The notes beneath the pieces were generated by a model. That model did not search any database, was not told the origin of the DNA, and saw only the letters and a list, made by a program, of their open reading frames with translations. A program made the position numbers and the translations under genes. From positions 224,001 to 288,000 of the forward strand of contig CAWFSF010000005.1 of the NCBI GenBank assembly GCA_963818475.1: a stretch of DNA of 64,000 bases, written 5' to 3'. This stretch comes from Nitrospirota bacterium (GTDB taxonomy: Bacteria > Nitrospirota > UBA9217). Below are positions 1 through 64,000 of the stretch, one piece after another. Positions within the stretch are counted from its first letter, which is position 1. Every line of letters begins with the position of its first letter.

Positions 1-649
1 CAAGCACGACCACCTCGTACCCTGCCCGTTCAAGCACGGCAACGGCTGCAGTGCCGATGTCCGGCTGGAAGTGTTTGATGGCGCACCCCGGATAAAAAGC
101 GATCCTGCCTTTTGCCCCAGTACTCTTCTTGTTCTCTCTTCCCGCCCCTCGCTCCTCAATCCGCAATCCAAAATCCGCAATCCGAAATCGTTTTCCTCCC
201 TCCATACCCGCGTACCGCAGCACCACGGGCGCCAGCCAGGCCAGAGAGCGCATGATACGGTCATTCGTGAGCGCCGCTTCCACGAAGCGGCTGATGAGGC
301 CGCGGCCGGAAGCGCGCACGGCGTCCTCTTTCGCAGCCTGAATGATGGCGGTCACGGGCACGTTGCTGGGGCAGGCGGTTTCGCAGGCAAGACAGGACGT
401 GCAGGTCGCGAGGCGGTCCGTAAAGATCGCGGACAGGGGAAGCCGCTTGTCCAGCACGGCATGAATAAGCGCGATCCGACCCCGCGGTGAGAGCGACTCT
501 TCGCGGTCAGGCTGAAAGGAAGGACAGACCGCCCGGCAGACGCCGCAGCGCACGCAGCGGTTGATGTCGGCGCGATGACCCTCCAGAGATGATTTGTCGT
601 TTTTTCTCCGCCGCACTCTGAACTCCGCACTCCGAACCGCTGTGATCAC
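1..649 (-). CDS. (Fe-S)-binding oxidoreductase subunit, GlcF/HdrD-like; partial, runs off the window start
   Basis: Hand translation of the minus strand (absent from ORF track): GTG at 649 overlapping upstream TGA; CVRCGVCRAVCP, SPRGR, CTSCLACETACP, then FYPGC of a CCG domain. Confidence 0.85.
   Translation of the reverse strand, partial: MITAVRSAEFRVRRRKNDKSSLEGHRADINRCVRCGVCRAVCPSFQPDREESLSPRGRIALIHAVLDKRLPLSAIFTDRLATCTSCLACETACPSNVPVTAIIQAAKEDAVRASGRGLISRFVEAALTNDRIMRSLAWLAPVVLRYAGMEGGKRFRIADFGLRIEERGAGRENKKSTGAKGRIAFYPGCAIKHFQPDIGTAAVAVLERAGYEVVVL
157..190. repeat. Heptamer tandem repeat (MAATCCR x5) inside the Fe-S gene; related units at 612-637 and 20305-20323
   Basis: caatccg caatcca aaatccg caatccg aaatcg; translates in frame as RFRIADFGLRI. 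Confidence 0.8.
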
Positions 650-1275
650 GGCAGCACCGTCACAGCCGTGCCGAGCGCCACGACGCTGAAGATCTCGTCC
701 ACGTCGGCGTTTGCCAGCGCAATGCAGCCTTCGGTCCAGTTCATGACCTCGGGCGGGCCGGATGGAACGGGCACTGCGGTCCTCCCGTGGATGCCGATGG
801 CGCCGCCAAGCCGGGTGCTCCAGGTCGGCGGCTGCCGCTCGTCAATGGCCTTTTTGATCTGGTCGTATTCCGCCCGGGTGATAAGGCGCTCCTGAAGCCC
901 ATACCCGGCATGCTTGAGCCCGGGATAGCTGAGCCCCATGAACTTGTAGAAGCGTTTGCTGGAATTCATGGTGCAGATGTAAAAATCCCCTTCCGGCGTG
1001 CGCAGGTCCCCGGTCATCCGCTTATCGCCGTCGCCGTAGCCCCTGCCGAACACGGCCGGGTAGGTCTTCACCGGGGTCATGCCCTTGTACAGCGTCAGCG
1101 TGTACTGGGACTTCCAGATGACGAGCCGGGGCTCGCCGGGGAGCGCCGCGATCAGGGTGGCGAACGTCTCGGCCTTGCGGGCTGGCGTCCCGGGCAAAGG
1201 GGAGAGGCAGCTGAACAGCAGGAGCAGGACAACGAACCTGAGGAAAAAGAGGCTATGATCGATCAACCCTGCCAT
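646..1275 (-). CDS. L,D-transpeptidase (YkuD) family protein
   Basis: Signal-like N-terminus; GDLRTPEG, IGIHG and WTEGCIAL catalytic His/Cys motifs. Confidence 0.9.
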   Translation of the reverse strand: MAGLIDHSLFFLRFVVLLLLFSCLSPLPGTPARKAETFATLIAALPGEPRLVIWKSQYTLTLYKGMTPVKTYPAVFGRGYGDGDKRMTGDLRTPEGDFYICTMNSSKRFYKFMGLSYPGLKHAGYGLQERLITRAEYDQIKKAIDERQPPTWSTRLGGAIGIHGRTAVPVPSGPPEVMNWTEGCIALANADVDEIFSVVALGTAVTVLP

Positions 1276-1289
1276 TGGTCGTTCCGGAG

Positions 1290-1547
1290 TCAGGTGCCGG
1301 ACTGCGCTTCGTGCTTGTTCGCGCAGTCTTCGCTGCAGAAGTAGATCAGGTTGCCCTTGATACGGCGCGCTATGGCGCGGTCCTTGATCACGTAGGTGCG
1401 GCATTGCGGATCGAGCACCATCTCTGCGCCACGGACCTGCGCCTTGCGCTCCCCGTCATGGTACGCCCGGCCGGCCGCGCGGAGCACCGTTTTAATGGCG
1501 GAGTAGACCAGCATGGCCAGAAAAAAAATAAACAGGGCGCGTATCAT
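1290..1547 (-). CDS. Small membrane-anchored YHS/TRASH domain protein (85 aa)
   Basis: Hydrophobic N-terminus; MVLDPQC...YFCSEDC motif; own ATG overlapping the upstream stop. Confidence 0.8.
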   Translation of the reverse strand: MIRALFIFFLAMLVYSAIKTVLRAAGRAYHDGERKAQVRGAEMVLDPQCRTYVIKDRAIARRIKGNLIYFCSEDCANKHEAQSGT

Positions 1548-2135
1548 CGGGCATCCTTCCGTGCAATCTCGCCGAACTTCACGATGCAGTGTTTCATGTA
1601 TTCGGCCTCGACATGGTGGGGTGATATATGGAGCAGTTCCTGCCAGACGCGGATGGCGGCAGGGTAGTCCTTTTTGTCGTAGGCATACACGATCCCCATG
1701 TGGAACCGTCGCGTTCTGGTGCAAGGGATCATCGTCCACTGCCTTGCGGAACTCGCCAAGCGCCCGGTCAATCTGCCCGGCGCTCCGGAAGGCAATGCCC
1801 AGGTCCGCATGGAGATCTGCGTTGTGCGGATCGATCCGGAGCGCATGCTCATACAGCGTGATCGCTTTATTCCACTCGTTGCCGCCGGCGTAGGCATGGG
1901 CAAGCGCGATGAGACTGGCAAGATTGTTCGGATCTTCGGCAAGAATGGTTTTGTATTCTTCGATAAGTCCGTAATAGTACGGGAGTTGCTGCTCTGTCGT
2001 TGCCTCGTGCGCAGGGACGACAGCCGGCCGCACCTGCTCCCGGGGCCGGTCGCATCCCATGCCGAGGGCGATCACGAGGAGGAAAATGATTGTACTGTTC
2101 GTTGCCTGCATGGACCGCCTGTCTGCTCTGTTCAT
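1544..2135 (-). CDS. TPR-repeat protein, probable lipoprotein (frameshift near 1710)
   Basis: LGMGC lipobox-like; TPR motifs continue across ORFs 1290..2189 and 1544..1942. Confidence 0.8.
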
Positions 2136-2185
2136 GAGCGTGCCGTCAAAGGGGCCGGCGCTCTGCTCCGGGAAAACCGGGGAGA

Positions 2186-3747
2186 TCAATGCCGGAAGTG
2201 CCGCATCCCCGTCATGACCATGGCGAGGCCATGCTCGTTCGCGGCCTTGATCACCTCTTCATCCTTGAGCGACCCGCCGGGCTGGATCACCGCGGTGATG
2301 CCGGCCTTGGCCGCCTCGTCCAGTCCGTCGCGGAACGGGAAGAACGCATCCGACGCGAGCACGCTCCCCTTGAGCGGGGACTGGGCCTTCATCACGGCGA
2401 TGCGCACGGAATCAAGACGGCTCATCTGGCCCGCGCCGATGCCGAGGGTGCGGTCGCGCGTGGCAAAGATGATGGCGTTCGACTTGACGTGCTTGCATAC
2501 CTTCCAGGCGAAGGCCAGCGCCTCGTATTCTGTCGTCGGTGGGCTTGCGCTTCGTCGCCACCGTGAGCGTCCTGATGTCCGCGATCTTCCCGAGGTCGCG
2601 GTCCTGATAGATGAGGCCGCCCGTGATCTTCTTGAGGTCCATGCCCTCGGGCGTCCCGGTGATCATCGGGCCGATATCAAGAAGCCGCAGGTCCTTCTTC
2701 CGCTTGAGCTCATCGAGCGCATCAGGCGCGAACTCCGGCGCCACGACCACCTCGACGAAGGTCGCGGTGATCTCCTTTGCCGTTTCGAGGTCCACCAGGT
2801 GGTTGAAGGCGATGACGCCGCCGAATGCCGAGACCGGATCGCAGTCGCGCGCTTTGCGGTAGGCATCGGCCAGGGACGTCCCGGTTGCCGCGCCGCAGGG
2901 ATTGTTATGCTTTACGATCACCGCCGCGACCTGGCCATACTCTTTCACGAGCTCGAGCGCGCTGTTGGCGTCAAGAAAGTTGTTAAAGGACATCTCCTTG
3001 CCCTGGAGCTGCCGTGCGTTCGCCACGGAGGGTTCTTTGCGCCCGAATTCCCTGTAGAAGGCGCCCTGCTGGTGCGGGTTCTCGCCGTAGCGCAGGTTCT
3101 GCACCTTTTCGAACTGGAGCGTCAGGATGTTGGGGAAGCGCGTCTTTTCGTCGGCCGGCACCTGGTTGTCGAGCCAGGCCGAGATGGCGCTGTCATAGCG
3201 CGCCGTGTGCAGGAAAACGGTGCGGCAGAGCTCGAAACGGGTCTTTAAGGACACCTCGCCGGTCCGCTGCAGCTCGTCGAGCACCCGGCCGTAGTCGCGG
3301 GGCGAGACCACCACGGCCACGTCGGTATAGTTCTTGGCAGCCGAGCGCAGCATGGTCGGGCCGCCGATGTCGATGTTCTCGATGGCGTCCTCGAGGGTGC
3401 AGCCGGGCTTTGCCACGGTCTGCTCGAAGGGATAGAGGTTCACGACCACGAGGTCGATGGGCTCGATGCCATGCTCTTTCCACTGCTTCATGTGCTCGGG
3501 ATTGTTCCGCCGCCCCAGCAGCCCTCCATGCACCTTCGGATGCAGGGTCTTGACCCTGCCGTCCAGCATTTCGGGAAATCCCGTGAACTCCGACACGTCC
3601 TTGACCTTCACGCCGCCGTCCCGGAGCAGCTTGGCCGTTCCTCCGGTCGACAGGATCTCGATCCCGAGCTTTTCGATCCCTTTGGCAAAATCAAGGACAC
3701 CTTCTTTGTGAGAAACACTGATGAGCGCGCGCGTCGACTTTGCCCAC
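2186..3747 (-). CDS. purH: Bifunctional AICAR transformylase/IMP cyclohydrolase (frameshifts near 3735 and 2530)
   Basis: [50 protein letters not shown] end; AGGAGG RBS before GTG 3747. Confidence 0.97.
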
Positions 3748-3791
3748 GGGAACCCTCCTGTTAACCGGTTAAGATGGATGAAAGCAGGGGA

Positions 3792-3820
3792 ATAGTAACC
3801 GAAAATGCTCATGAAGTCAA
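3792..3820 (-). promoter_or_regulatory. Sigma70-like promoter for purH
   Basis: TTGACT-N17-TACTAT about 45 nt upstream of the start. Confidence 0.6.
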
Positions 3821-4043
3821 TGAACACCTGCAGCATTGATCATCATGCAGCCCGGCCCTTGATCAGGGCAAGCACCGGCTTCGCCGGACAGCCATGAATT
3901 TCGTTGTTGAATCCGGTTTTTTGTTATGGTATATTGAACAACACTTTTTTCCTTATTTTCCCGCAGGAAGGCGCATACCAACACACCAGGATGTACGCCG
4001 ACTGCCATCTCCGAGCAGTGCTTGAGAATGTACAGGGGGCAAC

Positions 4044-5145
4044 TTGATATCAGGATCAAAACTGAAACCACTCATTATTAAAGGTAAAAAAATACCCATT
4101 CCGAGTCATACAGGGAGGAATGGGCGTTGGCGTCTCGCTGTTCCCGCTGGCCAGTGCAGTTGCCCGGGAAGGCGGCGCCGGCCTTGTTTCGAGCGCCTGC
4201 CTGGACCGGCTGGTTTCAAAACGGACCGGCAAAAAGTTCAATGCCTACGAAGCCGCATACGAAGAAGTATCCCGCGCCAAGGAAGGCGGTTATGCCGGCA
4301 TCAACATCATGTGGGCACTGTTCCGGGATTACAACGACTCGGTAAAGGGCGCCCTCGATGCAGGGGCTGATGCGATCATCTCCGGAGCTGGCCTGCCGCT
4401 GAACCTCCCGGCGATCCAGCCGCCCAAGGACACCGCGCTCATTCCGATCGTATCCTCGGCCCGTGCGCTCGAGATCATCTGCAAAAAATGGGAAAAGCTG
4501 GGCTACCGGCCTGATGCCGTGGTGCTCGAAGGCCCCCTTGCCGGCGGACACCTCGGGTTCCGCATCGACGACGTGGAACTCGAAAGCAACAAGCTCGAGA
4601 ATTTGTTTCCGTCGGTCAAGGACATGGCGCTGAAATACGGCGACATTCCCGTCATCGTTGCCGGCGGCATCTATACCCACGAGGACATCGTCCGCTACCA
4701 GGCCATGGGAGCCGCAGGCGTCCAGATGGGAACGCGGTTCCTGGCCACCGAGGAAAGCAGCGCATCCGCAGCCTTCAAGCAGGCCGTGGTCGCTGCCAAA
4801 GACGAGGACATTGTCGTGGCGCACCGTCCCGGATCTCCCTGCGGCCTTCCCTTCCGCGTCATCAAACAGTCCCCCATGTATGTATCGGCGCTCAAGCGGC
4901 TCAGGAAACCAAAATGCGACAAGGGGTACGTGCTCCAACGGGACGCTGAAGGCAAATACACGGTCTGCGGCGCCAAGGAAAGCAATGAGAACTTTTTCTG
5001 CATCTGCAACGGACTTCTGAGCTCCGGAGGATATAATACGGACCAGGAAGAGGCGCTGTACACCGTAGGAACGAATGCGTCGCACGTTGACCGCATCCTT
5101 TCGGTCAAAGAGCTGATGCGGGAGCTTTCGGGCAAGGCTGAATAA
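4044..5145 (+). CDS. Nitronate monooxygenase/FabK-FabX family FMN enzyme (frameshift near 4103)
   Basis: KPLIIKGKKIPIP then IQGGMGVGVS in next frame; EGPLAGGHLG, AGGI, GVQMGTRF; C-terminal Cys cluster. Confidence 0.88.
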
Positions 5146-5408
5146 CCTGATCTGAACGATAAGCTTTGGTCCCCGGAATATCTCCTGGATATCATCGATG
5201 TTATTTGCCGTCTGTTTGAACAAGGACGTTCCTGCAGGCGGGGTTGAGATGGGGCGCTATTCCTGAGCACCTCCCGTCGCTTTCTCGGTATCAGGATAAA
5301 TTCCCTGTTGTATAATGATTTATTTCCTCCTGCTGGCCATAGCCGCCATCCACACTGAGTGAACCCGACGCCACCCTGAGAATGAGATAAAAACGAGGAA
5401 ACGCCCGC

Positions 5409-6944
5409 ATGAGCCAGCTCGACAAACTGATCGAACGACTGCAGCCCCAGCAAGAGATCCTTCTCGAAACAGGGAAAGAACCGATGATGCGCACGCGGCT
5501 CGGCACCAAAGCGATGCTCAACCAGGTGCTTTCTACGCCCCAGATCATTGCGCTCCTGACCGAGATCGCGCCTGCTGACCAAAAGCAGAACCTTACTCAA
5601 AAAAAAGCAACGAACTTCGCGTACCAGTATAACGCCAAGGCTCACACCATCATGTTCATGGCCCAGGGAGAACAGGTCCGGGCGGTGATCTCGCAGGCGG
5701 ACGGCGCCAAACCGGTTGTCGAGCCGGAGATCGAGCCCGAAAGCGATTCCGGGATCGAACCTGACTTTGAACCCGAGGTCATTACGGAGGAGCCTGAATT
5801 TCCTGCGTCCCCGGCCCCTGCGCCTAGAGCCAAACCAGCGGCCGGAGGTCCCGAACCGGAGATCAACGTCCTGCTCCGGAAGATGTTCGGCATGAACGCG
5901 TCGGACCTCCACATCACCTCGAACCACAAGCCCATGATCCGGTTGCACGGCGACATGATGGAGCTTGCCGACCAGCCGGCCATCAGCCCGGAGCGGATGA
6001 AGAAGCTGATCTACCCCATCATGCCGCCCCACAACGCGACCCAGTATGAGGACACCAACGATACGGACTTCGCTCACGAGATCCCGGGCCTGGCGCGCTT
6101 CCGCGTCAATGTGTTCAGGGACCGTTTCGGGCTCGGCGGCGTGTTCCGGCAGATCCCCATGGAGATCGTGACCGCCGAGAAGCTCGGCCTCTCCAAGGAA
6201 ATCCTCGACCTCTGCTTCCTGAGCAAAGGCCTCGTCCTGGTTACGGGCCCCACGGGATCGGGCAAATCGACGACGCTCTGCGCACTCGTGGACTTCATCA
6301 ACCGCAACCGCAAGGACCACATCATCACTATCGAGGACCCCATCGAGTTCGTGCATCCGAAGAAGAACTGCCTCATCAACCAGCGCGAGGTGCACGTCCA
6401 CACCAAGTCATTCAGCAACGCACTCCGGGCCGCGCTCCGCGAGGACCCCGACATCGTGCTCGTAGGAGAGATGCGCGACCTCGAGACCATCGGCATCGCC
6501 ATCGAGACGGCGGAAACGGGCCATCTGGTGTTCGGCACGCTCCATACCACCACCGCGGCGTCCACCGTGGACCGCATCATCGACCAGTTCCCTGCGGACC
6601 GGCAGTCTCAGATCAGGACCATGCTGGCCAGCTCGCTCAAGGGGGTCATCTCCCAGACGCTCTGCAAAACGGGCAAGGGCCGCATCGCGGCAATGGAAGT
6701 CCTGCTCGTGAACAGCGCCGTGTCAAACCTCATCCGCGAAGGCAAGATTTACCAGATCCCCTCGATCATGCAGACCGCTAAGGGGCAGGGCATGGTCATG
6801 CTGAACGATGCACTGTTCAAGCTCGTGGTCGACAAGCAGGTCGCCCCTGAGGAGGCCTATGTCAAAGCCATCGACAAGCAGGGCCTTCTGACCATGTTCA
6901 AGAGCAAGGCCATTTCAGTCAAGCTTTCGGGCATGGCGGAATAG
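5409..6944 (+). CDS. pilT: Type IV pilus retraction ATPase with N-terminal extension
   Basis: ASDLHI, GPTGSGKST Walker A, TIEDPIE, LREDPD, GEMRD, GHLVFGTLHT, NLIRE. Confidence 0.95.
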   Translation: MSQLDKLIERLQPQQEILLETGKEPMMRTRLGTKAMLNQVLSTPQIIALLTEIAPADQKQNLTQKKATNFAYQYNAKAHTIMFMAQGEQVRAVISQADGAKPVVEPEIEPESDSGIEPDFEPEVITEEPEFPASPAPAPRAKPAAGGPEPEINVLLRKMFGMNASDLHITSNHKPMIRLHGDMMELADQPAISPERMKKLIYPIMPPHNATQYEDTNDTDFAHEIPGLARFRVNVFRDRFGLGGVFRQIPMEIVTAEKLGLSKEILDLCFLSKGLVLVTGPTGSGKSTTLCALVDFINRNRKDHIITIEDPIEFVHPKKNCLINQREVHVHTKSFSNALRAALREDPDIVLVGEMRDLETIGIAIETAETGHLVFGTLHTTTAASTVDRIIDQFPADRQSQIRTMLASSLKGVISQTLCKTGKGRIAAMEVLLVNSAVSNLIREGKIYQIPSIMQTAKGQGMVMLNDALFKLVVDKQVAPEEAYVKAIDKQGLLTMFKSKAISVKLSGMAE

Positions 6945-6962
6945 CGGGCGGAGGATGCACTG

Positions 6963-7430
6963 ATGACGATGAAGCATGAGTTCGCGGTACCCAAGGACAA
7001 ACAGCCGGTGACGGTCCACCTCGTCGGCGGCGAGGCCAGGACCGGGAACATCTTTCTCGAATACTTTCCCGAGGCATTGACCCTGCACCAGAAGGTCAAG
7101 ATGTTCCTGGAGGACGCCAACCGGTTCTTTCCACTCACTGCCGAGGGCATGCCCCCCACGTTCATCAACAAGGAACGTGTCAGCATCCTGGAAGTGGCGA
7201 TCTCAGACGAGGAGCCGGCCTACCATCTCATGCATATCGAGGACATCACCACGCAGTTCACCGACGGCTCCGCACTGAGCGGCGAGCTCCTGGCGGAAGT
7301 GCCGAAGGAAAAAGCGCGGCTGTCTGACTGCCTCAACCTGCCAGAAGCATTCCTGAGCGTAAAAAGAGGAAAGACCATTTGCTACCTTAATAAAACCACC
7401 ATTCAGACGGTCGTCTACTCGAGGGGGTAA
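6963..7430 (+). CDS. Hypothetical protein with two similar small beta domains (DUF6812-like), in operon with pilT
   Basis: GGAGGA RBS; internal duplication FFPLT...FINK / FLSVK...YLNK. Confidence 0.7.
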   Translation: MTMKHEFAVPKDKQPVTVHLVGGEARTGNIFLEYFPEALTLHQKVKMFLEDANRFFPLTAEGMPPTFINKERVSILEVAISDEEPAYHLMHIEDITTQFTDGSALSGELLAEVPKEKARLSDCLNLPEAFLSVKRGKTICYLNKTTIQTVVYSRG

Positions 7431-7520
7431 TGCCCCGGTGATCCGGTTATCCGACGAACTGCCCTGCCCCCCGCCTCCCTCGTTTGATCCTGACCTGAAC
7501 AAGCCAGAACTAAACCTTGG

Positions 7521-7622
7521 AACCGCGAAGGCGCAAGGGTCGCGAAAGAAATCTTGGAGCTCCTGTATTAAAGCCAATACTTTTGTTCTTGACGTCCTCG
7601 CGTCCCTCGCGCCTCCGTGGTA
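7521..7622. repeat. REPIN/MITE-like inverted repeat, family B
   Basis: aaccgcgaaggcgcaagggtcgcga ... tcgcgtccctcgcgcctccgtggt flanking an AT-rich spacer between convergent genes. Confidence 0.65.
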
Positions 7623-7647
7623 ATTTTTTTTCCATTCTTGCAAAATT

Positions 7648-8796
7648 CTATTCACCGAATGCAGCAGTTCCTTGATCAGTCTTTCCGGAACCGCCGCGCC
7701 GCATGATCACGCGGGTCCCCTTCTCCACCTTGAACCGTTTGCCCTCGTCCCGCAGGTCGTCAAAAACAGCGATATCACCGCGCCGTAGTCCGGAATAGGC
7801 CTGATTCTGCGGGCTCGCGTCCTTATCAAGCCGGGTGATCAGCTTTCGTCCCGCGGCGCCGCAGACATAGTACTCGGCCTTTCCTTTTGAGACGAGCGGT
7901 TCGCTCACCACGCGAAAGGCTTCCACGCCATACACCTCGGAAAGCGAGATCCCGTCCAGCCGCAGCACCAGATAGGAGAATTTGAGCGCGTCTTTGCGCA
8001 AGCCGGTCAGTCTGTCGAGCGCGCGGACCAGGGGAGGCGCTTCCCAGGGGATATCTTCATGGCACCAGTCCTTCGGATTAAGGAGCGCGGGACAGGCTTC
8101 CGGTCTGAGGCAGGGAGCATAGACCGTGAACCCCTGTTCGTGGAGCGCGTCCCGGACCAGCAGCAGGTCGCGCGATGTCCCCTGCAGCGCAGGCTCGATA
8201 ATGATACAGCTGCCGTCCGATTTCAGGAAGGTTCTCAGCAGATGCGCCAGGAGTTCCGTGCGCCGGGAAAGTTTCGCTGCATCCTGTGAGTAAAGCTCAT
8301 TGAGGAGGTTTGACAGCATGATGATATCGTAACGGCCGTCCAGTCCGGCTCCGACCCTGTCGATCGTGGAATGAACTGTGGTGAACGTGGAGACGGCAGC
8401 ATATCCCTGCTGCAGGTTCGAAAAAAGCCGGGCCGCTTCCTTGAGGTTCTCGGCCACCTGGTCCTGGGCAAAGAACTCCAGGATGGGCCGATGGTCCTGC
8501 TGCGAGAAAAAATCGAGTGCGCCGAGCACAGCTGTTCCCGGCCCGGACCCCAGGTCGAGGATCCTGAGCCGCTCCTTCCGGAGCACCTCCCGGGGATGGA
8601 GCGAAAGCTCGGTCAGGGCAAGCCGGATTTTAGCGCGATTCGGCGGAAGAAAATACGTCTGGTAGGCCTTGCGCAGGGCGGCGTCGTTCAGATAGGCCGC
8701 CGGGAGCTCGCTGCGGTCTTTGGTGAGCAGCTTCGAGAGGCGCAGGATGTCAGTCGCAAGCGTCTGGAGGGCAGCCGGCGACATCTGCTCAGGCAT
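7648..8796 (-). CDS. Rsm22/METTL17-like SAM-dependent methyltransferase family protein
   Basis: AY..YFLP, ILDLGSGPGT, IIIEPA, APCLRPEACP...DWCH, KFSYLVL. Confidence 0.85.
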   Translation of the reverse strand: MPEQMSPAALQTLATDILRLSKLLTKDRSELPAAYLNDAALRKAYQTYFLPPNRAKIRLALTELSLHPREVLRKERLRILDLGSGPGTAVLGALDFFSQQDHRPILEFFAQDQVAENLKEAARLFSNLQQGYAAVSTFTTVHSTIDRVGAGLDGRYDIIMLSNLLNELYSQDAAKLSRRTELLAHLLRTFLKSDGSCIIIEPALQGTSRDLLLVRDALHEQGFTVYAPCLRPEACPALLNPKDWCHEDIPWEAPPLVRALDRLTGLRKDALKFSYLVLRLDGISLSEVYGVEAFRVVSEPLVSKGKAEYYVCGAAGRKLITRLDKDASPQNQAYSGLRRGDIAVFDDLRDEGKRFKVEKGTRVIMRRGGSGKTDQGTAAFGE

Positions 8797-8939
8797 GACG
8801 CCTGGACCCCGCGTTGGTTTGTGTGGATCCTTCACTCTGCACCCCCTCCCCGGCCTTATACCATGTTCCGGACACCATTGTAAACGCGAAACTCCCGTAT
8901 AGTCGGCATTGTTAAGCCCGGGTGCGCAAGATAAAAAAT

Positions 8940-8967
8940 TTGACAATAACGATTTTTCACGTAGAAT
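8940..8967 (+). promoter_or_regulatory. Sigma70-like promoter for the GGDEF/EAL gene
   Basis: TTGACA-N16-TAGAAT. Confidence 0.5.
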
Positions 8968-9049
8968 TACGGCAGCATTTCGTTGCAACTCTCATTTCAC
9001 GGCGTTTCGTTCAATCCCGCCGGAGCCAACACCTTTTCAGGGTAGTCTT

Positions 9050-11725
9050 ATGAAACTGAGCATTGCCAAGAAACTGGTCCTTGTTTTTGCTCTGGGGCTG
9101 CTCTGCCTTGCCGGCATCGGATACCGCCTGTACCGCAACAATCACACCACGTCCGCAAAGCCCCTCCCCGCCGCGATCGATCAGGCGCTTCCGAAGTCGC
9201 TGGCCGGCCTGCGCGCTATCCTCAAGGACCTTGAGACAGCGGAACTGGGCTATGCCCTTTCGGGGGAAGAACAGTATAAAACAGCCATCCGCACTGCCGC
9301 AGTTGACGTGCACCGGCTCATGGGCGACATGAAGTCTCTGTCCGATGCCGCGCCGGCGCGGCATCAGAACATCATGCAGATCGATCCCCTGATTACCCAG
9401 CGGATCCTGTTCTCGGAACAGGTGGTCGAGGCCAGGGACAGGCAAGGGCGAAAAAAGGCCTACGCACAGATACAGACAGGCTTAGGCAGGGAGATCGCCG
9501 CACAGATCGAGACCGGCCTGGCCGGCCTGGAGCAGGACAAGGCGCCCCCGCCTCCGGATCCGAATGCTGCGCAGGAACGGATCGGGTACTCCAGTTCGCT
9601 TCTGGTCGCAGCGGCCTACGGCATCGTGATCGTCATGGTCATCGTTGCGATCGTGCTCATCGGCAGGGCCATGCCGCGACGCGAGACCAGGACCTTCAGG
9701 AGCCTGCAGGAGCAGCTCACTATCTATAGCGACGGTTTGAAGGACCATGCCTCGATCATGCTCGATCCTGACGGCAGGATCACGGACTGGAACTCCGCTG
9801 CGCAGCGCTTGACCGGGTTCGGGCCCACAGACGTCGATGGCAGACATCTGGCGGCATTGTTCCCCGATGAAGATGTGCGGCTCGGCAAGCCCGATGGCTG
9901 CCTGAAGACCGCCCAGGCCGAGGGCCGGTGCGAGATCGCCGGCGCCTGCCTCCGCAAGGACGGCCCAACCTTCCCGGCGCGCTGGACCGTCTCTGCGATC
10001 AAGGATGAAGAAGACGGGCTCGAAGGATTCTCTGTGCTGGCCCGCGACGTGACCGAACTGAAGCGCGCCGAGGAACTGCTCGCGAAGCTCTCCCTTTCCG
10101 TGGAGCAGGCCGCCGACCTCGTGGTGATCACCAACCGGGAAGGCAAGGTCGAATTTGCAAACAAAGCGGTCGAGGAGGTCACCGGATATACCCGCGACGA
10201 ATTCCTTGCCGGCGGTATGGACCTGCTCCAGGCCGAGAAAAGTGACCGTCGCGATTACGCGGCGATGTGGGAGACTCTGCTCGCCGGTCAGCCGATCCAG
10301 GCGGAAGTGATATATACCCGCAAGAACGGCGAGTTCATCTACCTCGACGAGATCGCGACCCCGATCAAGGACAGCGAGGGTTCCGTGACCCACGTGGTCT
10401 TTACCGGCAGGGACCTGACGCCGGTCAAGCTCATGCGGGACAAGGTCGATTTCCTCTCTTCCTACGACGCGCTGACAGGCCTGCCGAACCGCAACCACTT
10501 CGACAGCCGCCTGACCCGCGATATCGCCCGGGAAGGGGCGGCCGCCATGGCGGTCCTGGCCATCGACATCGACCGGTTCAAGTACCTTAACGAGATCTAC
10601 GGCCTCGAAGCGGGCAACAAGGTCCTGCAGCAGGTGGCGGAAAGCCTGTCCGTTTCGGTCAGCAAGGGGGACATGGTCTGCCGCCTCGGCAGCGACGAGT
10701 TCGGCATGATGCTCCATGATATCGGCCGCCCTGCCGACGTGCTGCTCTTCGTCAAAATGATCATGAAGAACGTGCCGCAGATCATCATGTCGGGCGGCGA
10801 AGAGATCGCGGTCACCCTCGCCATCGGCATCGCCATGTTTCCCGCCGACGGGCAGGACGCCCGCACGCTCATGAAGAATGCGGACACTGCCCTGTCCAAG
10901 GCAAAGGACCTGGGCAGGAACCATTACCAGTTTTACACGGCGGACATGAACCTCGGCGTTTCGGAGCTGGTGTTCATGGAGCGCCGCCTCTCCGAAGCCC
11001 TCAGGAACCGCGAGTACGTCCTCACCTTCCAACCCTACTACCATCTTGCGACGCGGAAAGTCGCCGGCGCCGAGGCATTGCTCAAGTGGAACAATAACGA
11101 GTTCGGCATGGTCTCGCCCGCTAAGTTCATCCCCATGCTCGAAGAGACCGGCATGATCATCGATGTCGGCACCTGGGCGCTCAAGACCGCCTGCCAGCAG
11201 ATCAAGCACTGGAATGGCAACAACGGCCCCCGCGTCCCGATCGCGGTGAATCTCTCTCCCTCGCAGTTCCTGCATGAATACCTGGTCGAGACCGTGGAAA
11301 GCTCCATCCGGGAAGCAGGCATCGACCCGCGCCACCTCACGCTCGAGGTCACCGAAAGCACCTTCATGAAGAACCAGGAGTATGCCATCAGCATCCTCCG
11401 CCGCCTCAAGGAGCTGGGCGTATCGATCTCGATCGACGACTTCGGCACCGGATATTCTTCGCTCAGCTACCTCAAGAAGTTCCCCGTGGACTACGTCAAG
11501 ATCGACCAGTCCTTTATCAAGGACGTGGCCCTGGATCCCGACGCCACCTCGCTGGTCTCCGCCATCATTCAGATGACGCACAGCCTGAACCTGAAAACCA
11601 TCGCAGAAGGCATTGAGACCGAGGAGCAGTGGAAACTGCTGCGGCTGCTGAAGTGCGACATGGCGCAGGGTTTCTACTTCAGCAAGGCAGTTTCGCCGCA
11701 GGAGCTTGAGCAGTTACTGGGGTAG
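9050..11725 (+). CDS. Membrane diguanylate cyclase/phosphodiesterase (CHASE3-PAS-PAS-GGDEF-EAL)
   Basis: Two TM segments; ETAELGY CHASE3-like; two PAS; DALTGLPNR, RLGSDEF; EAL, DDFGTGYSSLSYL. Confidence 0.93.
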   Translation: MKLSIAKKLVLVFALGLLCLAGIGYRLYRNNHTTSAKPLPAAIDQALPKSLAGLRAILKDLETAELGYALSGEEQYKTAIRTAAVDVHRLMGDMKSLSDAAPARHQNIMQIDPLITQRILFSEQVVEARDRQGRKKAYAQIQTGLGREIAAQIETGLAGLEQDKAPPPPDPNAAQERIGYSSSLLVAAAYGIVIVMVIVAIVLIGRAMPRRETRTFRSLQEQLTIYSDGLKDHASIMLDPDGRITDWNSAAQRLTGFGPTDVDGRHLAALFPDEDVRLGKPDGCLKTAQAEGRCEIAGACLRKDGPTFPARWTVSAIKDEEDGLEGFSVLARDVTELKRAEELLAKLSLSVEQAADLVVITNREGKVEFANKAVEEVTGYTRDEFLAGGMDLLQAEKSDRRDYAAMWETLLAGQPIQAEVIYTRKNGEFIYLDEIATPIKDSEGSVTHVVFTGRDLTPVKLMRDKVDFLSSYDALTGLPNRNHFDSRLTRDIAREGAAAMAVLAIDIDRFKYLNEIYGLEAGNKVLQQVAESLSVSVSKGDMVCRLGSDEFGMMLHDIGRPADVLLFVKMIMKNVPQIIMSGGEEIAVTLAIGIAMFPADGQDARTLMKNADTALSKAKDLGRNHYQFYTADMNLGVSELVFMERRLSEALRNREYVLTFQPYYHLATRKVAGAEALLKWNNNEFGMVSPAKFIPMLEETGMIIDVGTWALKTACQQIKHWNGNNGPRVPIAVNLSPSQFLHEYLVETVESSIREAGIDPRHLTLEVTESTFMKNQEYAISILRRLKELGVSISIDDFGTGYSSLSYLKKFPVDYVKIDQSFIKDVALDPDATSLVSAIIQMTHSLNLKTIAEGIETEEQWKLLRLLKCDMAQGFYFSKAVSPQELEQLLG

Positions 11726-12036
11726 GCCGGGCAACGTGGTGCGTTTCGTTTCACCAGAAGAAGTGCGAAGATGCAGGATTGGCCTGTTCAGTTACCTCGA
11801 ACGTGTTCTTTTGAGGAAGTTCCACCATCGGGCAGTCACGATAGATGGTGATGGTTTTGAGCACCTTCATTTTTTAGCACCTGATGCTTCATTTCCCTGA
11901 GAGGTTTGGCAGCAACAGGCTCGAATCTGCTCCACACATCCAACCACTCTTCCTTCAGTCGCAAGGCTTTTCCTATCGTAGGAGAACTTCATTCAGGCAA
12001 GCTCCGCCAGAGAATAACGATACCCGGCGGAGGCTG

Positions 12037-13944
12037 TCAGTTCGTCCGGTTCAATCCGTGTTTATAGAGGTAGCTCTCCCCCTGGTAGTAGCTCACCATG
12101 TCCGTGACGTCGGCATCTCGCGGTGCTGTCGCGATCACGTTTCCGCTGTTCCGATCGAAGGCATAACCGGCAAGGTATTTTTGCGGACCCATGATGTACA
12201 GCCTGTCGCCCTTGATGAAGCCGAGCTTCTGATAGGTGGAGATGAAGGCGCGCGCCTGGGAAGGGTCCATCTTCAGGATGTCCTTGCCGAAGAACTTCGT
12301 CCGGTAGCTGAAGTTCAGCAGGCCCAGGACGGTGGGGGCGATGTCGATCTGGCTGGCAAGGGTGTCGATCCTTCCGGGTTTCACCTGCGACGGCGCGTAA
12401 ATGAGAAGTGGTATCTCGTACCGTTTCACCGGCAGTTCCGTTTTCCCTGCGCTTCCCGCGCAGTGGTCGGCGACGATGACGATGATGGTGTCCCGGAACC
12501 AGAGCCTGTCCTTTGCCTCTTTGATGAATCTTCCGATGGCGTAGTCAGCGTACTTCACCCCGCCGTCGCGCCCTGCCGCTGAGGGGATATCGATCTTTCC
12601 GGCGGGATAGGTGAAGGGACGGTGGTTCGAGGTGGTCATGACCAGGTTGAAGAAGGGCTTTCCGGCGGCATGGGACCGGTCCGCTTCCGTGATGACCTTT
12701 CTGAACAGATCTTCGTCGCAGACGCCCCAGGCGTTGTCGAACGTCACTTCTTTTCCGGAAAAATCACCCCGGTCCACGATGTCGAAACCATTGTGGCTGA
12801 AAAAGTAATTCATATTGTCGAAGTACCCGTGGCCCGCGTAGATGAACTTCGTGTCGTAGCCCCTGCCACGCATGAGCGATCCCCAGGAGAAGAAACCTTC
12901 ATTCTTCGTGCGCTTAATCATGGAACTACCGGGGAGCGGCGGCAGGGAAAGGGTGATCGCTTCGAGTCCGCGCACGGTCCTCGTGCCCGTGGCGTAGAGG
13001 TGCGTGAAGAGTAGCGACTGTTTCGCGAGCCGATCGAGGTTCGGCGTCAGGCCGCCGGCGTTGCCGAACACGCCCAGGTACTCGGCGCTCAGGCTCTCTT
13101 CAACGATGACGATGACGTTGAGCTTCTGCTCCCTGCCGGAGTTCGTTATCTCCCGTGTAATATCGCGGACATCGCCGCTCACGAGGTGATTGTTCTTCTC
13201 TTTCACCAGGTCTCTGAGCCGCGCGAGCACCATGTCCTCGTCTTTCGTAGGATAGAATTTTTCAAAATCGATCTCGTTGTTCCGGAACGCAGCAAAGAGG
13301 TCGTAGATCCCGTTGCCGGCCACTTCGTTGGCGTAACTGTTGTTCGAGACGGATGTCCAGGACTGGTCCACCAGGACAAAGGCCAGCACCGGCAGAAGAA
13401 ACAGGACAGCGCCATACTTGATCCTTCGTGCGAAGCTGTCCGTAGCGAAGAAGGAACGATCGATGTACTTTCTGACGAGCAGGAACACCGCGGCAGCCGC
13501 CAGAAAGACGCCGGCCAGCAGCCAATTCAGATGATAGGATTCCCTGATATTGCCGATCACTTCACGGGTATAGACAAGGTAATCGATGGCGATAAAGTTG
13601 AACCGTGTCCCGAATTCGTCAAAAAACAGGTACTCTGCGACGGCATCAAAGAGAAGCGCCGCGAGGACGACAAAGAAGGCCAGCCGGACGAACGAACGAT
13701 GACCGGCGGTCCTGAATATCCTGTCGGGCACGGCAAGAAGGTAGAGCGCTGCAAGGGCGGCGAAGTATGAAAAGGCTGTGCTATCATAGAACAGACCCGC
13801 GGCGTACACCTTCATAATGAGCAACGGGGTCACCTCAACGTACGGAAGCGACTTGAGGAACAATACCATCCGGATAAGAAAGGAAAGGACCAGAAAGATA
13901 AAAAAGAGAAGGGAGAGAATCCCGAATCGGCTTTTTGAGAACAT
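12037..13944 (-). CDS. LTA synthase/sulfatase family phosphoglycerol transferase-like membrane protein
   Basis: N-terminal TM helices; IVEESLS, TGTRTVRG (catalytic Thr), TTSNHRP, VADH, SQIDIAPT. Confidence 0.9.
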   Translation of the reverse strand: MFSKSRFGILSLLFFIFLVLSFLIRMVLFLKSLPYVEVTPLLIMKVYAAGLFYDSTAFSYFAALAALYLLAVPDRIFRTAGHRSFVRLAFFVVLAALLFDAVAEYLFFDEFGTRFNFIAIDYLVYTREVIGNIRESYHLNWLLAGVFLAAAAVFLLVRKYIDRSFFATDSFARRIKYGAVLFLLPVLAFVLVDQSWTSVSNNSYANEVAGNGIYDLFAAFRNNEIDFEKFYPTKDEDMVLARLRDLVKEKNNHLVSGDVRDITREITNSGREQKLNVIVIVEESLSAEYLGVFGNAGGLTPNLDRLAKQSLLFTHLYATGTRTVRGLEAITLSLPPLPGSSMIKRTKNEGFFSWGSLMRGRGYDTKFIYAGHGYFDNMNYFFSHNGFDIVDRGDFSGKEVTFDNAWGVCDEDLFRKVITEADRSHAAGKPFFNLVMTTSNHRPFTYPAGKIDIPSAAGRDGGVKYADYAIGRFIKEAKDRLWFRDTIIVIVADHCAGSAGKTELPVKRYEIPLLIYAPSQVKPGRIDTLASQIDIAPTVLGLLNFSYRTKFFGKDILKMDPSQARAFISTYQKLGFIKGDRLYIMGPQKYLAGYAFDRNSGNVIATAPRDADVTDMVSYYQGESYLYKHGLNRTN

Positions 13945-14016
13945 GGGGGCTCCTGCCGGAGGTCGGCGGACGCGGCGAGCGCCTTTTACGCCAGGGGTAG
14001 AAATCCGAGCAGGTAG

Positions 14017-14070
14017 ATAATACCGGGATATGATGACGGGAAGATTGCCGGAAGATTACCGTTTGGCAAT
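14017..14070 (-). promoter_or_regulatory. OmpR/PhoB-type operator array plus -10 box upstream of the LTA synthase-like gene
   Basis: GTAAT-N6-GCAAT-N6-GTCAT (11-bp period), then 10 nt, then TATTAT. Confidence 0.55.
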
Positions 14071-15507
14071 GTTTAGGGAAGTCTGAGTCGGGTCAGCGGA
14101 GGCGGACCGCCGGGGAAGAGACACGGTGAAGGTGCTGCCTTTGCCTGGCGAACTCGCAACCACCAGGGAGCCGCCGTGCCGCACGGCCACTGCCTGGGCC
14201 AGGCTGAGCCCCAGCCCGGTGCCGGCCTGGGACCTGCTGCTGTCACCGCGGTAGAACCGTGTGAAGATATGGGGCAGGTCCTTCCCGGGGATACCGATGC
14301 CAGTGTCGCTCACTGAGATCGTCACCAGTTCGCCGCGGTCGCGCACGGAAACCGTCACCTGTCCGTGGGACGGCGTGTACTTCAGCGCGTTGTCGATGAG
14401 GTTGGCCACCATCCTCTGGAGACGCTGGAGATTTCCGCGGACAACAGAACGCTCTGCCGCGTCCGTCACGAGCGCGATGGACTTATCCTCTGCCAGGGGC
14501 AGGAAGAGCTCGCAGGCGTCCCTCGCCAGTGCGGCGATATCGACGTCCTCCATCGTGAGCGGGCTTGCGCCTGCCTCGGTCTCGGTGATATCGAGCATGG
14601 TATTGATCATCTCCAGGAGGCGGTCGCACTCCTCGATGGTGGTTGCCGCCAACGCCTCGCGCTCGCCCGCTTCTCCGCCTGTTGTCAGGGCCATTTCGGC
14701 AATGCCCCGCATCCTGGCAATGGGACTGCGGAGATCATGGGCAATATTGTCCGTCATCTCCCGCATTCCCGTGATCAGGGCGTGGATGCGGTCAAGCATG
14801 ATGTTGAACGCCGTTGCCAGCCTGTCTATTTCTTCGCTCCGGGCCTTCACGGAAACGCGCAATTCCAACGCCCCCCCTGCTATCTTCGTCGCCGTCCGGG
14901 TGACTTCCTCCAGGCCCTGGAGTGCGCGCCTGGCCATGAACCATCCGATCAACACAGCGGTGCCCATGAGGGCAGCCAGGGTGATCCCGAATATCTGCTT
15001 GAGCATCTCCATGAACGCTTCATCGTCATCCAGGGACTCGCCTACCTGCATGATCGCACCCGGGCCGATGCTCCCGTACACCACCCGGACGCCGTGGTGT
15101 TGTCCCGGGATCGTGAGCGTCGTAAAAACCCGCCCGCTGCCCCCGGCTATCCTCCTCAATGCCGTCGCGTCGACGGGCAGGCTCTTCCACGGCGACAGGT
15201 TCGAAGAGGCGAGCTCCTTCCCGTCCGGTGTCACCACGCGGAAGAACACGTCCTTCACGCCCTGCGACTCGGCCTCCAGTGCAATATTCGCCTTGACCGC
15301 CCCCATGCCCTGAGCGGTGAAGAGAAAAGAGAACTCGGTTATTTCATTCGACAGCTCCTGGTCGGTCCGCCGCTGCGTGATGGAAGAGACGGAAACATAG
15401 AACAGGAGAAAGGCCGTCAGCGAGGATAGGACAAATATGCCCGCGTACCAGAGGGTCAGGCGGAAAGCCAGTGTGCGCCACAGTTTCCTAAATTTTTCGA
15501 AGAACAT
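14056..15507 (-). CDS. Sensor histidine kinase, CusS-like (HAMP-HisKA-HATPase)
   Basis: RLTLWY, NIAHDLRSP, NLIDNALKY, DTGIGI, GTGLGL. Confidence 0.92.
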   Translation of the reverse strand: MFFEKFRKLWRTLAFRLTLWYAGIFVLSSLTAFLLFYVSVSSITQRRTDQELSNEITEFSFLFTAQGMGAVKANIALEAESQGVKDVFFRVVTPDGKELASSNLSPWKSLPVDATALRRIAGGSGRVFTTLTIPGQHHGVRVVYGSIGPGAIMQVGESLDDDEAFMEMLKQIFGITLAALMGTAVLIGWFMARRALQGLEEVTRTATKIAGGALELRVSVKARSEEIDRLATAFNIMLDRIHALITGMREMTDNIAHDLRSPIARMRGIAEMALTTGGEAGEREALAATTIEECDRLLEMINTMLDITETEAGASPLTMEDVDIAALARDACELFLPLAEDKSIALVTDAAERSVVRGNLQRLQRMVANLIDNALKYTPSHGQVTVSVRDRGELVTISVSDTGIGIPGKDLPHIFTRFYRGDSSRSQAGTGLGLSLAQAVAVRHGGSLVVASSPGKGSTFTVSLPRRSASADPTQTSLNIAKR

Positions 15508-16162
15508 ATCCGGCCCCTCGGATGGTATGAATCAGCTTGATCTCAAAATCCTTGTCAATCTTCTCCCGCAGCCGGCATATCCGGGCTTCCACGATGTTCG
15601 TCTGAGGATCGAAGTTGTATTCCCAGACATGCTCCATGATCATGGTCTTGGAGACCACCTTGCCGGCGTTCCGCATCAGATACTCGAGAAGAGCGAATTC
15701 GCGCGGTTGCAGGTCGATGGTGCTGCCTTCCCGCGTTACTTCGCGCGTGAGCAGTTTCAGGGAAAGGCCTTCGTATTGGAGTGCGACGGGTTCGGGGGTC
15801 CCGCTCGCCCTTCTGATGAGCGCCTGCAGGCGCGCCAGAAGCTCGGAGAAGGAAAAGGGCTTGGTCAGGTAGTCGTCGCTTCCGGTCTGGAGCCCTCTGA
15901 TGCGGTCGTCGATGGAGCGCTTGGCGCTCAGGATAATGACGGGGAGGTTTCGCTTCTGTCGCCGGAGTTCCTCGATCACGGAGAGGCCGTCCCGCCCGGG
16001 CAGCATGATGTCGATGATGGCGGCGTCGAAGGATTCCGTCAGTGCCCTGTGCAGACCGGCCTCACCGTCCGCCGCATGCTCTGCAGTATAACCCGCCTCT
16101 TTCAGTCCCTTGAGTACAAAGGAGGCGATTTTCCGGTCATCTTCGATCAGCAATATCAACAT
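15488..16162 (-). CDS. OmpR-family response regulator, CusR-like
   Basis: LIEDD, DIMLP, KPFSF, winged helix ending IHTIRGAGY. Confidence 0.93.
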   Translation of the reverse strand: MLILLIEDDRKIASFVLKGLKEAGYTAEHAADGEAGLHRALTESFDAAIIDIMLPGRDGLSVIEELRRQKRNLPVIILSAKRSIDDRIRGLQTGSDDYLTKPFSFSELLARLQALIRRASGTPEPVALQYEGLSLKLLTREVTREGSTIDLQPREFALLEYLMRNAGKVVSKTMIMEHVWEYNFDPQTNIVEARICRLREKIDKDFEIKLIHTIRGAGYVLRKI

Positions 16163-16403
16163 ATTTTTTACTATGCATTTCTCCGCGTCTCAGCGCCTCT
16201 GCCGCTTATCTCTTTTTACGAATGGATCGATGTTATCGCACGAGCAAATAATACAGCACATAAAACCACGAGAAGAGCCCGTGTACGATAGCCCAGAGAA
16301 CCGACTTGTTAAGGCTCCAGGAGATCGTTATTGCCAGCGCTGATCCGAAGCTGATGCCTGACGACACGACAGTATTTCTATTCATCATTTTCTCCTATTC
16401 CCG

Positions 16404-18395
16404 TCACAGCGCTTCCGCCTTTGCCGTACTATGTACGGCTGAAATATGCGCCTTCGCAAGCTCTTCTTCAGAGATGGTAAACTTCTGCCCCGTCATCGCC
16501 TCCACCGCACTGACCAATGAAAGAGCGTCCATGCCGTGCTCCTTCAAGAGATACTGTTTGCTCGCCCCATGGCTGAAGGTATCTTTGAGCCCGATGCGCA
16601 CGAGCTTCTTTGCCAAGCCGGCCTCCGCCATTTGCTCGGCAATGATCGTGCCCAAGCCGCCGATGATGGTGTGGTTCTCCATAGTGACCACGCCGAACCG
16701 CGATCCGGCGATGGCATCAAGAACGGTCCTGTCGTTGAACGGCTTTAACGTGGAGATATGCATGTGCTGGATTGACAGCCCGCGTTTCTGAAGCACCTGT
16801 ATGGCACGCATCGCCTCCTCGGTCATAATGCCGCTGGTCAGGATCGTCAGGTCGCTGCCTTGGGACAGCACCCGGGCTGTGCCGAGCTGCATGGGCTCGG
16901 AACGGTCAAAGAGACGCGGCATTTCTCCCCGCAGCATCCTGACATAAACCGGGCCGTCGATCTTCTCGATGACCTCCAAAATGGTCTCCACCTCGGTCGC
17001 GTCCCCGCACTCCAGCACGGTCATGTTCGGAAGGGAGCGCATGATCGCGATGTCTTCGATGGCCTGATGGGTCGCACCGCCCGGCGTGGTGATGCCCGGA
17101 AGAAAACCGATCATCCTGACCGGCAGGTTGGGATAGGCCACGGACATGGCGATCTGATCGTAGGCGCGGCGGTAGATGAAGACCGCAAAGGTATGCACAA
17201 AGGGGATGAAGCCTTCCCGCGCAAGACCGCCGGCAAAGCTCAGCATGTTCTGTTCGGCGATGCCCATGGACAGGAAGCGGTCGGGATAGGTGTCCCGGAA
17301 CAGATCTATCTCTGTGGAGCTCGTGAGGTCGGCCGAGAGCACCAGCACCTTCGGCTTGTCCGCCGCCCATCGGACAAGGTTCTTCGCATGCACGCGGGTC
17401 ACGATCTCGGGGCCGGCTTGGGGTGCCTTTGCATCAGGCTTCACGGCCTGCGGAGAGGGTGCCTTTTCTCCGGACAGTTCCTCATAGGCCGAGATGTAGC
17501 GTTTTTTTTCCTCTTCGCTCGTGAACCGGACATAATGCATCTTCGGCACCCGGGACTTCAACACCTCAAGCCCCCGCGCCGCATCAGTGTCGCACAGCAC
17601 GACTACGGGCCGTCCGTCCGGCGTCAGCTCGCCGACCTCTGCCAGGCGCTTGATGTCATGGCCGTTCACGCGGAACACGCGGGCGCCGAACGCCTCGAGC
17701 CGTTTGTCCAGCGGTTCGATGTCCATGACATTGCACATCTTGCCGTCGCACTGGAACCCGTTCACGTCGACATAGATGATCACGTTGTCGAGCATGTGAT
17801 GGGACATGGCCTGAAGCGCTTCCCAGGTCTGGCCGATCTGGAACTCGCCGTCGGACATGAATAGGACGACCCTGCCCTTTTCCCCGTTTCGTTTGCGCGC
17901 CAGGGCCGTGCCTGCCGCCTGGCTGATGCCCTGGCCGAGCGAGCCGGTCATGGACTCCATGCCCGGCGAGTGCTCGGCTCCGATCATCTCGACCGAGCTT
18001 CCGTCCTTGTTGAACTGGAGCAGGCCTTCTTCCGCCATGCGGCCCGTCTCGATCAGCGTTGCATACAGGACCAGGGCGTACTGGGCCGGGGAAAGAAAGA
18101 ACCGGTCGCGGTCCTTGCCCGGGCCGTTAAAGGATGCACCGGTAAAGTAATGCGGATTACCGGGGCCGGGCACGCCGGGGAAGGGCTTGGGCACGAGCGG
18201 CGCATCGATAGCGCCGAGGTCCATCACTTTGACGTAAAGCGTTGCAAGCATCTCCGCCGAAGAACAGGCCTGCGAGAGATACCCGCCGTTGTTCCTGATC
18301 GTGTGGTCGAGCACGCGCTTCCGGATGCCGGCTGCCACGCGCTTCACCTCGTTCTGCCACTGAGTTGAATCTTTTTTCTGGTCACTTGTCTTCAT
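16404..18395 (-). CDS. tkt: Transketolase family enzyme (split-type N and C subunits fused)
   Basis: TGSLGQG, SDGE...N TPP motif, SADL, GIAEQNM, ATHQ, ENH..IGGLG; Pro/Ala/Lys linker between halves. Confidence 0.88.
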   Translation of the reverse strand: MKTSDQKKDSTQWQNEVKRVAAGIRKRVLDHTIRNNGGYLSQACSSAEMLATLYVKVMDLGAIDAPLVPKPFPGVPGPGNPHYFTGASFNGPGKDRDRFFLSPAQYALVLYATLIETGRMAEEGLLQFNKDGSSVEMIGAEHSPGMESMTGSLGQGISQAAGTALARKRNGEKGRVVLFMSDGEFQIGQTWEALQAMSHHMLDNVIIYVDVNGFQCDGKMCNVMDIEPLDKRLEAFGARVFRVNGHDIKRLAEVGELTPDGRPVVVLCDTDAARGLEVLKSRVPKMHYVRFTSEEEKKRYISAYEELSGEKAPSPQAVKPDAKAPQAGPEIVTRVHAKNLVRWAADKPKVLVLSADLTSSTEIDLFRDTYPDRFLSMGIAEQNMLSFAGGLAREGFIPFVHTFAVFIYRRAYDQIAMSVAYPNLPVRMIGFLPGITTPGGATHQAIEDIAIMRSLPNMTVLECGDATEVETILEVIEKIDGPVYVRMLRGEMPRLFDRSEPMQLGTARVLSQGSDLTILTSGIMTEEAMRAIQVLQKRGLSIQHMHISTLKPFNDRTVLDAIAGSRFGVVTMENHTIIGGLGTIIAEQMAEAGLAKKLVRIGLKDTFSHGASKQYLLKEHGMDALSLVSAVEAMTGQKFTISEEELAKAHISAVHSTAKAEAL

Positions 18396-18435
18396 AGCTT
18401 CTATACATGCTCCTACAGGACCAAAATAAAAACCG

Positions 18436-18549
18436 TCTCACGCGGAGACGCGGAGTACGCGGAGAAAAGCGGTATCGTTTGTTATTCTAAACCCTTACTC
18501 TTGGTACATTGTCTTTGCTATTCTCCGCGATCTCCGTGCCTCCGCGAGA
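18436..18549. repeat. REPIN/MITE-like inverted repeat, family B (half copy at about 16179-16204)
   Basis: tctcacgcggagacgcggagtacgcggagaa ... ttctccgcgatctccgtgcctccgcgaga. Confidence 0.75.
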
Positions 18550-18653
18550 AAATTCTTTCCGGTTCAAAAGCTCGCTCTTCGGGTGTTGATTATTGCGCAT
18601 GCCTGAATGTTAGTCAAGGCGAAATTTTTCGAAACCGCGCGCCACCATTTATA

Positions 18654-18682
18654 TTGACCGGCATGGCTGGATTTGTTATATT
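18654..18682 (+). promoter_or_regulatory. Sigma70-like promoter for yaeQ
   Basis: TTGACC-N17-TATATT with TG extension. Confidence 0.5.
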
Positions 18683-18801
18683 TGGCGCACTTTTTATGAA
18701 TTCGGACTAAATACGCTCGGAGTACATACTCAAGCTTTTTTTGGGAAACGATGCTGCCCTGCATTCCAGGATCAACGCCTGGTGAAAGCAAAGACGGTTC
18801 T

Positions 18802-19344
18802 ATGGCACTGAAAGCAACTGTTTATAAAGCCGAACTGCAGGTCTCCGACATGGGCCGCAGCTACTACCAGGACCACTCGCTCACCATCGCCCGCCAGCCA
18901 TCGGAAACCGACGAGCGGATGATGATGCGGCTGCTTGCCTTTGCCCTCCACGCCAGCGACTCGCTCGCCTTTGCCAACCGGCTGACCACCGACGACGAAC
19001 CCGACCTCTGGCAGAACGACCTGACCGGCAACATCGAGCTTTGGATCGACATCGGCCAGCCCGACGAGAAACGCATGTTCAAGGCCTGCGGCCGGGCCCG
19101 GCAGGTGTTCGTGTATACCTACAGCGGACACAGCGCCAAGGTCTGGTGGGACCAGGTCAGTCCCAAACTCGAACGGGTCAAAAACCTGACCGTGGTCAAC
19201 CTGCCTGCAGCTGCAGCCCAGGCCATGGAAAAAATGGCACAGCGCTCGATGCAGCTCCAGTTCACGATCCAGGAAGGACAGGTCTGGATGGCGGACCAGA
19301 ACACGACGGTGCACATAGAGTTGACCGTGCTGAAAAGCCCGTAA
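18802..19344 (+). CDS. yaeQ: YaeQ family protein
   Basis: MALKATVYKA, PSETDERMM.RLLAF, DEPDLW, LWIDIGQPD. Confidence 0.93.
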   Translation: MALKATVYKAELQVSDMGRSYYQDHSLTIARQPSETDERMMMRLLAFALHASDSLAFANRLTTDDEPDLWQNDLTGNIELWIDIGQPDEKRMFKACGRARQVFVYTYSGHSAKVWWDQVSPKLERVKNLTVVNLPAAAAQAMEKMAQRSMQLQFTIQEGQVWMADQNTTVHIELTVLKSP

Positions 19345-19369
19345 CAAGAGGCAAAACTGGAAAAGACGG

Positions 19370-19508
19370 TTGGCCGCAGATGAACGCAGATTTCGCAGAT
19401 AAAACGAGGCATTCATGGGGATAGAGCCAGTAACTCAGAGATGCGTTTTTAGATTTAAAAAAAGTTTTTAGTCTTATCCGCGTTTAATCAGATTTTATCT
19501 GCGTCCAA
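19370..19508. repeat. REPIN-like inverted repeat element, family A
   Basis: ttggccgcagatgaacgcagatttcgcagataa ... ttatccgcgtttaatcagattttatctgcgtccaa. Confidence 0.85.
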
Positions 19509-19563
19509 TAGAAGAGAATATTAAGAAGAGATTGTTCCGGCCTGCGCAACCACAATCAGGCTC

Positions 19564-19923
19564 TTACCCGCCGATCGTTTTCACTTTGTAGCCCTGCTTG
19601 GTCAGCACATCGACCAGCTGCTCCCGCTGGTCTCCCTGGATCTCGATAACACCGTCCTTGACCGTCCCGCCGGTGCCGCATTTCTGCTTGAGCTGTCGGG
19701 CCAGTTCCAGGAGGCCGTCGCTGTCGAGCGGAACGCCGGTGATCACGGTCACGCCCTTGCCCTTGCGCCCCTTTGTTTCCCTGCTGACCCGCACGATCCC
19801 GTCGCCGCGGGGAACCTTGTTCTTTTTGCTGCAGGAACAGCCGGAGGCCGGCTTACCGCAGCCGGGGCACATCCTGCCGTGTTCGGTTGAGTAGACTGTG
19901 GCGGAGTTCTTCTGAATGCTCAT
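19564..19923 (-). CDS. yciH: Translation initiation factor Sui1/YciH
   Basis: VYSTEHG, CPGC, KGRKGKGVT, KCGTGG, IEIQGD. Confidence 0.93.
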   Translation of the reverse strand: MSIQKNSATVYSTEHGRMCPGCGKPASGCSCSKKNKVPRGDGIVRVSRETKGRKGKGVTVITGVPLDSDGLLELARQLKQKCGTGGTVKDGVIEIQGDQREQLVDVLTKQGYKVKTIGG

Positions 19924-19954
19924 GGCCAACAACCTCTTAAACCTGATCGATAGC

Positions 19955-20248
19955 TCAGCGCAGCCGGGTCCTGCACTTTTTGCATCCGCGCTTATGGATG
20001 TCGGCGCCCAGGAATTTCCCGCAAGCGGGGCATCTCCAGTTGTAGGAAGTAAACACGATGAACGAAGCGATGCTCACGATCTGCACGGCGGCGAGCGAGG
20101 ACGTTGAATATTCTCCCAGCACCCCGGGGCGTTTGTACAGAACAGCACAGAGCATCACAGCGAACATGGTGATGGCAATGCCGATTATCTGACGGGTCTG
20201 GAGCTGATGGAACTCCTGCTTGATCTGCTCATGGTCTTTTTTCTGCAT
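19955..20248 (-). CDS. Small two-TM protein with C-terminal zinc ribbon
   Basis: Two hydrophobic segments; NWRCPACG...CKKC. Confidence 0.75.
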   Translation of the reverse strand: MQKKDHEQIKQEFHQLQTRQIIGIAITMFAVMLCAVLYKRPGVLGEYSTSSLAAVQIVSIASFIVFTSYNWRCPACGKFLGADIHKRGCKKCRTRLR

Positions 20249-20327
20249 CTTCACTCTTTCCTTCTCCCTGCATGACTTATTGATATCCGATGTTAATTCT
20301 GCCAAAATCCGAAATCCGCAATTTGTT

Positions 20328-20816
20328 TCACTTCCCGCAGCACTTCTTGAACTTCTTGCCGCTGCCGCATGTGCAGAGGTCATTCCGGCCGACCTTGGGA
20401 GCGGTGTTCACGACCTGCTTCGGCGGCAGGTTCTTGCCAACCGTAAAGTACCACCGGTCGCCCTCTTTCTTGAACGACGACAGTTCATGGTGGTCCGTTC
20501 TGACGCCGCTTTCCGTATAGGATGCGATGAACTCCACCTGGCCTTCGCGGTCATCAGGACCGCCCTGGGACGTTTTGACGATCTCGAACCCGTGCCACTG
20601 GGCCCGCTCCGCCCACTCGCGGCTGCTCTTTTCATCATAATCGGCGCGGTGGTCCGGATGGAGCGACGTAGCGAGATAGTCCATCTCCTTCTTCACATAG
20701 GCGCTGTACCGGGAGCGCATGAGCTGCTCCGCAGTCTTCGCTGGCTGTTCACCCTTGATCAACGGGCGGCAGCAGGTATCGTAGATAATGTTTGAACCGC
20801 AGGGACAAAGATCCAT
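20328..20816 (-). CDS. ychJ: YchJ family SEC-C domain protein
   Basis: [39 protein letters not shown]. Confidence 0.93.
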
Positions 20817-20849
20817 GTATGACTCCTTTTCAGTTATAGAGCGTGCTAT

Positions 20850-20878
20850 TGTATAACATGCACCATGTTGCCTGTCAA
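20850..20878 (-). promoter_or_regulatory. Sigma70-like promoter for ychJ with palindrome in the spacer
   Basis: TTGACA-N17-TATACA; AACATG-N3-CATGTT at 20855-20869. Confidence 0.45.
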
Positions 20879-21113
20879 ATGATTTTGCCTATGACCGCCC
20901 TGTCCGCGCCTGATGCCATGCCCCCCCTGCCTCTTCTCCCTGCCCTCTGAGCCCCGGACCAGGACTCTGCTCTTCGCCCCTGTTTCACCGCCTTTTTTGC
21001 ATTGATTATTGGCTGGCCAGTGTGCTATATTTCACGCTGCTTATGATACTTCTTCACCTGTTTCCCCCTGCGCTGCCGGCCGCATCAGCCCTGCCGGCGA
21101 ATATGAACAATAG

Positions 21114-22465
<1,352 letters not shown>

Positions 22466-22473
<8 letters not shown>

Positions 22474-23675
22474 CAAGAACTCGAACGCAAAGAACTGGAA
22501 GCCCTCCACGCTCGCGATCCACGGCAACGGCCGCCTCCCCAAGGCGCATCACGCGGTCTCGACGCCGATCATGCACACGTCCAACTACTACTTCGACACT
22601 GCTGACGAGGTCGAGGATTTCATGCGCGCCAAGGGCCAGGGCAAGGTGATCCGCGAGCATGAATACGCCCGCTACGGCAACCCCACCCAGATCGAGACGG
22701 AGCGCAAGCTCGCCGCCATCGAAGGGGCCGAGCGCGCCGTGCTCTACTCCTCGGGCATGGCAGCGGTGCTGCTCGCGATCATGACCTTCATGAAGCCCAA
22801 GGGCCACATCATCTTCACCGGCGACTGCTACCGCCAGACGCGCGACTTTGCCATCAACTTCCTCGGCAAGTTCGGCATCGAATATTCCATCGTGGACCCC
22901 ACGGCCGAGGCCATTGAGAAGGCCATCAAGCCCGAAGACCAACATCATCTTCACCGAGTCGCCGACCAACCCCTATCTGCGCGTGCTCGACATCCCGGCC
23001 ATCGTGAAGGTCGCCAAAGCGAAGAAGATCCTGACCATCATCGACGCCACGCTGGCAACACCCTACAACATCAAGCCCATCGAGATGGGCGTGGACGTGG
23101 TACTCCACTCCGCCACCAAGTACATGGGCGGCCACAACGACCTCATGGCAGGCGTGGCGCTCGGCTCCAATGCCCTCATGACCGATCTGTACAAGATGCA
23201 GCGCATGATGGGCGCGACCCCGGGTCCGCTCACCTGCTTCCTGCTGGAGCGGGGCTTAAAGACCTTCGGCATGCGCATGGAGCACCACAACAAGGCGGGC
23301 CTTGCCATCGCCCAGATGCTCGAAGCGCACCCCAAGATCGAGAAGGTCTGGTACCCGGCGCTCAAGTCGCACCCGGACCACAAGATCGGCATGGAGCAGA
23401 TGAAAGGCTTCGGCAGCGTCATCAGTTTCCTGGTGAAGGGCGGCAACAAGGAGACGCGGCAGTTCATCGACGCGCTCGAGCTCTTCCTGATCACGCCGAG
23501 CCTCGGCGGCAGCGAAAGCCTGGTCACGCAGATGTGGGCCATGTCGTTCTTTGATTATTCCGAGGAGTATCGCAAGAACATCGGCATGGTGGACAACCTG
23601 GTGCGGCTCGCGCTGGGCCTGGAGGATGTGGACGATCTGATCTTTGATCTGAAGCAGGCGCTGGATAAGATATAA
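22466..23675 (+). CDS. metB: Cystathionine gamma-synthase-like PLP enzyme, plant-like subtype (frameshift near 22935)
   Basis: YARYGNPT, SSGMAA, ESPTNP, SATKYMGGHND, SLGGSESL, GLEDVDDL; start overlaps the thrC end. Confidence 0.8.
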
Positions 23676-23711
23676 GCCTATCGTAAGGCAGTTGCAGCAT
23701 CAATGATGAGT

Positions 23712-23743
23712 AAAAAAGCCCCCTCCTTAGGGGGCTTTTCTAT
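23712..23743. terminator. Rho-independent terminator after thrC-metB (probably bidirectional)
   Basis: aaaaaagccccct cctt agggggcttttct. Confidence 0.8.
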
Positions 23744-24030
23744 TTCCATGATACTGTGGTTCTCTTATTCTGAACGTACCGTCACGCGTTGCCCTTTTGC
23801 GCGTCGCTGTGGGAAGTTCATCGAGCATCGAATCCAGCATCTCATTGACTTGTCGGCGGGTCTCCGAAAACGCCAGGCAGACACGGTCAAACTGCCTCGG
23901 TAGCCGCTTGTGCCGATGCCGAAAAACGGAGGAAATGCCGCGGGAACCATCATCCTTGCGTAAAAAGGTATCGTGCGGGTGCATTGATTGGGGCCTGATG
24001 TGGGTTTTACTGGCATGGCAGTGGTAAAGC

Positions 24031-24056
24031 GGAGCCGGTGAAGCGAAACCGGCTCC
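24031..24056 (-). terminator. Hairpin downstream of the radical SAM gene (terminator or REP)
   Basis: ggagccggt-gaagcgaa-accggctcc, perfect 9-bp stem. Confidence 0.55.
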
Positions 24057-24064
24057 TGAGTTGA

Positions 24065-25504
24065 TCAAGCAGATCTTCGCAGGCTCTTCGCATCCGACTG
24101 CAGCCCGGGCTCTCCGCTCTCGACGCGCATGCCCCCGGTCTGCGCAGTGTTGACCTTCGACAAAAGCGCTTCCAACATGGGGAGCATGGTATCCAGGTTC
24201 CTGGTCTTGATGATGAAGTTCCAGAGCGGTTCGAACTTCTTCCAGCCTCCGGAATAGAAAAGGTGCTTAAGCTTATGCTTGTGAGATTCATGCAGGAAGC
24301 TCGCCTTGAAGATATTCGTCCAGCGGTAAAATTCTTTGTATGCCCAGTTGTACCCGTGCTGGAGCTCTTCATCCGACAGCCCGGCCGTGCGGTACACGAC
24401 ATGTCTCGTATCGTAGAGGTCCCAGTTCCGCGTCAGGATGCGATGATCATCCTCCATTCGCTGGTACAGCCGCGTCCCGGGATAGGGCGTCAGGATGTGA
24501 TAGGTCGCGGTGGTAATGGCGTTCTTCACTCCCCAATCAACGGTCCTATGGAACACATCCCGGTCGTCATCATCAAGGCCGAAAACGAAACTGCCGTTGA
24601 TCATGATCCCGAGTGCATGCAGCCTGTTCACTGCCCTAGTGTAGTCCTTCTCGAGATTCTGCTTTTTATTGCTTTGCCTGAGGTTCGAGGGTGAAAAGGT
24701 CTCGAAACCGACGAAGAGACTCCTTAATCCTGCTTCTGCGGCCTTTTCGATCAGATCGCGTTTCAGGATGGAGTCCACCGTGGCTGCTCCCTGGAAAACG
24801 CGGCCCATACCCCGCATTCCCTCGAACAGGGTGGCGGCAAACGCCGGGTCCCCCAGCAGGTGATCGTCGAGGAAGTACAAGTGCCGCCCCGGGAGCCTGT
24901 CGATCTCCGCCAGTGCGGCATCCACCCTCTGCGTGTAAAAGGACTTTCCACCAGCGAAGAACGCGTCCTTGTAGCAGAAATCGCAATGATACGGGCACCC
25001 TCTTGTTACGACGATCGAGTTGGGGACCAGATACCGTTCCCGCTTGATCAGGTCCCTCCTGACCGGCGGGATCGCGAGCAAGTTCCTGACTGCGGACCGG
25101 TAGACCTGCTTCGGCGCGCCTTTCCTGAAGTCACTCAGGAATCGGGGGAAGGTGTCTTCGCCCGGTCCCAGGAAGATCGTATCCGCGTGGCAGGCTGCTT
25201 CCTCCGGCAACGACGTCACATGCAGACCACCCAGGAGAACGTATGAGCCGCGCCTCCGGTAATGATCCGCGATCGCGTATGCCCGGCGGGCGTTCGTGAT
25301 GTAGACCTGGATGATCACGAGGTCCGGGCTGTCGTCAAGATGCAGCTCCTCCACGTGCTGGTCCTGGAGATCGATCTCGTCCTTGGGAGAAAGATAGGCG
25401 GCAAGGGTCGCCAGGCCCAGAGGAGGGAACAGGGAATACTTTATCGGCCTCCAAAAGGGGCTTTCTGCTTCTGCAAGAGCTGGTAGTATCATCTTTATCT
25501 TCAT
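24065..25504 (-). CDS. B12-binding domain radical SAM protein
   Basis: PPLGLATLA, GGLHVT, TRGCPYHCDFC, GFET, TPYPGT. Confidence 0.92.
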   Translation of the reverse strand: MKIKMILPALAEAESPFWRPIKYSLFPPLGLATLAAYLSPKDEIDLQDQHVEELHLDDSPDLVIIQVYITNARRAYAIADHYRRRGSYVLLGGLHVTSLPEEAACHADTIFLGPGEDTFPRFLSDFRKGAPKQVYRSAVRNLLAIPPVRRDLIKRERYLVPNSIVVTRGCPYHCDFCYKDAFFAGGKSFYTQRVDAALAEIDRLPGRHLYFLDDHLLGDPAFAATLFEGMRGMGRVFQGAATVDSILKRDLIEKAAEAGLRSLFVGFETFSPSNLRQSNKKQNLEKDYTRAVNRLHALGIMINGSFVFGLDDDDRDVFHRTVDWGVKNAITTATYHILTPYPGTRLYQRMEDDHRILTRNWDLYDTRHVVYRTAGLSDEELQHGYNWAYKEFYRWTNIFKASFLHESHKHKLKHLFYSGGWKKFEPLWNFIIKTRNLDTMLPMLEALLSKVNTAQTGGMRVESGEPGLQSDAKSLRRSA

Positions 25505-25508
25505 GGCT

Positions 25509-26240
25509 TTATTCTAGGCTCCTTTCGGGCCAGATGATCTGACGCACACGCTTTTTCCCTAAAATGTTCATGAAGGCAGAAGCGATAATTACACCGATAT
25601 CGGTGAAGAAGCTGTTCGTCTCGATATATTTGCGGTCCCAGAACCAGGACGTCCTCCTGTGCTGTCCGCCGTAAAGCTGTGCATATCCGGTTATGCCCGG
25701 CATTATCATCCACCGGCGGGCATGATGAGCGTCGCCCCATCCGAGCCTCTCGATATCGAACTGCGTCAGTGCCCGCGGCCCCACGATGCTCATGTCCCCT
25801 TTCAGCACATTGACGAACTGCGGCAGTTCGTCAAGACCGGTCCTTCGCAGGACCCGGCCGATCCGAGTCGGCACGCCATCGACCATGGTCTGGAACTTCA
25901 GGAGCTGAAAGGGCTCTTTGTTCAGCCCTGCCCGTTTCTGCCGGAAGATGACGGCATGCCGTTCTTTGAATTTCAAGAGAACGGCGATTACTGCCGAAGG
26001 CAGGGCAAAGACAACAAGCGCCGCGGTTGCAAAGAATATATCGAAACCTCTTTTGGCAATGAACCGGCGAGTGGACCGGCTTCCCTCAAGTGCAGAAGAT
26101 TCATCCCGGGCACCCCTGACTCCCTGTACGAGACCGCCTGATCGCGATTTCCTTATTCGAATGTCCCTCTCGGTCAGGAAAAAGGACCGGCTGGACGGCG
26201 CAGGCTGCGAGGCTTCTCTCATTGGTTTTTCCGATCTCAT
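25509..26240 (-). CDS. Short bacterial sugar transferase (phosphoglycosyl transferase, PglC/WcaJ domain)
   Basis: KRGFDI, KFQTM, LDELPQF.NVLKGDMSIVGPR, PGITGYAQ. Confidence 0.9.
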   Translation of the reverse strand: MRSEKPMREASQPAPSSRSFFLTERDIRIRKSRSGGLVQGVRGARDESSALEGSRSTRRFIAKRGFDIFFATAALVVFALPSAVIAVLLKFKERHAVIFRQKRAGLNKEPFQLLKFQTMVDGVPTRIGRVLRRTGLDELPQFVNVLKGDMSIVGPRALTQFDIERLGWGDAHHARRWMIMPGITGYAQLYGGQHRRTSWFWDRKYIETNSFFTDIGVIIASAFMNILGKKRVRQIIWPERSLE

Positions 26241-27508
26241 AGGGTTCGCTCCCCCTGAGACGCGCTTGACGCAGGTCTGAACTTCTCCTCCCAGTCGATC
26301 TTCGCAGTCAGCTGCATCATCACCCCCAGGGTAAGGATCGCGCCGATCGTCACCGTCAAACCCGTGTAGCCCTCAAAGAAGTGCGCCAGGGAGAAGAGCA
26401 CGAGGAATATGAACTGAGAAAGGCCGACCTCCACCGCGGCGAACCTGGCGCCGACAACGATCCTCATATACGAAATGACCAGGAACATGGAGACCACCGA
26501 CGAGATCAGGAAGGCCGGAACGATGTCGATGTGGTCGACGCTGTATGAAAAGAGCAGGTGGAAGGCAAAAAAGGCCGCGGCCAGGAACACGTAGTTCATG
26601 GGATGGACCTTAATATTCTTGATCGTGGAGATCATGAACACCACAAAGAAGAAGAACAGGAGCGAGACGGGAGCGAAGTAGCTAATCTGGCTTGCCAGTG
26701 GCCCAGGGTTCAGCTTGTTCGGCATATCCATGCCGATCGCAAATCCCGAAAGCAGGTCGCTGTATTTCCATTCGAGGTTCCACCCGTTTCCGGCCGGCGT
26801 CTTTGTTGTCGGGGATATGGTCTTCTGCGGGAAATCGATCTCGCTGAAGTTCGTTTTCATGGCGAGCGTGAAGTCCTTGGCGCGGTTCACTCCCTCGCCG
26901 AACCGGTAGAACCATTTATCCAGTCCCTGGGATGCATACCTGATCTCGACCCGCGCCGTCTGGTACGGACCAAGCCTGAAGGGCACTTCTATCTCCCCCT
27001 TCGACAGATCGTTTATCTCGATGACCCTTCCGTTGATGGCCATGCGGATGTTGTCATAGGTCGCCTCTTTTGCGGGGAAGACGAACTGCATCCGGAAATT
27101 CTCTTCCCGGGACAGCGGGTTCTTGACGGTATAGACGGCCTGGAAATCGACGAGGTAGGTATCGTACCACATCAGCCCTTTTTGCCGCTGAGTGAGATCG
27201 AAGCCCACCTTGATATCGCTGGAGTCGATATTGACCCTGGTCGTGACAGTTCTGGTCTGACGCTCGGTTTTCTTCAACTTTTTCCCTGCTTCGTCCTCCA
27301 CCTCTTTTTGCACTTCCTTCTGGACCTGCGTGATATACCAGAACGCCGGCGCCGTCTGCGTATGCAACGACCCCCAGAGCCCTTCCACCTGTTCGAACAG
27401 TTTGTTCTGCTGCAAGTAGGTCCTGCCCTGCATAATATTTCCCAGGATGATCCAGGCAATGCTGGTTGCTGCAAAGATCAACATGATTGAAACGATTCTT
27501 TTGACCAT
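26237..27508 (-). CDS. creD: Inner membrane CreD family protein
   Basis: N-terminal TM, periplasmic domain, C-terminal multi-TM with VHPMNY and LTLGVMMQLTAKIDW; follows creBC. Confidence 0.85.
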   Translation of the reverse strand: MVKRIVSIMLIFAATSIAWIILGNIMQGRTYLQQNKLFEQVEGLWGSLHTQTAPAFWYITQVQKEVQKEVEDEAGKKLKKTERQTRTVTTRVNIDSSDIKVGFDLTQRQKGLMWYDTYLVDFQAVYTVKNPLSREENFRMQFVFPAKEATYDNIRMAINGRVIEINDLSKGEIEVPFRLGPYQTARVEIRYASQGLDKWFYRFGEGVNRAKDFTLAMKTNFSEIDFPQKTISPTTKTPAGNGWNLEWKYSDLLSGFAIGMDMPNKLNPGPLASQISYFAPVSLLFFFFVVFMISTIKNIKVHPMNYVFLAAAFFAFHLLFSYSVDHIDIVPAFLISSVVSMFLVISYMRIVVGARFAAVEVGLSQFIFLVLFSLAHFFEGYTGLTVTIGAILTLGVMMQLTAKIDWEEKFRPASSASQGERTL

Positions 27509-27559
27509 CTCAATGCCCTCCTCGTTATAGTCCGGGTCTGCTCCGGACTTGCTGATACC

Positions 27560-27624
27560 AATGTATCAGGCCAACGTGAAAGGATTATGAGGTGTCGGTG
27601 AATTGCTGAAGAAAAATCGGTGAA
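27560..27624 (-). promoter_or_regulatory. CreB binding array (cre-tag) plus -10 box upstream of creD
   Basis: TTCAC-N6-TTCTT-N6-TTCAC-N6-CTCAT-N6-TTCAC, then 10 nt, then TACATT. Confidence 0.7.
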
Positions 27625-27635
27625 GGGAATTAAGG

Positions 27636-29075
27636 CTAAAGAACGGGCGATTTTGTGAAGAACAGTACGGCTGCTGCGCCTCTTGTTGGCCGATTCTCGA
27701 TACGGACAGAGCCGTTATGCAGGTTCATGACCTGGAGCACGAGGCTGAGGCCCAGACCGGAGCTTTTCCTGCCCGTATCGGGACGCTTCAGGGAATAGAA
27801 ACGCTCAAAAACCTTGTCCAGCGCATAATCCGGGATGCCCGGGCCGGTATCCTCGACAGTGACCACAAGCCCGCTGTCGCTTGCTTCGGACCGTATCGTG
27901 ATCGTGCCGCCCGCAGGCGTAAATTCAACGGCGTTCTGGATTACGTTCTGAACAGCGTGCCGCACCAGGAATTCCTCTCCCCGAAACGCGCAATCCCCGG
28001 CGCAAAGTCGATCAACGCGGATCTTCTTTTTCTCGAGCTGGGGGTTCATCCCCAGAAGGACATCGTCAATGATCCGGTTCATGTCGAGCGGTTCCGCGTC
28101 GGCACTGTTCTTTCTGCTCTCCAGAGACGAAAGGAGCAGGAGCTTGTCCACGAGCATACGGATGCGTTGTGCTTCCGTTCTAATGTTATCGAGGAACCGG
28201 GTCCTTTCCCGGGGTTCCATGCCCTCCTCTTCCATAAGTTCGGCTGCGCCCTGTATGGCCGAGAGGGGGCTTTTGATCTCGTGCGTGAGCGTTTGGACAT
28301 AGTGTTCCACGTACTGTTTTCCTTCGAGGGCGTCGCGCATCACATCGAACGCAACGCCAAGCTGCCGGATCTCGCTCGTGCCGAGATCGGGCAATTGTGA
28401 TCTCTTGCCTTCTTTTACGGAAAGGGCATGTTCCGTCAAGCGCTTGATGGGCCGGGTCACCATCCCGGAGACCACGGCCGTGGTTATAAGGACCGCCAGA
28501 AAGACGACTGACCCGCCGATCAGGATCCGCTGTTTCGACGCGAAAACAAAACGGTCGGACTGCCGGGTGGGCTTTCCCACGGAAAGAATGCCGATGGTCC
28601 TGCCTGCTGATACCACCGGAGCGGCAACGTACATGACCGAAGATGAGGGGTCCTCAGCTACCATTCGGGTGGTCCGGCTTCCGTACTTGCCGCGAAGGGC
28701 GCCATAGACATCGTTCCAGCGTGAGTAATCGCTGCCAACGGCTTTCCCATCCCGGGAATCGAAAATAACAACGCCTTGGTAGTCCGTGATGTAAACATGC
28801 AAGTCGACGTCGCGTTTGACGAAGTCATAGATCCGTGCGGAAAAAGGGCGACGAGTTTCTCGGAAGATCCTCTCGAACAGGCCGGTATCGATCGTTCCGT
28901 CCTTTGCAGTAGCAGAGGCAAGCGCGGCAAGGGTGTACGCCGCATCGGCGAGCGGCTCTTCCGTCACCTTCCGATACTGCGGTTCAAGGTCGCGCACGAC
29001 CCAGAGCAGCAGGAACGAGAAGCCCACGGCAATGGCCAGAAAGATGCCGAGCAGTATACGCGCGAAGATCTTCAT
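27636..29075 (-). CDS. creC: Two-component sensor histidine kinase CreC
   Basis: DYSRWNDVY.ALRG.YG.RTT, YVEHYVQTLTHEIKSP, GIPDYALDKVFERFYS. Confidence 0.93.
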   Translation of the reverse strand: MKIFARILLGIFLAIAVGFSFLLLWVVRDLEPQYRKVTEEPLADAAYTLAALASATAKDGTIDTGLFERIFRETRRPFSARIYDFVKRDVDLHVYITDYQGVVIFDSRDGKAVGSDYSRWNDVYGALRGKYGSRTTRMVAEDPSSSVMYVAAPVVSAGRTIGILSVGKPTRQSDRFVFASKQRILIGGSVVFLAVLITTAVVSGMVTRPIKRLTEHALSVKEGKRSQLPDLGTSEIRQLGVAFDVMRDALEGKQYVEHYVQTLTHEIKSPLSAIQGAAELMEEEGMEPRERTRFLDNIRTEAQRIRMLVDKLLLLSSLESRKNSADAEPLDMNRIIDDVLLGMNPQLEKKKIRVDRLCAGDCAFRGEEFLVRHAVQNVIQNAVEFTPAGGTITIRSEASDSGLVVTVEDTGPGIPDYALDKVFERFYSLKRPDTGRKSSGLGLSLVLQVMNLHNGSVRIENRPTRGAAAVLFFTKSPVL

Positions 29076-29764
29076 GCCTCTGACAGCTCCAGGGAATAAC
29101 CGAAGCCGCGGTGCGTGGCGATGGGGTCCTCGTGAGGTCGTATCTGTTTGAGTTTGCGGCGGATGGTCTTGATATGGGTGTCTATGGTCCGTTCCAGGCT
29201 CATGTCCGGATCTTCCCAAGCCTGCTCCATCAACTGTTGCCGCGAGAACACCCTATGAGGATGCTCCACGAGCACCTTCATGACGCGGTACTCATACCGG
29301 GAAAGATCGAGTTCCTGGCCATGGTAGAGGACGGCACAACGCTTTTCATCGATCCGGAACGGTCCCGCTGAGCCCGCGGATTGCACCGGTTCCCGGCTGG
29401 GCGAAGAAGTGCGCCGGAGGATAGCGCGCACGCGGGCGACGAGCTCCCGGGGGCTGAAAGGCTTCACCATGTAATCGTCAGCGCCGAGTTCGAGACCCAC
29501 AACGCGGTCGATCTCCGAAGCGCGCGCGGTCAGGAACAGGACTGGGACGGAACTTATTCTGCGAATCTCTCGCATGAGGTCAAAGCCGTTGACGTCGGGC
29601 AGCCCCACGTCCAGGATGATGAACCCGATGTCGCCGCCGGCGGCGAGTCTTTTGAGCCCCTCCCTGCCCGTTTCGCACCATATGGGCTCATGGCCTTCGG
29701 TGGACAAGGCATAGGTGATATTGTCCGCTATGGACGATTCATCTTCTATGATCAGAGTTTTCAT
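29072..29764 (-). CDS. creB: Two-component response regulator CreB
   Basis: LDVGLPD, RTIDTHIKTIR, THRGFGYS; overlaps creC. Confidence 0.93.
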   Translation of the reverse strand: MKTLIIEDESSIADNITYALSTEGHEPIWCETGREGLKRLAAGGDIGFIILDVGLPDVNGFDLMREIRRISSVPVLFLTARASEIDRVVGLELGADDYMVKPFSPRELVARVRAILRRTSSPSREPVQSAGSAGPFRIDEKRCAVLYHGQELDLSRYEYRVMKVLVEHPHRVFSRQQLMEQAWEDPDMSLERTIDTHIKTIRRKLKQIRPHEDPIATHRGFGYSLELSEA

Positions 29765-29834
29765 GCGTTCGATGGAGTGGCGTAAAGATCGTTTCCTCTG
29801 TTATTCACAAACAAATCCAGATTACTTTTCCCGC

Positions 29835-29882
29835 TGCAAACGATGAGTTGAGCCGATTTATCGGCACGAACGTTTGTTATTC
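29835..29882 (-). mobile_element. attC-like integron cassette recombination site (short/degenerate)
   Basis: GAATAAC-AAAC-GTTCGTGCCGA-TAAA-TCGGCTCAAC-TCATC-GTTTGCA, 5 nt after the stop of a low-GC ORF. Confidence 0.55.
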
Positions 29883-29887
29883 TCGTA

Positions 29888-30269
29888 CTATTGCGAGTAT
29901 GTTACGACTTTAATGTTTTCTATTTTATTGCCAATTCTACTCCAAAGAAAGTCAACTACAAGCACTCGCCTCTCGCCAACCTTGTGACGATTCACACCTT
30001 TGTCTTGCTCCATTACTATCTGAACTTGCCCATAAAAACTTTCACGCTTTTCATCGACCATTGAACCAAAATTACTATATTCATCACGCCACGAATACCC
30101 TTCTGCAATGAATTTATTGTACGTTTCCATCACTTTTTTATTCGAGAACAATACTCTTATATAATTTAGCAGCTCTTCCTTTGTCTCTACCTCAGTGGTC
30201 GCGATAGAAATATTCGCGTTGCCAATAAAGAGCAACGAAGCGATTACCAGAACTTTGATTTTTTTTCAT
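29888..30269 (-). CDS. Low-GC secreted hypothetical protein (poly-A frameshift near start)
   Basis: GAGGT RBS and ATG 30269; removing one A from the A8 run gives signal peptide MKKIKVLVIASLLFIGNA joined to ORF 29888..30235. Confidence 0.7.
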
Positions 30270-30334
30270 GAACACCTCGTACCGGTTGATCTAAGGAGCA
30301 AGTAGTCCTAATCCCTCTTGTCTTGGGAAGGATA

Positions 30335-30410
30335 ATCGGGAAAGGGGGGAGTCTTACGGCTCCTTCCACTCCCACACCACCGTACATACGAATCACGTAT
30401 ACGGCGGTTC
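30335..30410 (-). ncRNA. Group II intron 3' remnant (domains V and VI, class C-like)
   Basis: GAACCGCCGTATACG-TGATT-CGTATGTACGGTGGTGTG, then a DVI hairpin ending TCCCGAT; no RT ORF or 5' GTGCG found. Confidence 0.8.
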
Positions 30411-30544
30411 GGCAGATTTGGTCACGGTCTCGTCTCATGCGTAATTGTTTATCCGTCACAACAGTAAAAAGAACGTCGCCCCTTTCGCTGTCGATCTTCT
30501 GTATTGCATGATACCCCGGTGCTTGGTCAGTAGATTACAATTGT

Positions 30545-30571
30545 GTCGGGTTTCGCTACGCTCTACCCGAC
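30545..30571. repeat. REP-like palindrome
   Basis: gtcgggt-ttcgctacgctct-acccgac. Confidence 0.6.
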
Positions 30572-30869
30572 CAAGTTTAACCTTTGTCCTTCTGGAAGCT
30601 AATGTTGGTCCCTGATTTCTTTGGTGCCGAGTTCTTCCGCTATCGGCACGATTCCCCTGGCAATGGAATCAAGATAAGCTTTTCTCCTCAGCAGTTCCTT
30701 ATTCATAGCATCGCCTCTTTTTGGCCATTGTAGCTACATCGTTTCAGTGTGTCTATAAGTTTTTTGATTATCGCGCCAGGCTTACTATTTATACTATTTA
30801 TACTATTTATAGTCTCTTGATTAAATTCCCCTGACAGGGTATATTTACAAGCGCAAAACAGTCCTTACC

Positions 30870-32451
30870 ATGCCTATCAACCTCAAGCATAAACCCCTCG
30901 ACATCAAACCTGTAAAACCGGGCGTTATCCCCCCATGCCCAGTGGCAACCGAAGCGCTCAAGGGCATCCCGCGCCAGCAGACCAATCCCTCCCCGTGGGA
31001 AGGCGACGGCTGGCATGCCTTTGTGGACGACCTTGCTGCCAAAGGAATAAACATTGACGAATTGAAGTCCGCGCGCACGCTCTACGTTACGGACGCAGGC
31101 GGCATGGCGTACGGACTTCCCCGCGGCGTGCTGATCGCGCGCACGACCGAGATGGTTTCTGAGGTCATGAAAGCGGCGCAGAAGCATTGCGTGCCGGTCA
31201 CGGTGCGCGGCGGCGGGCTCACGACCGAGGGCGAGACGGTTTCATTCGGCGGGCTGCAGCTGGACATGCGCGGCATGAGCCGCGTGCTTGCCATCGACAA
31301 GGATAACCTGACCGTGCGATGCGAGGCCGGCATCTACTGGCACTCCCTGGCGGAATCGCTCCGCAGGCATAAGCTCGACTACCTCTCGGCTCCACTGAAC
31401 ATGACCGCTTCTGTCGGCGGCACACTCGGCGTCGGCGGCATTGACATCAACTCCCCTCGCCTGGGCTGCAGCGCTGACCAGGCACTGTCGATAAGGATCG
31501 TGACGCCGAGCGGCGAGATACTGGAATGCTCAGAAATCGAGAACACCTGGTGGTTCAACCGCGTGCTGCTCGGATACGGCCAGTTCGGCATCATCACCGA
31601 AGCAACACTCCGCATCAGGCCTTTTACACCGCTCACCATGCATTACTTTTATTATGGCGATCTGCGCACGGCCATGGAAGACCTGGTCATGCTCTGCGAC
31701 GAGGACGCTGCGGACTATACCGGCATCCTGACCATGCTCGACCGGGCGGTGAACCTGCTCGTGGCATTCGATTCGGATGAGCGCGAGAAGGCGTTCTTTG
31801 CAAAATGGCGTTCGCGCCTCAGGGGCTTCGGCGAACTGGGCTTTGCGCTCCGCACAGGCGCGTACTATGCGCTTCGGCCCTGGAAATATAAGGAAGCGCT
31901 CTATCTGCTGGACCGGAAACGCACCCTGTTGCCCGAGCTCCAGCCGTCCCATCATATGCAAAGCGGCAAGATCGTGGACCGCACGGTCGTGTTCTCGCAG
32001 GCGGTCTGGAAGTTCTGGGGCGGCAGGCAGATGGTGATACCCGACCTTGCGACAAGCAGGGAGAAGTTCTTCGAGGCCATCCTGCGCGGCAACGAGGTCT
32101 GCAAAAAATACTTCCCCCACTACACCCTCTACTGCGTCGGCATCAAGCTCATCGGCCCGCGCTGAGCGCTACGAGCTGTCGTGCATCCCGCCCGATGCCG
32201 AAGGCATTGCCTATGGATGCGAGTTCGAGCCCATGCTGGAAGGCAAGACCTACAGCCGCGACCATCTGCAGGCGTTCAAGAACGAGATCTACGACATCGG
32301 CGTCGACATGGGCACGAGCTACTACCGCTTCGGCGGCATGATGAAAGGCTACATCAGGCGCGTGTTCGGCGATGAGCTCGTTGACAAGCACCTGGCAATG
32401 AAGCGGGAGGTCGACCCGGCCATGGTCCTGAACCGGGACGTGATCTTTTGA
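30870..32451 (+). CDS. FAD-linked oxidoreductase, VAO/PCMH family (frameshift near 32155)
   Basis: VTVRGGG, SVGGTLGVGG, VTPSGEI..CS, LLGYGQFGIIT, KREVDPAMVLN C-terminus in second frame. Confidence 0.88.
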
Positions 32452-32487
32452 TGAGACGCTGCCTTGGATCAACGAGCCTGCAAAGTT

Positions 32488-32602
32488 CCTCCTCACCCCA
32501 GACCTCTCCCCGAAGGGGCGAGGGTGTCTTTTAACTTCCTCTTTCGGGGCAAGGGATTGATTAAATTCCTCTCCCATCAGGGGAGAGGATCAAGGTGAGG
32601 GG
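32488..32602. repeat. REP doublet of the CCTCACCC...CCTCTCCC/GGGAGAGG type
   Basis: cctcaccccagacctctccccgaaggggcgaggg ... cctctcccatcaggggagaggatcaaggtgagg. Confidence 0.75.
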
Positions 32603-32649
32603 TGGTTGTAGTGACACAAACTGATAATGACGCACAATAACTTTAGCTC

Positions 32650-33631
32650 ATGAAAAAGAAGACTGCATACCATCAACCGCAGCCAGGCGCCACCGACCCT
32701 TCGCAGTGCAACGGCTGCGGCGTCTGCATGCTCTCCTGCCCGGTCTGGCATCAGCACCATACCAAGGCGCTCACCTATTGCGGCAGGAACCGGGCCTTGA
32801 TCGGCGGCGCTGACGAGGAGGACCTTGCTCCGGCGGCGCGCGGCTGCATCCTCTGCGGTTCCTGCGAGCCCCTCTGCCCCATGGGCATCCGCACGCAGCA
32901 GGCCACGATCAGGCTCCGCAAGAACCTCTCTGCACGCGGGTTCCTTCCAAAGCCGGCCATCCAGCCTCATACGCACGAGACCGGCAACGTCTCATCGCAC
33001 CTCGTGATCCCGGGAAGAGCGCTCAGGGCGAATACACCGCTTGCTGCGTCTGTCCTTGCCTTATTAGGACAGAATAGCCGGGCTCCATTCCGATGACGGA
33101 TATGATCTTCTGCTGACCCTTGAATCGGGACAGGAACTGAACGATGACCGCATACTGGGCTTTATTTCTCCGCTGACCCGGGCTGAGGAGGTCGTTGTTG
33201 CCGATGGGCTGCTGTTCAATGTGCTCCGCTCGCTGCTGCCGTCGTCGGTCAAGGTCCGCCCCCTGGGGCAGGCGTTGCTTTCGAACCGATCCGTGCGCGC
33301 AGGCATCAAGCCCACCGATTTTTACATGATAGAAACGCGGGCGTATAACGCGCATCGCCGCGAGTTCGTAACGATCTATGACGCGCTGCGCCAGGAGACC
33401 GGCTGCTTCATGAACCTGGACCTGCAGCGCGTGGCAACGCCGACCGGAGCGGCAAGCATGCAGCACCGCGAGGGCCTGGCCACGATCATCTCTATCGAGG
33501 AACAGGTGAAATGGCTGCTTGAGGGGCGAAAGGCAGAACGCATCGTGGTCGAGAGTCTTGACGACTATGAAGCATTTGGCGCTTATACGAAGCTGCCGGT
33601 CGTGCATCTTGCCGAGGTCGTGAAGATATGA
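32650..33631 (+). CDS. 2x[4Fe-4S] protein with degenerate CCG-like C-terminal region (frameshift near 33075)
   Basis: CNGCGVCMLSCP and CILCGSCEPLCP; frame continues LHSDDGYDLL... to LPVVHLAEVV. Confidence 0.78.
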
Positions 33632-34846
33632 CGAAACCGCGGACCGCAGACGTTATTATCGTGGGCGCAAGCCTTTCCGCAGCAGCCACGGCCAAGCGGC
33701 TTGTTGACGCGGGGTATGAGACGATTGCGCTCGAACGGTTCAGCCTGCCGAGAACGAAACCCTGCAGCGGCATCATCTCTCCCCGTGGCCACCGCTTCCT
33801 GATCGAGAACTTCGGGCCCCTGCCGAAAGAAGTGCTGCATGAACCGACATCCTGCAAAGGCGTGACCTTTTACTTTCCCGGCGGCGTCGAGCTTCCCATG
33901 GAGTTCGACCACGGTTCGACGCCGCATCTGGACCGCACCTATGCCGACCACTGGGCAATGCAGCGGAGCGGCGCGGAAATTCATGACAACATGCGTTTCC
34001 TGTCAGCAACGGACCAGGGCACCCATGTCGATATCGTAGCAGGCAACGGGCAGGAGGAACGGCTCTACCGCGCGCGCTATCTCATCGGCGCAGACGGCCC
34101 CAACTCCAAGGTGGTCAGAACGCTCTATCCGGAATATCGCGACGCCATCACCTGGTTCACGGTGAAGCAGCATCTGCACGAGATCATCGACTGCCCGCTC
34201 GACCCGGCGTATTTCCACTACTGGTTTCACCCCGAGCTGGGCTACTACACCTGGAGCCACCAGAGGAACGGCCGCCAGATCGTGGGCGTGGGGCATGAAG
34301 CGAACGATGACTTCGCAGCTACGCCACGCGAAGGCCCTGCGGTATCTGGAAGAACGTCACCACGTCAAGCTCGGCCCGTGCATCACGCGCGAAACGAGCG
34401 TGAACAACTTCGGGCTGTCACTCATCAACCGCTACGTCTTCGGCAAGGGAAACATCATCGTGACCGGCCAGGCAGCAGGGTTCTTGAATATGATCGCTGA
34501 GGGAATGTCTGCCGCGCTCCATTCGGGAGCGATCGCAGGCGAGGCGACCGTGGATGCCTTCCGGCTGAACAAGCCGATCCAGGACATCTACCGGACCATG
34601 ATCCAGAGCGAAGTTCGCCGCTGCTCTGACCAGTGGAACATTCTCAAGATCCTCTTTGGCAGGCCGCACGAGGCCGACTTCATGGGCACCCTTGCGAAGC
34701 GCAGCTCACGCGAGAAGCTTATCGTGCTGAAGGATGTGGCGAAGTTTCTTGCTCCCTGGGGAAAGTATAACTGGGGACGTCAGATGCTCTGGCAGGCGAT
34801 CACTCGGCAGATTACCGGCGGGTACAACCCCAAACGATGGCTGTAA
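33628..34846 (+). CDS. Geranylgeranyl reductase-like FAD-dependent oxidoreductase (frameshift near 34320)
   Basis: DVIIVGA, PRTKPCSG, LIGADGPNS.V, TGQAAGF...AEGMSAALHSG. Confidence 0.85.
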
Positions 34847-34863
34847 CAAAACTGTAAAAACAT

Positions 34864-34989
34864 TTGGACGCGGATAAAATCTGATGAACGCGGATTACGA
34901 CAGAGAGAAAACTCCCGCCTTCTCGTGGCGTTTCTTCCAGCTTAATACTTGGGTCATATCCGCGAAAATCCGCGTCAATCCGCGTCCAA
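34864..34989. repeat. REPIN-like inverted repeat element, family A (opposite orientation)
   Basis: ttggacgcggataaaatctgatgaacgcggat ... atccgcgaaaatccgcgtcaatccgcgtccaa. Confidence 0.85.
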
Positions 34990-35011
34990 AAAATCCGTCC
35001 CGTACTCCGAA

Positions 35012-35470
35012 CTAAATCCCCACCTTCACCACGATCTTCATCACCTTGGACGGGTTGCGAAGTGCCAGTTTTGGCGCATGGCCGTCCTCCGGGTAGAGCA
35101 CCGCCATCTGCCCTGCATGCAGATGAACCGGGGTCCACTGCCCTTTTGCCACGGTGCCGAAGCCGATGTCCTTGTCAGCATCGTAGGCAGCGGTGATCTC
35201 CATCCGCTCTGCTGGCGCCCAGCCGATGATCTCGTCGCCGGACACGATGAACTGGATGTCGAGGTATTTTTGATGGCATTCGAATTTCGGCGTGGCCGCC
35301 CACATCGTCTCGAACCGCTGGACCAGAGCGAATACCCGGTCGCCGTCTATCTCCACCCTGCCGTCTGGCAGCATCTGAATATCCGGAGACCGCAGAAAAT
35401 CAATCGCTTTTTGAAGGTTGGGTGACAGTGCCGCCTGGCGGCTGATATGGTTGAGATCTGAAACGATCAT
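35012..35470 (-). CDS. YhcH/YjgK/YiaL (DUF386) family protein
   Basis: ECHQKYLDIQ, YDADKDI, YPEDGHAP, KIVVKV. Confidence 0.92.
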   Translation of the reverse strand: MIVSDLNHISRQAALSPNLQKAIDFLRSPDIQMLPDGRVEIDGDRVFALVQRFETMWAATPKFECHQKYLDIQFIVSGDEIIGWAPAERMEITAAYDADKDIGFGTVAKGQWTPVHLHAGQMAVLYPEDGHAPKLALRNPSKVMKIVVKVGI

Positions 35471-35607
35471 AATGGGCTCCTCGGAATATATTGGTATATT
35501 GGAGTTTCATGCTGGGTATGGTTCTCAGGGTCTTTGACAGGATACAGCGTACGGACAGATACCGGTCCAAAGCTGATGCTCCGGTCTCGCATTTCAACAG
35601 CCGATCG

Positions 35608-36159
35608 TCATTTCTTCCCTGCTGTCTTGCTTGTCGTGTGCAGGATCATGCCGATGTATTTATTGATAGGGTTTGATCGGTCCAGGAACGGCACCGGTGC
35701 AGCCTTTCTCTTTCCAAGCGCCCGCACTTCCTTCTGAAGATCGCGGTTGGTGTTATCGAACTTCAGTCCCTTGTTAAAAGTCTCAAGCGCATCTTTCTTC
35801 TTCCCCGCTGCAACGTAGGCCCTCCCGAGGTTGAGATAGAACACGGGATAGAGCATTTCTTCTCCAAAGGACGAGCTCTTCCTGAGCAACGCAAGTGCCT
35901 TTTTACAGGTTTCTATGCCGGTCCGGTACCGTTTGTCCACCAGCGCCTGAAGACAGCCAAAATAAGAGAGGATGAAAGGATCGTCCGGAAAATTCACCTG
36001 AGCCCGCTGGAGCAGGCCGAAGGCTTCCTTCTGCCTGCCCTTCGAAAGATTGAGCTTCACCTGCCGGAGATAATCGCGGGGTGTCAATTCCTCGGCAGGC
36101 TCGTAAGGCACCAGTTCTTTGCCGGCGGTCTGCTTTTTTGAATCGCCATTTTTTCCCAT
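35608..36159 (-). CDS. TPR-repeat protein
   Basis: YLNLGRAY; R...VPFLDRSNPINKYIG C-terminal motif. Confidence 0.8.
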   Translation of the reverse strand: MGKNGDSKKQTAGKELVPYEPAEELTPRDYLRQVKLNLSKGRQKEAFGLLQRAQVNFPDDPFILSYFGCLQALVDKRYRTGIETCKKALALLRKSSSFGEEMLYPVFYLNLGRAYVAAGKKKDALETFNKGLKFDNTNRDLQKEVRALGKRKAAPVPFLDRSNPINKYIGMILHTTSKTAGKK

Positions 36160-36270
36160 GACTTTATTTTATCATAGTTCTCAACAGACACAATAAGAGA
36201 GAAACGCCCTGGAACAGCTAGCGGAAGACTGTGCTGAAAGGCCGTCCCGTTTGCGGAGGCCCGTGATGGA

Positions 36271-36729
36271 TCAATTGCTCGTGAAACCCATAAGGTTGTC
36301 GATCCAGGTGACCAAGTCGGTCTTGTCCTTGGGTGCGCCGTCCACGCGAATGACTTCCACGGCATTTTGATACACGATGAAGGTGGGCGTCTTCGTGACC
36401 GCAAAACGCTTGGCCAGGTATTCGTCTGTCTCGACATCGACCTTCATGACCTTGAGCCTGCCTGCCCGCTTCTGCGCAAGGTCCCTTACCAGGGGGTCGA
36501 TGATCTTGCAGTGGAGACACATAGAGGCGGTGAACACGATCAGGAGGGTTTCCGGCCAGTAGGCGATCTCTCGGTCGAAGCTATCGGCCTTTGCCCAGAC
36601 CGGCTCTTGCGGGATCTCAATGACGGTCTTGCAATTGCCGCAGACAGGTTTGCTCCTCAAACGGCTCTGCAACACGCGGTTCAACACCAGGCAGTTCTTG
36701 CACCGGACAATGACGGAGGTATCGGACAT
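36271..36729 (-). CDS. Thioredoxin with N-terminal zinc finger (TrxC-like), atypical active site
   Basis: CKNC...CGNC; MCLHC; KVDVE, TPTF. Confidence 0.85.
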   Translation of the reverse strand: MSDTSVIVRCKNCLVLNRVLQSRLRSKPVCGNCKTVIEIPQEPVWAKADSFDREIAYWPETLLIVFTASMCLHCKIIDPLVRDLAQKRAGRLKVMKVDVETDEYLAKRFAVTKTPTFIVYQNAVEVIRVDGAPKDKTDLVTWIDNLMGFTSN

Positions 36730-37019
36730 GTTTTTTATAGATAACCTTTGCGATGTTCTCTCTTCAGGAGTGATCGTGCGGAATATGTTTAGATTCTACC
36801 AAAAGAGAGCGGAAATAGTCAAGAGACCGGCGGCTCAGAGCGCGGTACAACGGACAGGGAAGGCTTCTTGCCTGATGCAAGCACAGTACCTTAAAACCTC
36901 CTGAAGAAGCAAGAAAATAAATGGGGTAATTTGAGGGTAACCGGTCTTGATGGCCTGCGAAGAGGTGGTACTGCGCGGCGACGGTCAGCAGCAACAACGC
37001 CTCATCATAAAAGCGGGAG

Positions 37020-37135
37020 TCGGACGCAGATGAACGCAGATTTTCGCAGATATTACTGGGCAATCAGCAGGGAGAAATCTTCGTCTCACAGGTGAGTTTT
37101 TTTAACAGCGTTCATCGGATTTTATCTGCATCCAA
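37020..37135. repeat. REPIN-like inverted repeat element, family A
   Basis: cggacgcagatgaacgcagattttcgcagata ... cagcgttcatcggattttatctgcatccaa. Confidence 0.8.
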
Positions 37136-37150
37136 ATGCTTTTCTTAGAT

Positions 37151-39680
37151 TCACTGACCCCGCGGTTTTGCGCGCCGCGTGGGCACGGCGTTCCAGGGAT
37201 CGTCGGGCCAGGGATGCTTCGGGTAGCGGCCTTTCAGGTCCTTTTTGACCAGCGGGTAGCCGGTGTTCCAGAACCCTTTCAGGTCCTGCGTGATCTGGAC
37301 CGGCCGGCGCGCCGGCGAAAGCAGGTGGAGCAGCACCCTGACCCTGCCGTCTGCAAGCAGCGGCGTATCAGCCAGCCCGAACATCTCCTGGAGCTTGACG
37401 GCAAGTACGGGCTGATCTCCTGAAGCATAATCAAGCATTACCTGAGATCCGCTCGGCACGGCAATGGACAGGGGTGCGCGCCTGTCCAGCAGCCGCCCCT
37501 GTTCCCAGGTCAGACGGGCCTTGAGCGCCGGCAGGAGTGAGAGCCCGCCGAGCCCCGCGGTCGTGCGGATATTCACCAGCCAGGGCAGCAGCCATTCCTC
37601 CGGCCTGGACAGGAGCGCGTGATCAGCAAGGTCCGGCCAGGCCTCTTCGGGAAAAGCTTTCTGTATCAGACCCACCCTGGCCTGGAACTGGCGCGCCTCC
37701 CTGGTGAACGTCAGCATACCGGGTGCCGCGCGGATCGCTTCGCACAGGATCGGGGCCGCCTCCTCGTCGGACGGCTTGAAGGGCCTGGAGGACAGCAGCA
37801 TGGTATCGAGACGCTCTTCGATCGCGGCAACGATCCGCCCCTGGCTCCGGTCCCATTCCACCCGCCGGATCGATCGAATGCGCGCAGCGCATTCGTCCCG
37901 AATCAGCTCTTCCGTCACCGGCGCAGCGAGGTGAACAACGCCTTCGGCCTTCATTCCGGCATCGACCTGCACAGCAATGATAAAGGGATCGTTGACCAGA
38001 TGGCTGTCCATGGACAGCCGTACACCCCTTCCCTGCGTCAGGATGTACACCCGGCCGCCGTCGTCGCGGCGCTTAGCGACACGGTCCGGATAGGCCGAGA
38101 GCAGCAGCCGGGACAGCGTGCCGGGATCCACACCTGTTTGCGCGGCTGTATTCCGTGTTTCCGGCAGCAGGCGCTGAAGCTGCTTTGCCGTCCTGTCCAC
38201 GGCGCGCAACGCAGAGGGGTCAGCGCCTGCGCCCGCTTCTTTTCCGTTCCGCCACTGCTGCAGCAGAACGACCCGCTCAGCGACATCAGGTTCTTTGCCG
38301 ATCCCTGCTCCAGCGTTTTTTCGCACCAGGTCCCGTTCAGAGAGAATGGCGGCGAGATCGACGCCAAGGTTTGTGCAACCCAGTTCCTTTGAGCGCAGCA
38401 GCAGGCGGCTTAAGCGCGGATGCAGCGGGAAACGGGCCATGGCACGGCCGACCGTGGTGACCGAACCGGTCCGATCCAGCGCGCCGAGGTCGATCAGCAG
38501 TTGCAGGCCCGAGCTTCCATGCCGCAGCAGGCGGCAGATCGAGCCAGGAAAGCTTCATTGGTTCCTTTACGCCCCAGACCGCGAGTTCAAGCACGAGCGG
38601 CGCAAGGTCGGACCCGAGGATCTCCGGCAGCGTAAAGGCCTGCATGCCCTTGAGCGCGAACTGATCGTAGAGGCGGTAGCATACGCCCGGCCCGAGCCTG
38701 CCCGCCCTGCCCTTGCGCTGCTCTGCCGAAGCCCGGGACAGCTCGATCGTCACGAGCCGGTTCATGCCGGTCGAGGGATCGTACTGCAGCCGCCGCGTCA
38801 GGCCGCTGTCGATGACCACCTGCACGCCCTCGATGGTCAGGCTCGTCTCGGCGATGTTCGTGGCGAGCACGATCTTGCGAAGGTCCCGCGACGGCAGGAT
38901 GGCGCGCTCCTGTTCTTCGAACGGCAGGTCGCCGTACAGCGGGTGGAGCGCAAGGCGGTCCTCGATCAGGTCCAGCGAAGCGCGCAGCTCACGCTCGCAG
39001 GCCCGGATCTCGCCGGCCCCGGGCAGGAACACCAGGATGTCGCCGTGGGTCTGGCGCAGGGCCGTCCTGACCGCGGCAGCGACGCGCATCGGGAGCGGGC
39101 CCGACCGGTCTTCGAGGTAGCGCTCTTCCACGGGAAAAGCCTTTCCCGTGGACGTGATGATTGGCGCTCCGCCCAGGAGCGCGGCAATGGGCCCGCAGTC
39201 GAGCGTGGCGGACATGACCAGCACCTTCAGGTCCTGCCGCAGACCGCTCTGGACATCGAGACAGAGCGCCAGCGCCAGATCGGCATGGATGCTCCGCTCG
39301 TGGAACTCGTCAAAGATGACCAGGGATACGCCCGTAAGTCCGGGATCGGACTGCATGCGGCGCGTCAGGATGCCTTCGGTAACGACCTCGATGCGTGTCC
39401 TGGCCGAGGTCTGCGTGTCAAAGCGGATGGAATAGCCGATCGTTGCGCCCACCGGTTCGCCCAGCGACTTCGCCATCCAGCGCGCTGCGGAGACGGCCGC
39501 GAGCCTTCGCGGCTCGAGCATGATGATGCGGCCCGCTTCAGGCCGCAGCACGTCAAGCAGCGCGATCGGCACGCGGGTGGTCTTGCCCGCCCCGGGCGGC
39601 GCGTGCAGTATGACGGCAGGATGGCGCGCCACCGCGTCCTTGAGCTTCGGCAGAATGGTGTCTATGGGATAGGAGGTCAC
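37151..39680 (-). CDS. hrpB: ATP-dependent RNA helicase HrpB (frameshift near 38510)
   Basis: APPGAGKTT, DEFHER, MSAT, TNIAETSLTI, QRKGRAGR, LLSPARRPVQIT, RYPKHPWP. Confidence 0.96.
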
Positions 39681-39708
39681 GGTATGGTATTGCTGCTCAA
39701 ATCGTCAC

Positions 39709-39855
39709 TGTTCAGGTTGACAGACTGAAGGCTGAAGACGGTTAAGAAAAGTTCCATGGGCATTATAAAAATCAGGGCGAATGGAATGGAGTGACCTTAA
39801 TATCGCAGTTGATTTTCTTGAGAAACCTTCAATCTTCGACCTCAACACGTGAACA
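39709..39855. repeat. Imperfect inverted-repeat (MITE-like) element
   Basis: tgttcaggttga..ctgaaggctgaag..aagaaaa ... ttttctt..cttcaatcttc..tcaacacgtgaaca. Confidence 0.5.
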
Positions 39856-40503
39856 TCAGCGCGCGTACTTCATAAACTTTTGATACACCTCGATATGCAG
39901 CAGCTCGGAGGGTATGATGCGCAGCTCGACCACGCCGCGCTCACCGCGCAGGATATGCTCCGGATGGACCGTTGCCGCAAAATAGGCTTTGAACTTCTGT
40001 TCCAGTTCAGGCTCCGCCTCGTACAGGGAATCCTCCAGGAGCGCGACCATCTGCTGCGCCTGCGTCCGCAAGGCGATGGTGGCATGCTTAGGACCGTCTG
40101 CGGGGTAGTGGATGCTGACCAGTACAATGCTGATGTTGCTTCTGGTGCGGGCGTCGGACAAGAGCGAAAGAAACAGGCTGGACAGTTTCCTGGTGATGTT
40201 CTGTGACGATGGTTTAAGAACGCCGTCCGCAGAGAACAGGACGGACCCATTGATGAGGATCGAGCTCGACCGGACCTGGAGGCCCTTGATCTGCAGCGCC
40301 CCGAACTCCTGCTGGAAGTTCTGACTGAGATTCCTGGCAAACTCGTTCCGCGGTTGGGAAAGGGCCAGGGCCGGTTCCAGGTACCGCTGGATCTTGACGG
40401 CGCGGTAATAGAGGAGCGCGCTCAGTACCACCAGCCCGATCAGCAGCAGGCTCAGGACCGGCCCGGCAGGCGGAACGTATTTCCACCAGGTCCGGCGGTT
40501 CAT
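39856..40503 (-). CDS. Single-pass membrane protein, degenerate MotB/OmpA-like C-terminal fold
   Basis: One TM; ILINGSVLF...LKP pattern; ends in VELRI; ATGA overlap with upstream gene. Confidence 0.65.
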   Translation of the reverse strand: MNRRTWWKYVPPAGPVLSLLLIGLVVLSALLYYRAVKIQRYLEPALALSQPRNEFARNLSQNFQQEFGALQIKGLQVRSSSILINGSVLFSADGVLKPSSQNITRKLSSLFLSLLSDARTRSNISIVLVSIHYPADGPKHATIALRTQAQQMVALLEDSLYEAEPELEQKFKAYFAATVHPEHILRGERGVVELRIIPSELLHIEVYQKFMKYAR

Positions 40504-41390
40504 GATGCCGTCTTCTCCAGGAGTGTCATTTTCTTCTCCAGCGTTTTGAAATCCTCTTCGGTAATGGTCGTCGGCTTGTGCACCGCCTTGTTCCGCAGAT
40601 ACATGAGGTCGTTGAACAATCCTGCCCGGTAGCGGCTGATCCGGCGGCTTTGCTCCATCTCTTTCAATCCTTCGGACAGCACCGCGAATACGCGGCCCGT
40701 CGCCGCAGTGGTGAGCGCCTTCAACCGGCTCTCGATATAGTGGCCCAGCAGCAGGGCAGCGACGACCTGTTCTCCTGCGCGGAAATATTCCAGGGCCTGG
40801 TCAACGGATCCGCCGCCTTTGACGATGTGGAGGTTCTCCCGTGACTCGGTCTCGCCGGGAGCCAGTCGCTGGATCTTCTGATAAACCTCCTCGCATTTGT
40901 CCAGCATGTTCTGGTCAAGATAGGATTCCGCAAGGAGGAAGAGTTCCCGGATGTTGTCGGCGCCTTCTCGTTGTTTGGCGGCGAAATCGTGGGCGCGCCG
41001 CAGGGCCTCGGTCTTGTCGTCCTTCTTGTCGAGCACGTCGAAATGCCGGGCCCAGCGCTTGCCCTTCAGCACGTTGTCCTTGGTGAAGCGGAACAGGCGC
41101 TCCGAGACCTCGCTTTTGTCCAGTTTGCCGCTGACGACAATGATGTTCAGGTTCGGATGGGTCTCGAAAAGCTGCGGCAGGGCGTCGACGCCTTCGTTCA
41201 TCTTGTCGAACTCGATATCGAGCGTCATGAGGTCGAAGACCTGCGCGGTCAGGACCTTCACGGCATCGCGGACGCTTGCCACCTCGTGGAAGCGCAGGTC
41301 CGGCTCGCGATCGCCGAGCGCCCGCTGGATCTCCAGCTTCAGAAGCTCGCGATCCTCGAAGTCGTCGTCGGCGATCAGCACCTTAAACAT
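40500..41390 (-). CDS. Response regulator with TPR and C-terminal HEPN (DUF4145-like) domain
   Basis: REC: IADDD, TLDIEF, VVSG, DKK; TPR helix pair; AALLLGHYIESRLK...LMYLRNKAVH. Confidence 0.85.
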   Translation of the reverse strand: MFKVLIADDDFEDRELLKLEIQRALGDREPDLRFHEVASVRDAVKVLTAQVFDLMTLDIEFDKMNEGVDALPQLFETHPNLNIIVVSGKLDKSEVSERLFRFTKDNVLKGKRWARHFDVLDKKDDKTEALRRAHDFAAKQREGADNIRELFLLAESYLDQNMLDKCEEVYQKIQRLAPGETESRENLHIVKGGGSVDQALEYFRAGEQVVAALLLGHYIESRLKALTTAATGRVFAVLSEGLKEMEQSRRISRYRAGLFNDLMYLRNKAVHKPTTITEEDFKTLEKKMTLLEKTAS

Positions 41391-41438
41391 GGTTCGTGTC
41401 CTCAAGAGCGGCCGGCACCCTCTGCGTTACATGCTTCC

Positions 41439-42497
41439 TCAATGGTGGCCAACCCCCTGTACCGTATTTGCTTCCTCAACGAAGGGCAGATTGATGATGA
41501 CCTCCGTACCCGCGCCCGGCGCAGTAAATTCCTTGCCGATGCGGATCTTGCCTGCATGAAGGCCAACGACATATTTGGTAAAATAGAGTCCCTGCCCCCA
41601 GTTCTCTCCCGTGCCCATTCCCTTGTAAAAGCACTGGTCCGCCTGCTGTTCGTCCATCCCGATCCCGGCGTCGCGGACGGAAACCGTTACATACTGCCGG
41701 GTGCCGTCCCGGTCCATGGAGCAGGACACTGCGATGCGCGCACGGGGCTGGTCCGGTTTTTTATATTTGACTGCGTTGTCGATGACATTTTCAAACACTG
41801 TTTTGAGCAGCGGCGGAGCGGCATAGAGCATGGGCACGGACCGGCATTCAGCAATGGCGATGTCCGCCAGATCAGCGTATTGCCCTGCCAGTTCGCCGAG
41901 CATGGCCTTGACATCGAGGTACTTGAACTCGACCAGGCCCGCCTCGCGCTCGTCGGAGATCTTCTTGAAAATATCGATGTCGGCAAAGAGCTTGTCCAGG
42001 TTGTCGTCGATGCGTTCCCGGGCGTCCTGAGGCAGGCCGGGCAGCAGGTTGATGCGGCGCTTGATCCGGCCGAGGTTGTTCTTGAACTCGTGCCCGATGG
42101 TAGCGGAGATATATCGGATGAACTCGTTCCGCCGGGCGATCTCCTGGTTCTTCAGCTGCAGGATCATGTTCTCGCGGGCGCGCCGCTGCCGCTGTTGATA
42201 GACAAGGGTCAGGTACAGCGTGAGGGCGGTAAAGGACAGGATCAGCCCTGCCAGCGCATACTGTGCGACATTGCCCGACGCATCGAGCATCCGCTGCATG
42301 GCCGCAAGCCGGTTATCAAGGCTGACCTCGGCCGGAAGGGTGCTCAGCGCCGTCCAGGGCATGAGCCAGAGCTCAAGGCGGTCAAAGGGCCGGACAAACT
42401 GGTCCAGGTAGACCATGCCGGCAGTGAGCCAGATAGAGACCATGAGCGCGGTCAGTGCCAGGACCTGCATTTTATGACGAATCGAGATAGTAGACAT
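41439..42497 (-). CDS. Membrane sensor histidine kinase
   Basis: Two TM; GHEFKNNL H-box; NVIDNAVKY, DAGIGM, GQGLY. Confidence 0.9.
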   Translation of the reverse strand: MSTISIRHKMQVLALTALMVSIWLTAGMVYLDQFVRPFDRLELWLMPWTALSTLPAEVSLDNRLAAMQRMLDASGNVAQYALAGLILSFTALTLYLTLVYQQRQRRARENMILQLKNQEIARRNEFIRYISATIGHEFKNNLGRIKRRINLLPGLPQDARERIDDNLDKLFADIDIFKKISDEREAGLVEFKYLDVKAMLGELAGQYADLADIAIAECRSVPMLYAAPPLLKTVFENVIDNAVKYKKPDQPRARIAVSCSMDRDGTRQYVTVSVRDAGIGMDEQQADQCFYKGMGTGENWGQGLYFTKYVVGLHAGKIRIGKEFTAPGAGTEVIINLPFVEEANTVQGVGHH

Positions 42498-42552
42498 CGA
42501 TGCCTTAATTTATTCCAAAGGAAGTTTTTTTACAACAAGAAAAAGGCGCATT

Positions 42553-43662
42553 TTACGAGGGCAGCACCACGCTCCGCAGCTTCTCCGCCGCATCTTCCGG
42601 GCAGACCGTGTTCACGAACAGGCCCGACCCCAGCTCGAACCCCGTGGGAATGCTCGTGCGCGGGCAGATCTCGATGTGCCAGTGAAAGGAGGCCGCGTTC
42701 CCGGCGTACTCTTCGCCATGCGGGCAGGGAATGGAAGAAGAAATTATACTGCACGCCGCCGAGCACCGTGTTGAGCCGCGCCATGGTCCTTCGGAAGATC
42801 CGCGCGAGGTCGGCGAGGTCTTCCGGCGTCGGCATCGAGGAAGTCGGCCTGATGCTTGAGCGGGAGGATATGCACCTCCCACTCATAGCGGCTGGCAAAG
42901 GGCTTGATGGCGATGAACGCAGCGGCTCCGCTCGATCACGAACTGGCCCACGTTGATCTTGCGCCGCACCTCGCCGGACTCCCGGTCGTAGAGGGTCGCC
43001 TCGAAGGTCAGCGCCTCGTCAATGGAGTTGCAGAAGATGCAGCTCTGCGAGGCCTGGTAAAAGGCCGCGCTGTTCCGCACCTCTGCCTGCACGTTGTCCG
43101 GCACGACCGGCATGGCGATGATCTGGCTGTGCGTGTGGCCGATGCTGGCGCCTGCGGCAGGGCCGAAGTTCTTGAACAGGAGCACATACTTCAGGCGGTC
43201 GTTGGAATGGTAGAGCTGCTCCATGCGGCTGCGGTACGTGGACAGGAGCAGCGCAAGATGCTCTTCGGACATCTCATGGAGCCTGATGCCGTGCGAGGCG
43301 TGGTCGATGACGACCTCATGCCGGCCGTATCCGTCGATGGTCTGCTGCATGCCGAAGGCGAAGTTCGGGTTCCGGCGGTCGTCTCCCAGCACCGGGTAGA
43401 GGTTCTCCACGAGGCGCAGCTGCCAGTCTCCGGCTGCCGGGACCTGGGCGATCGGCGCCGGCGTCTTGTCCTCGTTGCCCTTGCAGAACGGACAGGTCTC
43501 CACAAAGGTCCGCGCGTCATAGGGCGCCGGCGCTTCCTCCTTCTTGGGCCGCAGGCTGCGCGCCGTGGCCACCAGCACCGACTCCGACGGCACGATGGGA
43601 TTGATCCGTATCTCGCGGACGGCCTTGGCCTGCCCTGGTTTAGCATCTGCAGAAGCGCTCAT
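42553..43662 (-). CDS. galT: GalT-family hexose-1-phosphate nucleotidyltransferase (frameshifts near 42925 and 42830)
   Basis: CPFCKGNE, NLYP, GYGRHEVVI, FKNFG..AGASIGHTHSQ, FHWHIEI, GFELGSG. Confidence 0.88.
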
Positions 43663-43912
43663 AATAATATTCTCCCGTGATGATCCCCGGTATCGCTGCT
43701 GGAACAGGCCGTGCCTCTTCTCTGAGCGTGCGTACAGGATCGTTCACGAGAGTACAATAGAACTGCCTGTCCGGGCAAGTGAAAAAGAAGCATTGCAGGA
43801 TGTCGTCTGCACGGCATGGACGGTCGTATCGGAAAGCGGGTAAAGACAAAGGCCGTGTGAGATCGGCTTGGAGTAGGGCATTTGACCGGAAGACCAGTAG
43901 CACAAAGAACTT

Positions 43913-44000
43913 TTCCGCCATTCCCGTTTAAGTGGGAATCCAAGCATGGTACCTTGGGGGGGGATGCCTCTGGATACCCGCTTTCCCGGGTATGGCGGAA
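43913..44000. repeat. Two-hairpin palindromic element (RPE/dRS3-like), family C
   Basis: ttccgccattcccgtttaagtgggaatcca ... tggatacccgctttcccgggtatggcggaa. Confidence 0.7.
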
Positions 44001-44048
44001 TGGGGGAAAGTGTGATTTGATATGAAAGCCCGTATGAGGCCCCCGGTT

Positions 44049-44762
44049 CTATGCCGGGATGTCCCGTGCGATCTGGTCCCTGATGTAATCGCGCACGAAG
44101 ATCCTGTCCTCGGGGCGAATGCTCGTGAACCTCAAGCCCATGCCAGGTTGTTTATGCTGCCCCCCGATCATGGTCGAGCTGTATTGCACGACCGCAGACA
44201 CGCTGATTACCTTGTTCATAATGAACAGGGTAAGGGAAAGGACCGTATGTACCGGCTCAGGTGCGCTCGAGTATACATAGCAGCCTCCTTCCGAGAGGGA
44301 GGTCACCTGTTCCTGCCGAATCGCACCGGCCCTGCTCTTCACTTCGGCCTTCAGCAGCGTGTCGATCCTGATGTTCTTTCGCGGCATGCGCTCCGTTGCA
44401 GCCTGAATGGCGCCGTAGAGCACACTGAAATCAGTCGGCTTCCGGTAAAACTCCGTGCATCCTGCGGAAAAACAGGCTTCCCGCACGCTGGAATCGTTTT
44501 CAGAGGAATGCACGATCACCGGCACGGTCTTTAACTGCGGGGATTGCCTCATTTCCTTCAGCATCTCGATGCCGCTCTTGGCAGGAAGGGCGGTGTCCGT
44601 CAACACCAGCGCGGGGAGAACTTCGGTCATGGCGCGCAGGGCATCGTCGGCGTTCATGGCGGAGCGCACTTTGTAATCGAGCTTCCGGAGCATGGTCCCC
44701 ATGAAGAATATATGCGATGCGCTGCTGTCCACGACCAGGAGCGATCGTATTTCCCCGTCCAT
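44049..44762 (-). CDS. Response regulator with C-terminal PilZ domain
   Basis: REC with LTD and KP; RKNIR (RxxxR), SLSEGG, GMGLRF. Confidence 0.88.
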   Translation of the reverse strand: MDGEIRSLLVVDSSASHIFFMGTMLRKLDYKVRSAMNADDALRAMTEVLPALVLTDTALPAKSGIEMLKEMRQSPQLKTVPVIVHSSENDSSVREACFSAGCTEFYRKPTDFSVLYGAIQAATERMPRKNIRIDTLLKAEVKSRAGAIRQEQVTSLSEGGCYVYSSAPEPVHTVLSLTLFIMNKVISVSAVVQYSSTMIGGQHKQPGMGLRFTSIRPEDRIFVRDYIRDQIARDIPA

Positions 44763-45027
44763 CTCGTACCTCCCTGCTCGCCATGGCATGTCACCGGTTT
44801 GCCGGGATCAGGACCAGCAACTGTTCTGACCTTCAGGCCGGGGGCTGAAAAGCCGGACCTGACAAGCGCCTATGGAAGAGCGACGTTCTGATCGTTTAAA
44901 ACCTACAGCATTAGGCGGGTATTTGCAAGGATTCCGATGGGGTAATTTCAGGGTATTGACAAAATGTTGCATTTATGGTGCGGACTTTTCCTGTGTACTG
45001 CTGGAGGTCCATGATCTAGTCAACCCG

Positions 45028-46584
45028 CTAGTGGAAGGTAAAGAATGCTGCGTGATTGGAAGTGAAGAGCGGCGGATCGTGCTTCAGGATCCCTGAGACC
45101 TCGCTGTGCCGTTTGAACTCGCTTTCCAGGAACTGCCGCACCAGCTTCCGGTCCCAACCCGCCGGATGCCTGAACCCGGTATAGAGCGAAAGGTCTCCCT
45201 CATAGAACTGTTCTGTTCCGAATGCTCCGGCCTGCTCGCCGCAGAGAGGCATATTAAAGATGGCCAGGTTCAGGAACGTGATCGCCTTTGCATGCTGGAC
45301 GACAAATGCGAGCGTCTTCCGCGCTTCGGCCGCGGTCTCTGCAGGTGTTCCGAAGAGCAGATAGACATACGTTGCGATGCCGGCTTTTTGCAGGTTCAAC
45401 AATACCTGCGACGCCATGGCAAGGTCGATCCCCTTCGAAAGCCTGTCGAGCACAGCCTGGTCGCCTGACTCCAGACCGAGCTTCAGCATCGCGCAGCCCG
45501 ATCGTTTAAGCGCGATGCAGAATCCGAGGTCCGTCAGTTCCCTGCTTATCCGCGCGAACCCGTACCAGGGAACGCCGGGCGGCCTCTCGGCGAGCGCCCG
45601 CATGAGCGCAGGGCTGATCGCGTTGTCGAGCAGATGGATCAAAACCGGTCTTGTTTGCGCGGTCAGTGATTCGAGCTCGGACAGTGCCTGGGGGACCGGG
45701 ACTGGGGTATAGGGATTGCCCTCTGCAGTTTCCGGACAGAAAGAACACTTGTTCCAGTAACACCCGCTTGATGCGCTGTAGGGGAGAATGTACCCCGGAG
45801 AGAGATATTCATGCGTTGGCAGCATTCCGTAGTCGGGTACGGCCCGGATCTGCTGATCACCAGGAACACCCAGCAGTTCAAGCAGAGCAGATTCGCCCGG
45901 CCCGGCAATGATATGGTCAACCAGACCGCCAAAAGGATCGGCCCATCCCGGCCTCTTCACCCATGAACTCACCAGACCGCCTCCGAGCACGATCGAAAGT
46001 CCGGGGAACTCTTTCCTGAGGTACCCGATCATGGCAAAGGTGCACAATGCCTGGCTCAGATAATTGAGAGAGAACCCGACCAGGGGCGGCGTCTTTTTCG
46101 ATCCACCCCCGTCTCCGCGCCTTTGCGTGGTAAAATGGTTTTCAATAATTTCCGGCAGACGCGTGCTGAAATAGCCATAGAACAGACTTCGTTCCGGATG
46201 TTCGGCTGCCGCAAGCAGATCAGCGCTTCTCATCGGAGACAGTATTTCATGGTGATAATCAGCCAGACCCAGGATCGCGTGATATGGTTTGGCGGACGCT
46301 TCGAGGAGGCGGTTCACGTCGCGCACTGCCCGGCTGTAGCGGTCAAGCGACAGATAGGTGCCGGGGTTTTTGAGCGCTGCAAGATTTTTTGAGCTGTTTT
46401 TTACCGCCCTGCGGGTCCAGGTATCGGACGCGGTCTGCGGCTGCTCAAGAAGAGAAAGCATCCCTTCGAGATTAGCATCCAGCAGCATGCAGGGAATATG
46501 GTGTGCCTTCAGGGCACCGGCGAGTTTTGCGATGCCGGCCGGCGGTTCACAGGCCTTGGCAGCAGGAGGAAAGATCAGCAGCAT
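45028..46584 (-). CDS. B12-binding-type radical SAM protein
   Basis: LIFPP, GCYWNKCSFC, GLESG, LFGTPAET. Confidence 0.88.
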   Translation of the reverse strand: MLLIFPPAAKACEPPAGIAKLAGALKAHHIPCMLLDANLEGMLSLLEQPQTASDTWTRRAVKNSSKNLAALKNPGTYLSLDRYSRAVRDVNRLLEASAKPYHAILGLADYHHEILSPMRSADLLAAAEHPERSLFYGYFSTRLPEIIENHFTTQRRGDGGGSKKTPPLVGFSLNYLSQALCTFAMIGYLRKEFPGLSIVLGGGLVSSWVKRPGWADPFGGLVDHIIAGPGESALLELLGVPGDQQIRAVPDYGMLPTHEYLSPGYILPYSASSGCYWNKCSFCPETAEGNPYTPVPVPQALSELESLTAQTRPVLIHLLDNAISPALMRALAERPPGVPWYGFARISRELTDLGFCIALKRSGCAMLKLGLESGDQAVLDRLSKGIDLAMASQVLLNLQKAGIATYVYLLFGTPAETAAEARKTLAFVVQHAKAITFLNLAIFNMPLCGEQAGAFGTEQFYEGDLSLYTGFRHPAGWDRKLVRQFLESEFKRHSEVSGILKHDPPLFTSNHAAFFTFH

Positions 46585-46666
46585 GGGAAACAGGGTACAG
46601 GGTCGGGCGGCAAGAATCAAGGTGAAAGTACTGGGCAGCGTATTCAGACTCAGATCGTTTTTGGGG

Positions 46667-48671
46667 TCAGGTGAACAGCTTCTGGAAGAAGCCCTTCTTT
46701 TCCTCTTCCCTCTTTTGCCTTATCGCATCCATATGCTTCAACGCGGTCTTGTTGTTCGGGTTGAGCTTCAGGGCTTTCAGGAACTCCGCCTCGGCAAAGT
46801 TCACGCTGCCCTCATCAAGGTACATCGTGCCCTTCAGCGCGTAGGAGATGGCCAGTTTTCCGAGCTGCAGGGACCGGTTGACCGCATCCTTTGCGCGTTT
46901 GATTGCTGCGCCATTCCCCTTGGTAACGGGATTGTTGTAGATAGCCAGCGCCAGGTAGGCGTGGTATTCCGCTTTATCGGGATCGAGGTTCAGGCAGTTC
47001 GTGAAGGCCCTCTCGGCGCTATCGCACTGGCCCTGCTCCAGCAGCACCTTGCCGGACTGGAACTGGACCTTTTCGTAGAACTCCTTGTCGTCGCCCTCGG
47101 CCGGTACCTGCTCCTGCTGGGAAAGGATATCGTCGTAGTTTTCCTTGGACACCACGTTGGAAAGCGTTTCGTAGGCATGGGAGGCCTTGGACAGAAGCTC
47201 CCCGGCAAGCTCCATGATCTGGCCTGAACTGCCGAAGAACTTCTCCGGACCATAGGTCCTGGTCATCTCGAAATAGGCTTTTTTCAGCTTCTCGAACGAG
47301 AAGGTCTTGGGCGTCATCCCGAACATCTCGTAGAAGTTCTTTTCCTTGATCGCTTCCCACTGGCTGCTCAGGTCCTCTTCAAGGGCCGTGAGCCCTTCGG
47401 TTGGCACTGCAGCTTCCTTCATTGCTCCCAGAGCGCCGACCTCGTCGGCAAGCTCGGCGAGCGCCCCGCCCAGGTCCTCGAACATTTCTGCAGGCGCCTC
47501 AGCCGTGGTGCGGATCGCGTTTTCTGACCGGAAAGGGAGGCAGGACCGCAGCTTGCACCGGGGCTTCGCTGTAGGAAAGCATCTTCAGGTAGTCGAGCGT
47601 GTACAGCACGACCGCGACATCTTCGGCATCAGTGGACGCCGGCGATGTCGGCGCAGGTCCTGGTGCCGTCGATGAGATCAAGCAGCTCCGGGTTTGTCAG
47701 TTCCGCGGCAAGATGGTTCTGGTGCTCAAAGAACTCCGCGGTCCTGGCCGCATAGAGCTTCCCTTTCTGTGCGACAAAGGAGCTCATGAGCGCAGGGTCC
47801 GGATGGGCGCTGAACCCCCGGTAAAAAAGCGCGGGCATGAACGCAGCTGCGGCAGGAGACCGCCGTGACGCACGATGCGCTCCACTCGAACAGGATCGTG
47901 CCGGATTTCCAGGAAAAGCATTCGACCAGCCGGTCATGCATAAAATGCGTATGCTCTTCCTGGAACGCCCGGGGCGTCAGGCAGCCCATCTTGATGAACA
48001 GGCTTCTCGAGTCCGCAGCCTCCGCCCTTCTTCAGGTCCTCATAGGCCTTCAGCTCTGCGCCGTCGATACGGTTCTTCTGCGCCAGAAAGGCGCCGAAGC
48101 CGGCATCGTCTGCGGAGAGCTCAAGTTCGACGAGCGCGCCATCGATAAAAAAGAACTTCCGCTGCAAAGGCTCGCGTGCAACGGTCAGGACGCCGGTCGC
48201 TTTTTTCTTCAGCAGATAGAACAGCACTTTTTCAAAGGGAGTTGTATCGAGCTTCGCCTGCAGGGACGTCTGCGGGGGGGGCGCTGCGGCCTCGGGTGTC
48301 CGGGCCTGCAATGCCGATGAGATCACTTCGTACAGCGTATCGGAAGAAAAGGGCTTGGTCAGAAAACCGCTGAGCGCAAGCTCCCGGGTCAGCCGCTCGA
48401 TCTCGGAGGGGTCCCTCTCGGACATGCTCATCATGATGATCGGGATGGTCCTGCCTTTTGTGCTTTCCCTGATCTTCCTGCAGACATCGTCGCCGTTCAT
48501 CATCGGAAGCTCGATATCGATCAGCAGCAGATCATAGGACGCCGCCACAAAGGAATGGACCGCGCTGATGCCGTCCGACACGATCCGGGCATCGATTTCC
48601 TTCCGTTTCAGGAACCTGGCGATAAGCTCTGAAAGTTTCTGATTGTCTTCAATGATAAGGATGTTTGGCAT
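46667..48671 (-). CDS. REC-DUF4388-J-like-TPR multidomain protein (several frameshifts, about 47500-48030)
   Basis: MPNILIIED REC; KKATGVL...FFIDG DUF4388-like; NFYEMFG...LKKAY J-like; C-terminal TPRs. Confidence 0.75.
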
Positions 48672-48718
48672 ATCATGAATACGAATACAAGAGCGCAGGT
48701 CGGGCTTAAAACCCGCCG

Positions 48719-49144
48719 CTACAAGTCGGTACTCCCCTTCTTCTGCGGCTCGCCCGGGCCGGTTTTTGCCAGGCTTTTCTGATGGAGCGACTTGAAGATC
48801 ATGTCCAGGACCCGCTTCTGCTTGCCCTCGAACTTGTTCAAAACCGCGAGGCACGTCCCCATGGGAAAGCGCTCGTGCAGATAGTCGGCATCGCGTCCGG
48901 ACACGATGACGATGCGGTTCTTGTTCACCCCTTTGGACAGGGCATAGGCAAGGACCTTGGAACCGTCCAGCGCGGGCATCTCCAGATCGATCAGCAGCAG
49001 ATCGAGGTCTGCGGTGATGGAGACAAGGCATTTTATCGGATCATTGCAAGTTGAGACATGGAGGGCGGGATAGTGCTCGGCAACATAGTCTTCGAGCAAT
49101 TTCAGAAATGCGGCATCATCATCGATCAGCAGGATATTTCCCAT
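48719..49144 (-). CDS. Single-domain response regulator
   Basis: LIDDD, IDLEMP, VSG, LNK. Confidence 0.88.
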   Translation of the reverse strand: MGNILLIDDDAAFLKLLEDYVAEHYPALHVSTCNDPIKCLVSITADLDLLLIDLEMPALDGSKVLAYALSKGVNKNRIVIVSGRDADYLHERFPMGTCLAVLNKFEGKQKRVLDMIFKSLHQKSLAKTGPGEPQKKGSTDL

Positions 49145-49262
49145 GGTTGGTCGCCAGTTCCTTTATTCTTTCTCTGCAAACGACGTATTCACGCAGCCAT
49201 GCTGATGAATAATATACCTGACATCCGCCGACAGTCAATGAGATATATTATGAAACCCGCGG

Positions 49263-50798
49263 CTACCAGTCGATCGGAAAATAATCCTTCAGAAACTTCC
49301 CGCACCAGTGCTTATTGGTCAGGATCCCGTCAAAGAAGGGGTCGCAGACCCTGGCAGCCCCGTCAACGATGTCCAGGGGCGGCTGAAAATCATGCACCTG
49401 CTGCTTGAACTGCGAAAGCTCCACAGGATCTTCGTCCGTGACCCAGCCGGTATCAACGGCATTCATATAGATGCCGTGCCGGGCAAGCTCCTCCGCCGAC
49501 GTGTGGGTCATCATGTTCAGCGCAGCTTTCGCCATGTTCGTATGGGGGTGCCGTTCGTCCTTTTTGTATCTGAAGAACTTCCCCTCCATGGCAGTCACAT
49601 TGACAATGTGTTTCTTGCCCGTATGATCGCGCTTCATCAGGGGTATCAGCCTGTTGCACAAGACGAAGGGGGCCACGGCATTCACCAGCTGCACTTCGAG
49701 CATTTCCGTGGTTGCGATCTCTCCCAGCTTCAGCCTCCAGCTGTTCACTTTGCGCAGGTCCACCTGCTGAAGGTCCACGTCCAGCTTCCCTTTCGGAAAG
49801 ACCTCCTCGGACACCAGGGAACGATCATGGCTATAGGGGATCTGCGAGAGCTGCGCGGATTCACGTAAACCGATCCCCGGGCCCTGGTCCTGCCAGGCCA
49901 GGGCAAGGGCGGGATCGTTATCCGCCGTAGCATGACAAAAAGAGGCCAGTTGTTTCTTACACGCCTCATGGCCTCGCAGGAGCTGCCGGGCCTCCGGAGA
50001 AAGGCCCGGATAACCGTTTTTTTCCTTGTCAATGAGATGCGCATAGAACCCGGCAGGGCGCCTTACTGTCTGGGCGGCATTGTTGATCAGGATATCAAGC
50101 CGCCCGTACTGCTGCTCAACATAGCTGGTGAAAAGTTCAACGCTCGGGATATGCCGCAGGTCGAGGCCGTGAATATGCAGCCTCCCTCCCCATTCCGCAT
50201 ATCCCTCTTCTTTGGCATAGCGGGCCGCAGCATCGGCAGGGAACCGGGTCGTTGCGATTACGGTGGCGCCGGCGCGCAGCATCAGAAGCGTTGCCTGATA
50301 ACCGATCTTGACGCGCGCGCCGGTGATCAAGGCGACCTGACCCTCCAGAGACGCCGTCTGAAAACGTTTTTGATAGTTCAGGTCGCCGCATTTCTTGCAC
50401 AGGGTGTCGTAGAAAAAGTGAAGCGTCGTGAACTCTTCCTTGCACACATAGCAATTACGCGGCGTTTGCAGTTTTTCTTTTTCCTGCCCGGTCCCGGAGG
50501 AGCCGTCTGCGATCTGCGCAGGTGCTGTATATACGGCATCCCTGCGAGCACTGCGAATACCCGTCGTATTCCTGGCACGCCGGTCCTTTTCAAGCCTTGC
50601 CAGGAGCTCCGGTTTTTTCGCAGCCTTATTCCTTTTCTTGGCCTCTGCCCGATCCGGACGGGATATTGCGCCGGCCGCTTTCAGGAGCGCCAGCCGCTGT
50701 GCTTCGGGAAGGTTGGCGAGCTCTTCCGTATCGTTCACCAGCTCTTTCAGCATTGAAATGCATTGCTCAATATCTTCGGGCGTATGCTTCTTCTTCAT
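49263..50798 (-). CDS. Long SDR family oxidoreductase with N-terminal Cys motif (start may be 50828)
   Basis: CYVC...CKKC; [36 protein letters not shown]. Confidence 0.88.
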
Positions 50799-51108
50799 GT
50801 CTTCTTTATTCTCTTTCCTGTCCTGCATCGCAAAAGGATCAATCAGCAGCAACCCAGCGCCTTCAGGCCTGCCGGATCTTTCGGGCGTGCTTTTGCGCGC
50901 TTCCAGGTGACCAGGTCTTCGAGCGCGACCGCTGGCAGCCCCTGACTGACTTGCCATTCTATTCAGGACTGCACACTAGGTCAACAACCAAATTTCTGTT
51001 TGCGTGTCGAACGATAACAAGATCGACCTGCGATTGCTACTTCTGAGGGAAAAGGAAGGAACGACCGGGGGCGCGGCAGCGATTAACCGCAGACAGCTGC
51101 GCTCCGCA

Positions 51109-51678
51109 TCACTGCAGGGCCTCTGCCGCGAGCTGTTCCAGCGAGATGCCGAATTCGCTCTTCAGGTCCTGGAGCAGCCCCCTGGCAGTCAGGGCAGCCT
51201 GCTGCATCCGCTCAAGAAAGGGCCCGTTGCCCTGATAACGACGGCGAATGGAAAGCATCCGCAACTCCAGCGTTGTCGGACGATCAAGTTCGACCACGCT
51301 GTCGATGAGCGGCACCAGGCGCTCTTCGAGGGTGCGCGGAAGAAAGTCCTGCTCCGGAAGGCCGTAACGGACCGCCTCCGACCGCGGCATGCCGCAGAAC
51401 ACATGGGAAGCGCAGACAAAGGCCTCGCGATCGTGGCCCAGGCCCATAAGAAGATGATACCCTTCGACGCCATGCATGACCGGGTCATGCGTTTTGTACC
51501 GACCGATATCATGCAGCAGCGCCCCGACCCTGAGAAACCCGGCATCAAGGGGATAGTTCGGGGCAATGGCTCCGGACAGCCGTTCCGCTACGCGTGACAC
51601 GGCACGACAGTGCCTGATCCAGGCCGCATCCCTGCCGTAGCAGTGCAAAAGCGAGAGGGCTTCTTCATAGGACAACAT
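51109..51678 (-). CDS. HD (HDIG) domain metal-dependent phosphohydrolase
   Basis: IRHC, LLHDIGR, HGVEG, P.TLEE. Confidence 0.87.
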   Translation of the reverse strand: MLSYEEALSLLHCYGRDAAWIRHCRAVSRVAERLSGAIAPNYPLDAGFLRVGALLHDIGRYKTHDPVMHGVEGYHLLMGLGHDREAFVCASHVFCGMPRSEAVRYGLPEQDFLPRTLEERLVPLIDSVVELDRPTTLELRMLSIRRRYQGNGPFLERMQQAALTARGLLQDLKSEFGISLEQLAAEALQ

Positions 51679-51949
51679 ACACGACTCCGGTCCTGAAAAA
51701 ATGACATACTGCGCAGCTAAAAGACCCTGCCGAGAAAGGCTACCAGCGTGCGATGGCATTGTCAAGAGGCGGCAGCAGGACGCCGCGGTCATTCAGATTT
51801 ATGATGCGGACCATAGCTCGCTGCCTGAAGGGTACTACACTGCCGTTCATGTCAATCCCTCGTAAAAGGATCTTCACCACGCTCTCGCACTATACATCCC
51901 GGCGCGCAGGTTCGCCAGGGAATTCCAGTAATTATTTGTATTAAACTAT

Positions 51950-51978
51950 TTGACAGGTCGGTTCCTATTTGTTATTAT
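51950..51978 (+). promoter_or_regulatory. Strong sigma70-like promoter for the two-CW gene
   Basis: TTGACA-N17-TATTAT with TG extension; GAGGT RBS downstream. Confidence 0.65.
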
Positions 51979-52010
51979 CCACGGACTTTTTTCGGAATTG
52001 AGGTAGCGAA

Positions 52011-52313
52011 ATGAAAAAAATGAACTGTTGGAAAGCCAAACAATGCGGTAGAGAAGCGGGCGGCAAGAATGTCCGCGAGTTGGGCATCTGTCCCGCATCG
52101 ATCGATCGGAAACTGCACGGAGTACACGGCGGCGATTGCGCCGGCCGCGCTTGCTGGATAATCGCCGGCACCTTTTGCGGCAATCAGGAGCAAGGTACGT
52201 TCGCCCAGAAGTATCACAACTGTGAAAAGTGTGATTTTTATCAGTCAGTACGGCAGGAAGAAGGCCTGAAGTTCAAGATGTCAACGCTTCTTCTTGCGAA
52301 AATACGATCGTAA
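52011..52313 (+). CDS. Two-CW domain Cys-rich small protein
   Basis: NCW...CGR, CPA, GRACW..AGTFC, CEKCDFY. Confidence 0.85.
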   Translation: MKKMNCWKAKQCGREAGGKNVRELGICPASIDRKLHGVHGGDCAGRACWIIAGTFCGNQEQGTFAQKYHNCEKCDFYQSVRQEEGLKFKMSTLLLAKIRS

Positions 52314-52317
52314 ACTG

Positions 52318-52481
52318 CTAGTACACTGTAAATCTAATTCTTGATGGTATCGCGTCTCTTTTTCTCGTCACCCCGGCATGATTTTAGCCGGGGTCCAGAG
52401 GTTTAAATCCCTGGATTCCGGCTTAGAACGTGCCGGAATGACGGCGTTGAACCATTAACAACTAAGTTTACGATGTACTAG
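52318..52481. mobile_element. MITE-like element with 31-bp imperfect terminal inverted repeats enclosing a family C palindrome
   Basis: ctagtacactgtaaatctaattcttgatggt vs reverse complement of right end ctagtacatcgtaaacttagttgttaatggt (24/31); internal gtcaccccggc..gccggggtccag..ctggattccggc..gccggaatgac. Confidence 0.7.
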
Positions 52482-52530
52482 TTTACCAGAGCAGGCACGC
52501 CATCACGCTAGTGCATTTGGCTTGACTGGG

Positions 52531-53043
52531 CTATTTCTCCTTTGCCAGACACTGCACGATCTCTCCCGCGTACATGCGGTGATAGTCCTTCAGCGGATAC
52601 ATTTCACTGATCCCTGGATCAAGGAACTGTTCGGGGCTGATGTCCTGGAAGTAGAGCTTCCTGCAGACGAGCACAAGCCTCGCCTCTTCAAAATAGATCA
52701 CCTTGTCCTTTTTCACGGGCACAAGTCCCGCACCCTTGATCTTGTCCGTGTCCCTGCCAGAGTGCGAACCGCAGAAGGCCAGGGCCTTGCGATGCCGCTC
52801 TTCAAAGAAGGAAAGCGTGAACTCCCCGGCCTTTTCCATGAACCCATAGGTATGCCGCGTGGGCCTGATGAAGCAGAAGGCGACCTTCTTTTCCCACAGC
52901 ACGCCCAGCCCGCCCCAGCTCGCGGTCATGGTGTTGAACGACTCAGGCGTGCCCGCGGTGATGAGCATCCAATCCTTCCCGATCAGTTTGAACGGATTGT
53001 CGGCAAGCAGTTCCGGTTTTATTTCGCTAAATCCCATCTGCAA
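52531..53043 (-). CDS. Flavin reductase family protein
   Basis: NTMTASWGG, RP.RHT, CGSHSGRD.DK, YH.MY.GEI. Confidence 0.92.
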   Translation of the reverse strand: MQMGFSEIKPELLADNPFKLIGKDWMLITAGTPESFNTMTASWGGLGVLWEKKVAFCFIRPTRHTYGFMEKAGEFTLSFFEERHRKALAFCGSHSGRDTDKIKGAGLVPVKKDKVIYFEEARLVLVCRKLYFQDISPEQFLDPGISEMYPLKDYHRMYAGEIVQCLAKEK

Positions 53044-53082
53044 TTCCTCCTCTGATTGTTATTATGATCCTGAAAACGGCAG

Positions 53083-53231
53083 TTGGCCGCAGATGAACGC
53101 AGATTTTCGCAGATAAAAATAGTAGTTCAAGTGGGAGAATCTTTCATCACAAGGATAGGCCTTCATGAATATCAAAATAAATTCTGAGAGTCTGCCTTAT
53201 CTGCGTTTATCAGATTTTATCTGCGGCCGAA
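53083..53231. repeat. REPIN-like inverted repeat element, family A
   Basis: ttggccgcagatgaacgcagattttcgcagataa ... ttatctgcgtttatcagattttatctgcggccga. Confidence 0.88.
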
Positions 53232-53304
53232 TTTTCCTTAGTATTTATCGATCACGTAGTTAGTGCCGCATTTACTGAAGTGAGCTGCCTTTCTTGGAGC
53301 CCCT

Positions 53305-54033
53305 TCACGCGGCGGAATCAATGAATTCTATCCCCAGCGCCTCGCTAAACCCCTGCACAAAAGCCTGCCTCACCTCGTCAAGAGAAACATCGCGGCCCAG
53401 TTCCCGATTGATGGACGTGACCACATCTCCCGCGCATCCGCCGGGAATCACTTGGGCCTCCCGCTGCGGGTCGTAGTCGATCAGAATAGAGCCGTGCTGC
53501 AGGAACGCGCCTGAGGCCCGCCGCTGAGCGCTGCCGACGATCTTGCGGCCCTGCACCAGGATCTCGTACCATGACGGGGAGGAAAAACAGGCGGCGTCCT
53601 TTGCATTCTTATCCACACGCTCTGCATGTCTGCCTCCGCGCGAGACGATCTCTGCCGGGACGCCGATGTTCCTGAGCCCCGCGAGGAGTCCGGCGGCTAT
53701 GACCTTGTAGGTGCCGAGCACATTAGCGGGGAAGAGAGGATTGTCGGTCCGGGCAATGATGCTGTAGGTAAGTTCTTTATCGTGAAGCACTGCCCTTCCG
53801 CCGGTGATGCGGCGCACGATGTCGAAGCCAAGCCGCTTGCAGCCTTCGGCATTCACTGCTGTTTCGCTTTTCTGGAACCTGCCAAGCGAGACCGCAGGGG
53901 GTTGCCAGGCATAGAACCGGAGAACCGGCAGGTCCTCACCTGCCTGCGCGCGGGCCAGCAGCTCTTCGTCAAGGGCCATGTTGTAGATGCCGAGGTTGGG
54001 GCCGGTATGTATGTATCGCCATGGTTTCATCAT
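53305..54033 (-). CDS. Lipoate-protein ligase A family (LipM-like octanoyltransferase)
   Basis: NMALDE, RRITGGRAVLH, ACF, RKIVGSAQ, LQHGS. Confidence 0.9.
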   Translation of the reverse strand: MMKPWRYIHTGPNLGIYNMALDEELLARAQAGEDLPVLRFYAWQPPAVSLGRFQKSETAVNAEGCKRLGFDIVRRITGGRAVLHDKELTYSIIARTDNPLFPANVLGTYKVIAAGLLAGLRNIGVPAEIVSRGGRHAERVDKNAKDAACFSSPSWYEILVQGRKIVGSAQRRASGAFLQHGSILIDYDPQREAQVIPGGCAGDVVTSINRELGRDVSLDEVRQAFVQGFSEALGIEFIDSAA

Positions 54034-54050
54034 AAGATTGAAAACGGCAT

Positions 54051-54085
54051 TTGGCCGCAGATGAACGCTGATTTTCGCAGATAAA
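54051..54085. repeat. Single arm of family A repeat
   Basis: ttggccgcagatgaacgctgattttcgcagataaa; flank tgaaaacggca shared with 53071. Confidence 0.8.
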
Positions 54086-54153
54086 GCTGGGCATCCATCA
54101 GGAAAGATCCCTCAGCAGAAGAGCAAATTTGCGGTGACTCCCCGACCCCGCGG

Positions 54154-55074
54154 TCACTTTTTACTATAGAACGAAGGCTCGTTGTTCGGCCGCGTCTTGA
54201 ACCTCCGGTACGACCACATATACTGCTCCGGCTTTTCGCGGACCAGCCGTTCGATCTCCTCGTTCATGCGCTTGGCGTCTTCGACAGGGTCCTTGCCGGG
54301 AAAGTCCTTAAGGGCAGGATGGAACCGCACTTCGCAGCCCCGGCCGTAGGGCAGAACGTGGGTGGTGCAGGGAACGACTGCCGCGTTCGTGCTCTCTGCG
54401 ATACGACTGAGCGCCGTGACCGTTGCCGCAGGAATGCCGAAGAACGGCACGAACACGCTTAAGCGCTCGCCCATGTCCTGGTCCGGGAGATAGTAGAACT
54501 GCATGCCGTCGCGAATGCTCCTGATGAGCGGCCTCAGGCTGGCCAGGTGCATCACCATGAACGCGCCGAACCGTTCCCGCCGCCGGAAGAGATACTCCAG
54601 GAGCGGGCTTCTCGACTTCCGGTACATGGATACGATCCTGCGGTCCATGGATACGCGGATCCCGCCGATGTCAAGACCCATGAAATGGGGGGCAAGCAGG
54701 ATTGCGTTCCTACCGCGTGCCAGAACAGCATCGAGATGATGCTCGTCGCGCAGGGTGACGACGCGCCGGAGCCGCCAGGCAGGCGCGAACCAGGCAACGC
54801 CGAGGTTCAGCAGCGCGATGCCGGCGGCGCGGAAGTGGCGCCCAAGCAGCCGCCGACGCTCGTCCGGGCCGAGCTCGGGGAAGCAGAGCTCGATGTTCCG
54901 CGATGCAATGCGGCGCGCCGGAGAATTGAACAGGGAAAAGAACCACCCCAGGGCATTGCCCTGGACCCAGAGCACGCGTTGGGGAAGCCAGCTGATGACG
55001 ATGACGCAGGTCAGGATAAGCAGTGCGTACCAGTTCCGGGGGCGAAGAAATGTTTTGAGGGTTACCGTGGCCAT
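54154..55074 (-). CDS. Lipid A biosynthesis acyltransferase (LpxL/HtrB family)
   Basis: HFMGLD, YLPDQD, VPFFG, PEQYMWSYRRFK. Confidence 0.92.
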   Translation of the reverse strand: MATVTLKTFLRPRNWYALLILTCVIVISWLPQRVLWVQGNALGWFFSLFNSPARRIASRNIELCFPELGPDERRRLLGRHFRAAGIALLNLGVAWFAPAWRLRRVVTLRDEHHLDAVLARGRNAILLAPHFMGLDIGGIRVSMDRRIVSMYRKSRSPLLEYLFRRRERFGAFMVMHLASLRPLIRSIRDGMQFYYLPDQDMGERLSVFVPFFGIPAATVTALSRIAESTNAAVVPCTTHVLPYGRGCEVRFHPALKDFPGKDPVEDAKRMNEEIERLVREKPEQYMWSYRRFKTRPNNEPSFYSKK

Positions 55075-55257
55075 AGTTAGTAAGCTGCCTTGCGGCTTCT
55101 GCGTCCTGCAGGTTACGTACTTTCAGGCAGCGCTGCGGGCAGCAGTGCGCATTGTAGCCTGCCGGACCCGCCAGTTCAAGAGCAAAATGTGCATGTGCGC
55201 GTTTTGCCGGCCTCTGTCAATGGCGTCGGATCCTTTTGCCTCCTCCCTGCAAAACCT

Positions 55258-58200
55258 CTAAGGTATCACCCTGATGAAGTCCACGCCTTCGAACGTCGCA
55301 GTCCCTATCCTGCCGGTCACGTGGACAGGCACCTGGTCGCCGTCCGGAAGGATTGCGATCATTGAGCTTCGATCGAACTTCACCTTGAGCACGTCATGAT
55401 CATGCTCCGCGCGGTCTTGATCGCACCCGTGATCGTAGTGATGATAGCTGTGATCATAAGGCCGCGTCTCGGCAGGGACGACACCTTCAAGCCTGATCGA
55501 GGATAGGTCCACGTCCAATGCCCGGTATCCATGGGGTAGTTCCATCTCTACCATGACCCAGTTGCCGTTGCTCTTTTTATTGAGCGTCTCGGGCTCCACC
55601 TCGATATCGACATTGATGCCGGTCTGAGGCACATGGACCGTAAAGGACGCGTTGTTCATCCAGGGGCCGTACCGGTCGCCGTCAAAGGCCCGCGCCCGCC
55701 ACTGGTAAGCAGTGTTATCTGAAAGCGGCGCGGCAAGCGTCATGGTCGTGATACCGGCGCCGCCCTGGGGCACGCCGGAGAGGGACTGGATAAGCGCCAT
55801 GCCGCTGTAGATCTCGACGTCGTACGTGAGGTTGTCGCTGTCGGGATCAACAGCGTTCGTTACTGCAAGGAGCGGGTTAAGCGTCGCAACGGTGCTTCCC
55901 TCCGCCGGAGAAGACAGGACCGGCGCGCCCGGCGCGTCGTTCGCGGTGTTCACGAAGAACGAGGACGCGTCCGACCAGCCGCTTGCAATAGCGCCGTCAA
56001 AGGCACGAGCCCGCCAGTAATAAGTGCCGTTCTCTGAAAGCGCCACCGGAACGGTCCAGGTCGTATTGCCCGGTGTTTCGGCAAGGACCCCGGAACTCGC
56101 TGCCAGGGTTGACAGTCCCGCATCTCCATAGACCTCGAACTCATAGGTCAGGACGTCCCTGTCGGGATCAGTCGAATTCCAAACTGACAGCACGGGGTTG
56201 GACACAGTCACGCCGGAACCGTTCGAAGGATTGGCCGGAACAGGAACGCTTGGAGCGTCGTTCGCGGTATTTACGAAGATGCTGATAATCTGCGACCACG
56301 CGCTCTCGGCCGCTCCGTCGCTCACTTTCGCGCGAACAAAGTATTGCGTATTTTCCTGCAGCCCTTCCGCGTGCCAGGAAGTGGTTCCCTGTCCTTCCGC
56401 GATGCCTCCGGAACGGAAGATCTCTGCGCTGTCGAAGGTCAGGACCGTGTCGATCTCGAAGAAATAGGTCAGGACAGCTGAATCAGGATCAGCGCTGTTC
56501 CTAACGACCACATCGGCGGCAAGAAACGGTACCGTGCTGTTGTCCAGAGGCGTGGTGATCAGCGGCGAACTCGGCGCATCATTTTCCGTGCTCACGAAGA
56601 ATCTGCCCGTTGTCGACCACGGTCCCTCGATCTGTTGGTCATCGGCCTGTGACCGCCAGAAGTACCAGGCATTTTCCTGGAGGTTTACCGGGACCTGCCA
56701 GGACGTCGTACCCTCGCCACCTGCAACCTTTTTCATGGTCGCGGTGATCTGTGCAAAATCGGGATCGAGGGCCAGATCGAAATTATAGGTAAGGACCGGG
56801 CTGTCCGGATCTGCGGCGTTCGTGACCGCGAGCACCGGGGCAAGCGTGTCTACCCAGGTGCCGTCAGCCGGACTCGTCAACGTCGGCGCCGAGGGCGGAT
56901 CGTTCGCGGTGTTCACCCGGAACGATGCTGCCGCCATCCACGGGCCGTACAGCTTTTCGTCATAGGCCCTGGCCCTCCAGAAATACGTACTGTTTTCCTG
57001 CATATCGGCCGGCACGGCCCAGGCGGTCGTCCCGGTCTGCTCAGCAATCGGTCCGGACGAAGCGACCAGGTGCATAAGCCCGCCGTCTGCGTATACTTCG
57101 AACTCATAGGTGATCCGGTCGTCGTTCGGATCCGCAGCATTGCTGATCGTGAGGAACGGTGTGAATGTGTCCACATCAGAGCCGGCGCCGGGCGAGAAGA
57201 GCGCCGGGACGGTGGGCGCGCCTTCAACTCTGAAATATGTTGCTGCAAGCGTTTCTTCGGTGCCGTTGATATGCGCCCGGAGAACGACGAGATAGTCCTT
57301 GGCACTGTAGGCCGTGGTATCGATCGTTCCGCTCCCTGAATAGGCGGCACCGATGGACAACGTCGCCTGGGACGAGAGGGCATCGTACACGGTCTGGTTG
57401 ACGGCATGGACGGCCTGGGCGGAAAGCGATATATCCTGCAAGTCGACATTTCCGATGTTCGTCACTGAATAAGAGACGTTCACGGGCTCGCCGGCCATGA
57501 GGCTCTGCTTGTCCACGGACACCTGACCCCGGAGTGCGGACTTGGGCGTTACGTTATTGCTGATCACGAGGTTCTGCGTGCCTGTGGCGATGATCGCGCC
57601 TGTCGCATCTTTCACTTCAAGCGTGACGGGATAGGTCCCCGGGGAGTACGCGGCGGTGTTCCAGAATGCCTTGAACGTGAATGACGCGCCGGGCATGAGG
57701 GTTGTGATGGTCTTTGTTTCCGAATAGAGCGCGCTTCCCTCCCCTGACCCTTGATCCATGGCCCTTGCGATTGTTATTTTCGCCGTCAGGTTTTCGTGAA
57801 CACCCTCTCCGCTTTGGCTCGTGATGACGGACGTTATCGTTGCCTGTTCGTTTGCGCTGTAGGATATTTTGTCCGTGACAAGCGCAACGCTGATGCTTGC
57901 GTCGAGGCTTCCGCTGTATGCCACGGTTTTCGTTATCGTCTGGTTTAAATCGCCGGTGCAGGTCGCGGTGTACGTCATAGCGCTGGTTATCTGCTGCGAG
58001 TACTGGAACAGCTTTGTTTCTCCGGGAAGCACCATGATTTGCTCTGATGTATCTAAATTCGCGCCCTGCACTCCGCATTCCGTGCTCGCAGCTACCTTGC
58101 CGACGTTATTGAGCGTCAGGGTGACAGGAAACGGATCGTTGCCTGGCCGCATCAGGCGCGGTGAGCGTTGCCGTCACGGCCGATGAGCCAACTTCGTATT

Positions 58201-61200
58201 GGTCTGCTATTTCGGCAAGATTCGATCCGGTCTGCGTCACCGTTCCGGCAAGCGAAGAGACTCCGACAGGTCCTGCATGGTTGTCGTGGTGAACGAGATG
58301 CCTTTCTTGGCCGGCACATCGAAAGGTTCCGTATAGATTGAACTTGGTTGCCGGCCGTCAGCTGACACCGTACGCTACGATAAGCTGTCGCACTAGCTGC
58401 CAGGTTTCTCACTTCCCCGGTGATCGTCACCGTCTCGCCGGGTTTGTAAATCTTTTTGTCCGTGCTGAAGGAGAGTATGGTATTCCCCTGGATAACATAG
58501 AAGGGATATTCCGAGGTCGCGATGGTCTGCCCGGTGCTGGAGGTCAGCGCGCCCTGCAGGTAGAGCTTGCCGGGAACATCGAGCGTGCCGATCGAATTGG
58601 TAAGATTAGAAACCATGCCCTGCGCCAGATGTATCGGCGCGTCGGTCTGCCAGAGGACGTCTCCCGCGTAATAACCATAGGTAACTTTAATATCGTTAAG
58701 AAGAGGGTAGTTATCGTGTCTGTTGTCGCCAAAGCAGCTTCGATCTCGATCCAACGGCCTTGGGACTGGTTATTGCCGATCCACTGGCTGTGATATAGTC
58801 GCTCCACGTTGCGATGGACAATCCAGCGTCGGTGTCAGAACTGCGGGTGCGAAGCTTTATTGATGTGCCGAGCGGAGTAGTCGTATTGAAGGTTATATTT
58901 TCCCAATGAGACTGTTGGCCGCCGTCATATTTAGCGCGCCACGTACCGGATGAAGCATATTTTGTGTTGCGCGCAGTGAAGTTATCAAAACCTGCGCTTG
59001 CGTTTCCATTACTCCCCATCCACACCTTCATAAGAGGTCGCACCGGTTCCGCTGTAAAATTCGCTACGTTTCCAAGCATGACCCAATTTGTTCCATCATG
59101 GTAATACGTGCTAAGCTGGCTGCCTGTTCTGGCAATGCGCAGTTTTCCCGAAGTGTCAGAAGTGGGGACTTCATCCGTGTTTGCCATCACATCATTGACC
59201 TTGATACCTCGCAGATAAAATTCGCCGCTGCTGTTATGCATCCGTTTGATCATCGCAAAATTACCCGAGAATTGACCCGCGTCCGCGACAATAGCCAATT
59301 CCGGTCCTGTATCTCCAGTGGCATTGGTGCTGAACTCGCTCCAATCAACCTGGATGTCAAAATCGTTCAATAAGTAAGACCAGTTCTTTGTTTCTACGTT
59401 CTCGCCGTATAAACCGTTATTCACCTTGATATACAGCTTGCCGTTTTGGGTGACAAATGACCCCGAGTTATTCCCCCACAGATCGAGCTTTTCCCATCGA
59501 TCCATATTCAATACTCCGGGATCGTAATTGTCATTAGCCGGCAGCAGCCGCACGGAATCAACCGTCTCGTTCTTGGTTACAATCCTGCCGGAGTTGATCT
59601 TAAAATTATCAAATTTGGCGTTTGCCGAATATCCCTGCCCTCGCCATATCCATAATTGAACGGAGGGTTTGTCCGCAAACTGTGAATACGTCCTGCTTAA
59701 CATTTGAGTCCAGCCGGAACCATTCCAGTAGTAAGTCGCAATATTGCTGCCCATTCTCGTAATCCTCAAGCGGCCGGAGGAAACATAGCTTCCCGCGCCC
59801 GCCGAAGCGACCCTGCTTCCGTTTATGTTAATACCGCTTGAATAGCCGCCCGATGACATATTTTTCACAAAGACCCAGTAAGTACTCGCATATAAAGCGA
59901 ATTCAGGGCCCTCGTCCAGGGCACTGTTATTCGAATCAAAATCAACCTGAATATCGAAATCACCGTCAAGCTGCCATAAACTTTTCGCACCGGATGCAGT
60001 CGTAGCATCATTTATGTACAGTTTGCCCGACTGAATACTGACATTGCCCCACGAGGACCATTTATTGCTATCAAGAGAAGTTTTGTCGAAATCATCATTC
60101 GGTATCAGCCAGTCATTCATGCCATATGTGTCTACACCGTTTCTAACCCCCTCTTGAAAATCGTTTTGACTCGCCCAGGTCTTCGACTTCTGGCTGTCCC
60201 CTGCCGCAGTGACCTGTAAATGCAGGTTTCCATTCTGGAGCGCGGTGCCGGTGTTGGTGATCGCACCGTAGCTCGTGATATTTTCGGTCGTGAGATAGCT
60301 CGGCTTATCGGTCTGGGCTGACAGGCCGGCCTTGATGCCGGCAATCGTGAGGGGCATGCTCACAATTTCGGTCTTTCCGGTCGATTCATCTTTGTAATTC
60401 GCGATGATGCTGTAACTGCCGTCCACCGCGCCGATAGGAATGGCGAGGGATGGTGTAGCGGTCGATCCGGCCGGTACAATTTGGCTATTGCTTCCCCAGG
60501 AAATTAATGCGGCCTTTGAATCGAAGAGATCCAGCGTATACTGAACGGTAGTATCAACTCCCCCGGTGTTCGAAATAACGGGGCTGATGCTTCCGCCCGC
60601 AGTATATGCCGTCTGGTCGAGCGACAGAGACAAAGCGGATTCCGGTATTGTGAACTGCGCACTCTGGACGGTAGTCGATCCCGACGGCAGGGTGAGCGTT
60701 ATGGTTGCCGTATGCTGCCCGGCAGTCATAGTATCAGGGATTGCAAAGGAAACCGGTATCTGAACACTTCCGGCACCCTCGCCCCCTGCGGGAGAGGGGG
60801 AAGCGTTATTGTTTTCGTAAAACCCGCATCCGGGACAGCAAGCGTGATCGTCATGCCCTCCTGGCTGAAATTTCCCGTATTGCTCAGGCTGGTCACGAGA
60901 TTCGCCGTTTCCCTGATCTTGTACGATGCCTTGTCGAACATCATGGTAGCGTTCACCGTGTTCGGCAGCTGGATCGTCATCGCCTGCCCGTCCATCGTTT
61001 CATCGCTCTGCGTATATGTGAGCGTGTATGCGCCGAACTTAATCGCAGGTAGCGATGGGTCATAAGCAAGAGTTTTGGTCTCACTTGTTCCCAAACTAAA
61101 CGACTGCGTCGCGCTGGATATCACCTGGCCGTCGGGGTCCGTGAGGATCACGTTGAGCGCACCGGAGGATACGGCGTATGTGCCAGTGTTCGCAAGGTTG

Positions 61201-62988
61201 AAGGAGACAGTGTTTGCGCCGGTGATGAATGCGGCGGGCAATACGGGGGTCACTGATATCTGGCTCGTGAATATGCCGAAGTTGGTCGATACATCCCCTA
61301 GTTTCGCCGCGTTTGCGTCATAGACCTCCGCCAGAACCGTGTAGAAACCGCGCTGGGGATTTGCGGGCAGCGCAAAGTTGAGGCTCTGGACAGTCGGGCT
61401 TTTTGCGATCAGGCTCAGGTCCAGGCTCGTGTCGAATACGCTCGCGCCGGAGGGATCGCTTACCCGCAATTTCAGCGTGACCGGATATCCGATCGAGCGG
61501 TTGTTCCTGATGATGATGGAAACGCCGGCGGTGTCGCCCTTCCTGTAGATCGCCTTGTCGGTCTCGGCAAATACATTCACGAAAGCGGGAGGGGTCTTGG
61601 ACATCATGGGGTTGTAGATCAGGACCCCTCCGGCTGCCAGATCGCCGGTGATGGGCACGTTCCAGTATACGTCCCCAGTGGGTCCGGCGGGGGTCCCGAC
61701 GGTGATGGTTCCGGGATTGACGCCCGTGATCTTGTACGAGCCGTCAGCAGCGGAAATCGCCTGAAGGGCGTAGATACCCGAAGTCGCCTGTACGGTTACG
61801 CCAGCGAAGGGGATATTATTATCAGCATTCCAAACAATGCCCATGACAGTGCCGGATATGGGATTGACGGACATGACGACCTTGCCGAGGTTGATGAAGG
61901 TGCCTGCGCTGATAGATGCGGTGACGGTGAGTGGTGAATATCCGGCCAAGGAAAGGGTTATCTGCTGACTGCCGACCGGGATGCCGGAGAGCGCGAACAT
62001 GCCGCTTGCGTTCGATGTGGCGGTGTATGATGGATCACCGGTGAGCAGAATGCTGACGCCTGATAGTAGCGTATTAGTCGTTGCATCTACGATGGTGCCC
62101 ATGAGCGAGCCGGTTGTTGCTGCGGGCGGCGGCGAGGCGGGTATGTGCTCGGAGAGATAGAGCGCCTTGAGCGCAAGGGCTGTGCTGTAAGGATCGTCGT
62201 TCCAGGAACCATTGGATGATTGCGTGGTTGTGATGTAGTTCAGAGCATTGCCGAGGATCGTCGCGTCGGTTGATATGCCGACTAATGCGGAATACGCGAG
62301 AGATGTTTCATACACAGTGGATATAGGGTATCCGAACCCGCCGTCTGTGTTCTGATGACTGGAGAGATATGCCGTGGCTTTAGTGATTGCTGTGGCGATA
62401 GTCGAAGTTTGGGGGAATTGCTGGAGTGTGGCTGCGACGATTGCGGTCATGTAGATTGTGCTGGGATCGTCTTTGAAGAAACCCAAATCCGCCGTCTGCG
62501 TTTTGGCTGTTCGTGAGATAGGCGAGTCCGGTGTTGCTGACTGAGAGATCGGGGTGATTCGCGGCTTTAAGGGCTTGGAGGGCGAGGGCGGTTGAAAGAG
62601 GGTCATTTGCAGGTCCATTTTTATAATCCCAACCACCATCCATGTTTCGACGACCGAGCAATGTGCTTATTAGTCCGCTGGAATCAGTGCCGCTGCTGTA
62701 CAAGGAATATATTTGACGAGATAACTCATCGGCAGAGTTTGCAGTTTGAAGGGCAAGCCAAGTTATTCCGTTTGTATAATTTACAGAACCAGTGCTAGTA
62801 GATTTTAATGCATTGGCCACTTCAGCGCTGTATACAACAGTCAAATCTGCCTGGGAGCCCCAACTGCCATCAGTGTTTTGATTTTCCGATAGCCATGTTA
62901 TGCCGTTAACTATTGAGGTGCTTTGTGCGTAGCAAGGAATCGACCATAATGAGAAAGCAATTATCGTCAGGCTAAGAATCTTTTTCAT
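55258..62988 (-). CDS. Giant secreted multidomain surface protein (about 2500 aa if intact; many frameshifts)
   Basis: Signal peptide MKKILSLTII; QxxDGxW/F prenyltransferase-like repeats; two carboxypeptidase-regulatory-like domains; Ig-like domains; two lectin-like repeats; five Fn3-like repeats; ORFs abut in different frames without evident RBS. Confidence 0.75.
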
Positions 62989-63040
62989 ATAGACTCCACA
63001 TAATTTGAGACTGCCTTGAGCATCGGTGAATATCGTCAAT

Positions 63041-63761
63041 TTATTTGAATGGGTTTATTTTAATGACATTCAAGAAAGAATCAAAAGTATATACATTACC
63101 ATTCTTATCAAAATTATAAATCGGTCCATCTTCATCAGAAGCTATTTCAACACCATTACATTGGGCTGCTATCTTTTTACCATCTCTAACAGTAATTGAA
63201 TACAATATCTTTCCTGGATATTTTGTATCTGGGATATAAGATTCAATGTCATAAATATGATTGACGAACCTACCCTTTGGGATATGAGCAAATATGCCTT
63301 TCTGCCTATCGTCACGAGAACCGACCGACTCTTGATATTTTCCATCGGGATAGTAAATTTCTACTCTGTCTTCAAAAAAATTCCAGACATACACCTTATC
63401 ATCTTTATCAATACCTATATCCTGGATGATATGGCTAATTTCGGGCTTAATCTTTTTCACAGGTGGCTGCAACTTGAATTCAAATAATAATTTCCCCGTA
63501 TCGTTGAATTTCAAAACACGGTAATTTACCGAGTTACCAACATAGATATTACCCTTACTATCTATGGCAAGCGCGCGAGGGCTGACAGAAAATCTCTCGC
63601 CGTCCGGATCACCAAGAGTCTTTTGTAGCTTTCCGAAACCATTAGGCCCCTCCGAGTTTTTAATAACCAGCTCTTTAAAACACCTTTCTCCCTTCAGCTT
63701 GAGCATGTGATGTCATCATGCAGATTAAAATAATAGCAAATGCAATAATTGCTCTTTTCAT
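63041..63761 (-). CDS. Low-GC secreted NHL/beta-propeller-like protein (frameshift near 63690)
   Basis: Signal peptide MKRAIIAFAII at 63761; PRALAIDSKGNIYV...RVLKF and DIGIDKDDKVYV...RVEIY NHL repeats. Confidence 0.75.
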
Positions 63762-63796
63762 TTGGGCTCCATCGTTACTAACGCATCGTGCATTCT

Positions 63797-64000
63797 TTAT
63801 CTAATGAACACAGGGTTTCTCGCATCCTCAGCAACTTTTCTCTTTTGGCCTGTCACTGTGTTAACATAACTAATGTCCAAATTGACGTTTTCTGCTTGGT
63901 CCTCGTAATACAGATCATTAGACAAACCCAAGCTAAACTTTGCCGGAGCAAAGGCTGGTTGAATTTTTATTTCTTTTATTTTTTCCATTTTTTCTGCACT
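63797..64000 (-). CDS. Hypothetical protein, C-terminal part only (propeller-like end)
   Basis: Open frame to the window edge; ends TGQKRKVAEDARNPVFIR. Confidence 0.55.
   Translation of the reverse strand, partial: SAEKMEKIKEIKIQPAFAPAKFSLGLSNDLYYEDQAENVNLDISYVNTVTGQKRKVAEDARNPVFIR

Follow-up and report, generated by a model that had tools for sequence, protein, structure and literature searches.

The window analysed in this study is a 64,000-nt stretch of a Nitrospirota contig, and all positions given below are those of the window. The first-pass annotation placed three co-oriented genes in it, and ORF calling confirmed all of them on the minus strand, within 39856-42497. They encode a sensor histidine kinase (HK), a response regulator (RR), and a third protein (P3). 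The features of the locus are as follows.

41439..42497, minus strand: sensor histidine kinase HK, 352 aa (ORF, HATPase_c E 3.9e-15, hydropathy)
42090..42092, minus strand: codon of His136, the predicted autophosphorylation site, in SATIGHEFKNNL (invariant in 18/18 sequences)
41391..41464, minus strand: about 74 extra nt relative to the same-genus locus L013 (locus comparison)
40500..41390, minus strand: response regulator RR with REC, TPR-like, and HEPN-like parts, 296 aa plus stop (ORF, Pfam, homologues)
41016..41390, minus strand: REC domain, aa 1-125 (Pfam E 1.3e-9; VIA Z 15.0 to REC structures)
41217..41219, minus strand: codon of Asp58, the predicted phospho-acceptor, in TLDIEF (invariant in 18/18 sequences)
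40806..41012, minus strand: long helix and TPR-like hairpin, aa 127-195 (TPR_2 E 3.7e-4, below cut-off)
40503..40805, minus strand: HEPN-like (DUF4145-like) all-helical domain, aa 196-296 (DUF4145 E 0.003; hhalign)
40731..40733, minus strand: codon of Glu220, in YIESRL (invariant in 18/18 sequences)
40578..40595, minus strand: RNKAVH, an R-N-x3-H (Rx4H) motif with R266, N267, and H271 (invariant)
40500..40503, minus strand: ATGA, the RR stop codon overlapping the P3 start codon (ORF calls)
39856..40503, minus strand: P3, single-pass membrane protein with a ZorB/MotB-like fold, 215 aa (AF2, Foldseek, and VIA)
40405..40458, minus strand: P3 transmembrane helix, about aa 16-33, with no Asp or Glu (hydropathy)
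39910..40281, minus strand: OmpA-like (peptidoglycan-binding-domain-like) fold of P3, about aa 75-198 (AF2, Foldseek, VIA)

The RR ORF was originally listed as 40500-41405 with a TTG start codon at 41405. The true start is most likely the ATG at 41390, because the homologues are 296 aa in length and begin with MFKVLIADDD. The extra stretch of about 74 nt adds six codons to the HK gene and sets the HK stop 48 nt apart from the RR start, and TTGAGGAAGCA is present twice within it. In all of the eight other family loci, the HK stop and the RR start overlap by 8 nt. The RR and P3 genes share the 4-nt ATGA in the same eight loci as well (9/9 with the studied locus), while their spacing in nine distant loci is from -14 to +2 nt when the first ATG is taken as the start codon. 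The start of P3 thus overlaps or abuts the RR stop in 18/18 loci, within -14 to +2 nt. The ATGA overlap indicates translational coupling of RR and P3. Rfam and tRNA scans of the 64-kb window gave no match, and a promoter and terminator scan gave no useful excess over the shuffled expectation. No RNA run was listed among the sequencing runs with matching content, and the 20 matching runs contain at most 0.12 of the sampled words.

Hydropathy predicts two transmembrane helices in HK (around residues 10-31 and 80-100); between them lies a loop of about 48 aa in the periplasm, with a conserved motif of its own, L-x-P-W. The DHp region comes directly after the second helix without a HAMP domain and is followed by HATPase_c, the GHKL ATP-binding domain, which scored above the Pfam cut-off (56.7 versus 26.4 bits). 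Pfam gave no HisKA match for HK, and the H-box was identified by eye. H136, N241, the G1 residues (D276, G278, and G280), and the G2 residues (G301 and G303) are invariant in 18/18 sequences.

The receiver of RR had been described as intact on account of its Asp pair, the phospho-Asp in TLDIEF, a Ser, and a Lys. This description holds; D8, D9, D58, S87, and K122 (numbered from MFKV) are all present and are invariant in the 18 sequences, K122 being the most likely assignment of the Lys. The Response_reg match lies above the Pfam cut-off (38.6 versus 30.2 bits). An invariant basic insert (FRFTKDNVLKGKRWARH) is found at around residues 100-116 of the receiver. With these residues and the above-threshold HATPase_c and REC matches, HK and RR look like a competent phosphorelay; phosphotransfer from HK to RR I infer from the adjacency and overlap of their genes. 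In the following segment, TPR_2, a model of the 34-residue helix-turn-helix repeat, scored 20.9 bits against a cut-off of 27. It matched 19 of the 24 members at E<=0.1, and the RR family profile matches designed CTPR proteins (E 3.6e-5). The AF2 model of RR has a mean pLDDT of 72.2 and a pTM of 0.46, with low values in the TPR linker (pLDDT about 38-51).

Is the C-terminal domain of RR a HEPN domain? Members of the HEPN superfamily carry an Rx4-6H motif, in which the Arg is mostly followed by a polar residue. RNKAVH at 40578-40595 and the upstream Glu in YIESRL, both pointed out in the first-pass annotation, are exactly in place (R266-H271 and E220). Within the last 100 aa, Pfam matched nothing but HEPN families, each time below cut-off. 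DUF4145 (PF13643) is the best-matching family, an all-helical domain of about 90 aa which has this motif in common with the domain in its RN-type members; I know of no RNase activity for any DUF4145-type domain. It matched RR with 18.0 bits (cut-off 23.1) over profile positions 4-83 of 88, and the match to HEPN_RiboL-PSP was faint (13.6 bits). When matches at E<=0.1 were counted in 24 members of the family, DUF4145 was found in 9 (best E 5.6e-4), HEPN_Swt1 in 6, HepT and RiboL-PSP in 3 each, and Apea in 1. A DUF4145 comparison profile was built from 13 domains of related genomes, each above the Pfam cut-off. With hhalign, the C-terminal domain was aligned to this bona fide profile at 93.1% probability (E 3.2e-7, 87 columns), while the controls were clean: 0.1% for reversed profiles, at most 0.3% for 30 column shuffles, and 4% for the TPR part of RR itself. 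Thus, profile-profile comparison supports the proposed HEPN assignment, with the Pfam matches remaining below threshold.

The structure-based searches are uninformative on the fold of this domain. AF2 predicts five helices in it (pLDDT 71-92). When the whole RR model was searched with Foldseek against pdb, with VIA-align wide, and against BFVD, the lists were filled by REC matches, PorX and RssB included. The C-terminal profile found no solved structure among the PDB sequences, the only match being a chance one (E 0.65). The clusters nearest to residues 190-296 in the ESM Atlas are partly DUF4145 (scores 0.85-0.86), which serves as a lead only. In the phylum, the closest outside relative detected is 336 aa long and ends in a DUF4145-like domain with RNDALH; ORF6N and ISL3 transposase genes adjoin its own.

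The Arg and the His, which had been taken as the catalytic pair, proved to be conserved in the homologues. The motif residues R, N, and H do not vary in any of the 24 aligned sequences or of the 18 in a second alignment, and the motif is kept as RN[KR][AT][IV]H in all of the ten more distant loci. R266, N267, H271, and E220 stay invariant down to 41% identity within the domain. This pattern points to an active site rather than a scaffold.

The C-terminal domain might instead be a HEPN-derived or HEPN-like bundle that does not cut RNA, in which case RR may act as an RssB-type adaptor or anti-adaptor through its TPR-helical part, or as a non-cleaving RNA binder. The sub-threshold HEPN matches agree with this, and so does the TPR-like element, since such elements usually mediate protein binding; the very high conservation along the entire protein, the basic insert of the receiver included, would also fit a conserved protein or RNA partner. 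Moreover, Table 1 of PMC3710099, a source covered here in part, includes several HEPN families without the conserved motif. However, the invariance of the four residues down to 41% domain identity speaks against a mere bundle, and hhalign places E220, N267, and H271 on the conserved Glu of the first helix and the N..H of DUF4145. I consider a non-cutting domain unlikely.

P3 had been called a MotB/OmpA-like partner, and this identity was verified at the level of the fold. Pfam and NCBIfam gave no match for P3, and the P3 family profile found nothing among PDB sequences and Pfam. The AF2 model (pLDDT 82.8) has ZorB as its best Foldseek match (8vvi_A, E 1.5e-8, TMq 0.59, 226 columns). VIA likewise gave ZorB 8vvi_B at Z 15.1 (rmsd 7.1, 200 residues aligned) and MotB, PomB, and MotS at Z 12.6-13.2, with MotS at Z 13.2 (rmsd 3.2, 138 aligned); the YfiB structures 5eaz, 6iki, and 4zhv were also among the matches. 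P3 shares with ZorB (8vvi, 8vvn, and 8qyd) and with MotB, PomB, and MotS a short N-terminal tail, a single transmembrane helix extended by a long one, and an OmpA-like domain on the periplasmic side. In contrast to ZorB and MotB, it has no Asp in the transmembrane helix, no A subunit in the operon, apparently no conservation at the expected peptidoglycan-binding positions, and a histidine kinase as its proposed partner. Asp or Glu occurs within the helix in 0 of 33 distinct family sequences, and the expected peptidoglycan-binding region, with positions mapped by eye, has no conserved Asp, Asn, or Arg. The best-conserved part of P3 is the juxtamembrane helix, and the N-terminal tail is conserved as WKYxPPxGP. 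A toxin-antitoxin-like role was considered, in which P3 might sequester RR via this tail and the TPR element.

Does P3 contact HK? A complex of two HK chains (residues 1-135) and two P3 chains was predicted with a score of 0.35 (0.35, 0.33, and 0.40 in separate runs), while the best of three controls reached 0.01. The runs share at least 86% of contacts, with a partner pLDDT of at least 68. The controls were unrelated, probably soluble proteins, so that generic packing of transmembrane helices is outside their reach. In the calibration of the score, 58 of 80 solved complexes reach the mark, as do 2 of 110 mismatched pairs; the HK-P3 run differs from the calibration set in having its own alignments and four chains. 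Only 7 of the 80 solved complexes pass at scores of 0.60 or less, together with both of the passing mismatches, and passes in that zone are mostly wrong unless the guess was likely beforehand. The prediction thus lends weak support to a contact between HK and P3.

It could be argued that P3 lies outside the signalling path as a mere operon-mate and that HK senses alone through its 48-aa periplasmic loop, which after all carries the conserved L-x-P-W; the low score of the predicted complex would suit this view. I regard it as very improbable, because, of 301 Nitrospirota genomes, the 43 with RR are also the 43 with P3, the two always adjacent, and because the P3 start overlaps or abuts the RR stop in every locus examined. 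The conservation of the juxtamembrane helix also argues that P3 belongs to the signalling path. Neither RR-HEPN nor P3 was found in the remaining 258 genomes, apart from eight weak matches of the HEPN profile to other proteins.

The triplet is present in 18/18 other loci examined, and only HK, RR, and P3 are common to all of nine compared loci. The recurrence of the triplet, together with the invariant R, N, and H, is therefore more than chance. Among the best 80 loci from the genomes of 185,579 species, 76 have Nitrospirota-type labels. RR identity is 89-96% within the genus, 70-77% within the family, and 59-65% in other families. Thus, the operon is confined to Nitrospirota, with identity dropping with taxonomic distance. 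Its domains and strict co-inheritance mark it as a self-contained signalling module of three genes, carried on the chromosome in this phylum. The presence is patchy inside genera (8/15 genomes in g19 and 3/6 in g10), the triplet is missing from some genomes of the family that are 95-100% complete, and some MAGs have two divergent copies.

The same biochemistry could serve anti-phage abortive infection. P3 would then be a ZorB-like, wall-anchored sensor of the envelope damage that phages cause, as in Zorya, the phosphorelay would replace the ZorA tail, and the HEPN RNase would shut the cell down. The structural matches of P3 point in this direction, as does the PADLOC ZorB model, which matched P3 weakly (E 1.6e-4) and was found in 10 of 24 members. 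The patchy distribution and the second, divergent copies would also fit accessory defence genes, and the outside relative of the domain lies beside ORF6N and a transposase. HEPN domains often serve as effectors in Abi, CRISPR, and R-M settings, according to the portion of Anantharaman 2013 (PMC3710099) used here. However, no MotA/ZorA/ExbB-type A subunit is found among the genes common to the nine loci or in 49 proteins encoded in the flanks of 16 loci. According to PMC11946911, the ion-carrying transmembrane Asp (Asp26 in ZorB) is universally conserved and mechanistically essential in rotary motors of this kind, while P3 has no acidic residue in its helix. The flanks in the 16 other loci are not defence islands but housekeeping genes varying by locus (gyrA, pheT, SMC, RNR, panC, hisD, uvrA, etc.); the sole neighbours of mobile or toxin-antitoxin type are one HicB and one DUF3800. 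Searches of plasmids and phages found no copy of the family. In addition, restriction to one phylum with identity tracking taxonomy counts against a mobile system, and an RR identity of at least 59% across families is unusually high for a defence effector. An anti-phage function is, to my judgement, unlikely.

The operon is not a Zorya system (ZorA and ZorB with ZorC/D, ZorE, or ZorF/G), as PADLOC gave only the weak ZorB for P3 and nothing Zorya-like for HK or RR. Nor does the operon represent a HEPN-MNT toxin-antitoxin pair, since none of the three proteins matched an MNT or NTase family in Pfam at E<=1. In HepT-MNT, the HEPN RNase is restrained by a co-expressed, translationally coupled partner, whereas the control proposed for the present operon is phosphorylation.

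I lean towards an envelope-sensing phosphorelay with a phospho-switched HEPN RNase as its output, which more likely works in stress or dormancy than in mobile phage defence. P3 would be a dimeric, inner-membrane-anchored derivative of a ZorB/MotB-like stator B subunit, its OmpA-like domain facing the periplasm. Having lost the proton-carrying Asp and the A-subunit partner, it may serve as a co-sensor of the envelope state, in contact with the membrane-embedded and periplasmic portion of the small two-TM kinase. HK would autophosphorylate at His136 and pass the phosphoryl group to Asp58 of RR. The phosphorylated receiver may then shift the oligomeric state of RR or lift an intramolecular block, so that two HEPN-like domains would join their R-N-x3-H motifs into an active RNase site. 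The output would be RNA cleavage rather than transcription, and the role a host response to envelope stress, growth arrest, or RNA turnover more probably than a mobile anti-phage one. The first-pass annotation, whose reading is supported in part, offered defence, dormancy, and envelope stress side by side. Mobile defence is the least favoured of them by the genomic context, with its housekeeping flanks, its confinement to one phylum, and no plasmid or phage copy.

A bolder reading is that this is the first two-component system in which the response regulator itself is a phosphorylation-activated endoribonuclease, with a stator B subunit that has lost its motor feeding the kinase as a probe of the envelope, mechanical or chemical, that is linked to the wall. 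It would then be a bacterial counterpart of Ire1 and RNase L. I hold this reading only tentatively, as somewhat less probable than not. Ire1 and RNase L are eukaryotic HEPN RNases with a KEN domain, whose RNase site is assembled by N-terminal activation and dimerisation. Like RR as proposed here, they have a signalling domain fused to a C-terminal HEPN-type RNase, although their switch is a protein-kinase or pseudokinase domain and that of the putative RNase RR would be a bacterial receiver fed by a separate histidine kinase. Apart from the HEPN motif, their sequences are unrelated to that of RR. KEN is listed as a HEPN family in the sections of PMC3710099 considered here. The DUF4145 fusions listed in the same sections (REase, helicases, Sel1, ZnR, TM, TIR, and others) include no receiver, while Additional file 1 of that paper may hold more. 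The known contexts of DUF4145 are R-M and Abi, in contrast to the housekeeping context of the RR operon.

Response regulators are the chief output switches in bacterial signalling, and nearly all characterised ones have transcription, a second messenger, chemotaxis, or proteolysis as their target. CheB, PleD, RpfG, PorX, RssB, and the ANTAR proteins have enzymatic, RNA-directed, or adaptor outputs rather than DNA-directed ones. RR resembles them in its predicted non-DNA output, and none was found with a HEPN nuclease output. No description of a REC-HEPN regulator turned up in a literature search. The text of PMC8011034, which deals with HEF_HK and Response_reg_2, is without HEPN, DUF4145, or RNase, and receiver domains in conflict systems are described in PMC8195603, PMC7159879, and PMC11090510, with no REC-HEPN regulator in the parts of these papers covered. 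If the proposal is true, an RNA-cutting response regulator would be a new, post-transcriptional, and very fast class of output. RR would also offer a direct test of whether dimerisation of a receiver can build a HEPN active site. The three proteins are small and expressible in E. coli, which makes the hypothesis testable despite a host lineage known mainly from metagenomes.

As for the envelope side, the YfiBNR system of Pseudomonas provides another comparison. YfiB is an outer-membrane lipoprotein that acts via a periplasmic repressor on a diguanylate cyclase. In both cases, an OmpA-like envelope protein would be the sensor arm of a three-part system over a membrane-bound signalling enzyme. 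YfiB, however, resides in the outer membrane and the enzyme is a diguanylate cyclase, whereas P3 is predicted to have its anchor in the inner membrane, with a histidine kinase as the enzyme. As a motor-less ZorB-like protein, P3 would be an example of stator parts re-used as sensors, and it may help to explain what the ZorB-type domains detect in the envelope.

The ORF call gave three closely packed ORFs on the window's minus strand, whose G+C content (0.59) is ordinary for the window. They encode a sensor histidine kinase (HK), a response regulator (RR) and a third, membrane protein (P3).

41439-42497, minus strand: histidine kinase HK, 352 aa
41405 (listed TTG start) to 40500, minus strand: response regulator RR
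40500-40503, minus strand: ATGA, the RR stop overlapping the P3 start
39856-40503, minus strand: P3, 215 aa
41391-41464, minus strand: about 74 nt present in the window and absent from the same-genus locus (L013)

Since the regulator homologues are 296 aa in length and begin with MFKVLIADDD, the true start of RR is almost certainly the ATG at 41390, as judged from the aligned proteins. The first-pass annotation had described these three genes together, and the ORFs, the motifs and 18 of 18 loci confirm it; the sites it had placed are exact, namely RNKAVH at nt 40578-40595, the phospho-acceptor D58 (TLDIEF) and the upstream glutamate E220 (YIESRL). As a separate matter, where HK and RR usually overlap by 8 nt (ATGTTTAA), the extra 74 nt or so put a 48-nt spacer between them and give the kinase six added residues. 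TTGAGGAAGCA occurs twice within this segment (41391-41464, minus strand), the copies being 38 nt apart.

The kinase and the receiver are catalytically complete. HATPase_c in HK and Response_reg in RR both score over the Pfam cut-off, and in an alignment of 18 sequences from several families of the phylum the kinase has an invariant H136 (in SATIGHEFKNNL), N box, G1 and G2, together with an equally invariant L-x-P-W, a short periplasmic motif between its two TM helices. The receiver retains D8, D9, D58, S87 and K122 in the 18 sequences, and its fold was confirmed by structure searches with the whole RR model (VIA-align Z up to 15.0). Between helix 4 and strand 5 the sequence FRFTKDNVLKGKRWARH is inserted (RR aa 100-116, nt about 41043-41093); it is basic and invariant, and the AF2 confidence is low there. 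The helix 4/strand 5 region is the usual dimerisation face of receivers. The insert might serve as a surface for contact with RNA or a partner.

Past the receiver, RR continues with a long helix, a TPR-like hairpin and a roughly 100-aa helical domain. The TPR-like part does not reach the Pfam cut-off, is matched in 19 of 24 family members, and leads the regulator-family profile to designed CTPR proteins (E 3.6e-5). In the C-terminal region, the only Pfam matches of the 24 members, scanned singly, are HEPN families, all below cut-off: DUF4145 in nine, HEPN_Swt1 in six, HepT-like in three, RiboL-PSP in three and Apea in one. The window RR itself reaches 18.0 bits with DUF4145 (cut-off 23.1; profile positions 4-83 of 88) and 13.6 bits with HEPN_RiboL-PSP. 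The homology to HEPN/DUF4145 that had been claimed at first was supported when an alignment of the RR C-terminal domain was compared by hhalign with an alignment of 13 domains from related genomes that exceed the DUF4145 cut-off: the probability was 93.1% (E 3.2e-7, 87 columns), with E220 falling on the conserved glutamate of DUF4145, whose N..H aligned with N267 and H271. The controls were clean (either profile reversed, 0.1%; 30 column shuffles, at most 0.3%; the TPR part of RR itself, 4%). The arginine and histidine of the motif are also conserved in homologues, as expected of such a domain by the same annotation: R266, N267 and H271 are invariant in 24/24 sequences and in 18/18 from different families, and were kept, as read by eye, in 10/10 distant loci; E220 is invariant in 18/18. 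AF2 gives five helices here (pLDDT 71-92). Receiver matches filled the Foldseek pdb, VIA wide and BFVD lists of the whole RR model, and the C-terminal profile had no match among PDB sequences. Thus, the domain is a putative HEPN domain by profile evidence and motif, not by a fold match.

Two further DUF4145-type proteins were seen. A canonical one (72.3 bits) lies on another contig of the window's own genome (G000:C2:48012-48278, minus strand; L021). The nearest relative of the RR output domain found outside the regulator family is a 336-aa protein of another genome (L139 2101-3111, plus strand; G069:C6), whose C-terminal DUF4145-like domain ends in RNDALH and whose N-terminal 230 aa are without family assignment; its gene has ORF6N and an ISL3 transposase as neighbours.

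P3 had no match in Pfam, NCBIfam or PDB sequences, and a weak one to the ZorB model of PADLOC, which 10 of 24 family members also match (window copy, E 1.6e-4; best member, 8.5e-6). Its AF2 model (pLDDT 82.8) consists of a 55-residue helix, which begins as the TM segment, and then a beta-alpha-beta domain. The top Foldseek matches are full-length ZorB chains, led by 8vvi_A (E 1.5e-8, TMq 0.59, 226 columns), then 8vvn and 8qyd, and after them MotB, YfiB and other OmpA-like domains. In VIA-align, ZorB 8vvi_B (Z 15.1, 200 residues, rmsd 7.1) precedes MotS (13.2), PomB (13.0) and MotB (12.6), and OmpA/MotB-type domains fill all of the first 34 rows. Because of these matches, P3 can be called MotB/OmpA-like, as it had initially been read, with ZorB as the closest solved relative. 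According to the Zorya paper, in the part consulted, the TM aspartate of these motors is universally conserved and mechanistically essential (PMC11946911). P3 is like ZorB in full-chain fold, but this motor feature is missing in 33 of 33 distinct P3 sequences. No MotA/ZorA-type gene accompanies P3 in the cassette loci and their flanks, and the stretch expected to hold peptidoglycan-binding residues is, as judged by eye, not conserved. On these features, P3 is not a stator subunit.

Is the triplet conserved as a unit, as had been proposed? HK, RR and P3 are all present, with their order unchanged, in 18 of 18 loci, one of which is cut by a contig end; eight are from the same family (seven genomes) or genus (one), and ten are from other families of the phylum. 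They are the only genes common to nine loci compared all-against-all. Among 301 sampled genomes of the phylum, the RR C-terminal profile gave strong matches (E<=2e-26) in 43, of which 34 belong to the window's family (34/64, its own genome counted) and nine to five other families, plus eight weak matches to other proteins. The P3 profile found the identical 43 genomes, at adjacent coordinates, and no further genome. Identity to the window drops with kinship for all three proteins: from same genus through same family to other families, it is 89-96%, 70-77% and 59-65% for the regulator, 91%, 66-75% and 58-62% for the kinase, and 80%, 48-56% and 36-44% for P3. The regulator family is narrow, with one full-length cluster (50% identity) and fragments among 1.84 billion cluster representatives, all other matches covering the receiver or the TPR part only. 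A pattern scan of 185,579 species, one genome each, confirmed 100 relatives; among the best 80, 76 are labelled Nitrospirota, Nitrospirae, Nitrospiraceae, Thermodesulfovibrionia or Sulfobium, two are short contigs labelled Betaproteobacteria, and two are plain 'bacterium'. Three MAGs each have two divergent copies: G001 (C126, C211), with 89% and 73% identity to the window's regulator, G046 (C126, C147), and G178 (C24, C327), whose second copy belongs to the 'other family' type (63%). Paralogy, transfer or mixed bins could be the cause.

The cassette combines a HEPN-like output, whose catalytic-type motif is invariant, with a membrane partner that resembles ZorB yet is motor-less; its genes show overlap and are strictly co-inherited. 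P3 may inform the kinase of the envelope state, and the kinase would phosphorylate D58; phosphorylation might then dimerise or release the HEPN-like domains, which would cleave RNA. HEPN RNases generally work as dimers, and Ire1/RNase L and CARF-HEPN proteins offer an analogy. The steps after P3-kinase signalling are suggested by likeness to these proteins and by the HEPN dimer rule. For the first step, a complex of two HK chains (residues 1-135) and two P3 chains was predicted with my own alignments, a design different from that of the calibration. The score was 0.35 (runs 0.35, 0.33 and 0.40), the best of three controls being 0.01, and the runs share at least 86% of contacts with partner pLDDT of at least 68. 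Of 80 solved complexes, 58 come up to the mark for this score, as do 2 of 110 mismatched pairs; with scores of 0.60 or below, just 7 of the 80 do so, plus both passing mismatches. The controls were unrelated proteins, and generic TM-helix packing could score without real pairing. The predicted HK-P3 contact receives weak support, a mild nudge.

Public annotation names these proteins 'response regulator' and 'hypothetical protein' only. A full-text literature search, with subscription journals largely outside its reach, turned up no account of a receiver-HEPN regulator, and none is described in passages of PMC3710099, PMC8195603, PMC7159879, PMC8011034 and PMC11090510. The 2013 HEPN census has many DUF4145 fusions, none with a receiver in the parts of its main text consulted, and its supplementary file could hold more; HEPN proteins associated with membranes are discussed there under 'stimulus-dependent RNA degradation' (PMC3710099). 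The reading as a phospho-switched HEPN RNase passes every computational test run and stays a prediction. The cassette is not new as a category of system: it is a two-component system that has a putative new class of output and, in addition, an unusual accessory protein.

Its presence is patchy within genera (8/15, 3/6, 8/9 and 0/6), and several family genomes lacking it are 95-100% complete. Such patchiness would suit a defence system, which stays a rival reading, but the surroundings are unlike defence islands: in 16 other loci the flanks vary and are mainly housekeeping (gyrA, pheT, SMC, ribonucleotide reductase, panC, hisD, uvrA, msrAB, shikimate kinase and RNase II among them), the only mobile or TA-type neighbours are one HicB and one DUF3800, and tblastn of the HEPN-like domain against 72,556 plasmids and 50,697 phage records gave no match. 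The varied housekeeping flanks and the lack of plasmid or phage copies argue for a lineage-specific host function, repeatedly lost. In the window, the cassette has as neighbours an HrpB helicase gene, which is split, and a GalT-like gene, which is broken; REC-PilZ and radical-SAM genes lie beyond.

37151-38440, minus strand: HrpB part with HA2_C and HrpB_C
38337-39680, minus strand: HrpB part with DEAD and Helicase_C
42883-43662, minus strand: GalT/Ap4A-phosphorylase-like gene (GalP_UDP_transf and DUF4921 matches)
44049-44789, minus strand: REC-PilZ protein, 246 aa
46667-47485: DnaJ-TPR protein, 272 aa
47934-49031, minus strand: 365-aa protein with a central REC domain

The two HrpB ORFs (37151-39680, minus strand) overlap in different frames, owing either to a frameshift in the gene or to an indel in the assembly, and the counterpart region of L013 likewise aligns in pieces. 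The GalT-like gene appears to run on in two other frames (42553-42882 and 42530-42898; region 42530-43662, minus strand) and looks broken at least twice. The syntenic L013 is without it, and REC-PilZ there directly precedes the kinase.
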